Shown: piece by piece, positions 1 to 64,000 of the stretch
How positions within the stretch are numbered: position 1 is the stretch's first letter
How the letters are laid out: every line of letters begins with the position of its first letter
Assembly (NCBI RefSeq): GCF_016026235.1
Contig: NZ_CP065613.1
DNA: 64,000 nt
Strand: one strand, 5' to 3'
Source of the DNA: Escherichia coli
GTDB lineage: Bacteria > Pseudomonadota > Gammaproteobacteria > Enterobacterales > Enterobacteriaceae
The notes under the pieces: model-generated
Databases searched by the model: none
What the model was told of the DNA's origin: nothing
The model's input: only the letters and a program-made list of their open reading frames with translations
Position numbers and translations under genes: made by a program

Positions 1-415
1 CCGAGCCATTGAAGTGGTGGGCGGCGCGGCAAAAGGGAAGGCGATTATTGTGCTTAACCCAGCAGAGCCACCGTTGATGATGCGTGACACGGTGTATGTA
101 TTGAGCGACGAAGCTTCACAAGATGATATCGAAGCCTCAATCAATGAAATGGCTGAGGCGGTGCAGGCTTACGTACCGGGTTATCGCCTGAAACAGCGCG
201 TGCAGTTTGAAGTTATCCCGCAGGATAAACCGGTCAATTTACCGGGCGTGGGGCAATTCTCCGGACTGAAAACAGCGGTCTGGCTGGAAGTTGAAGGCGC
301 AGCGCATTATCTGCCTGCCTATGCGGGCAACCTCGATATTATGACTTCCAGTGCGCTGGCGACAGCGGAAAAAATGGCCCAGTCACTGGCGCGCAAGGCA
401 GGAGAAGCGGCATGA
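1..415 (+). CDS. mhpF: acetaldehyde dehydrogenase (acylating), C-terminal part; 5' end lies outside window
   Basis: ORF 14..415 translation matches MhpF C-terminus from memory; frame stays open to window start; followed by mhpE with 4-nt overlap. Confidence 0.85.
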
Positions 416-1425
416 ACGGTAAAAAACTTTATATCTCGGACGTCACATTGCGTGACGGTATGCACGCCATTCGTCATCAGTATTCGCTGGAAAACGTTCG
501 CCAGATTGCCAAAGCACTGGACGATGCCCGCGTGGATTCGATTGAAGTGGCCCACGGCGACGGTTTGCAAGGTTCCAGCTTTAACTATGGTTTCGGCGCA
601 CATAGCGACCTTGAATGGATTGAAGCGGCGGCGGATGTGGTGAAGCACGCCAAAATCGCGACGTTGTTGCTGCCAGGAATCGGCACTATTCACGATCTGA
701 AAAATGCCTGGCAGGCTGGCGCGCGGGTGGTTCGTGTGGTAACGCACTGTACCGAAGCTGATGTTTCCGCCCAGCATATTCAGTATGCCCGCGAGCTCGG
801 AATGGACACCGTTGGTTTTCTGATGATGAGCCATATGACCACGCCGGAGAATCTCGCCAAGCAGGCAAAGCTGATGGAAGGCTACGGTGCGACCTGTATT
901 TATGTGGTGGATTCTGGCGGTGCGATGAACATGAGCGATATCCGTGACCGTTTCCGCGCCCTGAAAGCAGTGTTGAAACCAGAAACGCAAACCGGCATGC
1001 ACGCTCACCATAACCTGAGTCTTGGCGTGGCGAACTCTATCGCGGCGGTGGAAGAGGGCTGCGACCGAATCGACGCCAGCCTCGCGGGAATGGGCGCGGG
1101 CGCAGGTAACGCACCGCTGGAAGTGTTTATTGCCGCCGCGGATAAACTGGGCTGGCAGCATGGGACCGATCTCTATGCGTTAATGGATGCCGCCGACGAC
1201 CTGGTGCGTCCGTTGCAGGATCGTCCGGTACGAGTCGATCGCGAAACGCTGGCGCTGGGATACGCTGGTGTTTACTCGAGCTTCCTGCGTCACTGTGAAA
1301 CGGCGGCGGCGCATTATGGCTTAAGTGCGGTGGATATTCTCGTTGAGCTGGGCAAACGCCGGATGGTTGGCGGCCAGGAGGATATGATCGTCGACGTGGC
1401 GCTGGATCTGCGCAACAACAAATAA
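412..1425 (+). CDS. mhpE: 4-hydroxy-2-oxovalerate aldolase
   Basis: 337-aa ORF, expected length for MhpE; HMG-CoA-lyase-like aldolase sequence; position after mhpF. Confidence 0.95.
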
Positions 1426-1473
1426 TGATGACTGCCGATAACGTGCATTTTGTATGCCCATCCCAGCACGACA

Positions 1474-1911
<438 letters not shown>

Positions 1912-2004
1912 ATTTCGCCCGTAGGCAGTCATTAAATGGTTCTGATTACGCGGCTGGCAATGTATCAGTCGCGATTCACCTGCACTCGCAACGAGGTTCA
2001 TCTT

Positions 2005-3216
2005 ATGTCGACTCGTACCCCTTCATCATCTTCATCCCGCCTGATGCTGACCATCGGGCTTTGTTTTTTGGTCGCTCTGATGGAAGGGCTGGATCTTCAG
2101 GCGGCTGGCATTGCGGCGGGTGGCATCGCCCAGGCTTTCGCACTCGATAAAATGCAAATGGGCTGGATATTCAGCGCCGGAATACTCGGTTTGCTACCCG
2201 GCGCGTTGGTTGGCGGAATGCTGGCGGACCGTTATGGTCGCAAGCGCATTTTGATTGGCTCAGTTGCGCTGTTTGGTTTGTTCTCGCTGGCAACGGCGAT
2301 TGCCTGGGATTTCCCCTCACTGGTCTTTGCGCGGCTGATGACCGGTGTCGGGCTGGGGGCGGCGTTGCTGAATCTTATCGCCCTGACGTCTGAAGCCGCG
2401 GGTCCACGTTTTCGTGGGACGGCAGTGAGCCTGATGTATTGCGGTGTTCCCATTGGCGCGGCGCTGGCGGCGACACTGGGTTTCGCGGGGGCAAACTTAG
2501 CATGGCAAACGGTGTTTTGGGTAGGTGGTGTGGTGCCGTTGATTCTGGTGCCGCTATTAATGCGCTGGCTGCCGGAGTCGGCGGTTTTCGCTGGCGAAAA
2601 ACAGGCTGCGCCACCACTGCGTGCGTTATTTGCGCCAGAAACGGCAACCGCGACGCTGCTGCTGTGGTTGTGTTATTTCTTCACTCTGCTGGTGGTCTAC
2701 ATGTTGATCAACTGGCTACCGCTGCTTTTGGTGGAGCAAGGATTCCAGCCATCGCAGGCGGCAGGGGTGATGTTTGCACTGCAAATGGGTGCGGCGAGCG
2801 GGACGTTAATGTTGGGCGCATTGATGGATAAGCTGCGTCCAGTAACCATGTCGCTACTGATTTATAGCGGCATGTTAGCTTCGCTGCTGGCGCTGGGAAC
2901 GGTGTCGTCATTTAACGGTATGTTGCTGGCGGGATTTGTCGCGGGGTTGTTTGCGACAGGTGGGCAAAGCGTTTTGTATGCCCTGGCACCGTTGTTTTAC
3001 AGTTCGCAGATCCGCGCAACAGGTGTGGGAACAGCCGTGGCGGTAGGGCGTCTGGGGGCTATGAGCGGTCCGTTACTGGCCGGGAAAATGCTGGCATTAG
3101 GCACTGGCACGGTCGGCGTAATGGCCGCTTCTGCACCGGGTATTCTTGTTGCTGGGTTGGCGGTGTTTATTTTGATGAGTCGGAGATCAAGAATGCAGCC
3201 GTGTGCCGATGCCTGA
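2005..3216 (+). CDS. mhpT: 3-(3-hydroxyphenyl)propionate MFS transporter
   Basis: ORF 1936..3216; internal ATG at 2005 (MSTRTPSSS...) gives the 403 aa expected for MhpT; MFS-like hydrophobic sequence. Confidence 0.9.
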   Translation: MSTRTPSSSSSRLMLTIGLCFLVALMEGLDLQAAGIAAGGIAQAFALDKMQMGWIFSAGILGLLPGALVGGMLADRYGRKRILIGSVALFGLFSLATAIAWDFPSLVFARLMTGVGLGAALLNLIALTSEAAGPRFRGTAVSLMYCGVPIGAALAATLGFAGANLAWQTVFWVGGVVPLILVPLLMRWLPESAVFAGEKQAAPPLRALFAPETATATLLLWLCYFFTLLVVYMLINWLPLLLVEQGFQPSQAAGVMFALQMGAASGTLMLGALMDKLRPVTMSLLIYSGMLASLLALGTVSSFNGMLLAGFVAGLFATGGQSVLYALAPLFYSSQIRATGVGTAVAVGRLGAMSGPLLAGKMLALGTGTVGVMAASAPGILVAGLAVFILMSRRSRMQPCADA

Positions 3217-3317
3217 CGCGCCTTATTAAGCAGGGGCGAAAGGGACTTGCCCCCAATACACCCACGGCGTTTACAGGTATACTCGCTAAAAATTATTCAG
3301 CGGGTTTGGAAACAAAG

Positions 3318-3857
3318 ATGGCAAAACTTACCTTACAAGAGCAGTTGCTCAAAGCAGGATTAGTCACCAGCAAAAAAGCGGCGAAGGTCGAGAGAACGGC
3401 GAAAAAATCGCGTGTTCAGGCGCGTGAAGCTCGGGCGGCGGTAGAAGAAAATAAAAAGGCACAGCTTGAGCGTGATAAACAGCTTAGCGAACAGCAAAAA
3501 CAAGCGGCGTTGGCGAAAGAATATAAAGCTCAGGTGAAGCAGCTTATTGAAATGAACCGGATCACCATTGCCAATGGCGATATTGGTTTTAACTTCACTG
3601 ACGGCAATCTGATTAAGAAGATTTTTGTCGATAAGCTCACACAGGCGCAGTTGATTAATGGTCGTCTGGCGATTGCCCGCTTGTTGGTCGATAACAATAG
3701 CGAAGGTGAATACGCAATTATTCCCGCCAGCGTTGCCGATAAAATTGCTCAGCGTGATGCCAGCAGTATTGTGTTGCACAGCGCGCTCAGTGCCGAAGAG
3801 CAGGATGAAGACGACCCGTATGCCGACTTCAAAGTGCCTGATGATTTGATGTGGTAA
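3318..3857 (+). CDS. yaiL: DUF2058 family protein YaiL
   Basis: ORF 3201..3857; ATG at 3318 (MAKLTLQEQLLKAG...) gives 179 aa matching YaiL as recalled. Confidence 0.85.
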   Translation: MAKLTLQEQLLKAGLVTSKKAAKVERTAKKSRVQAREARAAVEENKKAQLERDKQLSEQQKQAALAKEYKAQVKQLIEMNRITIANGDIGFNFTDGNLIKKIFVDKLTQAQLINGRLAIARLLVDNNSEGEYAIIPASVADKIAQRDASSIVLHSALSAEEQDEDDPYADFKVPDDLMW

Positions 3858-3880
3858 ACATAGATAAGTCGTGCGCAGAT

Positions 3881-3966
3881 GCCTGATGCGACGCTTACGC
3901 GTCTTATCATGCCTACGGCTCATGGGCGAAATGTAGGCCGGATAAGGCGTTCACGCCGCATCCGGC
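3881..3966. repeat. REP pair (BIME) in the yaiL-frmB intergenic region
   Basis: GCCTGATGCGACGC...GTCTTATCATGCCTAC and GTAGGCCGGATAAGGCG...CGCCGCATCCGGC palindromes read directly. Confidence 0.8.
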
Positions 3967-3981
3967 AGTTGTGCACTATTA

Positions 3982-4815
3982 TCAACGCATATTCAGTTTA
4001 TTGGCGTGGTAGGCAATATGCTCGCCAATAAAACTGGAGACAAAATAATAGCTGTGGTCGTAACCCTCGTGATAACGGATTAACGTCTTGATATTCATCT
4101 CCTGGCAGATCTTTTCAAGATTTGGAGTCCGCAGCTGTTCCGCGTAAAAATCATCACTCAACCCCTGATCAACCATGATTTCCGCAACGCGTTGACCTTG
4201 TGAAATAAGACTCACCGGGTCGTAATACAACCAGGCATCTTTATTTTCACCAAGATATGCAGCAAAGGCTTGCTGTCCCCACGGTACTTGCGATGGGGAG
4301 ACAATGGGCGAAAACGCCGAGACGCTGGCATATTCATCTGGGTTACGTAACGCCAGCACCAGCGCGCCCAGCCCGCCCATAGAATGACCAGAGATAGACT
4401 TTTTGGCCGTTGCCGGAAAATGATGCATCACTAAATCCGGCAGCTCGTTGCGGATATAGTCATACATTTTGTAATGTTCATTCCACGGCGCTTGCGTCGC
4501 GTTCAGGTAAAACCCGGCACCTTGCCCGAGATCGTAACGGTCGGCATCTGCGACATGACTGCCTCGCGGACTGGTGTCCGGCGCAACAACAATAATGTTG
4601 TGCTCAGCCGCGTAACGCTGCATCCCCGATTTAGTAATGAAATTCTGCTCGTTGCAGGTCAGGCCTGAAAGCCAGTACAGCACCGGCAATTTTTCATTCG
4701 CGGCTTTTGGTGGGAGATAGACGCCGACATTCATTTCACATTTCAGTGATGCGGAATAATGCCGATACACATTTTGCCAGCCGCCAAAGCTGGCATGTTT
4801 TTCAATGAGTTCCAT
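3982..4815 (-). CDS. frmB: S-formylglutathione hydrolase
   Basis: 277-aa ORF; esterase motif GHSMGG; position downstream of frmA. Confidence 0.95.
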   Translation of the reverse strand: MELIEKHASFGGWQNVYRHYSASLKCEMNVGVYLPPKAANEKLPVLYWLSGLTCNEQNFITKSGMQRYAAEHNIIVVAPDTSPRGSHVADADRYDLGQGAGFYLNATQAPWNEHYKMYDYIRNELPDLVMHHFPATAKKSISGHSMGGLGALVLALRNPDEYASVSAFSPIVSPSQVPWGQQAFAAYLGENKDAWLYYDPVSLISQGQRVAEIMVDQGLSDDFYAEQLRTPNLEKICQEMNIKTLIRYHEGYDHSYYFVSSFIGEHIAYHANKLNMR

Positions 4816-4907
4816 CAGTCATTATCTCACGGTTAATCCCCCGGACGGCTGCCCGGGGAGAGTATTAAGAACCCCGTCTGAAGTGGACGGGGTAAACCAG
4901 CGGGAAA

Positions 4908-6047
<1,140 letters not shown>

Positions 6048-6051
6048 TCAG

Positions 6052-6327
6052 CTATTTAAGATAGGCACGAACCAGTTCAATAGTGTCGTCAACGGATTGG
6101 CTGACTTCGCGGCTGTAGCAGTCATTTCGGTCAAACGTTTCCCGGATATGGCTTTCAAGCACTTCTGCCATCAGCCCATTAGCCGCGCCCCGAACGGCAG
6201 CGATCTGTTGGAGTATGGCACGGCATTCGGCATCACCCTCCAGCGACCGTTCCAGAGCATCAATCTGCCCTCGAATACGACGAACTCGAGTAAGGACCTT
6301 TTTCTTCTCTTCCGGAGTACTGGGCAT
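6052..6327 (-). CDS. frmR: formaldehyde-responsive transcriptional repressor (CsoR/RcnR family)
   Basis: ORF 6052..6348; ATG at 6327 gives 91 aa ([12 protein letters not shown]...) matching FrmR; first gene of frmRAB. Confidence 0.9.
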
Positions 6328-6353
6328 TTCGCACCTCATCATCTGCACGCAAT

Positions 6354-6402
6354 ATACTATAGGGGGGTATGCTATATGTCAATACATACCCCCCTATAGT
6401 AT
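6354..6402. promoter_or_regulatory. putative frmRAB operator: perfect 17-bp inverted repeat ATACTATAGGGGGGTAT (15 bp spacer) ATACCCCCCTATAGTAT
   Basis: Arms at 6354..6370 and 6386..6402 are exact reverse complements; sits directly upstream of the frmR start on the minus strand. Confidence 0.7.
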
Positions 6403-6486
6403 ATAACACTGGAGAATAATTGTTGTCCGAAGCCTAACCAGGTGAACGGTCCCTCAAGACAGATGGGGACCGTTTATGTGCTATTT

Positions 6487-7533
6487 TTATGCCGCATCCG
6501 CTAAAACAAACATCCCGTAAGGATGGATTTCGAGGTAATAGTGCTCACCAATATCGGGCTGTAAACGGGTGGCGTTTACTTGTAATAAAATCTCCTGTCC
6601 ATGCCACTCTACGGTCACTTCGTACTGCGGCCCCATGTAGGCGACATGGCGAATAACACAACGCTGACTCTCTTCGCCGTGATTGCTTAAGGTGATGGCT
6701 TCCGGGCGAACGCCGACGGTGCCGCTACCTTGCGCCGGGAAATGCGCCGCGCGCGGCAGGCGATAACCGTAGATATCGACATACTCTTCGCTAAAGTTCG
6801 CCGGGAACAGGTTGGCGTCGCCCATAAAACTTGCCATAAAGCGGGAGGCTGGCTGACGATAGAGCTCCTGCGGTGAGCCAATCTGCATGATGTGACCTTT
6901 ATTCATCACCAGCACAGTGTCGGACACCGCGAAAGCTTCACTTTGATCGTGAGTGACGTAGAGCGACGTGATATTAAACTGCTTTTGCAGCTCGCGGATC
7001 TTATCGCGCATACTGCGGCGCAGGTTGGCATCGAGGTTACTTAACGGCTCATCAAACAGCAGCACCTTTGGCTTGAGGATCAACGCGCGGGCCAGTGCCA
7101 CTCGCTGTTGCTGACCACCGGAAATCTGATCGACATAGCGGTCCTCGAAGCCTTCCAGATCCACCATTGCCAGCGCCTCCTTCACCCGCTGTTTCACTTC
7201 GCTACGCGAGACGCCAAGCATCTTCAGCCCGTAGCCAACGTTTTCACCCAGCGACATATGCGGGAACAGAGCGTATGACTGAAACACCATGCAGATATCG
7301 CGCTGTTGAATGGAACGATGCGTGACATCTTCGCCATCAATAAAAATTTGCCCTTCGCTCGGTTTTTCCAGCCCGGCAACCAGACGCAAAATGGTGGTTT
7401 TGCCACAGCCGGAAGGACCGAGCAGCGTCACCATTTGCCCTTGTGGAATGGTGAGATTGATATTGTCGATAACCGTATTACTGCCGAATCGTTTAGTGAC
7501 GTTGCGCAGTTCAACAAAATTTTTCTGACTCAT
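6487..7533 (-). CDS. afuC: ABC transporter ATP-binding protein, AfuC-like (start may instead be 7545)
   Basis: Walker [13 protein letters not shown] signature [10 protein letters not shown]-terminal TOBE-like region; GGAG lies 6 nt upstream of the ATG at 7533; an alternative ATG at 7545 overlaps the afuB stop by 1 nt. Confidence 0.8.
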
Positions 7534-7544
7534 ATTGCGCTCCA

Positions 7545-9623
7545 TTACGCCTGGTTTTTGGCTTTAGAACGGGAGATACGAGCTTCTCCGATCAGCCAGT
7601 CAAAGAGGAAAATAATCGCCAGCATCACCACGATCAGAATCGAACCATAGGCGATGGCTACGCCATATTCGCCGTCTTCAACGCGGTTAAGAATGTAGGC
7701 GGTTGCCACGCGGGTGTCCGGCGTGACGAGAAAGACGATGGCGCTGACCGTCGTGATGGCCCGCACAAAGCTGTAGATCAGGGCCGAGAGAATGGCCGGA
7801 CGCAGCAGCGGCAGTAAAATGTGGGTTATGGTTCGCAAGGAACCCGCGCGCAGGCTGAGTGAGGCTTCATCCAGCGATTTGTCGATCTGCCCCAGACCCG
7901 CAATCCCGGCGCGAATACCCACCGGAACGTTACGCATCACCATCGAGATAATCACAATTGCCGCCGTTCCGGTGAGATAAACCGGAGCGCTGTTAAAGGC
8001 AAGAATATACGAAACGCCCGCCACCGTACCCGGTACGGCAAAGCACAGCATGGTGGTGAACTCGATGGTCTTTTTGCCTTTGAATTGTTGACGCACCACC
8101 ACCCAGGCGATGAGCAGGCCAAAGATAGCGGTAATGGGAGCGGCAATCCCGGCGTAGAGCAGGGTATCCAGCAGTGAAGGCCACGCGCCGTCGCTCATTC
8201 CCTGACCAAATAGCTTGATAAAGTTATCCAGCGTCAGGGTGTAGTCCACGCCCCAGTTCACCGTGAAGCTGCCGTAGAAAATGCTGCCGTAGAGCAGGGC
8301 GTTAAAGGCAATCCATATCGCAAGTATGGCGACCACGCTCCACACCAGGGTGACCGGTAGCGGCTGGACGTCGCCACGGTAGGATTTGCCGGAAACCGTG
8401 ACGTAAGAGCGTTTACCAATCCACATATACTGGATGCAGAACACCAGCAGCGAGAACAGCAGCAGGAAAGCGCCAAGGGTGCTGGCGGCCTGATAATCCA
8501 GCTGCGAGCCGGTAATATAGAAGTAAATTTGCGTCGCCAGTACGTCGAAGTTACCGCCAAGTACCAGCGGGTTACTGAAATCAGCCAGTGACTGTACCAC
8601 GACGATTAAAAAGGCATTGGCGAGTGCGGGCTTCAACAACGGCACAAACACGCCGTTAAAGGTTTGCCAGCGGCTGGCGCGCAGGGTGTAGGAGGCCTCT
8701 TCCAGCGAGGGATGAATGGTTTTAATGGCCCCGTCGAGGATCATAAATGCCATTGGCGTGAATGCCAGAACCTGTGCCAGCCAGATCCCGGTAAAACCGT
8801 ACAGCCAGTTGGTGTTGGTCAGCCCAAACCACTCCACCATAAATTCCGTAACATAGCCGGAGCGCCCCATCATGAGCGTCACGCCTAAGCCGACCACAAA
8901 CGGTGGCGTAACGATGGGCAAAATGGAAAAGATGCGACCAATAATGGCGCTGCGTTTAGCGATGCGCGTGGTATAAATCGCCAGCACCAGGCCGAAGAAA
9001 GTACAGCCTATCCCCACCGCTATCGACAAGACGATAGAGTTGACGATCACCTGAACAATATGTGCCTGCGAGAGCACGGTCATAAACGCCAGCGGGGCGA
9101 ACTCTCCCGCGTCGTTGGTGAACATCGGGATAAAAATGGCGATGCTCGGCCAGACGATAAAAATGCCAATCAGCGCCACAATCGCAATCAGTGAGCCGAT
9201 CACGAAGCGGTCGCCACCCAGCCATTCGAGGCGGGTTAAGGCCAGCGTCATAATCGCGCCTAGTTCGACAAACAGCACGATGGCGGCGTAGCCTAAACCG
9301 CGTCCAACCACGGTGGCGCTGATGACGATAAACGCCATACAGAGCAATGCCCAGCCGGCATCGAAATAATGACGGCTACGTTGTTCGCGCGTGGCCTCAC
9401 TAAACGGGCGGACCAGCAACAGGCTCGGGAGTAAATACCACAGCCAGCTGATATTAAAATGCGACCAGCCGTACGCCCCGAGGATCTCATCACTCGTGGA
9501 CTCCAGCAGGCCATAATCGAGGCTCCAGCTCGGCAACAGTATAAATGCCAGCCAGCCCAGCAAAACCCAAAGGAAAATCGCATCCCGCTTTTTCACGGGA
9601 TGGAGTGCAAGTGTCTGTGACAT
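7545..9623 (-). CDS. afuB: ABC transporter permease with duplicated transmembrane domains, AfuB/FbpB-like
   Basis: 692-aa highly hydrophobic ORF with two-lobed permease organisation; lies between the binding-protein and ATPase genes. Confidence 0.85.
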
Positions 9624-9691
9624 AGCAGTTCCGGTATGGTTGGCCGGGGCAGGCGTTTGTGCTGCACCCGGAAAATACGCCTAATGCGGGT

Positions 9692-10723
9692 TTATTTACC
9701 CATCTTCACTTCGCTGACCCATTTATTAATCAATGCCTTACGAACATCCGTGGAACCATATTTATCCATGTCGTAGTTGATTAATTTCAGGTCGTCGAGC
9801 TTCAGTGAATTTGGCGACGTTTCGGCGGTGGTATTGGTCAGGATCTGATAAGACTTCCCTTTCTTCCACGCCAGTTCCTGAGCTTCTTTTGATAATACCC
9901 AGTCCACAAACAGTTTGGCGTTGTCGAGGTTGCGCGCGCCTTTCAGAATGCTGACGCCGCCAATTTCGTAGCCTGTACCTTCACACGGGGAAATCAACTC
10001 CAGCGGCGCGCCCTGTTCTTTTTCCAGCGAGTAGTCATGCAGGAAGCCAATACCAATCGCCGTTTCGCCACGGGCGGCGTTACGTGCCGGGGCTATGCCT
10101 GATTTGGTGTACTGAGAGACGTTGGCGTTCAGTTGTTTTAGATAATCAAAGGCCTGATCTTCCCCCCACAGCTGCGCAAAAGTAGCCAGGGCGGTGTAGG
10201 CAGTACCGGAACTTTGCGGATCGGCAATTTGAATTTCGCCTTTATATTCCGGTTTGGTGAGATCTTTCCAGCACTTCGGCACCGGCAGGTTTTTCTCTTT
10301 CAGACGATCGGTGTTTACGCCAAAACCGAGGATCCCCACATAAACGGCAGAGGACAGATTCCCTTTCACTTTTGCCGGATCGCGGAATTTCTCCATGATC
10401 TGCTCAAGGTTAGGGGATTTATACGCCTGTAGCAGGCCCATCTCGCCAGCCTGCGATTGTGGGTCTAAAGTGCCGCCGTACCAGACGTCAGCCTGGGGGT
10501 TTTTCTTTTCAGCATCGACTTTTGCCAGGGTGCTTCCGGAACCGTTGCGGATAAACGAGGTTTTTACATCATATTTCTCGCCAAACGCTTTGGTTTCGGC
10601 CTCACACATTTCATTGGTGGCGCTGCAATAGACCACCAGCCGGCCTTTTGCCTGCGCGGCACCCGTTAAAGTCGCCAGCGCAACGGCAGAAGCAATCAGA
10701 GTAGAGGTAAAGGTCATTTTCAT
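9692..10723 (-). CDS. afuA: periplasmic substrate-binding protein, AfuA/FbpA-like (proposed sugar-phosphate binding)
   Basis: ORF 9692..11050; internal ATG at 10723 gives MKMTFTSTLIASAVALATLTGAAQA signal peptide; the upstream extension overlaps the neighbouring gene and is spurious. Confidence 0.85.
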   Translation of the reverse strand: MKMTFTSTLIASAVALATLTGAAQAKGRLVVYCSATNEMCEAETKAFGEKYDVKTSFIRNGSGSTLAKVDAEKKNPQADVWYGGTLDPQSQAGEMGLLQAYKSPNLEQIMEKFRDPAKVKGNLSSAVYVGILGFGVNTDRLKEKNLPVPKCWKDLTKPEYKGEIQIADPQSSGTAYTALATFAQLWGEDQAFDYLKQLNANVSQYTKSGIAPARNAARGETAIGIGFLHDYSLEKEQGAPLELISPCEGTGYEIGGVSILKGARNLDNAKLFVDWVLSKEAQELAWKKGKSYQILTNTTAETSPNSLKLDDLKLINYDMDKYGSTDVRKALINKWVSEVKMGK

Positions 10724-12036
10724 TGTTTTATCCTTCGAGCGTGAGTGGTGGTGATGCCCGCCATCAGTAACGGCATCAGCAGTAAACCCATAAGTACTGC
10801 GGCGACCGAGAGTAAACTGAACATTCCCGGCCAGCCGTAGCGTTCGATGACCAGCGACAGCGGCCAGCCTGCCAGCGCTGCGCCAAGGTAAGCGAACAGG
10901 CCGAGAAATCCGGTGATTGAACCCGCCGCAGCTTTGTGCCCACACTCCACCGCCGCAAGTCCAATCAGCATTTGTGGGCCAAAGACGAAAAAGCCCACGG
11001 TAAAAAAGCACACTGCCAGCAGAGCGTAGTGATGAACCGGTGCCAGCCACAGTGCGGCGACTGACACCATCAACCCCAACGTGAACAGCAAAATCATTGG
11101 CGCTCGTTGCCCGCTAAACAGCAAATCCGATCCCCATCCGGCAAATAACGCGCCGAGTAAGCCGCCCACTTCAAACAGCATTACCGTGGCGTTGGCGCTG
11201 AGCAGGTTGACACCGTGGCTTTCCGTCAGCCAGATATTGCCCCAGTCGTTAAGCGCAATCCGGATCACATAAACCAGTACATAAGAGACGCCCAGTAGCC
11301 AGATCAGCGGATTTTGCAGCATGGTGGTGCGCAACATTTGCCACAGCCCCATCGGCGGACTTTGTTGTTCCTGACGTAACTCCAGCGGATCGTGACGCCA
11401 GTGACCAACTGTCGGTAATCCCTCTTCCTGGGGCGTGCCTTTGAGTTGTAGCGTTAACCAGATCCCTAATGCCATGCTGATTATCCCCGGTGTCAGCATC
11501 GCGGCCTGCCAGCCCCACCAGTGGGCGGCAAAGGCGCTAATCAGCGGAATAATCGCTCCGCCAATGTTGATCGACATATTCCAGCAGCCCCACCAGAAAC
11601 CGCGCTCATTGCGTGAGTACCAGTGGGTCAGCAAGCGGGCACACGGTGGCCATCCCCAGCCCTGAAAAAAACCGTTCAGTGTCCAGACCACAAGCAGAAG
11701 CGTAAGTGATTCGCCAAAGGCAAACACCACGTTCAATAACCCGGTGGCGAACAAGCCGACGCCCATAAAACCGCGTTGTCCGTGGCTGTCATGCCACAGT
11801 CCGGCGGTAAATTTCGACAATCCGTAGCTGAGATAAAACAGCGAACCCAGCAGGCCAATGTCGCCTTTATCCAGTCCGAGGTCGGTTTGTAGCGCCGGAA
11901 GGACGTAATTCACGCTTTTTCGCGTCAGATAAAATGCGGCGTAGCCAATAATCATGCACATCAGCAATCGCGGACGTAATGTCCGGTAGCATTGATCAAT
12001 TTCTCTCGCTGAACGCGCGTGCATGGTTGTCTCCAT
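10720..12036 (-). CDS. MFS protein, UhpC-like sugar-phosphate sensor/transporter paralog
   Basis: 438 aa; clear similarity to K-12 UhpC recalled from memory (e.g. FFQGWGWPPCARLLTHWYSRNERG versus UhpC FFQGWGSPVCARLLTAWYSRTERG); TGA stop overlaps the afuA ATG. Confidence 0.85.
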   Translation of the reverse strand: METTMHARSAREIDQCYRTLRPRLLMCMIIGYAAFYLTRKSVNYVLPALQTDLGLDKGDIGLLGSLFYLSYGLSKFTAGLWHDSHGQRGFMGVGLFATGLLNVVFAFGESLTLLLVVWTLNGFFQGWGWPPCARLLTHWYSRNERGFWWGCWNMSINIGGAIIPLISAFAAHWWGWQAAMLTPGIISMALGIWLTLQLKGTPQEEGLPTVGHWRHDPLELRQEQQSPPMGLWQMLRTTMLQNPLIWLLGVSYVLVYVIRIALNDWGNIWLTESHGVNLLSANATVMLFEVGGLLGALFAGWGSDLLFSGQRAPMILLFTLGLMVSVAALWLAPVHHYALLAVCFFTVGFFVFGPQMLIGLAAVECGHKAAAGSITGFLGLFAYLGAALAGWPLSLVIERYGWPGMFSLLSVAAVLMGLLLMPLLMAGITTTHARRIKQ

Positions 12037-12108
12037 GTTGCTGACTATATGAAAATGAAAGTGAAAGGGGATGAGAGAAAATCCGGGATACCTAAGACTT
12101 TTTCCTGG

Positions 12109-13650
12109 TTATCCGGCGATTTGTTGCAAAAATGTGGGCAAGTTAACAATTACCCGCGTGCCGTGCTGTTTTTCGAGCGTTAAGTCGCCGCCCAGGGCGC
12201 TGACGCGCTCACGCATCCCCTGAATGCCAAATCCGGCCATTTTCCCGCTGGCGATCCCCACACCGTTGTCGCTGACTTCCAGATGCAATACCTCTCCCTG
12301 CTGGCGCAGGATAATCGTCACTTCGCTGGCTTCGGCGTGTTTACAGATGTTATTGAGCAACTCCTGCAATAACCGATACAAGGTAAAGCGCACCGTTTCG
12401 TTTTCTGGTGTGGAGTTCAGTTGATAGGCAAACTGGCAATGAATGCCGCGTTCACTAAAGGCAAATTCATTAATCAGATGCAGCAACGCTTCGCGAAATG
12501 TCAGTTCATCAAGCGCGGGAGGCCGCAACTGGCGCAGCAATTGGCGGGTGGAGAGATGAATGCGGCGGGCGAGCTCATTGATTTGGCTGGCTGCGGATTG
12601 AATTTGCGCCGGATCACGCGCCCGCTTCACCAGTTGCGACTGGATCTGAATGGCGGTGATGTTCTGACCGATTTCGTCGTGCAGCTCTCGCGCCAGGTTT
12701 TTTCGCGTGTCCTCCTCGGTGTGGATCAGCTTTTCCGCCAATGCCCGCCGCGCTGCCAGCTCGGCCTCCAGCCGTTGTCGGTAATGGTGCAGGTTTAGCG
12801 CCAGATGTTGCTGGCGACTGATGGCAATGCCCAGGCCAATTCCCAGCAAGGCCTGGGTCGCGAGGAAAATCTCCAGCTCCACCAGGTTACTAAAGCCCAC
12901 GCCAATCTGGCGGGCGATGGTGATCATCATGCTGCCCAAAAGCCCGGAGAGTACGCCACCTTGCCAGCCAAATTTCCACGCCATCACCACATTGGGCAAA
13001 AAGACCACGATCAACAGCAGACGTTCAATTTCAGGTGACAGCACCATCTGAGTGCCGATACCAATAATAAAAAACAGGCTACACCAGATGATTAAAGAGG
13101 TACGCAAGGGGGGATTATGCGTATCGAGTCCCAGGAGCTGGTAGCGATGCTGCTGGCGCAGAAACTCAAAGATAAGATAGACAAACGGCGTCAGTAATAC
13201 GCCGCCGGTAAATGAGGTCAAACCCGGCAGCATTATTGGGCCTGACATAAAAGGGGAGAGCAGGGCGGTATTCAACAATGAAGCTGCCGTGACAGTGGCT
13301 AACAGCAACGTCAGACGCTGCCAGTAAAGTGGAAAACGGTGCCAGAAGTTTTGCGCGAGGAGGACAGGAAACAGGCTAATAACCGGCGTTGCCAGCATGA
13401 GATAACCGTTCAATAGCTGTTCACTATGGAGCCAGAACATCATCAGCAAAGGGGGGAGCACCAACGCAGGCCAGTAGCGGCGAGAGAGCAAAATAACAAG
13501 GGCGAGATAAACTCCCTGCGGGAGAAACAACACCGCCTGTTGACCGTTATTGGTCAGATAAAAGCTGAGCGTCCACAGCATCAGCCAGCCGGTTCCCCAG
13601 GCCAGCACAATAAACAGCGAAATCACCCAATGACGAAGATTGCGCGACAT
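12109..13650 (-). CDS. sensor histidine kinase, UhpB-like (membrane N-terminal domain, HisKA_3, HATPase)
   Basis: 513 aa; N-terminal polytopic region, conserved WKFGWQGG and RELHDEIGQ H-box region similar to UhpB. Confidence 0.85.
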   Translation of the reverse strand: MSRNLRHWVISLFIVLAWGTGWLMLWTLSFYLTNNGQQAVLFLPQGVYLALVILLSRRYWPALVLPPLLMMFWLHSEQLLNGYLMLATPVISLFPVLLAQNFWHRFPLYWQRLTLLLATVTAASLLNTALLSPFMSGPIMLPGLTSFTGGVLLTPFVYLIFEFLRQQHRYQLLGLDTHNPPLRTSLIIWCSLFFIIGIGTQMVLSPEIERLLLIVVFLPNVVMAWKFGWQGGVLSGLLGSMMITIARQIGVGFSNLVELEIFLATQALLGIGLGIAISRQQHLALNLHHYRQRLEAELAARRALAEKLIHTEEDTRKNLARELHDEIGQNITAIQIQSQLVKRARDPAQIQSAASQINELARRIHLSTRQLLRQLRPPALDELTFREALLHLINEFAFSERGIHCQFAYQLNSTPENETVRFTLYRLLQELLNNICKHAEASEVTIILRQQGEVLHLEVSDNGVGIASGKMAGFGIQGMRERVSALGGDLTLEKQHGTRVIVNLPTFLQQIAG

Positions 13651-14279
13651 TAATGCCCCGCCAGCAGATGGTGGTCGAGCGCAAAATGTACCAGTTCAAT
13701 GGTGCTATGGCAGTTCAGTTTTCCCAGCACATTGGCGCGATGCACATGTACCGTTTTATGACTGAGTTCGAGTTTAAAGGCGATCTCTTTAACGCTGTCT
13801 CCTTTGACCAGTAAATCAAACACTTCACGTTCTCGTGGGGTGAGAATTTCCAGCGCCTGGGCGGGTTGCCCGCCGCCGCGTAAAGCCCGAATCGCATCGG
13901 CACAGAGATAATGCCCGCCCAGCCCGACCGAGCGCACCGCCTGCACTAACTCTTCCGGCCCACAGCGTTTGGTTAAATACCCGCTGGCACCGGCATCCAG
14001 CGCGCTTTGCACAAAGGTTGGCGCGTCATAAATGCTAAGAATAATGGCGCGAAATTGCGGTTTTTGTGCACGCAGGCGCTTAAGCAAACTGAGGCCGTTT
14101 TCGTCCGGCATGGCAATATCAATGACGGCAACATTGACGTCATCACGGATTAATGCCGACCATGCCTGCGCGGCACTACTGTACTGACCAATGACCTCCA
14201 GATCGTCTTCCAGAGAGAGTAATTGTGCGAAGCCAGAGCGCACCACCACATGGTCATCCACCAGCACTACCCGAATCAT
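13650..14279 (-). CDS. response regulator, UhpA-like (NarL/LuxR family)
   Basis: 209 aa; MIRVVLVDDHVVVRSGFAQLL receiver domain and C-terminal LuxR HTH (KTVHVHRANVLGKL) closely parallel UhpA. Confidence 0.85.
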   Translation of the reverse strand: MIRVVLVDDHVVVRSGFAQLLSLEDDLEVIGQYSSAAQAWSALIRDDVNVAVIDIAMPDENGLSLLKRLRAQKPQFRAIILSIYDAPTFVQSALDAGASGYLTKRCGPEELVQAVRSVGLGGHYLCADAIRALRGGGQPAQALEILTPREREVFDLLVKGDSVKEIAFKLELSHKTVHVHRANVLGKLNCHSTIELVHFALDHHLLAGH

Positions 14280-14581
14280 ACTTTTCTTCTCTTATTATCT
14301 AATTCTCCTATCATGCATCACGGCGCGGCGCTGGCAATCAACCAGCGACAGATATGGAATGGATGTAACAAAATGGCAATAATTTGCCGGAGCGCGCACA
14401 TCTTATCTGGCTTGTGAACCGGCGGGATACGTTCGCCAAAACCGCAAAATGCGCAAACTCGCTAACCATTGCCGATTTTTTTCTAAAAACGCTTTGTTCT
14501 TAACAAGACCTTTTAATTCCTTTATCAAACTGACCCGCAACGAAATACTGCTCCCATAACAAGACAGGGGAGCAGACAATC

Positions 14582-15544
14582 ATGGCAATTTCATCGCGTA
14601 ACACACTTCTTGCCGCACTGGCATTCATCGCTTTTCAGGCACAGGCGGTGAACGTCACCGTGGCGTATCAAACCTCAGCCGAACCGGCGAAAGTGGCTCA
14701 GGCCGACAACACCTTTGCTAAAGAAAGCGGAGCAACCGTGGACTGGCGTAAGTTTGACAGCGGAGCCAGCATCGTGCGGGCGCTGGCTTCAGGCGACGTG
14801 CAAATCGGCAACCTCGGTTCCAGCCCGTTAGCGGTTGCAGCCAGCCAACAGGTGCCGATTGAAGTCTTCTTGCTGGCGTCAAAACTGGGTAACTCCGAAG
14901 CGCTGGTGGTAAAGAAAACTATCAGCAAACCGGAAGATCTGATTGGCAAACGCATCGCCGTACCGTTTATCTCCACCACCCACTACAGCCTGCTGGCGGC
15001 GCTGAAACACTGGGGCATTAAACCCGGGCAAGTGGAGATTGTGAACCTGCAGCCGCCCGCGATTATCGCTGCCTGGCAGCGGGGAGACATTGATGGTGCT
15101 TATGTCTGGGCACCGGCGGTTAACGCCCTGGAAAAAGACGGCAAGGTGCTGACCGATTCTGAACAGGTCGGGCAGTGGGGCGCGCCAACGCTGGACGTTT
15201 GGGTGGTGCGCAAAGATTTTGCCGAGAAACATCCTGAGGTCGTGAAAGCGTTCGCTAAAAGCGCCATCGATGCTCAGCAACCGTACATTGCTAACCCAGA
15301 CGTGTGGCTGAAACAGCCGGAAAACATCAGCAAACTGGCGCGTTTAAGCGGCGTGCCTGAAGGTGACGTTCCGGGGCTGGTGAAGGGGAATACCTATCTG
15401 ACGCCGCAGCAACAAACGGCAGAACTGACCGGACCGGTGAACAAAGCGATTATCGACACCGCGCAGTTTTTGAAAGAGCAGGGCAAGGTCCCGGCTGTAG
15501 CGAATGATTACAGCCAGTACGTTACCTCGCGCTTCGTGCAATAA
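14582..15544 (+). CDS. tauA: taurine ABC transporter periplasmic binding protein
   Basis: 320-aa ORF with signal peptide; first gene of the tauABCD cluster. Confidence 0.95.
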   Translation: MAISSRNTLLAALAFIAFQAQAVNVTVAYQTSAEPAKVAQADNTFAKESGATVDWRKFDSGASIVRALASGDVQIGNLGSSPLAVAASQQVPIEVFLLASKLGNSEALVVKKTISKPEDLIGKRIAVPFISTTHYSLLAALKHWGIKPGQVEIVNLQPPAIIAAWQRGDIDGAYVWAPAVNALEKDGKVLTDSEQVGQWGAPTLDVWVVRKDFAEKHPEVVKAFAKSAIDAQQPYIANPDVWLKQPENISKLARLSGVPEGDVPGLVKGNTYLTPQQQTAELTGPVNKAIIDTAQFLKEQGKVPAVANDYSQYVTSRFVQ

Positions 15545-15556
15545 AAGGAGGCGCAG

Positions 15557-16324
15557 ATGCTGCAAATCTCTCATCTTTACGCCGATTATGGCGGCAAACC
15601 GGCACTGGAAGATATCAACCTGACGCTGGAAAGCGGCGAACTACTGGTGGTGCTGGGGCCGTCCGGCTGCGGTAAAACCACCCTGCTGAATCTGATTGCC
15701 GGTTTTGTGCCTTATCAGCATGGCAGCATTCAACTGGCGGGTAAGCGTATTGAGGGACCGGGAGCAGAGCGTGGCGTAGTTTTTCAGAATGAAGGGCTAC
15801 TACCGTGGCGCAATGTACAGGACAACGTGGCGTTCGGCCTGCAATTGGCAGGTATAGAGAAAATGCAGCGACTGGAAATCGCGCACCAGATGCTGAAAAA
15901 AGTGGGGCTGGAAGGCGCAGAAAAACGCTACATCTGGCAGCTTTCCGGCGGTCAACGTCAGCGGGTGGGCATTGCCCGCGCGCTGGCGGCGAATCCCCAG
16001 CTGTTATTACTCGACGAACCGTTTGGTGCGCTGGACGCCTTCACCCGCGACCAGATGCAAACCCTGCTGCTGAAACTCTGGCAGGAGACGGGCAAGCAGG
16101 TGCTGTTGATTACCCACGATATAGAAGAAGCGGTGTTTATGGCGACTGAACTGGTTCTGCTTTCATCCGGCCCTGGACGTGTGCTGGAGCGGCTGCCGCT
16201 CAACTTTGCTCGCCGCTTTGTTGCGGGAGAGTCGAGCCGCAGCATCAAGTCCGATCCACAATTCATCGCCATGCGCGAATATGTTTTAAGCCGCGTATTT
16301 GAGCAACGGGAGGCGTTCTCATGA
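15557..16324 (+). CDS. tauB: taurine ABC transporter ATP-binding protein
   Basis: 255 aa; Walker [10 protein letters not shown], signature LSGGQRQRV. Confidence 0.95.
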
Positions 16325-17148
16325 GTGTGCTCATTAATGAAAAACTGCATTCGCGGCGGCTGAAATGGCGCTGGCCGCTCTCGCGTCAGGTGACCTTAAG
16401 CATTGGCACGTTAGCGGTTTTACTCACTGTATGGTGGACGGTGGCGGCGCCGCAACTGATTAGCCCGCTGTTTTTGCCGCCGCCGCAACAAGTACTGGCA
16501 AAACTGCTCACCATTGCCGGACCGCAGGGATTTATGGACGCCACGCTGTGGCAGCATCTGGCAGCCAGCCTGACGCGCATTGTGCTGGCGCTACTCGCGG
16601 CGGTGTTGATCGGCATTCCGGTCGGGATCGCCATGGGGCTAAGCCCGACGGTGCGCGGCATTCTGGATCCGGTAATCGAACTTTATCGTCCGGTGCCGCC
16701 GCTGGCTTATTTACCACTGATGGTGATCTGGTTTGGTATTGGCGAAACCTCGAAGATCTTACTGATCTATTTAGCGATTTTTGCGCCGGTGGCGATGTCG
16801 GCGCTGGCAGGGGTGAAAAGCGCGCAGCAGGTTCGCATTCGTGCCGCCCAGTCGCTGGGTGCCAGCCGTGCGCAGGTGCTGTGGTTTGTCATTTTGCCCG
16901 GCGCGCTGCCGGAAATCCTCACCGGATTACGCATTGGTCTGGGGGTGGGCTGGTCTACCCTGGTAGCGGCGGAGCTGATTGCCGCGACGCGCGGTTTAGG
17001 ATTTATGGTTCAGTCAGCGGGTGAATTTCTCGCGACTGACGTGGTGCTGGCGGGGATCGCGGTGATTGCGATTATCGCCTTTCTTTTAGAACTGGGTTTG
17101 CGCGCGTTACAGCGCCGACTGACGCCCTGGCATGGAGAAGTACAATGA
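16321..17148 (+). CDS. tauC: taurine ABC transporter permease
   Basis: 275-aa hydrophobic ORF; 4-nt overlap with tauB and with tauD. Confidence 0.95.
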
Positions 17149-17996
17149 GTGAACGTCTGAGCATTACCCCGCTGGGGCCGTATATTGGCGCACAAATTTC
17201 GGGTGCCGACCTGACGCGCCCGTTAAGCGATAATCAGTTTGAACAGCTTTACCATGCGGTGCTGCGCCATCAGGTGGTGTTTCTGCGCGATCAAGCTATT
17301 ACACCGCTGCAGCAACGCGCGCTGGCCCAGCGTTTTGGCGAACTGCATATTCACCCTGTTTACCCTCATGCCGAAGGGGTTGACGAGATCATCGTGCTGG
17401 ATACCCATAACGATAATCCGCCAGATAACGACAACTGGCATACCGATGTGACATTTATTGAAACGCCACCCGCAGGGGCGATTCTGGCAGCGAAAGAGTT
17501 ACCTTCGACCGGCGGCGATACGCTCTGGACCAGCGGTATTGCGGCCTATGAGGCGCTCTCTGTTCCCTTCCGCCAACTGCTGAGCGGGCTGCGTGCGGAG
17601 CATGATTTTCGTAAATCGTTCCCGGAATACAAATACCGCAAAACAGAGGAGGAACATCAACCCTGGCGCGAGGCGGTCGCGAAAAACCCGCCGTTGCTAC
17701 ATCCGGTGGTGCGAACGCATCCGGTGAGCGGTAAACAGGCGCTGTTTGTGAATGAAGGCTTTACTACGCGAATTGTTGATGTGAGCGAGAAAGAGAGCGA
17801 AGCCTTGTTAAGTTTTTTGTTTGCCCATATCACCAAACCGGAGTTTCAGGTGCGCTGGCGCTGGCAACCAAATGATATTGCGATTTGGGATAACCGCGTG
17901 ACCCAGCACTATGCCAATGCCGATTACCTGCCACAGCGACGGATTATGCATCGGGCGACGATTCTTGGGGATAAACCGTTTTATCGGGCGGGGTAA
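17145..17996 (+). CDS. tauD: taurine dioxygenase (alpha-ketoglutarate dependent)
   Basis: 283 aa; TauD/TfdA family sequence (HTDVTF motif). Confidence 0.95.
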
Positions 17997-18000
17997 TACG

Positions 18001-18180
18001 AGAGTGGACGGTCCCCTTGAGCGGCGAAAGAACGTTGATATAGATGAAGCGAGTGCGGACGGTCCACTCAAGCGGCGAAAGAACGGTGATATAGATGAAA
18101 CGAGTGCGGACGGTCCCCTCGCCCCCTTGGGGTTAGGGTGAGGGGGAGTTCACTGTACTTTCAATAGGTTAACTCCCCCC
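18001..18180. repeat. two tandem ~49-bp repeat units plus a truncated third copy running into a G/C-rich hairpin (GGGGGAGTT...AACTCCCCC)
   Basis: Direct reading of the tauD-hemB intergenic sequence; unit GAGTG(C)GGACGGTCC...AGCGGCGAAAGAAC(G/T)GTGATATAGATGAA; repeat class not identified. Confidence 0.6.
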
Positions 18181-18199
18181 ATCGGAAGGCGTAAAAGTA

Positions 18200-19174
18200 T
18201 TAACGCAGAATCTTCTTCTCAGCCAGATCCAGCGCAAAGTAGCTGAAAATCAGATCCGCACCTGCACGCTTAATCGAACCTAAGCTTTCGAGCACCACTT
18301 TCTCTTCATCTATAGCACCCGCCAGCGCGGCGAACTTAATCATCGCGTACTCACCGCTCACCTGATACGCGCCAATCGGCAATTCAGTACGTTCACGCAG
18401 CTCACGCACGATGTCGAGGTACGCTCCAGCAGGTTTAACCATCAGGCAGTCTGCGCCCTGGGCTTCATCCAGCAGTGACTCACGAATCGCCTCACGACGG
18501 TTCATTGGGTTCATCTGATAGCTTTTGCGGTCGCCTTTTAATGCGCTTCCGGCAGCTTCACGGAACGGGCCATAAAAGGAGGAGGCGAACTTGGTCGAAT
18601 ACGACATAATCGCCGTATCTTTAAAGCCCGCAGCGTCCAGCGCCTGGCGAATTGCCTGTACCTGGCCGTCCATCGCGGCGGAAGGGGCGATGAAGTCTGC
18701 GCCTGCAGCAGCTGCAACCACGGCTTGCTTGCCTAAATTTTCCAGAGTCGCGTCGTTGTCGACGCCATGCTCGCACAGCACACCGCAGTGACCGTGAGAA
18801 GTGTATTCACAGAAACAAGTGTCTGACATGACGATCATTTCTGGCACAGTCTGCTTGCAGATGCGCGACATACGCGCCACCAGTCCATCTTCCCGCCAGG
18901 CGTCGCTGCCGGTTTCATCGGTATGGTGAGAGATGCCGAAAGTCATCACGGAACGAATACCGGCGTTGGCGATGCGTTCAATTTCGCGTGCCAGATGTTT
19001 CTCTGGAATGCGCATCACGCCTGGCATGGCTTCAACGGCTTTGTAGTCGTCAATTTCTTCTTCAACAAAGATCGGCAACACCAGGTCGTTAAGGCTAAGT
19101 GTTGTCTCTTCAAACATAGCGCGCAGCGCAGGAGATTTGCGCAGGCGACGAGGGCGTTGGATTAAGTCTGTCAT
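18200..19174 (-). CDS. hemB: porphobilinogen synthase (delta-aminolevulinate dehydratase)
   Basis: ORF 18200..19207; ATG at 19174 ([13 protein letters not shown]...) gives 324 aa as expected for HemB. Confidence 0.95.
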
Positions 19175-19699
19175 GGTCTGCCTGATGTTTGTGGAATTAA
19201 GGTGCACAGTATACCTGAAGCGGGGCAGGAGTGTTTTACGAAAGTTGTCGTGATGTTGACAAGAAGAGAATGAAAGAGAGACCAGGACATCTTTGTAATA
19301 GAAATAGCAATAATTTCATATTCACTGAAAATATTTTTAATTTTTATTTATAGCCATAGATTATTGTTTTTGGGGATTTGGTGACGTTTTCAAAAAGTGA
19401 ATAACTTAAAGTTCATTGCTTATTGATACATTATTTGTCTGTTTTAGTTGTTTTATATTTTCATGGTCTATGTTTTAAAATTAACGCTTTCATTAACGTA
19501 TTGAAATATTGTGTTTTTGTTATTTATTTCTGTGTGTGTGTTCACGTGCTTTATATATGTCCGCAATCGGACTTAGGGGAAAGAATAATTGAACCATTCC
19601 TCTATAACGCCGCATAATCGTCAACGCGAAACATAATATGTTTTCTATGCATTGATAATTGATGGATCAACTTATTACGTCCCTGAGGAGGGATGACAA

Positions 19700-22645
<2,946 letters not shown>

Positions 22646-22646
22646 A

Positions 22647-23335
<689 letters not shown>

Positions 23336-24493
23336 TCAGGATGCGGGGATAACCAACGGTTTATTCCCGCTTAGCTCGGTCACCAGGTCATTGATGCCAT
23401 CGCTCATATTTTTAAAGCGCGTCAACGGCGAACGAGTGACCACCACAAACGCGCCAATATTCTTCTGCGGGATCATCGCCATATAGGTAATGAAACCGCC
23501 ACCACCGCCTGTCTTCTGAATAATCCCCGGACGCCCCTCTTTCGGGGCCATATATACCCAGCCTAAACCAAGCGCATCCGCTTTGCCGGGGACATCCATA
23601 CCAATCACTTTCGTAAACTGCGCGCGCTGATAAATCAACGTCTGCATGCGATCAGCCTGGTTACTGCGCTGATAAAAATCAGATGACAAATACTGCTGCA
23701 TCCAGCGCATCATATCGCCAGGCGTGGAATAGACGCCGCCGCTGCCAATTGCCGCCAGCGTGTTATTGCATGGACTGGCACCGCGCTCTGCAACCATTAA
23801 ACGGCGGCACTGATCCGGTGAGGGGGTGTAGGTGGTGTCTTTCATCCCCAATGGACGGGTAATCTGCTCTTCAAACAACTGGGTATAAGGCTTGCCGGAC
23901 GCATTCGCCAGTGCATCTGCCAGCAGGTCGAACGCAAGGTTAGAGTACGCCGCCTGACTGCCTGGCGCGGCTTTCAGCTTCGCCGTAGAAAGGTATTTCC
24001 AGCGTTGCTCGCGCGTTGGCCAGACAAACACCGGACGATGTGCCGCGCCACCGGGCTGTTCACGGGGCAGGGCGCTGGTATGGGTTGCCAGATTGACCAG
24101 CGTAATGGGCGTCCCATTGTAGGTTGGCACGCGTGCGCCTGGCGGAGCATATTTACTTAGCGGATCGTTTAACTTCACGGTCCCCTGGTCGAGCAATTTC
24201 ACCAGCATCTCACTGGTCATTAGCTTGGTGAGGGAAGCAATACGCACGACCGAATCCAGTTGCGGGCGAACGTTATTACCAGGTCGCGTTTCGCCATAAC
24301 TGCGAAAGACGCGCTGGTTACCGTCGATAACAACCAGCGCCATCCCCGTGGCACCGCTGCCGTAAAAAATATGATCGGCATAACGATCGACAATATCAGA
24401 GGCAAACTCCGGTTCAGTGATCGGCTGCGCCGCATGGACGGAGGTCAATGACGCCGCACACAGCACGGCAGAAAAAAGCAGACTACGTTTCAA
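23336..24493 (-). CDS. ampH: D-alanyl-D-alanine carboxypeptidase/endopeptidase AmpH (class C PBP)
   Basis: 385 aa; signal peptide, SLTK active-site motif. Confidence 0.95.
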   Translation of the reverse strand: MKRSLLFSAVLCAASLTSVHAAQPITEPEFASDIVDRYADHIFYGSGATGMALVVIDGNQRVFRSYGETRPGNNVRPQLDSVVRIASLTKLMTSEMLVKLLDQGTVKLNDPLSKYAPPGARVPTYNGTPITLVNLATHTSALPREQPGGAAHRPVFVWPTREQRWKYLSTAKLKAAPGSQAAYSNLAFDLLADALANASGKPYTQLFEEQITRPLGMKDTTYTPSPDQCRRLMVAERGASPCNNTLAAIGSGGVYSTPGDMMRWMQQYLSSDFYQRSNQADRMQTLIYQRAQFTKVIGMDVPGKADALGLGWVYMAPKEGRPGIIQKTGGGGGFITYMAMIPQKNIGAFVVVTRSPLTRFKNMSDGINDLVTELSGNKPLVIPAS

Positions 24494-24844
24494 CGGTGGT
24501 GTCCATAAATTGAATGAAGGTAACTGAGCGTATTTATACTACTCATTGATGGATTGCAAAGGGCGAATTAGTGCAATAATAGTGTTAAAAACGTAACGGC
24601 GCGTAAACACGATCTTTTTCCTGCTCACCAATGCCTGCATTTGTGATCCTGCGCGTGTTAATCCGCTTATGTAAACAATCTTTGGTTTGTGAAATCCGTC
24701 GAAACAATTCTTATGGCCAGGCTGGCGAACTAAGCGCCTTGCTATGGGTCACAATGGGCGGTTTCATTTGGCTGACGCTTTGTAGCGGTCATGCGGTTAA
24801 TACACAGCAGTTGTTAAAACGATAAGAAGTTAGCAGGAGTGCAT

Positions 24845-26065
24845 ATGTTTAAGTCTTTTTTCCCAAAGCCGGGAGCGTTTTTTCTCTCGGCCTTTGTTTG
24901 GGCATTGATTGCCGTTATCTTCTGGCAAGCCGGTGGGGGTGACTGGGTGGCGCGTATCACCGGCGCTTCCGGGCAGATCCCGATTAGCGCCGCGCGTTTC
25001 TGGTCGTTGGATTTCCTGATTTTTTACGCTTACTACATTGTTTGCGTAGGACTTTTTGCATTGTTCTGGTTTATCTACAGCCCGCACCGTTGGCAATACT
25101 GGTCAATACTCGGTACTGCACTGATCATCTTCGTCACCTGGTTTTTGGTGGAAGTCGGGGTTGCCGTCAACGCCTGGTATGCACCGTTCTATGATCTGAT
25201 TCAAACCGCGCTAAGTTCGCCGCATAAAGTCACTATCGAACAATTTTACCGCGAAGTGGGCGTCTTTCTGGGGATTGCGCTGATCGCGGTAGTGATCAGT
25301 GTGCTGAATAACTTCTTTGTCAGTCACTACGTGTTCCGCTGGCGTACGGCGATGAACGAATATTACATGGCGAACTGGCAACAACTGCGTCATATCGAAG
25401 GCGCCGCACAGCGTGTGCAGGAAGACACCATGCGTTTTGCTTCAACGCTGGAGAATATGGGGGTCAGTTTTATCAACGCCATCATGACGTTGATCGCCTT
25501 CCTGCCGGTGCTGGTAACGCTCTCCGCGCATGTGCCGGAGCTGCCGATTATCGGGCACATTCCGTATGGTCTGGTGATTGCCGCTATCGTCTGGTCGCTG
25601 ATGGGGACCGGATTGCTGGCAGTGGTAGGGATCAAACTGCCGGGGCTGGAGTTTAAAAACCAGCGAGTAGAGGCTGCCTACCGTAAAGAGCTGGTTTATG
25701 GTGAAGACGATGCCACGCGCGCGACGCCGCCTACGGTACGCGAGCTGTTTAGCGCCGTACGGAAAAACTATTTCCGCCTCTATTTTCACTATATGTATTT
25801 CAACATCGCCCGCATTCTCTATTTGCAGGTCGATAACGTTTTCGGTTTGTTCTTGCTGTTTCCGTCAATTGTTGCCGGTACGATTACGCTCGGCCTGATG
25901 ACGCAGATTACCAACGTTTTTGGTCAGGTTCGCGGTGCTTTCCAGTACCTGATTAACTCATGGACCACACTGGTTGAGTTGATGTCTATCTACAAACGTC
26001 TGCGCAGCTTTGAACATGAGCTGGATGGTGACAAAATTCAGGAAGTAACCCATACCTTGAGCTAA
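24845..26065 (+). CDS. sbmA: peptide antibiotic/microcin transporter SbmA
   Basis: ORF 24839..26065; ATG at 24845 ([17 protein letters not shown]...) gives 406 aa. Confidence 0.95.
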
Positions 26066-26077
26066 AAAGGAGAAGTA

Positions 26078-27172
26078 ATGTCGCGCGTCAATCCTCTATC
26101 TTCGCTGTCATTGTTGGCGGTTCTGGTTTTAGCGGGGTGCAGTAGTCAGGCTCCGCAACCGTTGAAAAAGGGCGAAAAAGCGATAGATGTAGCGAGCGTC
26201 GTGCGGCAGAAGATGCCTGCGAGCGTGAAAGACCGCGATGCCTGGGCGAAAGATCTCGCCACCACCTTTGAAAGTCAGGGGCTGGCACCGACGCTGGAAA
26301 ACGTCTGCTCGGTGCTGGCGGTGGCGCAGCAGGAGTCAAATTATCAGGCAGATCCGGCCGTTCCGGGCTTAAGCAAAATCGCCTGGCAAGAGATTGACCG
26401 TCGTGCTGAACGGATGCACATTCCTCCTTTTCTGGTTCATACCGCGCTAAAAATCAAATCGCCAAACGGCAAAAGTTATAGCGAACGGTTAGATTCGGTG
26501 CGTACAGAAAAGCAATTGAGCGCGATTTTTGACGATCTGATCAGCATGGTGCCAATGGGGCAGACGCTGTTTGGTTCGCTTAATCCGGTGCGCACCGGTG
26601 GGCCGATGCAGGTCAGCATTGCTTTTGCCGAACAGCATACCAAAGGGTATCCGTGGAAAATGGACGGTACAGTCCGTCAGGAAGTCTTTAGTCGCCGCGG
26701 CGGGTTGTGGTTTGGTACTTACCATTTACTGAATTATCCCGCCAGTTATAGCGCACCGATATACCGTTTTGCTGATTTTAACGCTGGCTGGTACGCCAGC
26801 CGTAATGCCGCGTTTCAGAACGCGGTCACTAAGGCCAGCGGCGTGAAGCTGGCACTGGACGGTGATTTAATTCGTTACGACAGTAAAGAACCCGGGAAAA
26901 CCGAACTGGCAACGCGCAAACTGGCGGCAAAACTGGGGATGAGCGACAGCGAAATTCGTCGTCAGCTAGAGAAAGGTGACAGCTTCTCTTTTGAGGAGAC
27001 GGCGCTGTACAAGAAAGTTTATCAACTTGCCGAAGCGAAAACGGGTAAATCACTCCCCCGCGAAATGTTGCCTGGCATTCAACTGGAAAGCCCGAAAATC
27101 ACCCGCAACCTGACTACGGCCTGGTTTGCGAAGCGCGTAGACGAACGGCGGGCGCGTTGTATGAAACAGTGA
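26078..27172 (+). CDS. yaiW: lipoprotein YaiW (DUF1615)
   Basis: 364 aa; lipobox LAGCSS; directly downstream of sbmA. Confidence 0.9.
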   Translation: MSRVNPLSSLSLLAVLVLAGCSSQAPQPLKKGEKAIDVASVVRQKMPASVKDRDAWAKDLATTFESQGLAPTLENVCSVLAVAQQESNYQADPAVPGLSKIAWQEIDRRAERMHIPPFLVHTALKIKSPNGKSYSERLDSVRTEKQLSAIFDDLISMVPMGQTLFGSLNPVRTGGPMQVSIAFAEQHTKGYPWKMDGTVRQEVFSRRGGLWFGTYHLLNYPASYSAPIYRFADFNAGWYASRNAAFQNAVTKASGVKLALDGDLIRYDSKEPGKTELATRKLAAKLGMSDSEIRRQLEKGDSFSFEETALYKKVYQLAEAKTGKSLPREMLPGIQLESPKITRNLTTAWFAKRVDERRARCMKQ

Positions 27173-27230
27173 TCAAACAGGAATGTCATGCCAGATAAGG
27201 CGTTTTAGGCCGTATCTGGCAACGTAAATC

Positions 27231-27539
27231 TTACTGGCGGCGATGTCGCCAGTGCAGCCATAGCGCCACCACTGCAAAAATGAGGCAGCCTACTAAAAAC
27301 GGGATCAGCCCGAAAATGGTGCCGACACCTAAACCAATTTCCACCCGTGGGCGACCTGTTTCCTGGACCTGCATTAAACGCTCATAGACGCCGGGCGCAT
27401 GCACTAACAGGTTCAGCAATTGCGCCCCAGCCCAAAAGCAAAACAGCACAAACAACGCATAGGCAATGTTGCCAGGCGTTGAAGAGGCATTGCGATATTT
27501 TCCGCTAAACAGCGATTTTGACAGGGTGAAATCAGCCAT
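27231..27539 (-). CDS. yaiY: inner membrane protein YaiY (DUF2755)
   Basis: 102-aa hydrophobic ORF convergent with yaiW. Confidence 0.9.
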
Positions 27540-27798
27540 AAAAACCTCCGGAAGTCATCTGCTTCTCTTCTGGTGTGATACCAGCGGCTTATGGCAAGTC
27601 TGACAGGTCATTTAGATTGTCAATATCAGAATCATGGTAAATTGATGTTGGGAATATTCCCGAAGCGTGAATCTTCGTTGCGAGTCACAAAATGGCAATC
27701 TTAAGTTAAATTTATTAACAATTATAAAAATGTTGTCTACACCACAGACGGTTGTTGCAGAATATGCAAGGATGTTGTTTTTCGTTAACGGAGCAGCC

Positions 27799-28011
27799 AT
27801 GAATCTGCCTGTAAAAATCCGCCGTGACTGGCACTACTATGCGTTCGCCATTGGCCTTATATTCATTCTTAATGGCGTGGTGGGGTTACTGGGATTTGAA
27901 GCAAAAGGTTGGCAGACCTATGCCGTCGGTCTGGTGACGTGGGTGATTAGTTTCTGGCTGGCGGGGTTGATTATTCGTCGTCGCGATGAAGAAACTGAAA
28001 ACGCCCAATAA
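27799..28011 (+). CDS. yaiZ: small membrane protein YaiZ (DUF2754)
   Basis: ORF 27667..28011; ATG at 27799 (MNLPVKIRRDWHYY...) gives 70 aa. Confidence 0.8.
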   Translation: MNLPVKIRRDWHYYAFAIGLIFILNGVVGLLGFEAKGWQTYAVGLVTWVISFWLAGLIIRRRDEETENAQ

Positions 28012-28034
28012 GAATATTATCGGGCGTTAAAATA

Positions 28035-29129
28035 TTACATTGTGGTTTTCAATGCGTTATCCGCAGCGTGACGCTCCAGCGCCAGCTCAATCAAACGTGT
28101 GATCAGATCGGTGTAACCCAGACCGCTGGCTTGCCACAGCTTCGGATACATACTGATGTTGGTGAAGCCAGGCAGTGTGTTGATCTCGTTGATCACCACT
28201 TCGTTCTCTGGGGTTAAAAACACGTCTACACGCGCCATGCCTGCGCATCCCAACGTCTGATAAGCCTGAACGGCAATCGCCCGGATCTTATCGTTGATTT
28301 CTGGCGCAATGGCTGCCGGAACTACCACTTTCGCGCCATCTTCGTCAATGTACTTGGTGTCGTAGGCATAGAAATCGCTGGTGAGTACGATCTCGCCACA
28401 GGTGCTGGCTTGCGGATTGTCGTTGCCCAGAACTGCGCATTCGATCTCACGACCTTTGATCCCTTGCTCAACGATCACTTTATGATCGAACTCGAACGCC
28501 AGATCGACGGCAATTGCGTACTGTTCTTCACTGGTTACTTTGCTGACACCAACAGAAGAGCCCTGATTAGCCGGTTTTACAAACAGTGGTAACCCCAGTT
28601 TAGACTCCACTTCGGCAAAACTGATGTTGTGACGATTAGCGCGCGTCAGGGTAATAAATGGCGCAATGTTCAGCCCGGCATCGCGCAGCAGACGTTTGGT
28701 GACATCTTTATCCATACAGGCTGCTGAAGCCAGAACATCAGAACCTACAAACGGTAAATTGGCGACCCGCAGCATTCCCTGCAAGGAACCATCTTCGCCC
28801 AGCGTACCGTGGACAATCGGGAAAATGACATCCACCGTCGGCAACGGCTGACCGTTTTGCGCGTCGATAAGCTGATGCTCATGTTTACCTGGCACCTGCG
28901 CAAGGCTGGTCGCCGAAGGGCGCAACGCAATATGGGCAGGATCGTCTGCATTTAGCAGATAATTGCTGGCATCGCTGACGTGCCATTGCCCTTGTTTATC
29001 AATGCCCAGCAGCACAACGTCGAAGCGACTTTTATCAATGGCATCGACAATGTTTTTTGCCGATTGCAGAGACACTTCATGTTCCGCTGATTTACCACCA
29101 AAAACGATTCCTACCCGCAGTTTTTCCAT
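28035..29129 (-). CDS. ddlA: D-alanine--D-alanine ligase A
   Basis: 364 aa; ATP-grasp Ddl sequence. Confidence 0.95.
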
Positions 29130-29592
29130 CTTAAAAACCTATCCCGTCTAACACAAAGTGCATACATTACCACGACAAAACGGGGGATTCGCGGCCTTCT
29201 GAAAGATTGTTGCAATCTTCTGCTGACAAAGCGTGCAACGTACTGGTGAAGAAAGTGCGTTATCTCAAAGATGTGCGCAAGATCACAAAAATGATGAACG
29301 GGAAGCTAATTTATTCCTGGCTTAAATGGCCATGCGGTGAGTTTTTTTTCTCTTAATTATAAGTTAACGAAGAGAATATATTTCATAACTTTTATTTATA
29401 ATAAAGGTTGATAATTAAAAGCCTATATTTTGTGTGGGTAATTATTTAAATAAGAGAAACGTTTCGCTGGTAATCAAACAAAAAATATTTGCGCAAAGTA
29501 TTTCCTTTGTCATAAAAATAATACTTCCAGACACTATGAAGTTGTGAAACATAATGTTAACTTCTCCATACTTTGGATAAGGAAATACAGAC

Positions 29593-29853
29593 ATGAAAAA
29601 TCTCATTGCTGAGTTGTTATTTAAGCTTGCCCAAAAAGAAGAAGAGTCGAAAGAACTGTGTGCGCAGGTAGAAGCTTTGGAGATTATCGTCACTGCAATG
29701 CTTCGCAATATGGCGCAAAATGACCAACAACGGTTGATTGATCAGGTAGAGGGGGCGCTGTACGCGGTAAAGCCCGATGCCAGCATTCCTGACGACGATA
29801 CGGAGCTGCTGCGCGATTACGTAAAGAAGTTATTGAAGCATCCTCGTCAGTAA
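29593..29853 (+). CDS. iraP: anti-adaptor protein IraP
   Basis: 86-aa ORF immediately upstream of phoA. Confidence 0.9.
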
Positions 29854-29865
29854 AAAGTTAATCTT

Positions 29866-29883
29866 TTCAACAGCTGTCATAAA
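29866..29883 (+). promoter_or_regulatory. putative Pho box upstream of phoA (CTGTCATAAAGTTGTAAC)
   Basis: CTGTCAT-type direct-repeat motif read about 70 bp upstream of the phoA GTG; assignment is from pattern only. Confidence 0.5.
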
Positions 29884-29953
29884 GTTGTAACGGCCGAGAC
29901 TTATAGTCGCTTTGTTTTTATTTTTTTATGTATTTGTACATGGAGAAAATAAA

Positions 29954-31369
29954 GTGAAACAAAGCACTATTGCACTGGCACTCTTACCGTTACTGTTTAC
30001 CCCTGTGACAAAAGCCCGGACACCAGAAATGCCTGTTCTGGAAAACCGGGCTGCTCAGGGCGATATTACTGCACCCGGCGGTGCTCGCCGTTTAACGGGT
30101 GATCAGACCGCCGCTCTGCGTGATTCTCTTAGCGATAAACCTGCAAAAAATATTATTTTGCTGATTGGCGATGGGATGGGGGACTCGGAAATTACTGCCG
30201 CACGCAATTATGCCGAAGGTGCGGGCGGCTTTTTTAAAGGTATAGATGCCTTACCGCTTACCGGGCAATACACTCACTATGCGCTGAATAAAAAAACCGG
30301 CAAACCGGACTACGTCACCGATTCGGCTGCATCAGCAACCGCCTGGTCAACCGGTGTCAAAACCTATAACGGCGCGCTGGGCGTCGATATTCACGAAAAA
30401 GATCACCCAACGATTCTGGAAATGGCAAAAGCCGCAGGTCTGGCGACCGGTAACGTTTCTACCGCAGAGTTGCAGGATGCCACGCCCGCTGCGCTGGTGG
30501 CGCATGTGACCTCGCGCAAATGCTACGGTCCGGGCGCGACCAGTGAAAAATGTCCGGGTAACGCTCTGGAAAAAGGCGGAAAAGGATCGATTACCGAACA
30601 GCTGCTTAACGCTCGTGCCGACGTTACGCTTGGCGGCGGCGCAAAAACCTTTGCTGAAACGGCAACCGCTGGTGAATGGCAGGGAAAAACGCTGCGTGAA
30701 CAGGCACAGGCGCGTGGTTATCAGTTGGTGAGCGATGCTGCCTCACTGAATTCGGTGACGGAAGCGAATCAGCAAAAACCCCTGCTTGGCCTGTTTGCTG
30801 ACGGCAATATGCCAGTGCGCTGGCTAGGACCGAAAGCAACGTACCACGGTAATATCGATAAGCCCGCAGTCACCTGTACGCCTAATCCGCAACGTAATGA
30901 CAGTGTACCGACCCTGGCACAGATGACCGACAAAGCCATTGAATTGTTGAGTAAAAATGAGAAAGGCTTTTTCCTGCAAGTTGAAGGTGCGTCAATCGAT
31001 AAACAGGATCATGCTGCGAATCCTTGTGGGCAAATTGGCGAGACGGTCGATCTCGATGAAGCCGTACAACGGGCGCTGGAATTCGCCAAAAAGGATGGTA
31101 ACACGCTGGTCATAGTCACCGCTGATCACGCCCACGCCAGCCAGATTGTTGCGCCGGATACCAAAGCTCCGGGCCTCACCCAGGCGCTAAATACCAAAGA
31201 TGGCGCAGTGATGGTGATGAGTTACGGGAACTCCGAAGAGGATTCACAAGAACATACCGGCAGTCAGTTGCGTATTGCGGCGTATGGCCCGCATGCCGCC
31301 AATGTCGTTGGACTGACCGACCAGACCGATCTCTTCTACACCATGAAAGCCGCTCTGGGGCTGAAATAA
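29954..31369 (+). CDS. phoA: alkaline phosphatase
   Basis: ORF 29912..31369; GTG at 29954 ([21 protein letters not shown]) preceded by GGAGAAAATAAA gives 471 aa. Confidence 0.95.
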
Positions 31370-31373
31370 AACC

Positions 31374-31412
31374 GCGCCCGGCAGTGAATTTTCGCTGCCG
31401 GGTGGTTTTTTT
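31374..31412 (+). terminator. rho-independent terminator after phoA
   Basis: Stem CCCGGCAG...CTGCCGGG followed by a T7 run. Confidence 0.7.
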
Positions 31413-31487
31413 GCTGTTAGCAACCAGACTTAATGGCAGATCACGGGCGCATACGCTCATGGTTAAAACATGAAGAGGGATGGTGCT

Positions 31488-31808
31488 ATGAAAATTACAT
31501 TACTGGTTACCTTGCTTTTCGGTCTGGTTTTTTTAACCACCGTCGGCGCTGCCGAGAGAACCTTAACCCCACAACAACAGCGTATGACCTCCTGTAATCA
31601 GCAGGCGACGGCACAGGCGTTGAAAGGGGATGCTCGTAAGACCTACATGAGTGATTGCCTGAAGAACAGCAAGTCTGCGCCTGGTGAAAAAAGTTTGACG
31701 CCACAGCAGCAAAAGATGCGCGAATGTAATAATCAAGCAACGCAACAATCACTGAAAGGTGATGATCGTAATAAGTTTATGAGCGCCTGCCTCAAGAAAG
31801 CCGCCTGA
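31488..31808 (+). CDS. psiF: phosphate starvation-inducible protein PsiF
   Basis: ORF 31470..31808; ATG at 31488 gives 106 aa; internally duplicated motif (LTPQQQ...CN.QAT.Q.LKGD). Confidence 0.9.
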   Translation: MKITLLVTLLFGLVFLTTVGAAERTLTPQQQRMTSCNQQATAQALKGDARKTYMSDCLKNSKSAPGEKSLTPQQQKMRECNNQATQQSLKGDDRNKFMSACLKKAA

Positions 31809-31909
31809 TACCTGATAGTGCTAACGGGTGAGCTACTAAAATGGCTCACCCGAAATTTCATACTTCTGCCTTTAGCCCCGTCTCTATAATTTGGGAAAAT
31901 TGTTTCTGA

Positions 31910-33025
31910 ATGTTCCCAAAAATAATGAATGATGAAAACTTTTTCAAAAAAGCGGCGGCGCACGGGGAGGAACCTCCTTTAACTCCTCAAAACGAACATC
32001 AGCGGTCCGGGCTGCGCTTCGCCCGTCGCGTCAGACTACCCCGCGCGGTTGGCCTGGCTGGCATGTTCTTACCGATTGCTTCAACGCTGGTTTCGCACCC
32101 GCCGCCGGGCTGGTGGTGGCTGGTGTTGGTCGGCTGGGCGTTCGTCTGGCCGCATTTAGCCTGGCAGATAGCGAGCAGGGCCGTCGATCCGCTTAGCCGG
32201 GAAATTTACAACTTAAAAACCGATGCAGTATTAGCGGGAATGTGGGTAGGCGTAATGGGCGTAAACGTGCTGCCTTCCACCGCGATGTTGATGATTATGT
32301 GTCTGAATTTGATGGGGGCAGGCGGCCCCCGTCTGTTTGTCGCGGGTCTGGTGTTGATGGTGGTTTCCTGCCTTGTCACCCTCGAGCTGACGGGCATTAC
32401 CGTGTCGTTCAATAGTGCGCCGCTGGAATGGTGGCTCTCCCTTCCCATTATTGTCATTTATCCTCTGCTGTTTGGCTGGGTCAGCTACCAGACGGCAACC
32501 AAACTGGCGGAACATAAACGCAGGTTGCAGGTCATGAGTACCCGCGACGGCATGACGGGCGTGTATAACCGACGTCATTGGGAAACTATGTTACGCAATG
32601 AATTTGATAACTGTCGGCGGCATAATCGCGATGCAACGTTACTGATTATCGATATCGACCATTTCAAGAGCATCAACGATACCTGGGGCCATGATGTGGG
32701 CGATGAAGCGATTGTGGCGCTTACCCGACAGTTACAAATTACCCTGCGCGGTAGCGATGTGATTGGTCGGTTTGGCGGCGATGAGTTTGCAGTAATCATG
32801 TCCGGTACGCCAGCTGAGAGCGCCATTACCGCCATGTTACGGGTGCATGAAGGGCTAAATACATTACGTTTGCCGAATACGCCACAGGTAACTTTACGGA
32901 TTAGTGTGGGGGTTGCGCCGCTGAACCCACAAATGAGTCACTATCGTGAGTGGTTGAAATCGGCAGATTTGGCGCTTTACAAAGCAAAGAAAGCCGGACG
33001 TAACCGCACCGAAGTGGCGGCCTGA
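31910..33025 (+). CDS. dgcC: diguanylate cyclase (GGDEF), AdrA/DgcC
   Basis: 371 aa; N-terminal membrane domain, C-terminal GGDEF (RFGGDEF). Confidence 0.9.
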   Translation: MFPKIMNDENFFKKAAAHGEEPPLTPQNEHQRSGLRFARRVRLPRAVGLAGMFLPIASTLVSHPPPGWWWLVLVGWAFVWPHLAWQIASRAVDPLSREIYNLKTDAVLAGMWVGVMGVNVLPSTAMLMIMCLNLMGAGGPRLFVAGLVLMVVSCLVTLELTGITVSFNSAPLEWWLSLPIIVIYPLLFGWVSYQTATKLAEHKRRLQVMSTRDGMTGVYNRRHWETMLRNEFDNCRRHNRDATLLIIDIDHFKSINDTWGHDVGDEAIVALTRQLQITLRGSDVIGRFGGDEFAVIMSGTPAESAITAMLRVHEGLNTLRLPNTPQVTLRISVGVAPLNPQMSHYREWLKSADLALYKAKKAGRNRTEVAA

Positions 33026-33041
33026 CGTCCGGCGAAAGTCA

Positions 33042-33851
33042 TCAGGATTTGCTGAGTTTTTCTGATTTTTCCATACACTTCGTCATCGCTTCGATCACTG
33101 CAGCACGGAAGCCTTTCTCTTCCAGTACGCGTACCGCTTCAATGGTGGTGCCTCCCGGTGAGCAGACCATATCTTTCAGTGCCCCCGGATGTTCTCCCGT
33201 TTCCAGCACCATTTTTGCGGAACCCATTACCGCCTGAGCGGCAAATTTATACGCCTGGGCGCGTGGCATCCCGCCCAGCACGGCGGCGTCGGCCATCGCT
33301 TCGATAAACATAAATACGTAGGCTGGCGAAGAACCGCTCACACCGACCACTGGGTGGATCATCGGCTCAGCAATTACTTCCGCTTCGCCAAAGCAGCGGA
33401 AAATATTCAGCACATCAGCGGTATCTTCTGGGGTTACCAGCGCGTTTGGCGTTACCGAGGTCATCCCGGCATTAACCAGCGCGGGAGTGTTCGGCATGGC
33501 GCGGATAATTTTCCGATCATGGCCCAGCGCGCGGGCAAGCTGGTCGAGCGTGACACCTGCTGCAATAGAAACGACCAGAGAGTCTTTATTCAGGCTGGAG
33601 GTGATTTCGCTAAGCACTTTAATCATGATGCCAGGTTTAACGGCGGCAAAAATGATGTCGGCGATTTGCACCACTTCTTGCGCCGATTCTGCGGCGTTGA
33701 TGCCGAACTGGTCATGCAGGGCGGCGACTTTATCCGGGGAGGGGGTGTATACCCAGATTTGCCCTGGAAGCACCTGACCGCTGGCAATCAGACCGCCGAG
33801 AATGGCTTTTCCCATATTGCCGCAGCCAATAAAACCGATTTTCTTTTCCAT
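33042..33851 (-). CDS. proC: pyrroline-5-carboxylate reductase
   Basis: ORF 33042..33959; ATG at 33851 ([18 protein letters not shown]) gives 269 aa. Confidence 0.95.
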
Positions 33852-33970
33852 TGCCTCACTCCTGCCGTGAAATTCATTGTTTTGATAATCGCTGGCAGAA
33901 GCATAAACAGAACTATGCCGGAAGGCAAAAGCGCGACACAATAGAGGATTACCCAACAAAGGATGACTTT

Positions 33971-34429
33971 ATGACAATTTGGGTGGATGCCGACGCGTGT
34001 CCCAATGTAATTAAAGAGATTTTGTATCGCGCGGCGGAACGTATGCAGATGCCGCTGGTACTGGTAGCAAACCAGAGTTTACGCGTGCCGCCATCGCGAT
34101 TTATTCGTACGCTGCGCGTCGCGGCAGGTTTCGACGTTGCCGATAACGAAATTGTCCGGCAGTGTGAAGCGGGCGATTTGGTGATCACCGCAGATATACC
34201 TTTGGCTGCTGAAGCCATCGAGAAAGGCGCTGCGGCGCTTAATCCGCGCGGTGAACGTTACACGCCAGCGACCATTCGTGAGCGCCTGACGATGCGCGAT
34301 TTTATGGATACCTTACGTGCCAGTGGGATCCAGACCGGCGGACCAGATAGCCTTTCACAACGTGACCGCCAGGCCTTTGCCGCGGAGCTGGAGAAGTGGT
34401 GGCTGGAAGTGCAACGTAGTCGTGGCTAA
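33971..34429 (+). CDS. yaiI: UPF0178 protein YaiI
   Basis: ORF 33851..34429; ATG at 33971 ([12 protein letters not shown]...) gives 152 aa. Confidence 0.85.
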
Positions 34430-34430
34430 A

Positions 34431-34560
34431 TGTAATTTATTATTTACACTTCATTCTTGAATATTTATTGGTATAGTAAGGGATGTATTGAGGTTTTCAC
34501 TTTAAGTGGAATTTTTTCTTTACAATCGAAATTGTACTAGTTTGATGGTATGATCGCTAT
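34431..34560 (+). promoter_or_regulatory. aroL promoter region with TyrR-box-like motifs (TGTAATTTATTATTTACA 34431-34448; TGGAATTTTTTCTTTACA 34507-34524), a TrpR-like GTACTAGTT core (~34534-34542) and a candidate -10 TATGAT
   Basis: Motifs read directly and match the TGTAAA-N6-TTTACA TyrR box pattern; aroL is known to be TyrR/TrpR regulated. Confidence 0.6.
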
Positions 34561-34611
34561 TCTCATGACACCGGCTTTCGCCGCATTGCGACCTATTGGG
34601 GAAAACCCACG

Positions 34612-35136
34612 ATGACACAACCTCTTTTTCTGATCGGGCCTCGGGGCTGTGGTAAAACAACGGTCGGAATGGCCCTTGCCGATTCGCTTAACCATCGGTT
34701 TGTCGATACCGATCAGTGGTTGCAATCACAGCTCAATATGACGGTCGCGGAGATCGTCGAAAGGGAAGAGTGGGCGGGATTCCGAGCCAGAGAAACGGCG
34801 GCGCTGGAAGCGGTAACTGCGCCATCCACCGTTATCGCCACGGGCGGCGGCATTATTCTGACGGAATTTAATCGTCACTTCATGCAAAATAACGGGATCG
34901 TGGTTTATTTGTGTGCGCCAGTATCAGTCCTGGTTAACCGACTGCAAGCTGCACCGGAAGAAGATTTACGGCCAACCTTAACGGGAAAACCGCTGAGCGA
35001 AGAAGTTCAGGAAGTGCTGGAAGAACGCGATGCGCTATATCGCGAAGTTGCGCATATTATCATCGACGCAACAAACGAACCCAGCCAGGTGATTTCTGAA
35101 ATTCGCAGCGCCCTGGCACAGACGATCAATTGTTGA
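34612..35136 (+). CDS. aroL: shikimate kinase II
   Basis: 174 aa; P-loop GPRGCGKTT. Confidence 0.95.
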
Positions 35137-35176
35137 TTTTCGAGCGCCTATACTTAACGTTCATCCCGTGAAATAA

Positions 35177-35377
<201 letters not shown>

Positions 35378-35634
35378 CCGCATCAGACTGCTCGGAAGGG
35401 ATTCTGAGTGCCACTACAAGGGATCTGCGTCACATTTTTCATAATTCATGTTTTTCAAATAATTAGAATATTAAACAATAACAATCCATTACTGGAATCA
35501 TTTGGAATCTTTACATTATGCCGTGCACGTCTGCTGCTACGCTTTTTGTCATTTGTAGCACAAGTAAGTGTCAGCAGTGGTGCTTAACACTTGCCCGGTA
35601 ATTAACGACGAAATAAAAGTAAGGTGGAAGAACA

Positions 35635-36312
35635 ATGAGTGCGTCGTTGGCGATTCTAACCATCGGCATTGTACCTATGCAGGAAGTTTTGCCGCTCCTG
35701 ACAGAATACATTGACGAAGATAATATTTCCCATCATAGCCTGCTGGGGAAGTTAAGCCGCGAAGAAGTGATGGCGGAGTACGCGCCAGAAGCAGGCGAAG
35801 ACACAATTCTCACATTATTAAATGACAACCATCTGGCCCATGTTTCGCGTCGCAAAGTAGAGCGTGACCTGCAAGGTGTGGTTGAAGTGCTCGATAATCA
35901 GGGCTACGACGTCATTATATTAATGAGTACGGCAAACATTAGTAGTATGACTGCGCGTAATACGATCTTTCTTGAGCCGTCGCGGATATTGCCACCGCTG
36001 GTTTCCTCTATTGTTGAAGATCATCAGGTGGGGGTTATCGTACCGGTTGAGGAGTTGCTGACCGTTCAGGCGCAAAAATGGCAAATTTTGCAGAAACCGC
36101 CGGTATTTTCATTGGGTAACCCCATTCATGATTCAGAACAAAAAATCATTGATGCCGGGAAAGAATTACTGGCGAAAGGCGCAGATGTCATCATGCTGGA
36201 TTGTTTGGGATTTAACCAGCGTCATCGCGATTTACTGCAAAAACAGCTCGATGTTCCTGTCTTGCTCTCTAACGTATTGATTGCACGGTTGGCTGCGGAA
36301 TTACTGGTGTAA
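35635..36312 (+). CDS. aroM: AroM family protein
   Basis: 225-aa ORF in conserved position. Confidence 0.9.
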
Positions 36313-36383
36313 TTTTGCGTGACAGCCAGCGCCTCTGGCCCCTATAGTGAAGTAGATGTTCAACTACCAGACAGGGCCAGTTT

Positions 36384-36668
36384 ATGCTTCAAAGTAATGA
36401 GTACTTTTCCGGCAAAGTGAAATCGATCGGCTTTTCCAGCAGCAGCACTGGTCGCGCCAGCGTGGGTGTTATGGTTGAAGGCGAATACACCTTCAGCACC
36501 GCTGAGCCGGAAGAGATGACGGTAATCAGTGGCGCGCTGAATGTGTTACTGCCTGACGCGACCGACTGGCAAGTGTTTGAAGCCGGTTCGGTGTTTAATG
36601 TTCCCGGTCACAGTGAGTTTCATCTGCAAGTTGCCGAACCCACCTCTTATCTGTGCCGCTATCTGTAA
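36384..36668 (+). CDS. ppnP: pyrimidine/purine nucleoside phosphorylase PpnP (YaiE)
   Basis: 94-aa ORF ([17 protein letters not shown]...). Confidence 0.9.
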
Positions 36669-36875
36669 TTCCTCGCCTTCCCCTTGAACGGGAGGGCATT
36701 TTTCTGAAATATCCTTTCTTTAACCCATAATAATATTTCCTTTGCTGCGATTTTTTCAATTTCCGATATATTCATAATTTATCAAGGTTGATATAAATAT
36801 CAGTGAAGATCTCCAGATATTGTTGCGGAACTGGCTACGATAAAAGATAAATCAGATGATGAATGGTGGCGTGCA

Positions 36876-37148
36876 TTGCTGCAAAGTCGCAATGATCATT
36901 TGCGCCAAACGGCATTACGCAACGCACATACCCCGGCGTCGTTGTTAACGACATTGACCGAGTCTCGGCATCGGTCGCTAGCTATGAATAATCCACAGCT
37001 CGCTGCCGATGTGAAAACGACGTGGTTAAAAGAGGATCCATCATTACTCTTATTTGTCGAACAACCCGATCTTTCGCTGTTACGGGATTTAGTGAAAACC
37101 GGGGCAATGCGGAAAATTCGCAGTGAAGCGCGTCACTGGCTTGAGTAA
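36876..37148 (+). pseudogene. ykiA: ykiA-like ORF with TTG start; reading frame is open from 36807 with no ATG upstream
   Basis: ORF-track start codon is TTG; the same frame stays open upstream to a TGA at 36804-36806; lies at the ykiA position between ppnP and rdgC. Confidence 0.4.
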
Positions 37149-37259
37149 AAACAATGACACAACGTCCATGGAGCAAGTTACAGCATAAAACGCATAATAT
37201 TGCTGCGCTAAAAATTATTGCCCGCCGTAGCGAATAATTATATGCCTGGTGTGGCTTCG

Positions 37260-37297
37260 TACGCCGGATAAGACGCGGCAGGCGTCGCATCCGGCAT
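37260..37297. repeat. single REP element
   Basis: GCCGGATAAGACGCGGCAGGCGTCGCATCCGGC palindrome. Confidence 0.7.
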
Positions 37298-37314
37298 TTA
37301 AGGAAAATCAGCAA

Positions 37315-38226
37315 TTAACGTTGTGCTTCGCCACCTAATCCTTCAATCAGGTTTTGAATTAACGCTGCCAGTTCACCAGTCATCAGGATGAAATCGGCAT
37401 CAAAACGCTGGGCGAAATCTTCACGGTCGATATCTTCGTTTTGATCGCGCAGCTCGTCGCAGAACTTCAGACGCTTGAGCGAACCATCGTCGCACATCAC
37501 AAACTGAATGCGCTGCTGCCAGTCGAGCGCCAGTTTAGTCACCACTTTTCCGGCTTCAATGTGATTGGTGATCTCTTCGCTGGTCAGATCTTGTTTCTTC
37601 GCGCGGATCACTCCGCCATCTTCCAGCAACGATTTCAGCTCGGCTTCATCAAGCAGCTGGAAGCCCTGTGCCGCACTACCGGAACGTACCCATTCGGTCA
37701 GCGTCAGTTCAATCGGGTTTTCCATGCTCAATGGTACAACCGGTAACGACCCCAGGCTTTTACGCAGCAGTGCCAGCGTATCTTCCGCTTTTTTGGCACT
37801 GGCGCAGTCCACCATAATCAAACCGTTAACCGTGTCGATCCACATCATTGTCTGGCTAAAACGGCTGAAAGCACGCGGCAGCAGAGAGTGCAGCACTTCG
37901 TCTTTCAGCGAATCTTTTTCGGTTTTCTTCAGCTTACGCGCCTGTTCCGCTTCCAGTTTGGCGATTTTCGCTTCCAGCGCCTGTTTAATCACCGGAGACG
38001 GTAGGATTTTTTCTTCTTTGCGCGCGCAGATAACAATTTGACCATTGGCAACGTGCGTTAACGCATCGCTGTGCGATCCCATCGGAGGAACCCAGCCCAT
38101 CTTCGCCATGTCCTGGCTGCCGCATGGGGTAAATGCCATCGAGGCTAGCTGTTTTTCCATCTCTTCTGCACGCAGCGAAATCTCGCGGCTAAGACGGTAA
38201 ACCATTAAATTTTTGAACCACAGCAT
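37315..38226 (-). CDS. rdgC: recombination-associated protein RdgC
   Basis: ORF 37315..38298; ATG at 38226 ([12 protein letters not shown]...) gives 303 aa. Confidence 0.95.
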
Positions 38227-38350
38227 GATAATTTCCACGGCCTTGTCGTTAAATTTAGCGGGCATGATAACGAATTGTCGGCGGCCTTGCATTGCCAATC
38301 CGGTTGTCCGTCTCTACGCTATTGATATTGAAAAAAATAAGGAGAGTACC

Positions 38351-39259
38351 GTGCGTATAGGTATCGATTTAGGCGGCACCAAAACTGAAGTGATTGCACT
38401 GGGCGATGCAGGGGAGCAGTTGTACCGCCATCGTCTGCCCACGCCGCGTGATGATTACCGGCAGACTATTGAAACGATCGCCACGTTGGTTGATATGGCG
38501 GAGCAGGCGACGGGGCAGCGCGGAACGGTAGGTATGGGCATTCCTGGCTCAATTTCGCCTTACACCGGTGTGGTGAAGAATGCCAATTCAACCTGGCTCA
38601 ACGGTCAGCCATTCGATAAAGACTTAAGCGCGAGGTTGCAGCGGGAAGTGCGGCTGGCAAATGATGCCAACTGTCTGGCGGTTTCAGAAGCAGTAGATGG
38701 CGCGGCAGAGGGAGCGCAGACGGTATTTGCCGTGATTATCGGCACGGGATGCGGCGCGGGCGTGGCATTCAATGGGCGGGCGCATATCGGCGGCAATGGC
38801 ACGGCAGGTGAGTGGGGACACAATCCGCTACCGTGGATGGACGAAGACGAACTGCGTTATCGCGAGGAAGTCCCTTGTTATTGCGGTAAACAAGGTTGTA
38901 TTGAAACCTTTATTTCGGGCACGGGATTCGCGACGGATTATCGTCGTTTGAGCGGACATGCGCTGAAAGGCAGTGAAATTATCCGCCTGGTTGAAGAAAG
39001 CGATCCGGTAGCGGAACTGGCATTGCGTCGCTACGAGCTGCGGCTGGCAAAATCGCTGGCACATGTCGTGAATATTCTCGATCCGGATGTGATTGTCCTG
39101 GGGGGCGGGATGAGCAATGTAGACCGTTTATATCAAACGGTTCCGCAGTTGATTAAACAATTTGTCTTCGGCGGCGAATGTGAAACGCCGGTGCGTAAGG
39201 CGAAGCACGGTGATTCCAGCGGCGTACGCGGCGCTGCGTGGTTATGGCCACAAGAGTAA
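38351..39259 (+). CDS. mak: fructokinase / manno(fructo)kinase (ROK family)
   Basis: ORF 38213..39259; GTG at 38351 ([14 protein letters not shown]) preceded by AAGGAGAG gives 302 aa. Confidence 0.9.
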
Positions 39260-39283
39260 AAAACCCAGGCAATTGGCGCATCA

Positions 39284-39374
39284 TGCCTGATGCGACGCTT
39301 GCCGCGTCTTATCAGGCCTACAAAATGTGCCAGAACCGCGTAGGGCGGATAAGGCGTTCACGCCGCATCCGGCA
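39284..39374. repeat. REP pair (BIME) in the mak-araJ intergenic region
   Basis: GCCTGATGCGACGCTTGCCGCGTCTTATCAGGCCTAC ... GGGCGGATAAGGCGTTCACGCCGCATCCGGC. Confidence 0.8.
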
Positions 39375-39401
39375 ATAAGCAACGCACACCGTGACAGTAA
39401 T

Positions 39402-40586
39402 CTACCCCAGTGGTTTCGCCAGCACCGGACTATCCGCCGCTTGCTGGCGCTTATAGCGACCATACAGCAGCAACGATGACATCGCAGCAAACGAAAGCAG
39501 GGCGGCAGGCAGCGCCACGTAATTATATGCCAGCCCCAGCGTCAGCATCATACCTCCGCAATATGCGCCGACGGCGCTACCGAGGTTAAACGCTATTTGC
39601 CCACCTGCGGCACCTAATAACTCTCCGCCTTTGGCATTTTGCAGTAACAATATTTGCAGAGGTGCTGAAAGGGCAAATAATCCCGCGCAACAAATAAAAG
39701 CAAAAATAAGCGACGTTGTTTTCATGCCGCCGCAGAAAAAGAGCATCAGCAGTGCCAGTACAATGATAAAGTCAGTCACTGCTGCAATGCGCAGTGGTGA
39801 ATAACGTCCTGAAATCCTGCCACTTAGCATATTTCCCAGCACCATCCCTAGCCCAACTAACATCATAATAAAGGTCATCGCCGTTTCCGAAAAACCGGAA
39901 ATAAACATCATGTATGGCTTTACGTAGCTGAACCAGGCAAACACACCTGCGTTGCCAAACATGGTGGCGGCGAAAATTAACCACGGGGCCGGGCTGCGCA
40001 AAAAGTGAAATTGTTCGCGCAGCTTTCCTTTCGCCTCGTCGCGAATATCCGGCACCCAAAAATAGACCGATGCCATCACCGCAATATTAAAAACAGCGAT
40101 CAATAAAAAGGTGTAACGCCAGCTAAATTCCTGACTTAAATACGTTCCCAGCGGAATGCCCAGCAAATTGGCGACTGTCATCCCGGAAACCATCCCCGCC
40201 ACGGCGGCGGTGACTTTTCCGGGTTTGATAATTTTTGATAACACGATCGCTCCGACGCCAAAAAATGCGCCATGCGGAAAGCCGGAAACCAGGCGACCAA
40301 TGGCAAGCATCAGGTAAGACGAAGAGAGCGTGAACATGGCGTTGCCAATGACGCACAACGCCACCAGAAACAACAAGATATGTTTGAGTGAGTAGCGGCT
40401 GGAAAAGAGTGCGATGATTGGCGCACCGACCACCACCCCCAGCGCATAATACGAGATCATATGCCCGGCAGCAGGAATCGAAATTCCTACGTTATGCGCC
40501 AGCTCCGTGAGCACGCCCATAATGCCAAATTCGGCCATCCCCAAACCAAACGTGCCCAGAGCCAAAGATAAAATGACTTTTTTCAT
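39402..40586 (-). CDS. araJ: MFS transporter AraJ
   Basis: ORF 39402..40670; ATG at 40586 (MKKVILSLALGTFGLG...) gives 394 aa. Confidence 0.9.
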   Translation of the reverse strand: MKKVILSLALGTFGLGMAEFGIMGVLTELAHNVGISIPAAGHMISYYALGVVVGAPIIALFSSRYSLKHILLFLVALCVIGNAMFTLSSSYLMLAIGRLVSGFPHGAFFGVGAIVLSKIIKPGKVTAAVAGMVSGMTVANLLGIPLGTYLSQEFSWRYTFLLIAVFNIAVMASVYFWVPDIRDEAKGKLREQFHFLRSPAPWLIFAATMFGNAGVFAWFSYVKPYMMFISGFSETAMTFIMMLVGLGMVLGNMLSGRISGRYSPLRIAAVTDFIIVLALLMLFFCGGMKTTSLIFAFICCAGLFALSAPLQILLLQNAKGGELLGAAGGQIAFNLGSAVGAYCGGMMLTLGLAYNYVALPAALLSFAAMSSLLLYGRYKRQQAADSPVLAKPLG

Positions 40587-40711
40587 ACCACCATCACAAC
40601 CACCAGAACGGCTACCAATCACCGTAGCCAATAAAGTGATAGCTTGCAGGATAACGACCAGCAAGGCCAAGAGATAATTCGCCCCTCTGTATTCATTATC
40701 CTGCTGAATAG

Positions 40712-43700
40712 TTATTTCACTGCAAACGTACTTTCCAGTTTGCTGTAGCCCAGGCCGTTGATCTTTTTCACTTTGATCTGCACCGGAATACGCTCTTTCA
40801 TCGCTTCTACGTGGCTAATCACACCGATGGTTTTGCCACTGGCGTTCAGGGCATCCAGCGCATCAAGGGCGGTATCCAGCGTTTCGCTATCCAGCGTGCC
40901 AAAACCTTCATCAAGGAACAGCGAGTCAATACGCGTTTTATGGCTGACCAGATCTGAAAGCGCCAGCGCCAGCGCCAGACTGACGAGGAAACTTTCGCCG
41001 CCAGAAAGGGTACGGGTGTCGCGTACCGCATCTGCCTGCCAGGTATCAACAACCTCGACTTCCAGCGCCTCGCTGGCTTTGCGCTGTAACAGATAGCGCC
41101 CGTGCAGTCGGGTAAGTTGCTGATTAGCGAGATGGACTAAATTATCCAGCGTCAGCCCCTGGCCAAACTTGCGGAATTTATCGCCCTCTTTGGAACCTAT
41201 TAGCGAATTCAGATATCCCCAGTCCTCAACCTGCTGCGTCATTTGAGCAATTTGCTGCAGTAAGGTTTGTTGTTGCTGACGGTTATCTGCATCCTGCTTC
41301 AGCTGCTGGCGAATCTCGCCTTGACTCGTGGTGTTTTCACGCAACTTTTGGTGAGTTTGCGCTAACTCTTGCTGAATCTGCTCCACCGTCACAGTGAGAG
41401 CCAACCCGCCAGGTCGGTGTTGCTGATGCTGTGCCAGCGTTTCTGCTGTCTGAGTGACCAGCGTTTGCGCCTGACGGCGCTGGTTTTCCAGATTCTGCTT
41501 GAGCTGTTCCAGTTGCGTTAGTGTTTGTTCATCCATTAGCGCCGCAAGGAACGCCTGCTGATCGTCAAAGACGCTGGCCTGTAGCGCGGTGTCAAACTGC
41601 GCCTGGGCTTTTTGCAGACTTTGCGCCGCCAGAACGTCCTGTTGCTGTAACGTCTGTTGCTGGCTGTGTAGTGCGAGACATTGTTCATGAACCTGCCGCC
41701 AGTTTTCCAGCACCACAGTTTCTTCGCTGTGCGGGAGTTCATCTCTTTGCGGCAACGTTTCCAGAATCGGCGTCAGCTGCTGAATACGGTTTTGCAGCGC
41801 GGTTAATTCGTTCTGGCGTTGCTGCCAGCTCTGCGCTTCTTGCTGACGTGTCGCCAACCAGCTCTCTTCTTCATCTTCCTGTGGCAATGTCAGTGCATAA
41901 CCCGCCAATGCCGTTAAGAGCTGCTGCTGGCGTTGTTCAATTTGCTGTTGATACTGGATAATTTGCTGATTATGCGCGGCAATCTGCCCTTGTAATTCAT
42001 GTCGTTGGCTGAGTAACCGCAGCTGGCGTTCGTGCTCATCTTGTGCATCCAGCCACGGTTGAATATCGTCCTGTGGCTGCAAGGTGATATTGAGGCTGGC
42101 CGTGACGGCTTGCCATTGTTGAGTAAGTGCTTGCTCATCTTGTCGGAGGCTTTGCGCTTCGTTTTCATCGCGCTGAAGCTGCTTCGTTAATGCATCCAGT
42201 TGCCCGCGCAGCGCCGCACCTTCTTCGCCGAGCTTTTTAACTTCGTTTTCCAGCGCCAGTAATCGAGACTGATTAACACCAGGCTCCAGCGCCTGATACG
42301 CCTCGACCGCCGGGTGGCTGGTGGAACCACAAAGTGGACAAGGCTGACCCGCCTGTAACTGTGCACGTTGAGCTTCCAGCGTTTTGATGCGCGCTTCCTG
42401 CTCGCAAATGGTTTTCACATCGGCAAGTTGCTGCGTCTTTTCTTTATAACGCTGGCGCATTTCGTTAAGTGCGGCGTTACGTTGCGTCTGTTCTTGCGTG
42501 ACATTCTGGATAGCGACCTGTAACTGCGCCAGACGTTTTTGTTGGGGAACAATCTGCCCATGCAGCGCGACCAGGCGCTGACGCAGTGGGCGTTGCTCGG
42601 CATGTTGCGCCAGGGCGCTAGCAACTTCATCGGCGGTTAACGTCAACGTGATCGCCGCAAGCGTATTAAGTTTTTGCTCAGCATGGGTTAACTGTTGCTG
42701 CCATTGCCGCAGATGCTCGCGATCGCTGGTTTGTTGGGAGAACTGCGCACGCCAACCCGCCAGTTCGTTGTTCCACTGACGGAAGCGGTCGTGTTCCTGT
42801 AACCAGGTATTCAGGCTTTGTTGCTGCTGCTGTAATTCTGCTGACTGCTTCGCCGCGTGGTGGCGAATGCTCGCGCGAAGCGCCATTGTGCTCTGTAAGC
42901 GAGTATTTACTTCTTCAATCTGCTGGCGAGTATGCGCCAGCGCCGCGCTGTGTTCTGCGATGCGTTCCCAGTGCGGACGAAGATTTCGTGCCGGTTGTGC
43001 CAGACTGAGCGCCGCCAGTTGAGGTTGCGCTTTTTCTTCTTCGGCTAACGCCTGTTGCAAGGCCTGCTGACGGCGGCTGGCTTCTTGCTGCAATTCGTCC
43101 AGACGCGTTAACCAGTTTAGTGATTGTTGTTCTTGCTGCTGCGCGGTAAGTAACTGTTTTTCTTCGTCAGTAAGTACCTGCAAACTCGCTGTCAGCGATT
43201 GCACTTGTTCCGGCGTGAGCAACGCGACGCCGCTGGCCTGCGCTTGCAGCTTCTCCAGCTCTGTGCGGGCCGATTTGTGCTGCTCAAAAACCATCGCCGA
43301 GATTTGCCCGTAGATTTCAGTGCCGGTTAACTCCTCGAGCAATTCCGCGCGTTCTTTGGGTTTGGCATTCAGGAAGGCAGCAAATTGCCCCTGCGAAAGC
43401 AGCATCGAACGGGTGAAGCGCCCGTAATCCAGCCCGGTTAACGTCGCTGTCAGTTCCAGCTTATCTTTCACTTTGTCGGCGAGAATTTTGCCGTCGGCGC
43501 AGCGCGCCAGCTCTACGCGTGGCACCTGCAAATTACCGTCGGGTTGGTTACGCGCCCGATTCTGGCTCCAGAATGCACGGTACGCTTCACCTTTCACTTC
43601 AAACTCCACCTCCGCCAGACATTCGGCGGTATCGCGGGTCATGAGATCATTTTGCGATTGTGAAACGTTAGAGAGACGCGGAGTTTCGTGATACAGCGCC

Positions 43701-43855
43701 AGACAAATGGCGTCCAGCAGGGTGGTTTTCCCCGCACCTGTTGGGCCGGTAATAGCAAACAGCCCGTTGCTGGCGAACGGCTCGCGGGTGAAATCAATCT
43801 TCCATTCGCCTTTTAATGAGTTCAGGTTTTTCAGGCGCAGGCTGAGAATTTTCAT
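40712..43855 (-). CDS. sbcC: SbcCD nuclease ATPase subunit SbcC
   Basis: 1047 aa; N-terminal Walker [10 protein letters not shown], long coiled coil with CPLCGS zinc hook, C-terminal [13 protein letters not shown]. Confidence 0.95.
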
Positions 43856-45054
43856 GCTTCGTGTTCTCCGGCGAGGGTATGCAACGTCGTGGTGAAAAGA
43901 TGCTGCAGACGTTGCTGCTGCGATTCATCCAGTTCTTCCAGTGCCAGACGGCGATTGAACACCTCTTCGACGCTGAGTTCGCTGAGGGTTTCACGCTGTT
44001 GGCTGGCTAACACACGCTCGCGCTGTTCACGACTCCGACGTACCAGCAATACTTCGACAGGCAATGATTCGGTTAATGCCTGGATTTTGCGCTGAATATC
44101 ATGCAGATACTCATCAGTAGTGATTTCGATATCCAGCCAGACAGGTGGCTCCTGCGATACATCGCGCCACTGTTCCAGCTGTGCGGTAATCGACGCCAGA
44201 TCGCCTTTCAGCACTGCCATGGGTTGCGTTACCGGTACGTTCAGGTTTTCCACGCTCTCTAATTTGCCGTTTGAAAATGTCACCAGATGGACATATTTAC
44301 TCTTACCGCATTCATCAAAACTCAGTGGAATGGGGGAGCCGCAATAGCGAACATGTTCCATGCCGCCAATAATCTGTGCGCGGTGAATATGCCCGAGCGC
44401 GATGTAGTCGGCTGGTGGAAAGTTTTGTGCCGGAAACGCGTCCAGCGTGCCAATATAAATGTCACGCACGGCGTCACTTTTACTGGCCCCCACGGTCGTT
44501 AAATGTCCCGTGGCGATGATGGGCAGAGGCTGATCGCCGCGCAGTTTGCAGGCATCGGCATAGTGTTGTTGGTAATAATCGGTAATCGCTGCCAGTAAAT
44601 GCTGCTGTTTTTCAATACCGTTAAGCCCCGCCTGGCTGGTAATAATGTCACGCGGACGTAAAAACGGAATGGGGCACAGCACTGCGCCTGGCGTCCCGTC
44701 GCGACGAGGCAAGATTTGCGGCGCATGTCCGGCGCTGGCGACCACGGTAGTATTGAGGAACGCCATGATATCGCGCGATTCATTCAGCGTGGCGACCGAG
44801 TCATGGTTTCCTGCCAGTACCACCAGATGACAGCCAGTTTGCTGTAAATTGACAACAAAACGGTTGTATAACGTGCGGGCGTAACTGGGCGGCGAGCCGG
44901 TATCGAAAACATCACCGGCAACAATAATCGCATCCACCTGATGGGTTTGTGCTGTCTCCAGCAGCCAGTCAAGAAAAGCCTGATGTTCAGCTTCGCGGCT
45001 TTTACTGTAGAAGTTCTGGCCGAGATGCCAGTCTGAGGTGTGAAGGATGCGCAT
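43852..45054 (-). CDS. sbcD: SbcCD nuclease subunit SbcD (Mre11-like phosphoesterase)
   Basis: ORF 43852..45096; ATG at 45054 ([12 protein letters not shown]...) gives 400 aa; 4-nt overlap with sbcC. Confidence 0.95.
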
Positions 45055-45164
45055 AACGGTTCCCTGGCGAAAAAGCATGGGCGCGATTATACCCAAACAG
45101 ATGTGCCATTTGCTTTTTTCTGCGCCACGGAAATCAATAACCTGAAGATATGTGCGACGAGCTT

Positions 45165-45210
45165 TTCATAAATCTGTCATAAATCTGACGCATAATGACG
45201 TCGCATTAAT
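45165..45210 (+). promoter_or_regulatory. Pho boxes in the phoB promoter (TTTTCATAAATCTGTCATAAATCTGACGCAT...)
   Basis: Tandem CTGTCAT/TTTCAT-type 11-bp direct repeats read 30-80 bp upstream of the phoB ATG. Confidence 0.6.
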
Positions 45211-45243
45211 GATCGCAACCTATTTATTACAACAGGGCAAATC

Positions 45244-45933
45244 ATGGCGAGACGTATTCTGGTCGTAGAAGATGAAGCTCCAATTCGCGAAATGGTCTGC
45301 TTCGTGCTCGAACAAAATGGCTTTCAGCCGGTCGAAGCGGAAGATTATGACAGTGCTGTGAATCAACTGAATGAACCCTGGCCGGATTTAATTCTCCTTG
45401 ACTGGATGTTACCTGGCGGCTCCGGTATCCAGTTCATCAAACACCTCAAGCGCGAGTCGATGACCCGGGATATTCCAGTGGTGATGTTGACCGCCAGAGG
45501 GGAAGAAGAAGATCGCGTGCGCGGCCTTGAAACCGGCGCGGATGACTATATCACCAAGCCGTTTTCGCCGAAGGAGCTGGTGGCGCGAATCAAAGCGGTA
45601 ATGCGCCGTATTTCGCCAATGGCGGTGGAAGAGGTGATTGAGATGCAGGGATTAAGTCTCGACCCGACATCTCACCGAGTGATGGCGGGCGAAGAGCCGC
45701 TGGAGATGGGGCCGACAGAATTTAAACTGCTGCACTTTTTTATGACGCATCCTGAGCGCGTGTACAGCCGCGAGCAGCTGTTAAACCACGTCTGGGGAAC
45801 TAACGTGTATGTGGAAGACCGCACGGTCGATGTCCACATTCGTCGCCTGCGTAAAGCACTGGAGCCCGGCGGGCATGACCGCATGGTGCAGACCGTGCGC
45901 GGTACAGGATATCGTTTTTCAACCCGCTTTTAA
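45244..45933 (+). CDS. phoB: phosphate regulon response regulator
   Basis: 229 aa; OmpR-family receiver and winged-helix domains. Confidence 0.95.
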
Positions 45934-45990
45934 CGCCTTGCTCATCGGACGCAGAGCAGGGCTTATGATTTCTTAACTGGAGTATCTTAC

Positions 45991-47286
45991 GTGCTGGAAC
46001 GGCTGTCGTGGAAAAGGCTGGTGCTGGAGCTGCTACTTTGCTGCCTCCCGGCTTTCATCCTGGGTGCATTTTTTGGTTACCTGCCCTGGTTTTTGCTGGC
46101 ATCGGTAACGGGACTGCTTATCTGGCATTTCTGGAATTTATTGCGCCTTTCATGGTGGCTGTGGGTGGATCGTAGTATGACCCCGCCACCGGGGCGTGGT
46201 AGCTGGGAACCGCTACTATACGGCTTACACCAGATGCAGCTGCGAAATAAAAAACGCCGCCGTGAACTGGGCAATCTGATTAAACGCTTTCGTAGCGGCG
46301 CGGAGTCGCTACCCGACGCAGTGGTGCTGACCACGGAAGAGGGCGGTATTTTCTGGTGTAACGGTCTGGCGCAACAGATTCTTGGTTTGCGCTGGCCGGA
46401 AGATAATGGGCAGAACATCCTTAACCTGCTGCGTTACCCGGAGTTTACGCAATATCTGAAAACGCGTGATTTTTCTCGCCCGCTCAATCTGGTGCTCAAC
46501 ACCGGGCGGCATCTGGAAATTCGTGTCATGCCTTATACCCACAAACAGTTGCTGATGGTGGCGCGTGATGTCACGCAAATGCATCAACTGGAAGGGGCGC
46601 GGCGTAACTTTTTTGCCAACGTGAGCCATGAGTTACGTACGCCATTGACCGTGTTACAGGGTTACCTGGAGATGATGGATGAGCAACCCCTGGAGGGGGC
46701 TGTACGTGAAAAAGCGTTGCACACCATGCGCGAGCAGACCCAGCGGATGGAAGGGCTGGTGAAGCAATTGCTGACGCTGTCGAAAATAGAAGCCGCACCG
46801 ACGCATTTGCTCAATGAAAAGGTTGATGTGCCGATGATGCTGCGCGTTGTTGAGCGTGAGGCTCAGACTCTGAGTCAGAAAAAACAGACATTTACCTTTG
46901 AGATAGATAGCGGCCTCAAGGTGTCTGGCAACGAAGATCAGCTACGCAGTGCGATTTCGAACCTGGTCTATAACGCCGTGAATCATACGCCGGAAGGCAC
47001 GCATATCACCGTACGCTGGCAGCGAGTGCCGCACGGTGCCGAATTTAGCGTTGAAGATAACGGACCGGGCATTGCAGCGGAGCATATTCCGCGCCTGACC
47101 GAGCGTTTTTATCGCGTTGATAAAGCGCGTTCCCGGCAAACCGGCGGTAGCGGATTAGGGTTAGCGATCGTGAAACATGCTGTGAATCATCACGAAAGTC
47201 GCCTGAATATTGAGAGTACAGTAGGAAAAGGAACACGTTTCAGTTTTGTTATCCCGGAACGTTTAATTGCCAAAAACAGCGATTAA
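45991..47286 (+). CDS. phoR: phosphate regulon sensor histidine kinase
   Basis: 431 aa; H-box [11 protein letters not shown], HATPase motifs. Confidence 0.95.
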
Positions 47287-47310
47287 TCCGCCTTTGTCAT
47301 CTTTTATTGC

Positions 47311-47340
47311 CATAAGCCAGCCGATGCTGGCTTATTTTCT
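47311..47340 (+). terminator. putative terminator after phoR
   Basis: Stem ATAAGCCAGC / GCTGGCTTAT with 4-nt loop, followed by a T-rich tract. Confidence 0.5.
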
Positions 47341-47692
47341 TTGCAGTCAAAATACGGGCGTTAGATTTTACAACGGTTGGTGATTTTTTGTTCGCATGAT
47401 TAGCCATGTCTTTTTCACGGAAATAGTGTTTTATACTGGTTGGTGATTTCTTATCGCTATATACCTCTGGTTTTTAGATCCCTCCTTGCTTTAAAACGTT
47501 ATAAGCGTTTAAATTGCGCTTCAGGTGCTGTCATACTGACTGCATTAACGCGGTAAATCGAAAAACTATTCTTCGCCGCGCCTGGTTGGGAGTATTTCCC
47601 GCTAAAATTGTTTAAATATACCGCTGTATCATCCCCAGGGATTGGCACAAAAATTTAACGTTACAACACCACATCCACAGGCAGTATGATTT

Positions 47693-49012
47693 ATGACCCA
47701 TCAATTAAGATCGCGCGATATCATCGCTCTGGGCTTTATGACATTTGCGTTGTTCGTCGGCGCAGGTAACATTATTTTCCCTCCAATGGTCGGCTTGCAG
47801 GCAGGCGAACACGTCTGGACTGCGGCATTCGGCTTCCTCATTACTGCCGTTGGCCTGCCGGTATTAACGGTAGTGGCGCTGGCAAAAGTTGGCGGCGGTG
47901 TTGACAGCCTCAGCACGCCAATCGGTAAAGTCGCTGGCGTGCTGCTGGCAACGGTTTGTTACCTGGCGGTGGGGCCGCTTTTCGCTACGCCGCGTACAGC
48001 TACCGTTTCCTTTGAAGTGGGGATTGCGCCGCTGACTGGTGATTCCGCGCTGCCGCTGTTTATCTACAGCCTGGTCTATTTCGCTATCGTTATTCTGGTT
48101 TCGCTCTATCCGGGCAAGCTGCTGGATACCGTGGGCAACTTCCTTGCGCCGCTGAAAATTATCGCGCTGGTCATCCTGTCTGTTGCCGCGATTGTCTGGC
48201 CGGCGGGTTCTATCAGCACGGCGACTGAGGCTTATCAAAACGCTGCGTTTTCTAACGGCTTCGTTAACGGCTATCTGACCATGGATACGCTGGGCGCAAT
48301 GGTGTTTGGTATCGTTATTGTTAACGCGGCGCGTTCTCGTGGCGTTACCGAAGCGCGTCTGCTGACCCGTTATACCGTCTGGGCTGGCCTGATGGCGGGT
48401 GTTGGTCTGACTCTGCTGTACCTGGCGCTGTTCCGTCTGGGTTCAGACAGCGCGTCGCTGGTCGATCAGTCTACAAACGGCGCTGCTATTCTGCATGCTT
48501 ACGTTCAGCACACCTTTGGCGGCGGCGGTAGCTTCCTGCTGGCGGCGTTAATCTTCATCGCCTGCCTGGTAACGGCAGTTGGCCTGACCTGTGCTTGTGC
48601 AGAATTCTTTGCCCAGTACGTACCGCTCTCTTATCGTACGCTGGTGTTTATCCTCGGCGGCTTCTCGATGGTGGTTTCTAACCTCGGCTTAAGCCAGCTG
48701 ATCCAGATCTCCGTACCGGTGCTGACCGCTATTTATCCGCCGTGTATCGCACTGGTTGTATTAAGTTTTACACGCTCATGGTGGCATAATTCGTCCCGCG
48801 TGATTGCTCCGCCGATGTTTATCAGCCTGCTTTTTGGTATTCTCGACGGGATCAAAGCATCTGCATTCAGCGATATCTTACCGTCCTGGGCGCAGCGTTT
48901 ACCGCTGGCCGAACAAGGTCTGGCGTGGTTAATGCCAACAGTGGTGATGGTGGTTCTGGCCATTATCTGGGATCGCGCGGCAGGTCGTCAGGTGACCTCC
49001 AGCGCTCACTAA
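47693..49012 (+). CDS. brnQ: branched-chain amino acid transporter (LIVCS family)
   Basis: 439-aa polytopic ORF. Confidence 0.95.
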
Positions 49013-49087
49013 ATCACTGAACATTTGTTTTAACCACGGGGCTGCGATGCCCCGTGGTTTTTTATTGTGTTGATGGGTTAGGAATTG

Positions 49088-50461
49088 ATGGAAAGTAAGA
49101 ACAAGCTAAAGCGTGGGCTAAGTACCCGCCACATACGCTTTATGGCACTGGGTTCAGCAATTGGCACCGGGCTGTTTTACGGTTCGGCAGACGCCATCAA
49201 AATGGCCGGTCCGAGCGTGTTGTTGGCCTATATTATCGGTGGTATCGCGGCGTATATCATTATGCGTGCGCTGGGGGAAATGTCGGTACATAACCCGGCC
49301 GCCAGCTCTTTCTCGCGTTATGCGCAGGAAAACCTCGGCCCGCTGGCAGGTTGCATTACCGGATGGACCTACTGCTTTGAAATCCTTATTGTCGCCATCG
49401 CCGATGTGACCGCTTTTGGTATCTATATGGGTGTCTGGTTCCCGACGGTGCCGCACTGGATTTGGGTACTGAGCGTGGTGCTGATCATTTGCGCCGTAAA
49501 CCTGATGAGCGTGAAGGTCTTCGGTGAGCTGGAATTCTGGTTCTCGTTCTTTAAAGTCGCCACCATCATCATCATGATTGTCGCCGGTTTCGGCATCATC
49601 ATCTGGGGGATTGGCAACGGCGGGCAACCGACCGGTATTCATAACCTGTGGAGCAACGGCGGCTTCTTCAGTAACGGCTGGCTTGGCATGGTAATGTCGT
49701 TGCAAATGGTGATGTTTGCTTACGGTGGGATCGAAATTATCGGGATTACCGCCGGTGAAGCGAAAGATCCTGAGAAATCGATACCGCGTGCGATTAACTC
49801 CGTGCCGATGCGTATTCTGGTGTTCTACGTCGGTACGCTGTTCGTCATTATGTCTATCTACCCGTGGAATCAGGTTGGCACTGCCGGTAGCCCGTTCGTG
49901 CTGACGTTCCAGCATATGGGCATTACCTTTGCCGCCAGCATTCTTAACTTTGTTGTGCTGACTGCTTCGCTGTCGGCAATTAACAGTGATGTATTTGGCG
50001 TAGGCCGTATGCTCCACGGTATGGCAGAGCAGGGCAGCGCGCCGAAAATTTTCAGCAAAACGTCGCGTCGCGGTATTCCGTGGGTTACGGTGCTGGTGAT
50101 GACTACCGCGCTGCTGTTTGCGGTGTATCTGAACTACATCATGCCGGAAAACGTCTTCCTGGTGATCGCTTCGCTGGCAACCTTCGCCACGGTGTGGGTG
50201 TGGATTATGATCCTGCTGTCGCAAATTGCCTTCCGTCGCCGTTTGCCGCCAGAAGAAGTTAAGGCGCTGAAATTTAAAGTGCCGGGTGGGGTAGCAACGA
50301 CCATCGGCGGGCTGATTTTCCTGCTCTTTATTATCGGGTTGATTGGTTATCACCCGGATACGCGTATCTCGCTGTATGTCGGTTTCGCGTGGATTGTTGT
50401 GCTGTTGATTGGCTGGATGTTTAAGCGTCGCCACGATCGTCAGCTGGCTGAAAACCAATAA
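49088..50461 (+). CDS. proY: proline-specific permease (APC family)
   Basis: ORF 49085..50461 starts on TTG; the adjacent ATG at 49088 gives 457 aa. Confidence 0.9.
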
Positions 50462-50616
50462 TACTTGCGTTCTGTAAGCTGGTTCAGGAGGAAATCCTGA
50501 TCCGGCTATTCCGAAAGTTATCCGCCCCCGTCCTCCTCCCCCAAATATCCTTCAGATGATGAGTGATCCTGCATTAGGCTATGGCAAGGTGATCAGATTT
50601 TCATCACAGGGGAATT

Positions 50617-52434
50617 ATGATGTTAAATGCATGGCACCTGCCGGTGCCCCCATTTGTTAAACAAAGCAAAGATCAACTGCTCATTACACTGTGGCTGACG
50701 GGCGAAGACCCACCGCAGCGCATTATGCTGCGTACAGAACACGATAACGAAGAAATGTCAGTACCAATGCATAAGCAGCGCAGTCAGCCGCAGCCAGGCG
50801 TCACCGCATGGCGTGCGGCGATTGATCTCTCCAGCGGACAACCCCGGCGGCGTTACAGTTTCAAACTGCTGTGGCACGATCGCCAGCGTTGGTTTACACC
50901 GCAGGGCTTCAGCCGAATGCCGCCGGCACGACTGGAGCAGTTTGCCGTCGATGTACCGGATATCGGCCCACAATGGGCTGCGGATCAGATTTTTTATCAG
51001 ATCTTCCCTGATCGTTTTGCGCGTAGTCTTCCTCGTGAAGCTGAACAGGATCATGTCTATTACCATCATGCAGCCGGACAAGAGATCATCTTGCGTGACT
51101 GGGATGAACCGGTCACGGCGCAGGCGGGCGGATCAACGTTCTATGGCGGCGATCTGGACGGGATAAGCGAAAAACTGCCGTATCTGAAAAAGCTTGGCGT
51201 GACGGCGCTGTATCTCAATCCGGTGTTTAAAGCTCCCAGCGTACATAAATACGATACCGAGGATTATCGCCATGTCGATCCGCAGTTTGGCGGTGATGGG
51301 GCGTTGCTGCGCTTACGCCACAATACGCAGCAGCTGGGAATGCGGCTGGTGCTGGATGGCGTGTTTAACCACAGTGGCGATTCCCATGCCTGGTTTGACA
51401 GGCACAATCGTGGCACGGGGGGAGCTTGTCACAACCCTGAATCGCCCTGGCGCGACTGGTACTCGTTTAGTGATGATGGCATGGCGCTCGACTGGCTTGG
51501 CTATGCCAGCTTGCCGAAGCTGGATTATCAGTCGGAAAGTCTGGTGAATGAAATTTATCGCGGGGAAGACAGTATTGTCCGCCATTGGCTGAAAGCGCCG
51601 TGGAGTATGGACGGCTGGCGGCTGGATGTGGTGCATATGCTAGGGGAGGCGGGTGGGGCGCGCAATAATATGCAGCACGTTGCTGGGATCACCGAAGCGG
51701 CGAAAGAAACCCAGCCGGAAGCGTATATTGTCGGCGAACATTTTGGCGATGCACGGCAATGGTTACAGGCCGATGTGGAAGATGCCGCCATGAACTATCG
51801 TGGCTTCACATTCCCGTTGTGGGGATTTCTTGCCAATACCGATATCTCTTACGATCCGCAGCAAATTGATGCCCAAACCTGTATGGCCTGGATGGATAAT
51901 TACCGCGCAGGGCTTTCTCATCAACAACAATTACGTATGTTTAATCAGCTCGACAGCCACGATACTGCGCGATTTAAAACGCTGCTCGGTCGGGATATTG
52001 CGCGCCTGCCGCTGGCGGTGGTCTGGCTGTTCACCTGGCCTGGTGTACCGTGCATTTATTACGGTGATGAAGTAGGACTGGATGGCAAAAACGCTCCGTT
52101 TTGCCGTAAACCGTTCCCCTGGCAGGTGGAAAAGCAGGATACGGCGTTATTCGCGCTGTACCAGCGAATGATTGCGCTGCGTAAGAAAAGTCAGGCGCTA
52201 CGTCATGGCGGCTGTCAGGTGCTGTATGCGGAAGATAACGTGGTGGTATTTGTCCGCGTGCTGAATCAGCAGCGTGTACTGGTGGCAATCAACCGTGGCG
52301 AAGCTTGTGAAGTCGTGCTACCCGCGTCACCGTTGCTCAATGCCGTGCAATGGCAATGCAAAGAAGGGCATGGGCAACTGACTGACGGGATTCTGGCTTT
52401 GCCTGCCATTTCGGCTACGGTATGGATGAACTAA
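50617..52434 (+). CDS. malZ: maltodextrin glucosidase
   Basis: 605-aa ORF (true start may be the second Met); GH13 alpha-amylase family motifs. Confidence 0.9.
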
Positions 52435-52438
52435 CGTT

Positions 52439-53020
52439 TTATAACGCCTTGTGTGACGCCTGCGCCATCATCCGCGGATAAAACTGCCAGAAGCGGGTTT
52501 CGAGGGCGTCATAATGAGCGTCTAAATCGTACCAGGAGTCACGCAGGGCATCCAGACGTGGGCGGCGGCTTGCCATGCCGTTTAACACGTTCTGGATGAA
52601 ATCCATATCGCGATAGCGCACCAGCCACTGCTCTGACCACAAGTAATTGTTCAGATTGATAAAACGTGGCGGTGAGTCCGGCAAAATCGTCATCACTTGC
52701 TCGCGGGCATAACAGACAAATTCCTGTAGCGGAAAGTCCGGCGACAGCTGCGACCAGTGGCGGGAAAGAAAGTGATCCCACATGACATCCAGCGTAATAG
52801 GCGCAACGCGGCGAGTTTCACTACGAAACCATTCCCGTGCTTCGCGGACTTCCGGCAGATTGTCGGTTAATACGTCGATACGTCGATGCATATGAATGCC
52901 AGCCACGACGTCGGGCGGAAAACTTTCTTCAGGATTTCCGCGTACGAAATCAGCCAGTAAATTGCCGGAAAGCGAGCTTTCCGCGAGATGGGCTAAATGC
53001 AGGTGAGCTAAAAAATTCAT
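52439..53020 (-). CDS. acpH: acyl carrier protein phosphodiesterase
   Basis: 193-aa ORF ([25 protein letters not shown]...). Confidence 0.9.
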
Positions 53021-53112
53021 CGATTATATTCTATCCAAAAGGGGGTAAAGGTTGCAGGGAGAGCGCCCCGGCACTAGACTACCCGCCTCTTATTTTAGTC
53101 TGAGTCAGTGTC

Positions 53113-54183
53113 ATGCGCGTTACCGATTTCTCCTTTGAATTGCCCGAATCCCTGATTGCCCACTATCCCATGCCTGAACGCAGTAGCTGTCGTTTACTGT
53201 CGCTGGACGGGCCGACGGGCGCGCTGACGCACGGTACTTTCACCGATTTACTTGATAAGCTCAACCCCGGCGATCTTCTGGTTTTTAATAATACCCGCGT
53301 GATCCCGGCGCGCCTGTTTGGGCGTAAAGCCAGCGGCGGCAAGATTGAAGTGCTGGTTGAACGGATGCTCGACGACAAACGCATTCTTGCGCATATTCGC
53401 GCCTCGAAAGCGCCAAAACCTGGCGCAGAACTGCTGCTGGGCGATGACGAAAGTATTAACGCAACAATGACCGCGCGCCACGGCGCACTGTTTGAAGTCG
53501 AATTTAATGATGAACGCTCGGTGCTGGATATTCTCAACAGCATCGGCCATATGCCGCTGCCGCCGTATATCGACCGTCCGGACGAAGACGCTGACCGCGA
53601 ACTTTATCAAACCGTTTATAGCGAAAAACCGGGCGCGGTTGCAGCCCCGACCGCAGGTCTGCATTTTGACGAACCTTTGCTGGAAAAATTACGCGCCAAA
53701 GGCGTGGAGATGGCGTTTGTGACGTTGCACGTTGGTGCGGGCACCTTCCAGCCGGTGCGCGTCGACACCATTGAAGATCACATCATGCACTCGGAATACG
53801 CTGAAGTGCCGCAGGATGTGGTAGACGCGGTACTGGCGGCGAAAGCGCGCGGTAACCGGGTGATTGCGGTTGGCACCACCTCAGTACGTTCGCTGGAAAG
53901 CGCGGCTCAGGCGGCGAAAAACGATCTTATCGAACCGTTCTTTGACGATACCCAAATCTTTATCTATCCGGGCTTCCAGTACAAAGTGGTCGATGCGCTG
54001 GTGACAAACTTCCACCTGCCGGAATCGACGCTGATTATGCTGGTTTCGGCCTTTGCCGGTTATCAACACACCATGAACGCCTATAAAGCAGCGGTAGAAG
54101 AGAAATATCGCTTTTTTAGTTACGGTGATGCGATGTTTATCACGTACAATCCGCAGGCAATTAATGAGCGCGTCGGGGAGTAA
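53113..54183 (+). CDS. queA: S-adenosylmethionine:tRNA ribosyltransferase-isomerase
   Basis: 356-aa ORF. Confidence 0.95.
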
Positions 54184-54223
54184 TTCCGCGGCGCTGGTTT
54201 AAAACGTTGGACTGTTTTTCTGA

Positions 54224-55366
<1,143 letters not shown>

Positions 55367-55388
55367 TATTAATAATGAGGGAAATTTA

Positions 55389-55721
55389 ATGAGCTTTTTT
55401 ATTTCTGATGCGGTAGCGGCAACGGGTGCACCGGCGCAAGGTAGCCCGATGTCTTTGATTTTGATGCTGGTGGTATTCGGTCTGATTTTCTATTTCATGA
55501 TCCTGCGTCCACAGCAGAAGCGCACCAAAGAACACAAAAAGCTGATGGACTCCATTGCCAAAGGTGATGAAGTTCTGACGAACGGTGGCCTGGTTGGTCG
55601 CGTAACCAAAGTAGCGGAAAACGGCTACATTGCTATCGCGCTGAATGACACCACTGAAGTAGTTATTAAACGTGACTTCGTAGCTGCCGTCCTGCCGAAA
55701 GGCACCATGAAGGCGCTGTAA
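55389..55721 (+). CDS. yajC: Sec translocon accessory subunit YajC
   Basis: ORF 55359..55721; ATG at 55389 (MSFFISDAVAATGA...) gives 110 aa. Confidence 0.9.
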   Translation: MSFFISDAVAATGAPAQGSPMSLILMLVVFGLIFYFMILRPQQKRTKEHKKLMDSIAKGDEVLTNGGLVGRVTKVAENGYIAIALNDTTEVVIKRDFVAAVLPKGTMKAL

Positions 55722-55748
55722 TTAAAATTTTTCCCTAAGGGAATTGCC

Positions 55749-57596
55749 GTGTTAAACCGTTATCCTTTGTGGAAGTACGTCATGCTGATTGTGGTGATTG
55801 TCATCGGTCTGCTGTATGCGCTTCCCAACCTGTTTGGTGAGGATCCGGCTGTTCAGATCACTGGTGCGCGCGGAGTCGCCGCCAGTGAGCAAACGCTGAT
55901 CCAGGTCCAGAAAACGTTACAAGAAGAAAAAATAACTGCTAAGTCTGTGGCACTGGAAGAGGGCGCTATTCTTGCGCGCTTCGACTCCACTGACACCCAG
56001 CTGCGCGCTCGTGAAGCATTAATGGGCGTTATGGGTGACAAATACGTCGTGGCGCTTAACCTTGCCCCGGCAACGCCGCGCTGGCTGGCAGCTATTCACG
56101 CTGAGCCGATGAAGCTCGGCCTTGACCTGCGTGGCGGCGTTCACTTCCTGATGGAAGTGGATATGGACACCGCGCTTGGCAAACTCCAGGAACAAAATAT
56201 CGATAGCCTGCGCAGCGACCTGCGCGAAAAAGGCATCCCGTATACCACCGTTCGTAAAGAAAACAACTACGGCCTGAGCATTACTTTCCGCGATGCTAAA
56301 GCTCGTGATGAAGCCATTGCGTATCTGAGCAAGCGCCATCCGGACCTGGTGATTAGTAGCCAGGGCAGCAACCAGCTGCGTGCGGTAATGAGCGATGCTC
56401 GTCTGAGTGAAGCGCGTGAATATGCGGTGCAGCAGAACATCAATATCCTGCGTAACCGTGTAAACCAACTTGGCGTGGCGGAGCCGGTGGTTCAGCGTCA
56501 GGGTGCTGACCGTATCGTTGTTGAACTGCCAGGTATTCAGGACACTGCGCGTGCGAAAGAGATTCTGGGTGCGACGGCAACGCTGGAATTCCGTCTGGTA
56601 AACACCAACGTTGATCAGGCCGCTGCGGCATCCGGTCGCGTACCGGGCGACTCTGAAGTGAAACAGACCCGCGAAGGTCAGCCGGTTGTGCTGTACAAAC
56701 GCGTAATTTTGACCGGTGACCATATCACTGACTCCACTTCCAGCCAGGACGAATACAACCAGCCGCAGGTTAACATCTCGCTCGATAGCGCTGGTGGTAA
56801 CATCATGTCTAACTTCACCAAGGACAACATCGGCAAACCGATGGCAACCCTGTTTGTGGAGTACAAAGACAGCGGTAAGAAAGATGCAAATGGTCGTGCG
56901 GTTCTGGTGAAACAGGAAGAGGTGATTAACATCGCCAATATCCAGTCTCGTCTGGGTAACAGCTTCCGTATCACCGGCATCAACAACCCGAACGAAGCCC
57001 GTCAGCTGTCACTGCTGCTGCGTGCCGGTGCGTTGATCGCGCCGATTCAGATTGTTGAAGAACGTACAATTGGCCCGACCCTGGGTATGCAGAACATTGA
57101 GCAGGGGCTGGAGGCTTGCCTTGCCGGTCTGCTGGTTTCTATTCTGTTCATGATCATCTTCTATAAGAAGTTTGGTCTGATTGCGACCAGTGCTCTGATT
57201 GCCAACTTGATCTTGATCGTCGGTATTATGTCGCTGTTGCCAGGCGCAACACTGAGTATGCCAGGTATCGCGGGTATCGTCTTAACCCTTGCGGTAGCGG
57301 TCGATGCGAACGTACTGATCAACGAACGTATTAAAGAAGAGTTGAGCAACGGACGTACTGTTCAACAGGCAATTGATGAAGGTTATCGTGGCGCATTCAG
57401 TTCTATCTTCGATGCGAACATCACCACGCTGATTAAAGTCATCATCCTGTACGCAGTGGGTACCGGGGCAATTAAAGGGTTCGCGATTACTACCGGTATC
57501 GGTGTGGCGACGTCGATGTTTACCGCGATTGTCGGTACGCGTGCCATCGTAAACCTGCTATATGGCGGCAAGCGCGTCAAGAAGCTGTCAATCTGA
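55749..57596 (+). CDS. secD: protein translocase subunit SecD
   Basis: 615-aa ORF. Confidence 0.95.
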
Positions 57597-57606
57597 GGAG
57601 TGCGAT

Positions 57607-58578
57607 GTGGCACAGGAATATACTGTTGAACAACTAAACCACGGCCGTAAAGTCTATGACTTTATGCGCTGGGACTACTGGGCTTTCGGCATCTCTGGTC
57701 TGCTGTTAATCGCTGCTATCGTTATTATGGGCGTGCGCGGCTTTAACTGGGGGCTGGATTTCACCGGTGGTACGGTTATCGAAATTACGCTCGAAAAACC
57801 GGCTGAAATTGACGTAATGCGTGATGCATTGCAAAAAGCCGGTTTTGAAGAGCCAATGCTGCAAAACTTTGGTAGCAGCCACGACATCATGGTCCGTATG
57901 CCGCCTGCTGAAGGCGAAACCGGCGGTCAGGTGCTGGGCAGCCAGGTTCTGAAGGTGATTAACGAATCCACCAATCAGAATGCAGCAGTGAAGCGTATTG
58001 AGTTCGTCGGTCCGAGCGTGGGGGCAGACCTTGCGCAAACCGGTGCGATGGCGTTGATGGCAGCGCTGCTGTCTATCCTCGTGTACGTAGGTTTCCGCTT
58101 TGAGTGGCGACTGGCGGCAGGGGTGGTTATTGCGCTGGCGCACGACGTTATCATTACGCTGGGTATTTTGTCGTTATTCCATATCGAGATTGACCTGACC
58201 ATTGTGGCATCGTTGATGTCGGTTATCGGTTACTCGCTTAACGACAGTATCGTGGTATCGGACCGAATTCGTGAAAACTTCCGCAAGATCCGTCGCGGTA
58301 CGCCTTACGAAATCTTTAACGTGTCCTTGACCCAGACGCTGCACCGTACCTTGATCACATCCGGTACTACCTTGATGGTTATCCTGATGCTGTATCTCTT
58401 CGGTGGTCCGGTACTGGAAGGCTTCTCGCTGACCATGCTTATCGGTGTTTCCATCGGTACTGCATCTTCCATCTATGTGGCATCTGCGTTGGCTCTGAAA
58501 CTGGGTATGAAGCGCGAACACATGTTGCAGCAGAAAGTGGAAAAAGAAGGGGCGGATCAGCCGTCAATTCTGCCGTAA
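57607..58578 (+). CDS. secF: protein translocase subunit SecF
   Basis: ORF 57562..58578; GTG at 57607 ([19 protein letters not shown]) gives 323 aa. Confidence 0.9.
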
Positions 58579-58598
58579 TCAAGTTCCCGTTGATGTTG

Positions 58599-58630
58599 AA
58601 AATCCCGGTCAGAAGATCGGGATTTTTTTT
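58599..58630 (+). terminator. rho-independent terminator after secF
   Basis: Stem AAATCCCG...CGGGATTT followed by a T8 run. Confidence 0.7.
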
Positions 58631-58706
58631 GATGTATGGAGATTGCGAAAATCCCCGCATCTTGGGAAACTGCGCGTAACCCTACATTTCATCCAGGTAA
58701 CTTTTC

Positions 58707-59054
58707 ATGGCTATCATCCCAAAAAACTATGCGCGGTTAGAAAGCGGCTATCGCGAAAAAGCATTAAAAATCTATCCGTGGGTCTGCGGTCGCTGTTCCC
58801 GCGAGTTTGTTTATTCCAACCTGCGTGAACTTACCGTTCATCACATTGATCACGACCATACCAATAACCCGGAAGATGGCAGTAACTGGGAATTGCTTTG
58901 TCTCTATTGCCACGATCATGAGCATTCGAAATATACCGAAGCGGATCAGTATGGTACGACCGTTATCGCAGGGGAAGATGCGCAGAAAGATGTCGGTGAA
59001 GCGAAGTACAACCCATTCGCTGACCTGAAAGCGATGATGAACAAGAAGAAGTGA
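58707..59054 (+). CDS. yajD: HNH nuclease family protein YajD
   Basis: 115 aa; Cys/His-rich HNH motif (CGRCSREF...HHIDHDHTNN...CLYCHDHEH). Confidence 0.85.
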   Translation: MAIIPKNYARLESGYREKALKIYPWVCGRCSREFVYSNLRELTVHHIDHDHTNNPEDGSNWELLCLYCHDHEHSKYTEADQYGTTVIAGEDAQKDVGEAKYNPFADLKAMMNKKK

Positions 59055-59068
59055 TTAAAACGTAAAAT

Positions 59069-59170
59069 TGCCTGATGCGCTACGCTTATCAGGCCTACGT
59101 TATTTCAGCAATATATTGAATTTACGTGCTTTTGTGGGCCGGACAAAGCGTTTACGCCGCATCCGGCATG
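59069..59170. repeat. two REP elements (BIME-like) in the yajD-tsx intergenic region
   Basis: GCCTGATGCGCTACGCTTATCAGGCCTAC and GCCGGACAAAGCGTTTACGCCGCATCCGGC palindromes. Confidence 0.8.
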
Positions 59171-59230
59171 AACAAAGCGCACGTTGTTAACAATCTGAAA
59201 TGCCGGGAATAAATCCCGGCATTTTCATAA

Positions 59231-60115
59231 TCAGAAGTTGTAACCTACTACCAGGTAACCACCCCAGCCGGTAGAGCGAACGTTGAAGTTGCCGTTGCCG
59301 AAGTTCAGTTCTGCATCGTCGTTCCACTGACCACCGTCGTGCCAGTAACGAGCTACGACAGAGTAGTGCCAGTGATCGTAGTTCAGAGCCAGAATATGGC
59401 TGGAAGCGATAGAGTTATTAGTACGGGTCTTAATACCGTTGATTGCGTTACCGCTGTCATCCCCTAAATCGGAACCCCAGTCGAAGTTGGTGAAGCCGAT
59501 GTAGCTCAGCTGACCGCCCCACAGATCGGTAATCGGCACAAAGTATTTAATTTTGAAACGGTAACCGTCCCACTCGTTTTCGTTCGCTGCGCCATAGTTC
59601 TGCCACTGGTATTTCGCATAGACGTTCATGGACAGGCTCATCGGCAGGCCAGTGTCGATATCGGTACCCAGACCCATGTACCAGGTGCTCTGGCGACCAT
59701 CTTTATTACGACCCATGTCGTAAATGTAGTTGTTCGCGAAGTACCACTCTTTGAACGGACCGAAGCTAAGGTCAGTATTGGTCAGCTTGTCGATGGAGAA
59801 ACGTGGTTCGATTTCCATAAACAGCGGAGAACCGTGGTTCCAGATACCTTTTGCATCGGAGTTACCGCCGAAGAATACCGGCGCATCCGCATAACCATAG
59901 AAGTCGAACCAGTCTTTTTTAGCGAATGCTTCGTACTCAAGGTAGGTATCGTTGCGGATCTGCGGTCCGAAACGGGTGTGATAGCTTCCGACAACGTTAA
60001 CGCTCTGGTGCCACCAGTCGGAAAGATACTGCGGTTTGTCGTTTTCAGCTGCGTTGACAGTAAAAGACGAAGAGAGCGCCAGTACCGCACCGGCTGCCAG
60101 TAATGTTTTTTTCAT
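59231..60115 (-). CDS. tsx: nucleoside-specific outer membrane channel Tsx
   Basis: ORF 59231..60163; ATG at 60115 ([22 protein letters not shown]) gives 294 aa; ends ...VVGYNF. Confidence 0.95.
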
Positions 60116-60413
60116 ATGTATGCCACTGTTTGAAAATCCCTTGCGGGAGTGAAAAAGGCGCAAATTGCGTTTCTAAATATTACGTATACAGAGGAGCCTA
60201 TTATAAAAATCATTGCTCACAAAAATATGTTTCGTTTCACAGTTCTATCATTTACGTAATCGATTGCGTTCACGTTTACACACATTCGGGCAGGGATTGT
60301 ACTGACTTTCACCCTTGTTGCAAACTTTTACTATCAATCTGGGTGATGTAAGCGGAGTAACAAAATGACGGGGAAAGATGTTGCGGGACGCACAAAATCG
60401 CCCCGAAATACGT

Positions 60414-60953
60414 TTACTGCATAACAGGTTGAATATCGTGGATACGTACGAAGTCTAACTGTTCTACAGAAATACCCTTTAACTGTAACGGAATATCAAC
60501 ATCGCTGGGGGCGAGGACGCTGGCAGGGGCATTAATCAATTGATTCTGCACATTGATTTCCTGAAAGTTGTCTATTGTTCCCTGAATTTGCCCATATTCA
60601 ACAGTTCCGCTGAATGCGGGCAAGGGATCATTCGACTCGCCCTGAATACGTAGCGTCAGGGTGGTGCCATCTGCATCAGGCGTAATATTCACCAGCGACA
60701 TACGTAAAGTACCGATCTGGCTTTCCAGTCTTGCCGGTGTTTTCGCTCCTGGCAGAAGGTAAACCCCACTGCTGGATTTTGCATTCAGCCTGTTTTGCTG
60801 AGTGATTTTGACCGTTTCTTTATTGAGCTGCGTCATCTCTTGGTTCAGCGTGCTGACGCTGTGTTTCATCTGTCGCACTTCGCTCTGCTGCACACAGGCG
60901 CTAAGGCTGAACAGGCTTCCCTGCAGGAGCAGTCGAAAAACGTTAGTATTCAT
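60414..60953 (-). CDS. yajI: lipoprotein YajI
   Basis: ORF 60414..61013; ATG at 60953 (MNTNVFRLLLQGSLFSLSAC) gives 179 aa with lipobox. Confidence 0.85.
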   Translation of the reverse strand: MNTNVFRLLLQGSLFSLSACVQQSEVRQMKHSVSTLNQEMTQLNKETVKITQQNRLNAKSSSGVYLLPGAKTPARLESQIGTLRMSLVNITPDADGTTLTLRIQGESNDPLPAFSGTVEYGQIQGTIDNFQEINVQNQLINAPASVLAPSDVDIPLQLKGISVEQLDFVRIHDIQPVMQ

Positions 60954-61067
60954 AGGTCGTCCCTTTCTCGTCGCAATTAGCCTAATGGTAGAGGGTAAAA
61001 GCAGCGAAAGCATCGATCCTTTATCTCAAAAGCGTTGCGCCTTTGTTGTATCGTCAGTTCAGGGTAA

Positions 61068-61553
<486 letters not shown>

Positions 61554-61556
61554 GCC

Positions 61557-62660
61557 GTGCAGGACGAGTATTACATGGCGCGGGCGCTAAAGCTGGCGCA
61601 ACGAGGACGTTTTACCACGCATCCCAACCCGAATGTCGGGTGCGTCATTGTCAAAGATGGCGAAATTGTCGGTGAAGGTTACCACCAACGTGCGGGTGAA
61701 CCACATGCCGAAGTACACGCGTTGCGTATGGCGGGTGAAAAAGCCAAAGGTGCGATCGCCTATGTCACACTCGAACCCTGTAGCCATCATGGTCGTACGC
61801 CACCGTGCTGTGACGCACTCATCGCCGCTGGCGTAGCGCGCGTGGTTGCCTCGATGCAAGATCCTAACCCGCAGGTCGCTGGGCGTGGACTTTACCGTCT
61901 GCAACAGGCTGGCATTGACGTCAGCCACGGCCTGATGATGAGTGAAGCCGAGCAATTGAATAAAGGCTTTCTCAAGCGGATGCGCACCGGCTTTCCTTAT
62001 ATTCAGTTAAAACTTGGCGCATCGCTTGATGGTCGCACGGCGATGGCGAGCGGCGAAAGCCAGTGGATCACTTCGCCCCAGGCGCGGCGTGATGTACAAC
62101 TACTGCGCGCGCAAAGTCATGCCATTTTAACCAGCAGCGCCACGGTGCTGGCGGATGATCCTGCCTTAACGGTGCGTTGGTCCGAACTGGATGAACAAAC
62201 TCAGGCGCTCTACCCGCAACAAAATCTCCGCCAGCCGATACGTATTGTGATTGATAGCCAAAATCGCGTGACGCCGGAACATCACATTGTGCAGCAGCCC
62301 GGCGAAACCTGGTTCGCGCGTACGCAGGAAGATTCTCGTGAGTGGCCGGAAACGGTGCGTACCTTGCTGATTCCAGAGCATAAAGGTCATCTGGATCTGG
62401 TTGTACTGATGATGCAACTGGGTAAACAGCAGATTAACAGCATCTGGGTGGAAGCGGGGCCAACGCTCGCTGGCGCATTGCTGCAGGCGGGTTTAGTCGA
62501 TGAGCTGATTGTCTATATCGCACCTAAACTATTAGGCAGCGACGCCCGCGGATTATGCACGCTGCCAGGGCTTGAGAAATTAGCCGACGCCCCCCAATTT
62601 AAATTCAAAGAGATACGTCATGTAGGCCCGGATGTTTGCCTGCATTTAGTGGGTGCATGA
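61557..62660 (+). CDS. ribD: bifunctional riboflavin biosynthesis deaminase/reductase
   Basis: 367 aa; cytidine-deaminase zinc motif HAE...[11 protein letters not shown]. Confidence 0.95.
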
Positions 62661-62748
62661 TCTCCCGGCTCGAAAGGGAAGCAGCGCACGAAATATTATG
62701 CTAAAATCCGCCCCCCTGCGGGGCCATACTCGAACCCGAAGGAAGAAA

Positions 62749-63219
62749 ATGAACATTATTGAAGCTAACGTTGCTACCCCGGACGCTCGCGTCGCCATCA
62801 CCATCGCGCGTTTCAACAACTTTATCAATGACAGCCTGCTGGAAGGTGCAATTGACGCACTGAAACGTATCGGTCAGGTAAAAGATGAAAACATTACCGT
62901 TGTTTGGGTGCCTGGTGCCTATGAGCTGCCGCTGGCGGCGGGTGCACTGGCTAAAACCGGTAAATACGACGCGGTGATTGCGCTGGGTACGGTTATTCGT
63001 GGTGGCACTGCCCACTTTGAATATGTCGCTGGTGGTGCAAGCAACGGCCTGGCGCATGTTGCCCAGGACAGCGAAATTCCGGTTGCTTTTGGGGTTCTGA
63101 CCACTGAAAGCATTGAACAAGCGATCGAACGTGCTGGCACCAAAGCTGGCAACAAAGGTGCAGAAGCTGCACTGACCGCGCTTGAAATGATTAATGTATT
63201 GAAAGCCATCAAGGCCTGA
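62749..63219 (+). CDS. ribE: 6,7-dimethyl-8-ribityllumazine synthase
   Basis: ORF 62653..63219; ATG at 62749 ([15 protein letters not shown]...) gives 156 aa. Confidence 0.9.
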
Positions 63220-63238
63220 AATTAGTAAGGGGAAATCC

Positions 63239-63658
63239 GTGAAACCTGCTGCTCGTCGCCGCGCTCGTGAGTGTGCCGTCCAGGCGCTCTACTCCTGGCA
63301 GTTGTCCCAGAACGACATCGCTGATGTTGAATACCAGTTCCTGGCTGAACAGGATGTAAAAGACGTTGACGTCCTGTACTTCCGTGAGCTGCTGGCCGGG
63401 GTGGCGACTAATACCGCATACCTCGACGGACTGATGAAGCCATACCTGTCCCGCCTGCTGGAAGAACTGGGACAGGTAGAAAAAGCAGTACTGCGCATTG
63501 CGCTGTACGAACTGTCTAAACGTAGCGATGTGCCATACAAAGTGGCCATTAACGAAGCGATCGAACTGGCGAAATCGTTCGGCGCAGAAGACAGCCATAA
63601 GTTCGTCAACGGCGTACTCGATAAAGCAGCACCTGTGATTCGCCCTAACAAAAAGTGA
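63239..63658 (+). CDS. nusB: transcription antitermination factor NusB
   Basis: 139-aa ORF starting on GTG ([20 protein letters not shown]...). Confidence 0.95.
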
Positions 63659-63735
63659 TATCCAGGCCGGTAGATTCACGGAAGACCGTTCCATGATCGC
63701 CGGCCTTTTCTTTTTTACCTGCTGAGGCATAACGT

Positions 63736-64000
63736 ATGGCATGTGGCGAGTTCTCCCTGATTGCCCGTTATTTTGACCGTGTAAGAAGTTCTCGTCTTGA
63801 TGTCGAACTGGGCATCGGCGACGATTGCGCACTTCTCAATATCCCCGAGAAACAGACCCTGGCGATCAGCACTGATACGCTGGTGGCGGGTAACCATTTC
63901 CTCCCTGATATCGATCCTGCTGATCTGGCTTATAAAGCACTGGCGGTGAACCTAAGCGATCTGGCAGCGATGGGGGCCGATCCGGCCTGGCTGACGCTGG
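63736..64000 (+). CDS. thiL: thiamine-monophosphate kinase, N-terminal part; 3' end lies outside window
   Basis: ATG at 63736; translation [16 protein letters not shown]... stays open to the window end; position after nusB. Confidence 0.85.

Follow-up and report, generated by a model that had tools for sequence, protein, structure and literature searches.

The DNA analyzed here (the window, 64,000 nucleotides) consists between 52 and 64 kb of E. coli chromosome. The annotated gene order in this part is acpH, queA, tgt, yajC, secD, secF, yajD, tsx, yajI, nrdR, ribD, ribH, and nusB, with tsx and yajI on the opposite strand. The gene studied is an open reading frame that extends exactly from ATG to stop between secF and tsx, as expected for the stand-alone gene after secDF reported in a preliminary description; RefSeq annotation of E. 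coli lists it at this locus as "yajD: HNH nuclease YajD". An 801-nt query around yajD was 100% identical to E. coli chromosomes including that of strain FDAARGOS_943, and the yajD query was found at a coverage of at least 80% in 5225 of 5426 complete E. coli genomes. The coordinates of all features are given in Table 1.

Table 1. Features of the yajD locus and of the encoded protein (positions in the window)
Feature	Position	Strand	Description and basis
Intrinsic terminator of the yajC-secD-secF transcript	58598..58634	+	13-bp stem followed by T8; consensus scan and RNA fold
yajD 5' region, presumed own promoter and leader	58664..58706	+	read from sequence
yajD CDS	58707..59054	+	115 codons and stop, ATG start; ORF, profile matches, and genome annotation
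N-terminal helices, aa 8-22	58728..58772	+	AF2 secondary structure (H8-12, H15-22) and column conservation
Zinc-stabilized HNH (beta-beta-alpha-metal) core, aa 27-75	58785..58931	+	
Acidic linker of variable length, aa 77-101	58935..59009	+	poorly conserved, gapped in family alignment
C-terminal motif N-P-F-A-D-L-K-A-M-M-N-K-K-K	59010..59051	+	family alignment
Inverted REP pair (BIME-type repeat) between yajD and terminator	59068..59170	.	GCCTGATGCGCTACGCTTATCAGGCCTAC and inverted partner
Hairpin terminator common to convergent yajD (+) and tsx (-)	59197..59225	.	RNA fold

Comparison of the protein with the NCBIfam equivalog model NF008448 (YajD family HNH nuclease) gave a score of 210.3 bits at a cut-off of 87 (E = 5.3e-63), and the alignment ran end to end, with residues 2-113 on positions 2-113 of the 113-position model. 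The sole Pfam domain found in the 115 aa was HNH (PF01844), for which residues 27-75 aligned to positions 1-47 of 47 with 48.4 bits at a gathering threshold of 21.4 (E = 1.1e-12). It is near certain that the feature is E. coli yajD, a gene and a family already catalogued: E. coli K-12 yajD is the type member of the NF008448/PRK11295 family, and the gene in the window differs from it in nothing. The identification as YajD given in the preliminary description was thus borne out by the NF008448 score, the Pfam HNH domain, and the 100% identical E. coli locus. The family name of NF008448 is annotation only.

The hairpin after secF folded with a dG of -17.9 kcal/mol (z = -3.95), and none of 200 shuffled sequences was as good. 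Pluralibacter has this hairpin after secF as well, without a yajD gene at that site. Upstream of yajD, a conserved element GGGAAACTGCGCGTAACCCTACATTT was located at 58664-58689, and a Shine-Dalgarno-like AGGT was present at 58695-58698, 8 nt before the ATG. The genomic surroundings of yajD are different in Enterobacter sp. Ag1, Enterobacter sp. BIGb0383, and Cedecea, and a similar element is found 5' of the gene in these as well. A consensus scan upstream of yajD gave no match to the sigma-70 consensus, and inspection of the conserved element by eye revealed no convincing sigma-32-, sigma-E-, or sigma-54-like match. Downstream of the gene, the hairpin shared with tsx has a 12-bp GC-rich stem (dG -19 kcal/mol, z = -6.0) that was again unequaled in 200 shuffles, and a terminator downstream of yajD, given in that paper's own coordinates, has been validated in vitro (PMC12207403). 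Because hairpin terminators are present on both sides of the gene and the downstream terminator was validated in vitro (PMC12207403), yajD constitutes its own monocistronic unit. The arms of the intervening REP pair paired with each other in the RNA fold; in E. coli genomes, the 801-nt query matched at a median of 19 places, a multiplicity in keeping with REP DNA. The pair is missing from the Salmonella and Kluyvera versions of the locus and is an E. coli-specific component of the cassette, without a role in yajD function.

An AF2 model of YajD was built with an alignment of 67 sequences; a model from the single sequence reached a pLDDT of only 36.6. The PDB holds no solved YajD structure and no close relative by sequence. 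The N-terminal helices contain the residues Y15, R16, A19, L20, and K21, which are near-invariant in the family alignment, and conservation among the 67 sequences was almost full from Y15 to H73. The core has the predicted beta-beta-alpha-metal fold of an HNH domain and the Pfam HNH signature, with H46 as the general-base His, N60 as the structural Asn, H69 and H73 as metal-ligand His, and two CxxC knuckles. The four cysteines C27, C30, C65, and C68 form a predicted Cys4 zinc site and are all invariant in the alignment; in the active-site pattern H45-H46...N60...H69...H73, all His are invariant and N60 occurs in 66 of 67 sequences. These nine residues make up the compact Cys/His HNH motif described earlier. 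A family-specific loop, N53-N54-P55-x-D57-G58-S59-N60-W61-E62, occupies residues 53-62.

The core is near-neutral (pI 6.35) and rich in His (7 in 76 core residues). The linker behind it is acidic (pI 4.05, 6 D/E vs. 2 K/R), varies between 22 and 32 residues over 119 family members, and was modeled with a pLDDT of 54-75. It leads to a basic tail (pI 10.0) with the family consensus P-F-A-x-L-K-x-[ML]-[LM]-K-K, in which P103, F104, and L107 each occur in 58 and A105 in 56 of 67 sequences, and in which the AF2 model places a short helix at 107-111. This motif is kept in Nitrospira-type and other distant YajD members and is a candidate docking peptide (PFAxLKxxxKK). The described anatomy of yajD is near certain.

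Several further resemblances were examined and dropped. A PDB profile search matched solely eukaryotic C2H2 zinc fingers (Sal-like 4, ZBTB17), in which CxxC...HH with a 2-residue gap is a chance resemblance. Domain fusions as a clue to function were not upheld either: longer family members proved to be N-terminal extensions or read-throughs, a fusion to a BNR propeller (P0194) was found in one case only, and an AlkZ-like-YajD chimera (P0128) was confined to a single 761-bp contig and found nowhere else.

The amino-acid identity of YajD to the E. coli protein is 83-96% over the Enterobacterales, where Proteus, Morganella, and Dickeya each reach 92%. In Vibrionales and Alteromonadales it is 62-83%, with most values between 65 and 80%; the range of the family extends to Metallibacterium and Nitrospira. 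At loci of shared synteny, the conservation of YajD (92-96%) equaled that of SecD, SecF, Tgt, and NrdR. The codons of conserved residues were identical in only about 45-55% of cases among orthologues of 83-96% identity; therefore, yajD is truly coding. Synonymous sites were saturated, and the GC3 of yajD tracked that of its flanking genes (r = 0.92). Since codons have diverged at identical residues and GC3 matches the host, we conclude that yajD has long been resident in each genome under very strong purifying selection. Recent horizontal transfer, considered because YajD of Proteus and of Morganella is 92% identical to that of E. coli, was rejected on the same grounds of saturated synonymous sites and host-like GC3.

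Plasmid-borne copies of yajD do exist, mainly on Pantoea pPag1-type plasmids, and several further "plasmid" matches were mislabeled chromosome pieces. A conjugative Providencia resistance plasmid carries a Vibrio-type yajD beside qnr in an ISCR1-bounded segment, which shows one route by which yajD travels as a passenger. No YajD orthologue was detected in 50,697 phage records. The HNH genes of rV5-like and phiTE-like phages showed 47-51% core identity to YajD; a phage origin of yajD was dismissed, as there was just this core similarity and no orthologue.

The position of yajD was compared in one genome per species, with 80 YajD loci listed from Enterobacterales, Vibrionales, and Alteromonadales. 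Next to yajD, secF or the secF-tsx block was found in six of these 80 listed loci (Escherichia coli, E. albertii, two Pseudocitrobacter, Phytobacter, and Kluyvera), and the remaining 74 were without secF; in both Pseudocitrobacter, a 466-aa ORF is inserted between secF and yajD. Salmonella yajD occupies the same secF-side position as in E. coli. The block tgt-yajC-secD-secF-(tsx)-yajI-nrdR is intact in Pluralibacter gergoviae, Dickeya dadantii, Serratia plymuthica, and Cedecea neteri, where no HNH gene follows secF; these genera have yajD at unrelated sites. Klebsiella and Citrobacter have the order pncA, chitinase, yajD, yeaC, msrB, gapA. Alignment of the secF-tsx gap showed the secF terminator common to E. 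coli and Pluralibacter, followed by about 620 extra bases in E. coli. Salmonella and Kluyvera have a different yajD leader and an Ldr-type toxin cassette in this gap, and Cedecea has a glyoxalase and a WYL regulator. Hence, the secF-tsx gap is a variable cargo site with yajD as one occupant in one lineage.

The placement beside the Sec genes had been called conserved and unexplained in the preliminary description. This part of the claim did not hold: the adjacency is limited to the six of 80 listed loci and Salmonella, and four genera keep secDF without yajD. It is very probably incidental and local to the Escherichia/Salmonella lineage. Because the adjacency is rare across loci, the secDF block occurs without yajD elsewhere, and a strong terminator lies between them, no functional explanation is needed. 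The terminator and the unconserved linkage also place yajD outside the sec operon (queA-tgt-yajC-secD-secF). The puzzle of the Sec adjacency thus dissolves on inspection, and the finding as originally described adds nothing new.

The neighborhood of yajD was also searched for partner genes. The neighbors in the window are secF, tsx, yajI, and nrdR only, and around the 80 listed gammaproteobacterial loci 124 distinct immediate-neighbor clusters were counted. There was no recurrent neighbor family; no Pfam family occurred in more than three of the 121 distinct neighbors scanned for these 80 loci. An immunity, restriction, or toxin partner of yajD was found neither in the window nor among the 80 listed loci, so that the earlier statement that yajD has no partner gene in the window extends to 80 other genomes. 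Neighbors such as secF and tsx and the missing recurrent family also do not fit a nuclease toxin with immunity gene of the colicin, CDI, or T6SS-effector type. In Metallibacterium, recQ is the divergent neighbor of yajD and ligA lies 2 kb away, and in Nitrospira a gene for a 3-methyladenine glycosylase lies about 3 kb from yajD. These hints to DNA are weak, being single cases. A general linkage to RecQ was discarded: it is confined to Metallibacterium, the matches at other loci are helicases of about 24% identity, and no adjacency recurs.

Two readings of the genomic position can be weighed against these data. YajD might work with the Sec translocon, as its position after yajC-secD-secF implies. 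The adjacency is seen in E. coli, Salmonella, Kluyvera, Phytobacter, and Pseudocitrobacter, and an amphipathic basic C-terminal peptide could in principle touch the membrane; however, the E. coli tail has only a low hydrophobic moment (0.11-0.34), the strong terminator separates secF from yajD, the secDF block of Pluralibacter, Dickeya, Serratia, and Cedecea lacks the gene, the cargo of the secF-tsx gap varies among genera, and yajD is located elsewhere in 74 of the 80 genomes listed. A coupling to Sec is therefore already refuted by the genome comparisons and is extremely improbable. Alternatively, the varied positions could reflect mobility, with YajD as a selfish or conflict element, i.e., a homing endonuclease, a type IV restriction enzyme, a defense component, or a toxin without antitoxin. 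The change of position among genera, the Pantoea pPag1-type and ISCR1-bounded Providencia plasmid copies, the 47-51% core identity to the rV5-like and phiTE-like phage genes, and domain-level matches to Zorya ZorE (E = 4e-7) and phage HNH families are compatible with such an element. It is nevertheless very improbable, since 5225 of 5426 E. coli genomes contain yajD, its GC3 has been ameliorated to that of each host, its synonymous sites are saturated, and its product shows far more conservation than a conflict gene would. Furthermore, the 115 aa include no domain for DNA recognition or for reading modifications, neither a recurrent partner nor immunity or Zorya genes lie nearby, no orthologue occurs in the 50,697 phage records, and the plasmid copies resemble hitch-hiking chromosomal segments. 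For a free-standing or intron-borne HNH homing endonuclease in particular, near-universal presence in E. coli, purifying selection, amelioration, and lack of a phage orthologue are not the expected pattern.

A full-text literature search for "YajD" yielded no functional or biochemical study, in agreement with the earlier statement that the function is undefined; a full-text search for the locus tag b0410 returned unrelated reference labels only. A yajD deletion in Salmonella was without phenotype in growth, stress, and virulence (PMC3878590). Double mutants cbpA/yajD and ychN/yajD of Salmonella were sensitive to H2O2 (PMC3878590).

We propose, with a probability of roughly 0.55 for the composite, that YajD is a partner-recruited, weakly binding, metal-dependent nuclease in nucleic-acid maintenance, encoded by its own unit without a link to secDF. 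The intact HNH core suggests a metal-dependent nuclease or nickase. Its intrinsic affinity for nucleic acid would be low, given the non-basic core, and because of this presumed weak binding no immunity protein would be needed. A partner that binds the C-terminal peptide may recruit YajD to its substrate. The most likely substrate would be damaged or structured DNA, nicked at lesions or repair intermediates, and loss of YajD would cause only a conditional, redundant phenotype. DNA is suggested as the substrate because of the precedent of characterized stand-alone or modular HNH proteins and the oxidative-stress phenotypes of the double mutants; by this analogy, DNA maintenance as the target would have a slightly less than even chance. 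On the side of DNA maintenance stand the H2O2-sensitive double mutants (PMC3878590), RecQ and LigA near yajD in Metallibacterium, and the properties of the nearest characterized small HNH proteins, Gme HNHE and HlpB. On the other side, these weak hints comprise one genome context and double mutants with unrelated genes, and the neighborhood signal that is statistically notable (ArfB/NYN, 7 of 33 distant lineages) points to RNA and the ribosome.

This signal came from a second scan that started from distant relatives of YajD and covered 80 metagenome loci falling into 33 lineages at 70% YajD identity; neighbors were stop-to-stop ORFs picked by homology across loci. Neighbor diversity was again very high, with the exceptions of arfB and NYN genes. 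An intact, co-directional arfB directly adjoined yajD in four of the 33 lineages, downstream in two and upstream in two, once with an overlap of 4 nt. The adjoining arfB genes encode the GGQ motif and the basic tail and were assigned to ArfB by NCBIfam at 179 bits. NYN RNase-domain genes were located directly downstream of yajD in two lineages and just beyond an intervening arfB in another; in one further lineage, the distance to yajD was no more than 3 kb. An OST-HTH/LOTUS domain was detected in three of five NYN genes. Altogether, ArfB and/or NYN occurred near yajD in seven of the 33 distant lineages. Chance adjacency of one specific gene was roughly estimated at 6e-4 per genome, corresponding to about 0.02 cases expected in 33 lineages; by this rough estimate, the ArfB/NYN counts are far above chance if the 33 lineages are independent. 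Neither arfB nor NYN was found within 8 kb of yajD in the 80 listed gammaproteobacterial genomes, including E. coli. A survey of ArfB neighborhoods reported an association with a pseudouridine synthase only and no HNH gene (PMC6514570). The ArfB/NYN neighborhood of distant yajD genes is a new lead.

Two further readings concern the activity itself. YajD could be an RNA- or ribosome-directed nuclease of translational quality control that cuts or trims mRNA or other RNA on stalled ribosomes, thereby creating or clearing the substrate of ArfB, with the C-terminal peptide as its anchor to the ribosome or to a rescue factor. Some beta-beta-alpha-metal nucleases cleave DNA and RNA alike. Such a role would account for the co-directional arfB in both gene orders (4 of 33 lineages) and for the NYN RNase genes in four lineages at a chance expectation of only about 0.02 cases (rough estimate). 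However, the 33 lineages are possibly not independent, neither gene lies within 8 kb of yajD in the 80 listed gammaproteobacterial genomes, the ArfB survey gives the pseudouridine synthase association alone (PMC6514570), and no HNH-family RNase is found among the structural neighbors of YajD. We regard an RNA-directed role as unlikely, and rather improbable its fuller form, in which YajD is not a DNA enzyme and acts, tethered by PFAxLKxxxKK, as an RNA-quality-control nuclease with ArfB and, in some lineages, an NYN RNase that often carries LOTUS. Alternatively, YajD may bind nucleic acid and/or metal without cleaving, as a structural or regulatory zinc/histidine protein like HlpB of Bacillus subtilis, for which cooperative DNA binding was found and cleavage in vitro was not detected (PMC3765158). 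Since this stand-alone HNH-like protein gave no cleavage, catalysis by YajD cannot be assumed from motif conservation alone; the His-rich core (7 His in 76 residues) and single mutants without phenotype would also suit a mere binder. The (near-)invariance of H46, N60, H69, and H73 from Gammaproteobacteria to Nitrospira is, however, the pattern of retained catalysis, and a protein that only binds is improbable.

YajD is an unusually clear "conserved unknown": a protein of 115 aa, conserved over the Enterobacterales to the degree of SecD, Tgt, and NrdR and recognizable as far as Nitrospira. It combines an apparently complete nuclease active site with no immunity gene, no fixed neighbors, and no strong phenotype. 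The docking-type motif at the C-terminus, the near-neutral core, and the ArfB/NYN neighborhood make its function more testable. If the RNA-quality-control role with ArfB were true, the HNH fold would gain a new cellular role, and one of the most conserved y-genes of E. coli would have a function.

Among known HNH systems, the H-N-H DNases of the colicin E7/E9 type presumably have the same HH...N...H...H pattern as YajD with near-identical spacing (14, 9, 4 residues). In colicin E9-type DNases, the three His are transition-metal ligands; we take the spacing in YajD to imply a corresponding three-His transition-metal site with a general-base His. The near-neutral core (pI 6.35) of YajD is unlike these toxins. 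T4 endonuclease VII (PDB 1E7D/1EN7) was the best sequence match to a true nuclease in the PDB (E = 0.008) and has an H-x-D-H-D-H stretch and an LLC-x-x-C zinc knuckle in common with YajD. The HNH domain of EcoKMcrA (PDB 6GHC) belongs to a protein of 286 residues in this entry, of which only 77 were matched structurally by YajD. The large N-terminal part of McrA, which reads modified cytosine, is wholly missing from YajD, and YajD differs from McrA also as a conserved core gene. At 115 aa, with HNH as the only Pfam domain and no fused recognition domain, it does not resemble a type IV or McrA-like restriction enzyme. The profile of the RNA-guided endonuclease IscB (NF040563) gave 20.3 bits at a cut-off of 175, over the HNH portion only. 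Zorya type II ZorE (PADLOC PDLC00643) was matched over just the last 57 of 282 profile positions; ZorE itself is an HNH protein with a length of about 280 aa, and its gene accompanies zorA/zorB; no such neighbors of yajD are annotated. Membership in a defense system was rejected, as the matches to ZorE were at the domain level only.

A classification of His-Me finger proteins does not mention YajD. The closest characterized small HNH analogues of YajD are Gme HNHE of Geobacter metallireducens (Gmet_0936, PDB 4H9D) and HlpB (YisB) of B. subtilis. Gme HNHE is a nickase of weak, Mn-dependent activity with a preference for acid- or heat-damaged DNA, and HlpB is tied genetically to AddAB (PMC3765158; PMC5714182). 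Gme HNHE showed no sequence relationship to YajD by phmmer or by hmmsearch against the PDB, and it has HNN where YajD has H..N..H-H. YajD also falls outside the HlpB family, with 13.4 bits against the profile NF058586 at a cut-off of 130 (E = 0.08). HlpB adjoins addAB/sbcCD and is dispensable only when addAB has been deleted; YajD, in contrast, lacks fixed neighbors, and a Salmonella yajD deletion mutant is wild-type in growth and fully virulent. HlpB has been linked to DNA-repair intermediates and is, like YajD, a conserved, stand-alone, HNH-like chromosomal protein of about 100 aa without an immunity gene.

The interval between secF and tsx is a variable cargo site, as was revealed by comparing the E. 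coli gap (window 58579-59230) with L173:3973-4109, L176:3973-5271, L172:4908-5976, and L015:7885-8846, corresponding stretches of other records. In E. coli the gap contains yajD together with two inverted REP elements; an 801-nt query yielded a median of 19 matches per E. coli genome because these elements lie within it. Salmonella and Kluyvera carry yajD and an Ldr-type toxin cassette, Pseudocitrobacter an additional 466-aa ORF 5' of yajD, and Cedecea a glyoxalase and a WYL regulator. The gap is empty in Pluralibacter and Serratia; in Dickeya it is likewise empty, and tsx has been lost too.

Upstream regions of yajD were likewise compared. The E. coli leader GGGAAACTGCGCGTAACCCTACATTT differs from that of Salmonella and Kluyvera despite the identical locus, but resembles the leaders in Enterobacter sp. 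Ag1, Enterobacter sp. BIGb0383, and Cedecea, where yajD occupies different loci. Another leader type, GGGATATATTGG...CACTATCG...ACAGGTAAC, is common to Enterobacter asburiae, Pantoea, Proteus, Morganella, Moellerella, and Pluralibacter sp. UBA7423; Dickeya and Mangrovibacter match it in part. It seems that yajD moves together with its own short, putative promoter region.

Features at yajD loci and related phage records.
Feature	Position or record	Remark
E. coli yajD leader element	window 58664-58689	compared with upstream regions of L008, L013, L025
Two inverted REP elements (BIME-type repeat)	window 59068-59170	3' of yajD
yajD with arfB and/or NYN adjacency	L088:5001-6784	
yajD with arfB and/or NYN adjacency	L091:1793-2807	
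yajD with arfB and/or NYN adjacency	L102:3473-4345	
yajD with arfB and/or NYN adjacency	L114:897-1685	
yajD with arfB and/or NYN adjacency	L128:4001-5290	
yajD with arfB and/or NYN adjacency	L156:4001-4912	
yajD on Providencia plasmid pPROV162-1	L178:4042-5312	NZ_CP096316.1
yajD on Pantoea vagans pPag1	L171:4001-4348	NC_014561.1
Phage HNH resembling YajD core	OK181858.1	
Phage HNH resembling YajD core	NC_025830.1	Escherichia phage Av-05
Phage HNH resembling YajD core	NC_020201.1	Pectobacterium phage phiTE
Phage HNH resembling YajD core		Klebsiella phages

Plasmid copies of yajD were also identified. The conjugative multidrug-resistance plasmid pPROV162-1, which also harbors armA, encodes a YajD of Vibrio type, 74.5% identical to that of E. 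coli, whose score equals that of a Vibrio furnissii plasmid copy; a qnr quinolone-resistance gene adjoins yajD, and two ISCR1 copies flank both. The yajD segment looks like Vibrionaceae DNA captured along with qnr. Large Pantoea plasmids (~130-210 kb or more; 61 plasmid records) bear yajD away from the sec genes. Several yajD-matching plasmid-database records contain chromosomal genes (e.g., gapA, sppA, secDF, nrdR). These records, among them the Klebsiella "plasmid" pINF355 (L179), the Salmonella "plasmid" pN18S0406-2 (L172), and a number of E. coli "plasmids" of Mb size listed in PLSDB, are evidently chromosome pieces or entire chromosomes; plasmid tallies of yajD are therefore too high.

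Among distant relatives in metagenomes, yajD has recurrent co-directional neighbors, namely arfB, which encodes a ribosome-rescue peptidyl-tRNA hydrolase, genes with an NYN RNase domain, or both. The NYN neighbors often contain an OST-HTH/LOTUS domain. At one such locus (L088) the gene order is cls-yajD-arfB-NYN, with yajD and arfB overlapping by 4 nt.

Residues 24-50 of YajD (window 58776-58856; PWVCGRCSREF....LTVHHIDH) gave weak PDB matches to eukaryotic C2H2 zinc fingers, with E-values of 0.003 for ZBTB17 and, using the family profile, 5e-4 for Sal-like 4. Because the spacing differs by two residues, we regard the resemblance as sequence convergence of zinc knuckles and not as homology. HNH proteins of large myoviruses share 47-51% identity with the YajD core (aa 27-86), a similarity which hints at a recent common origin of this core and the myovirus HNH genes. 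These phage proteins are closer to the YajD core than any characterized cellular HNH protein.
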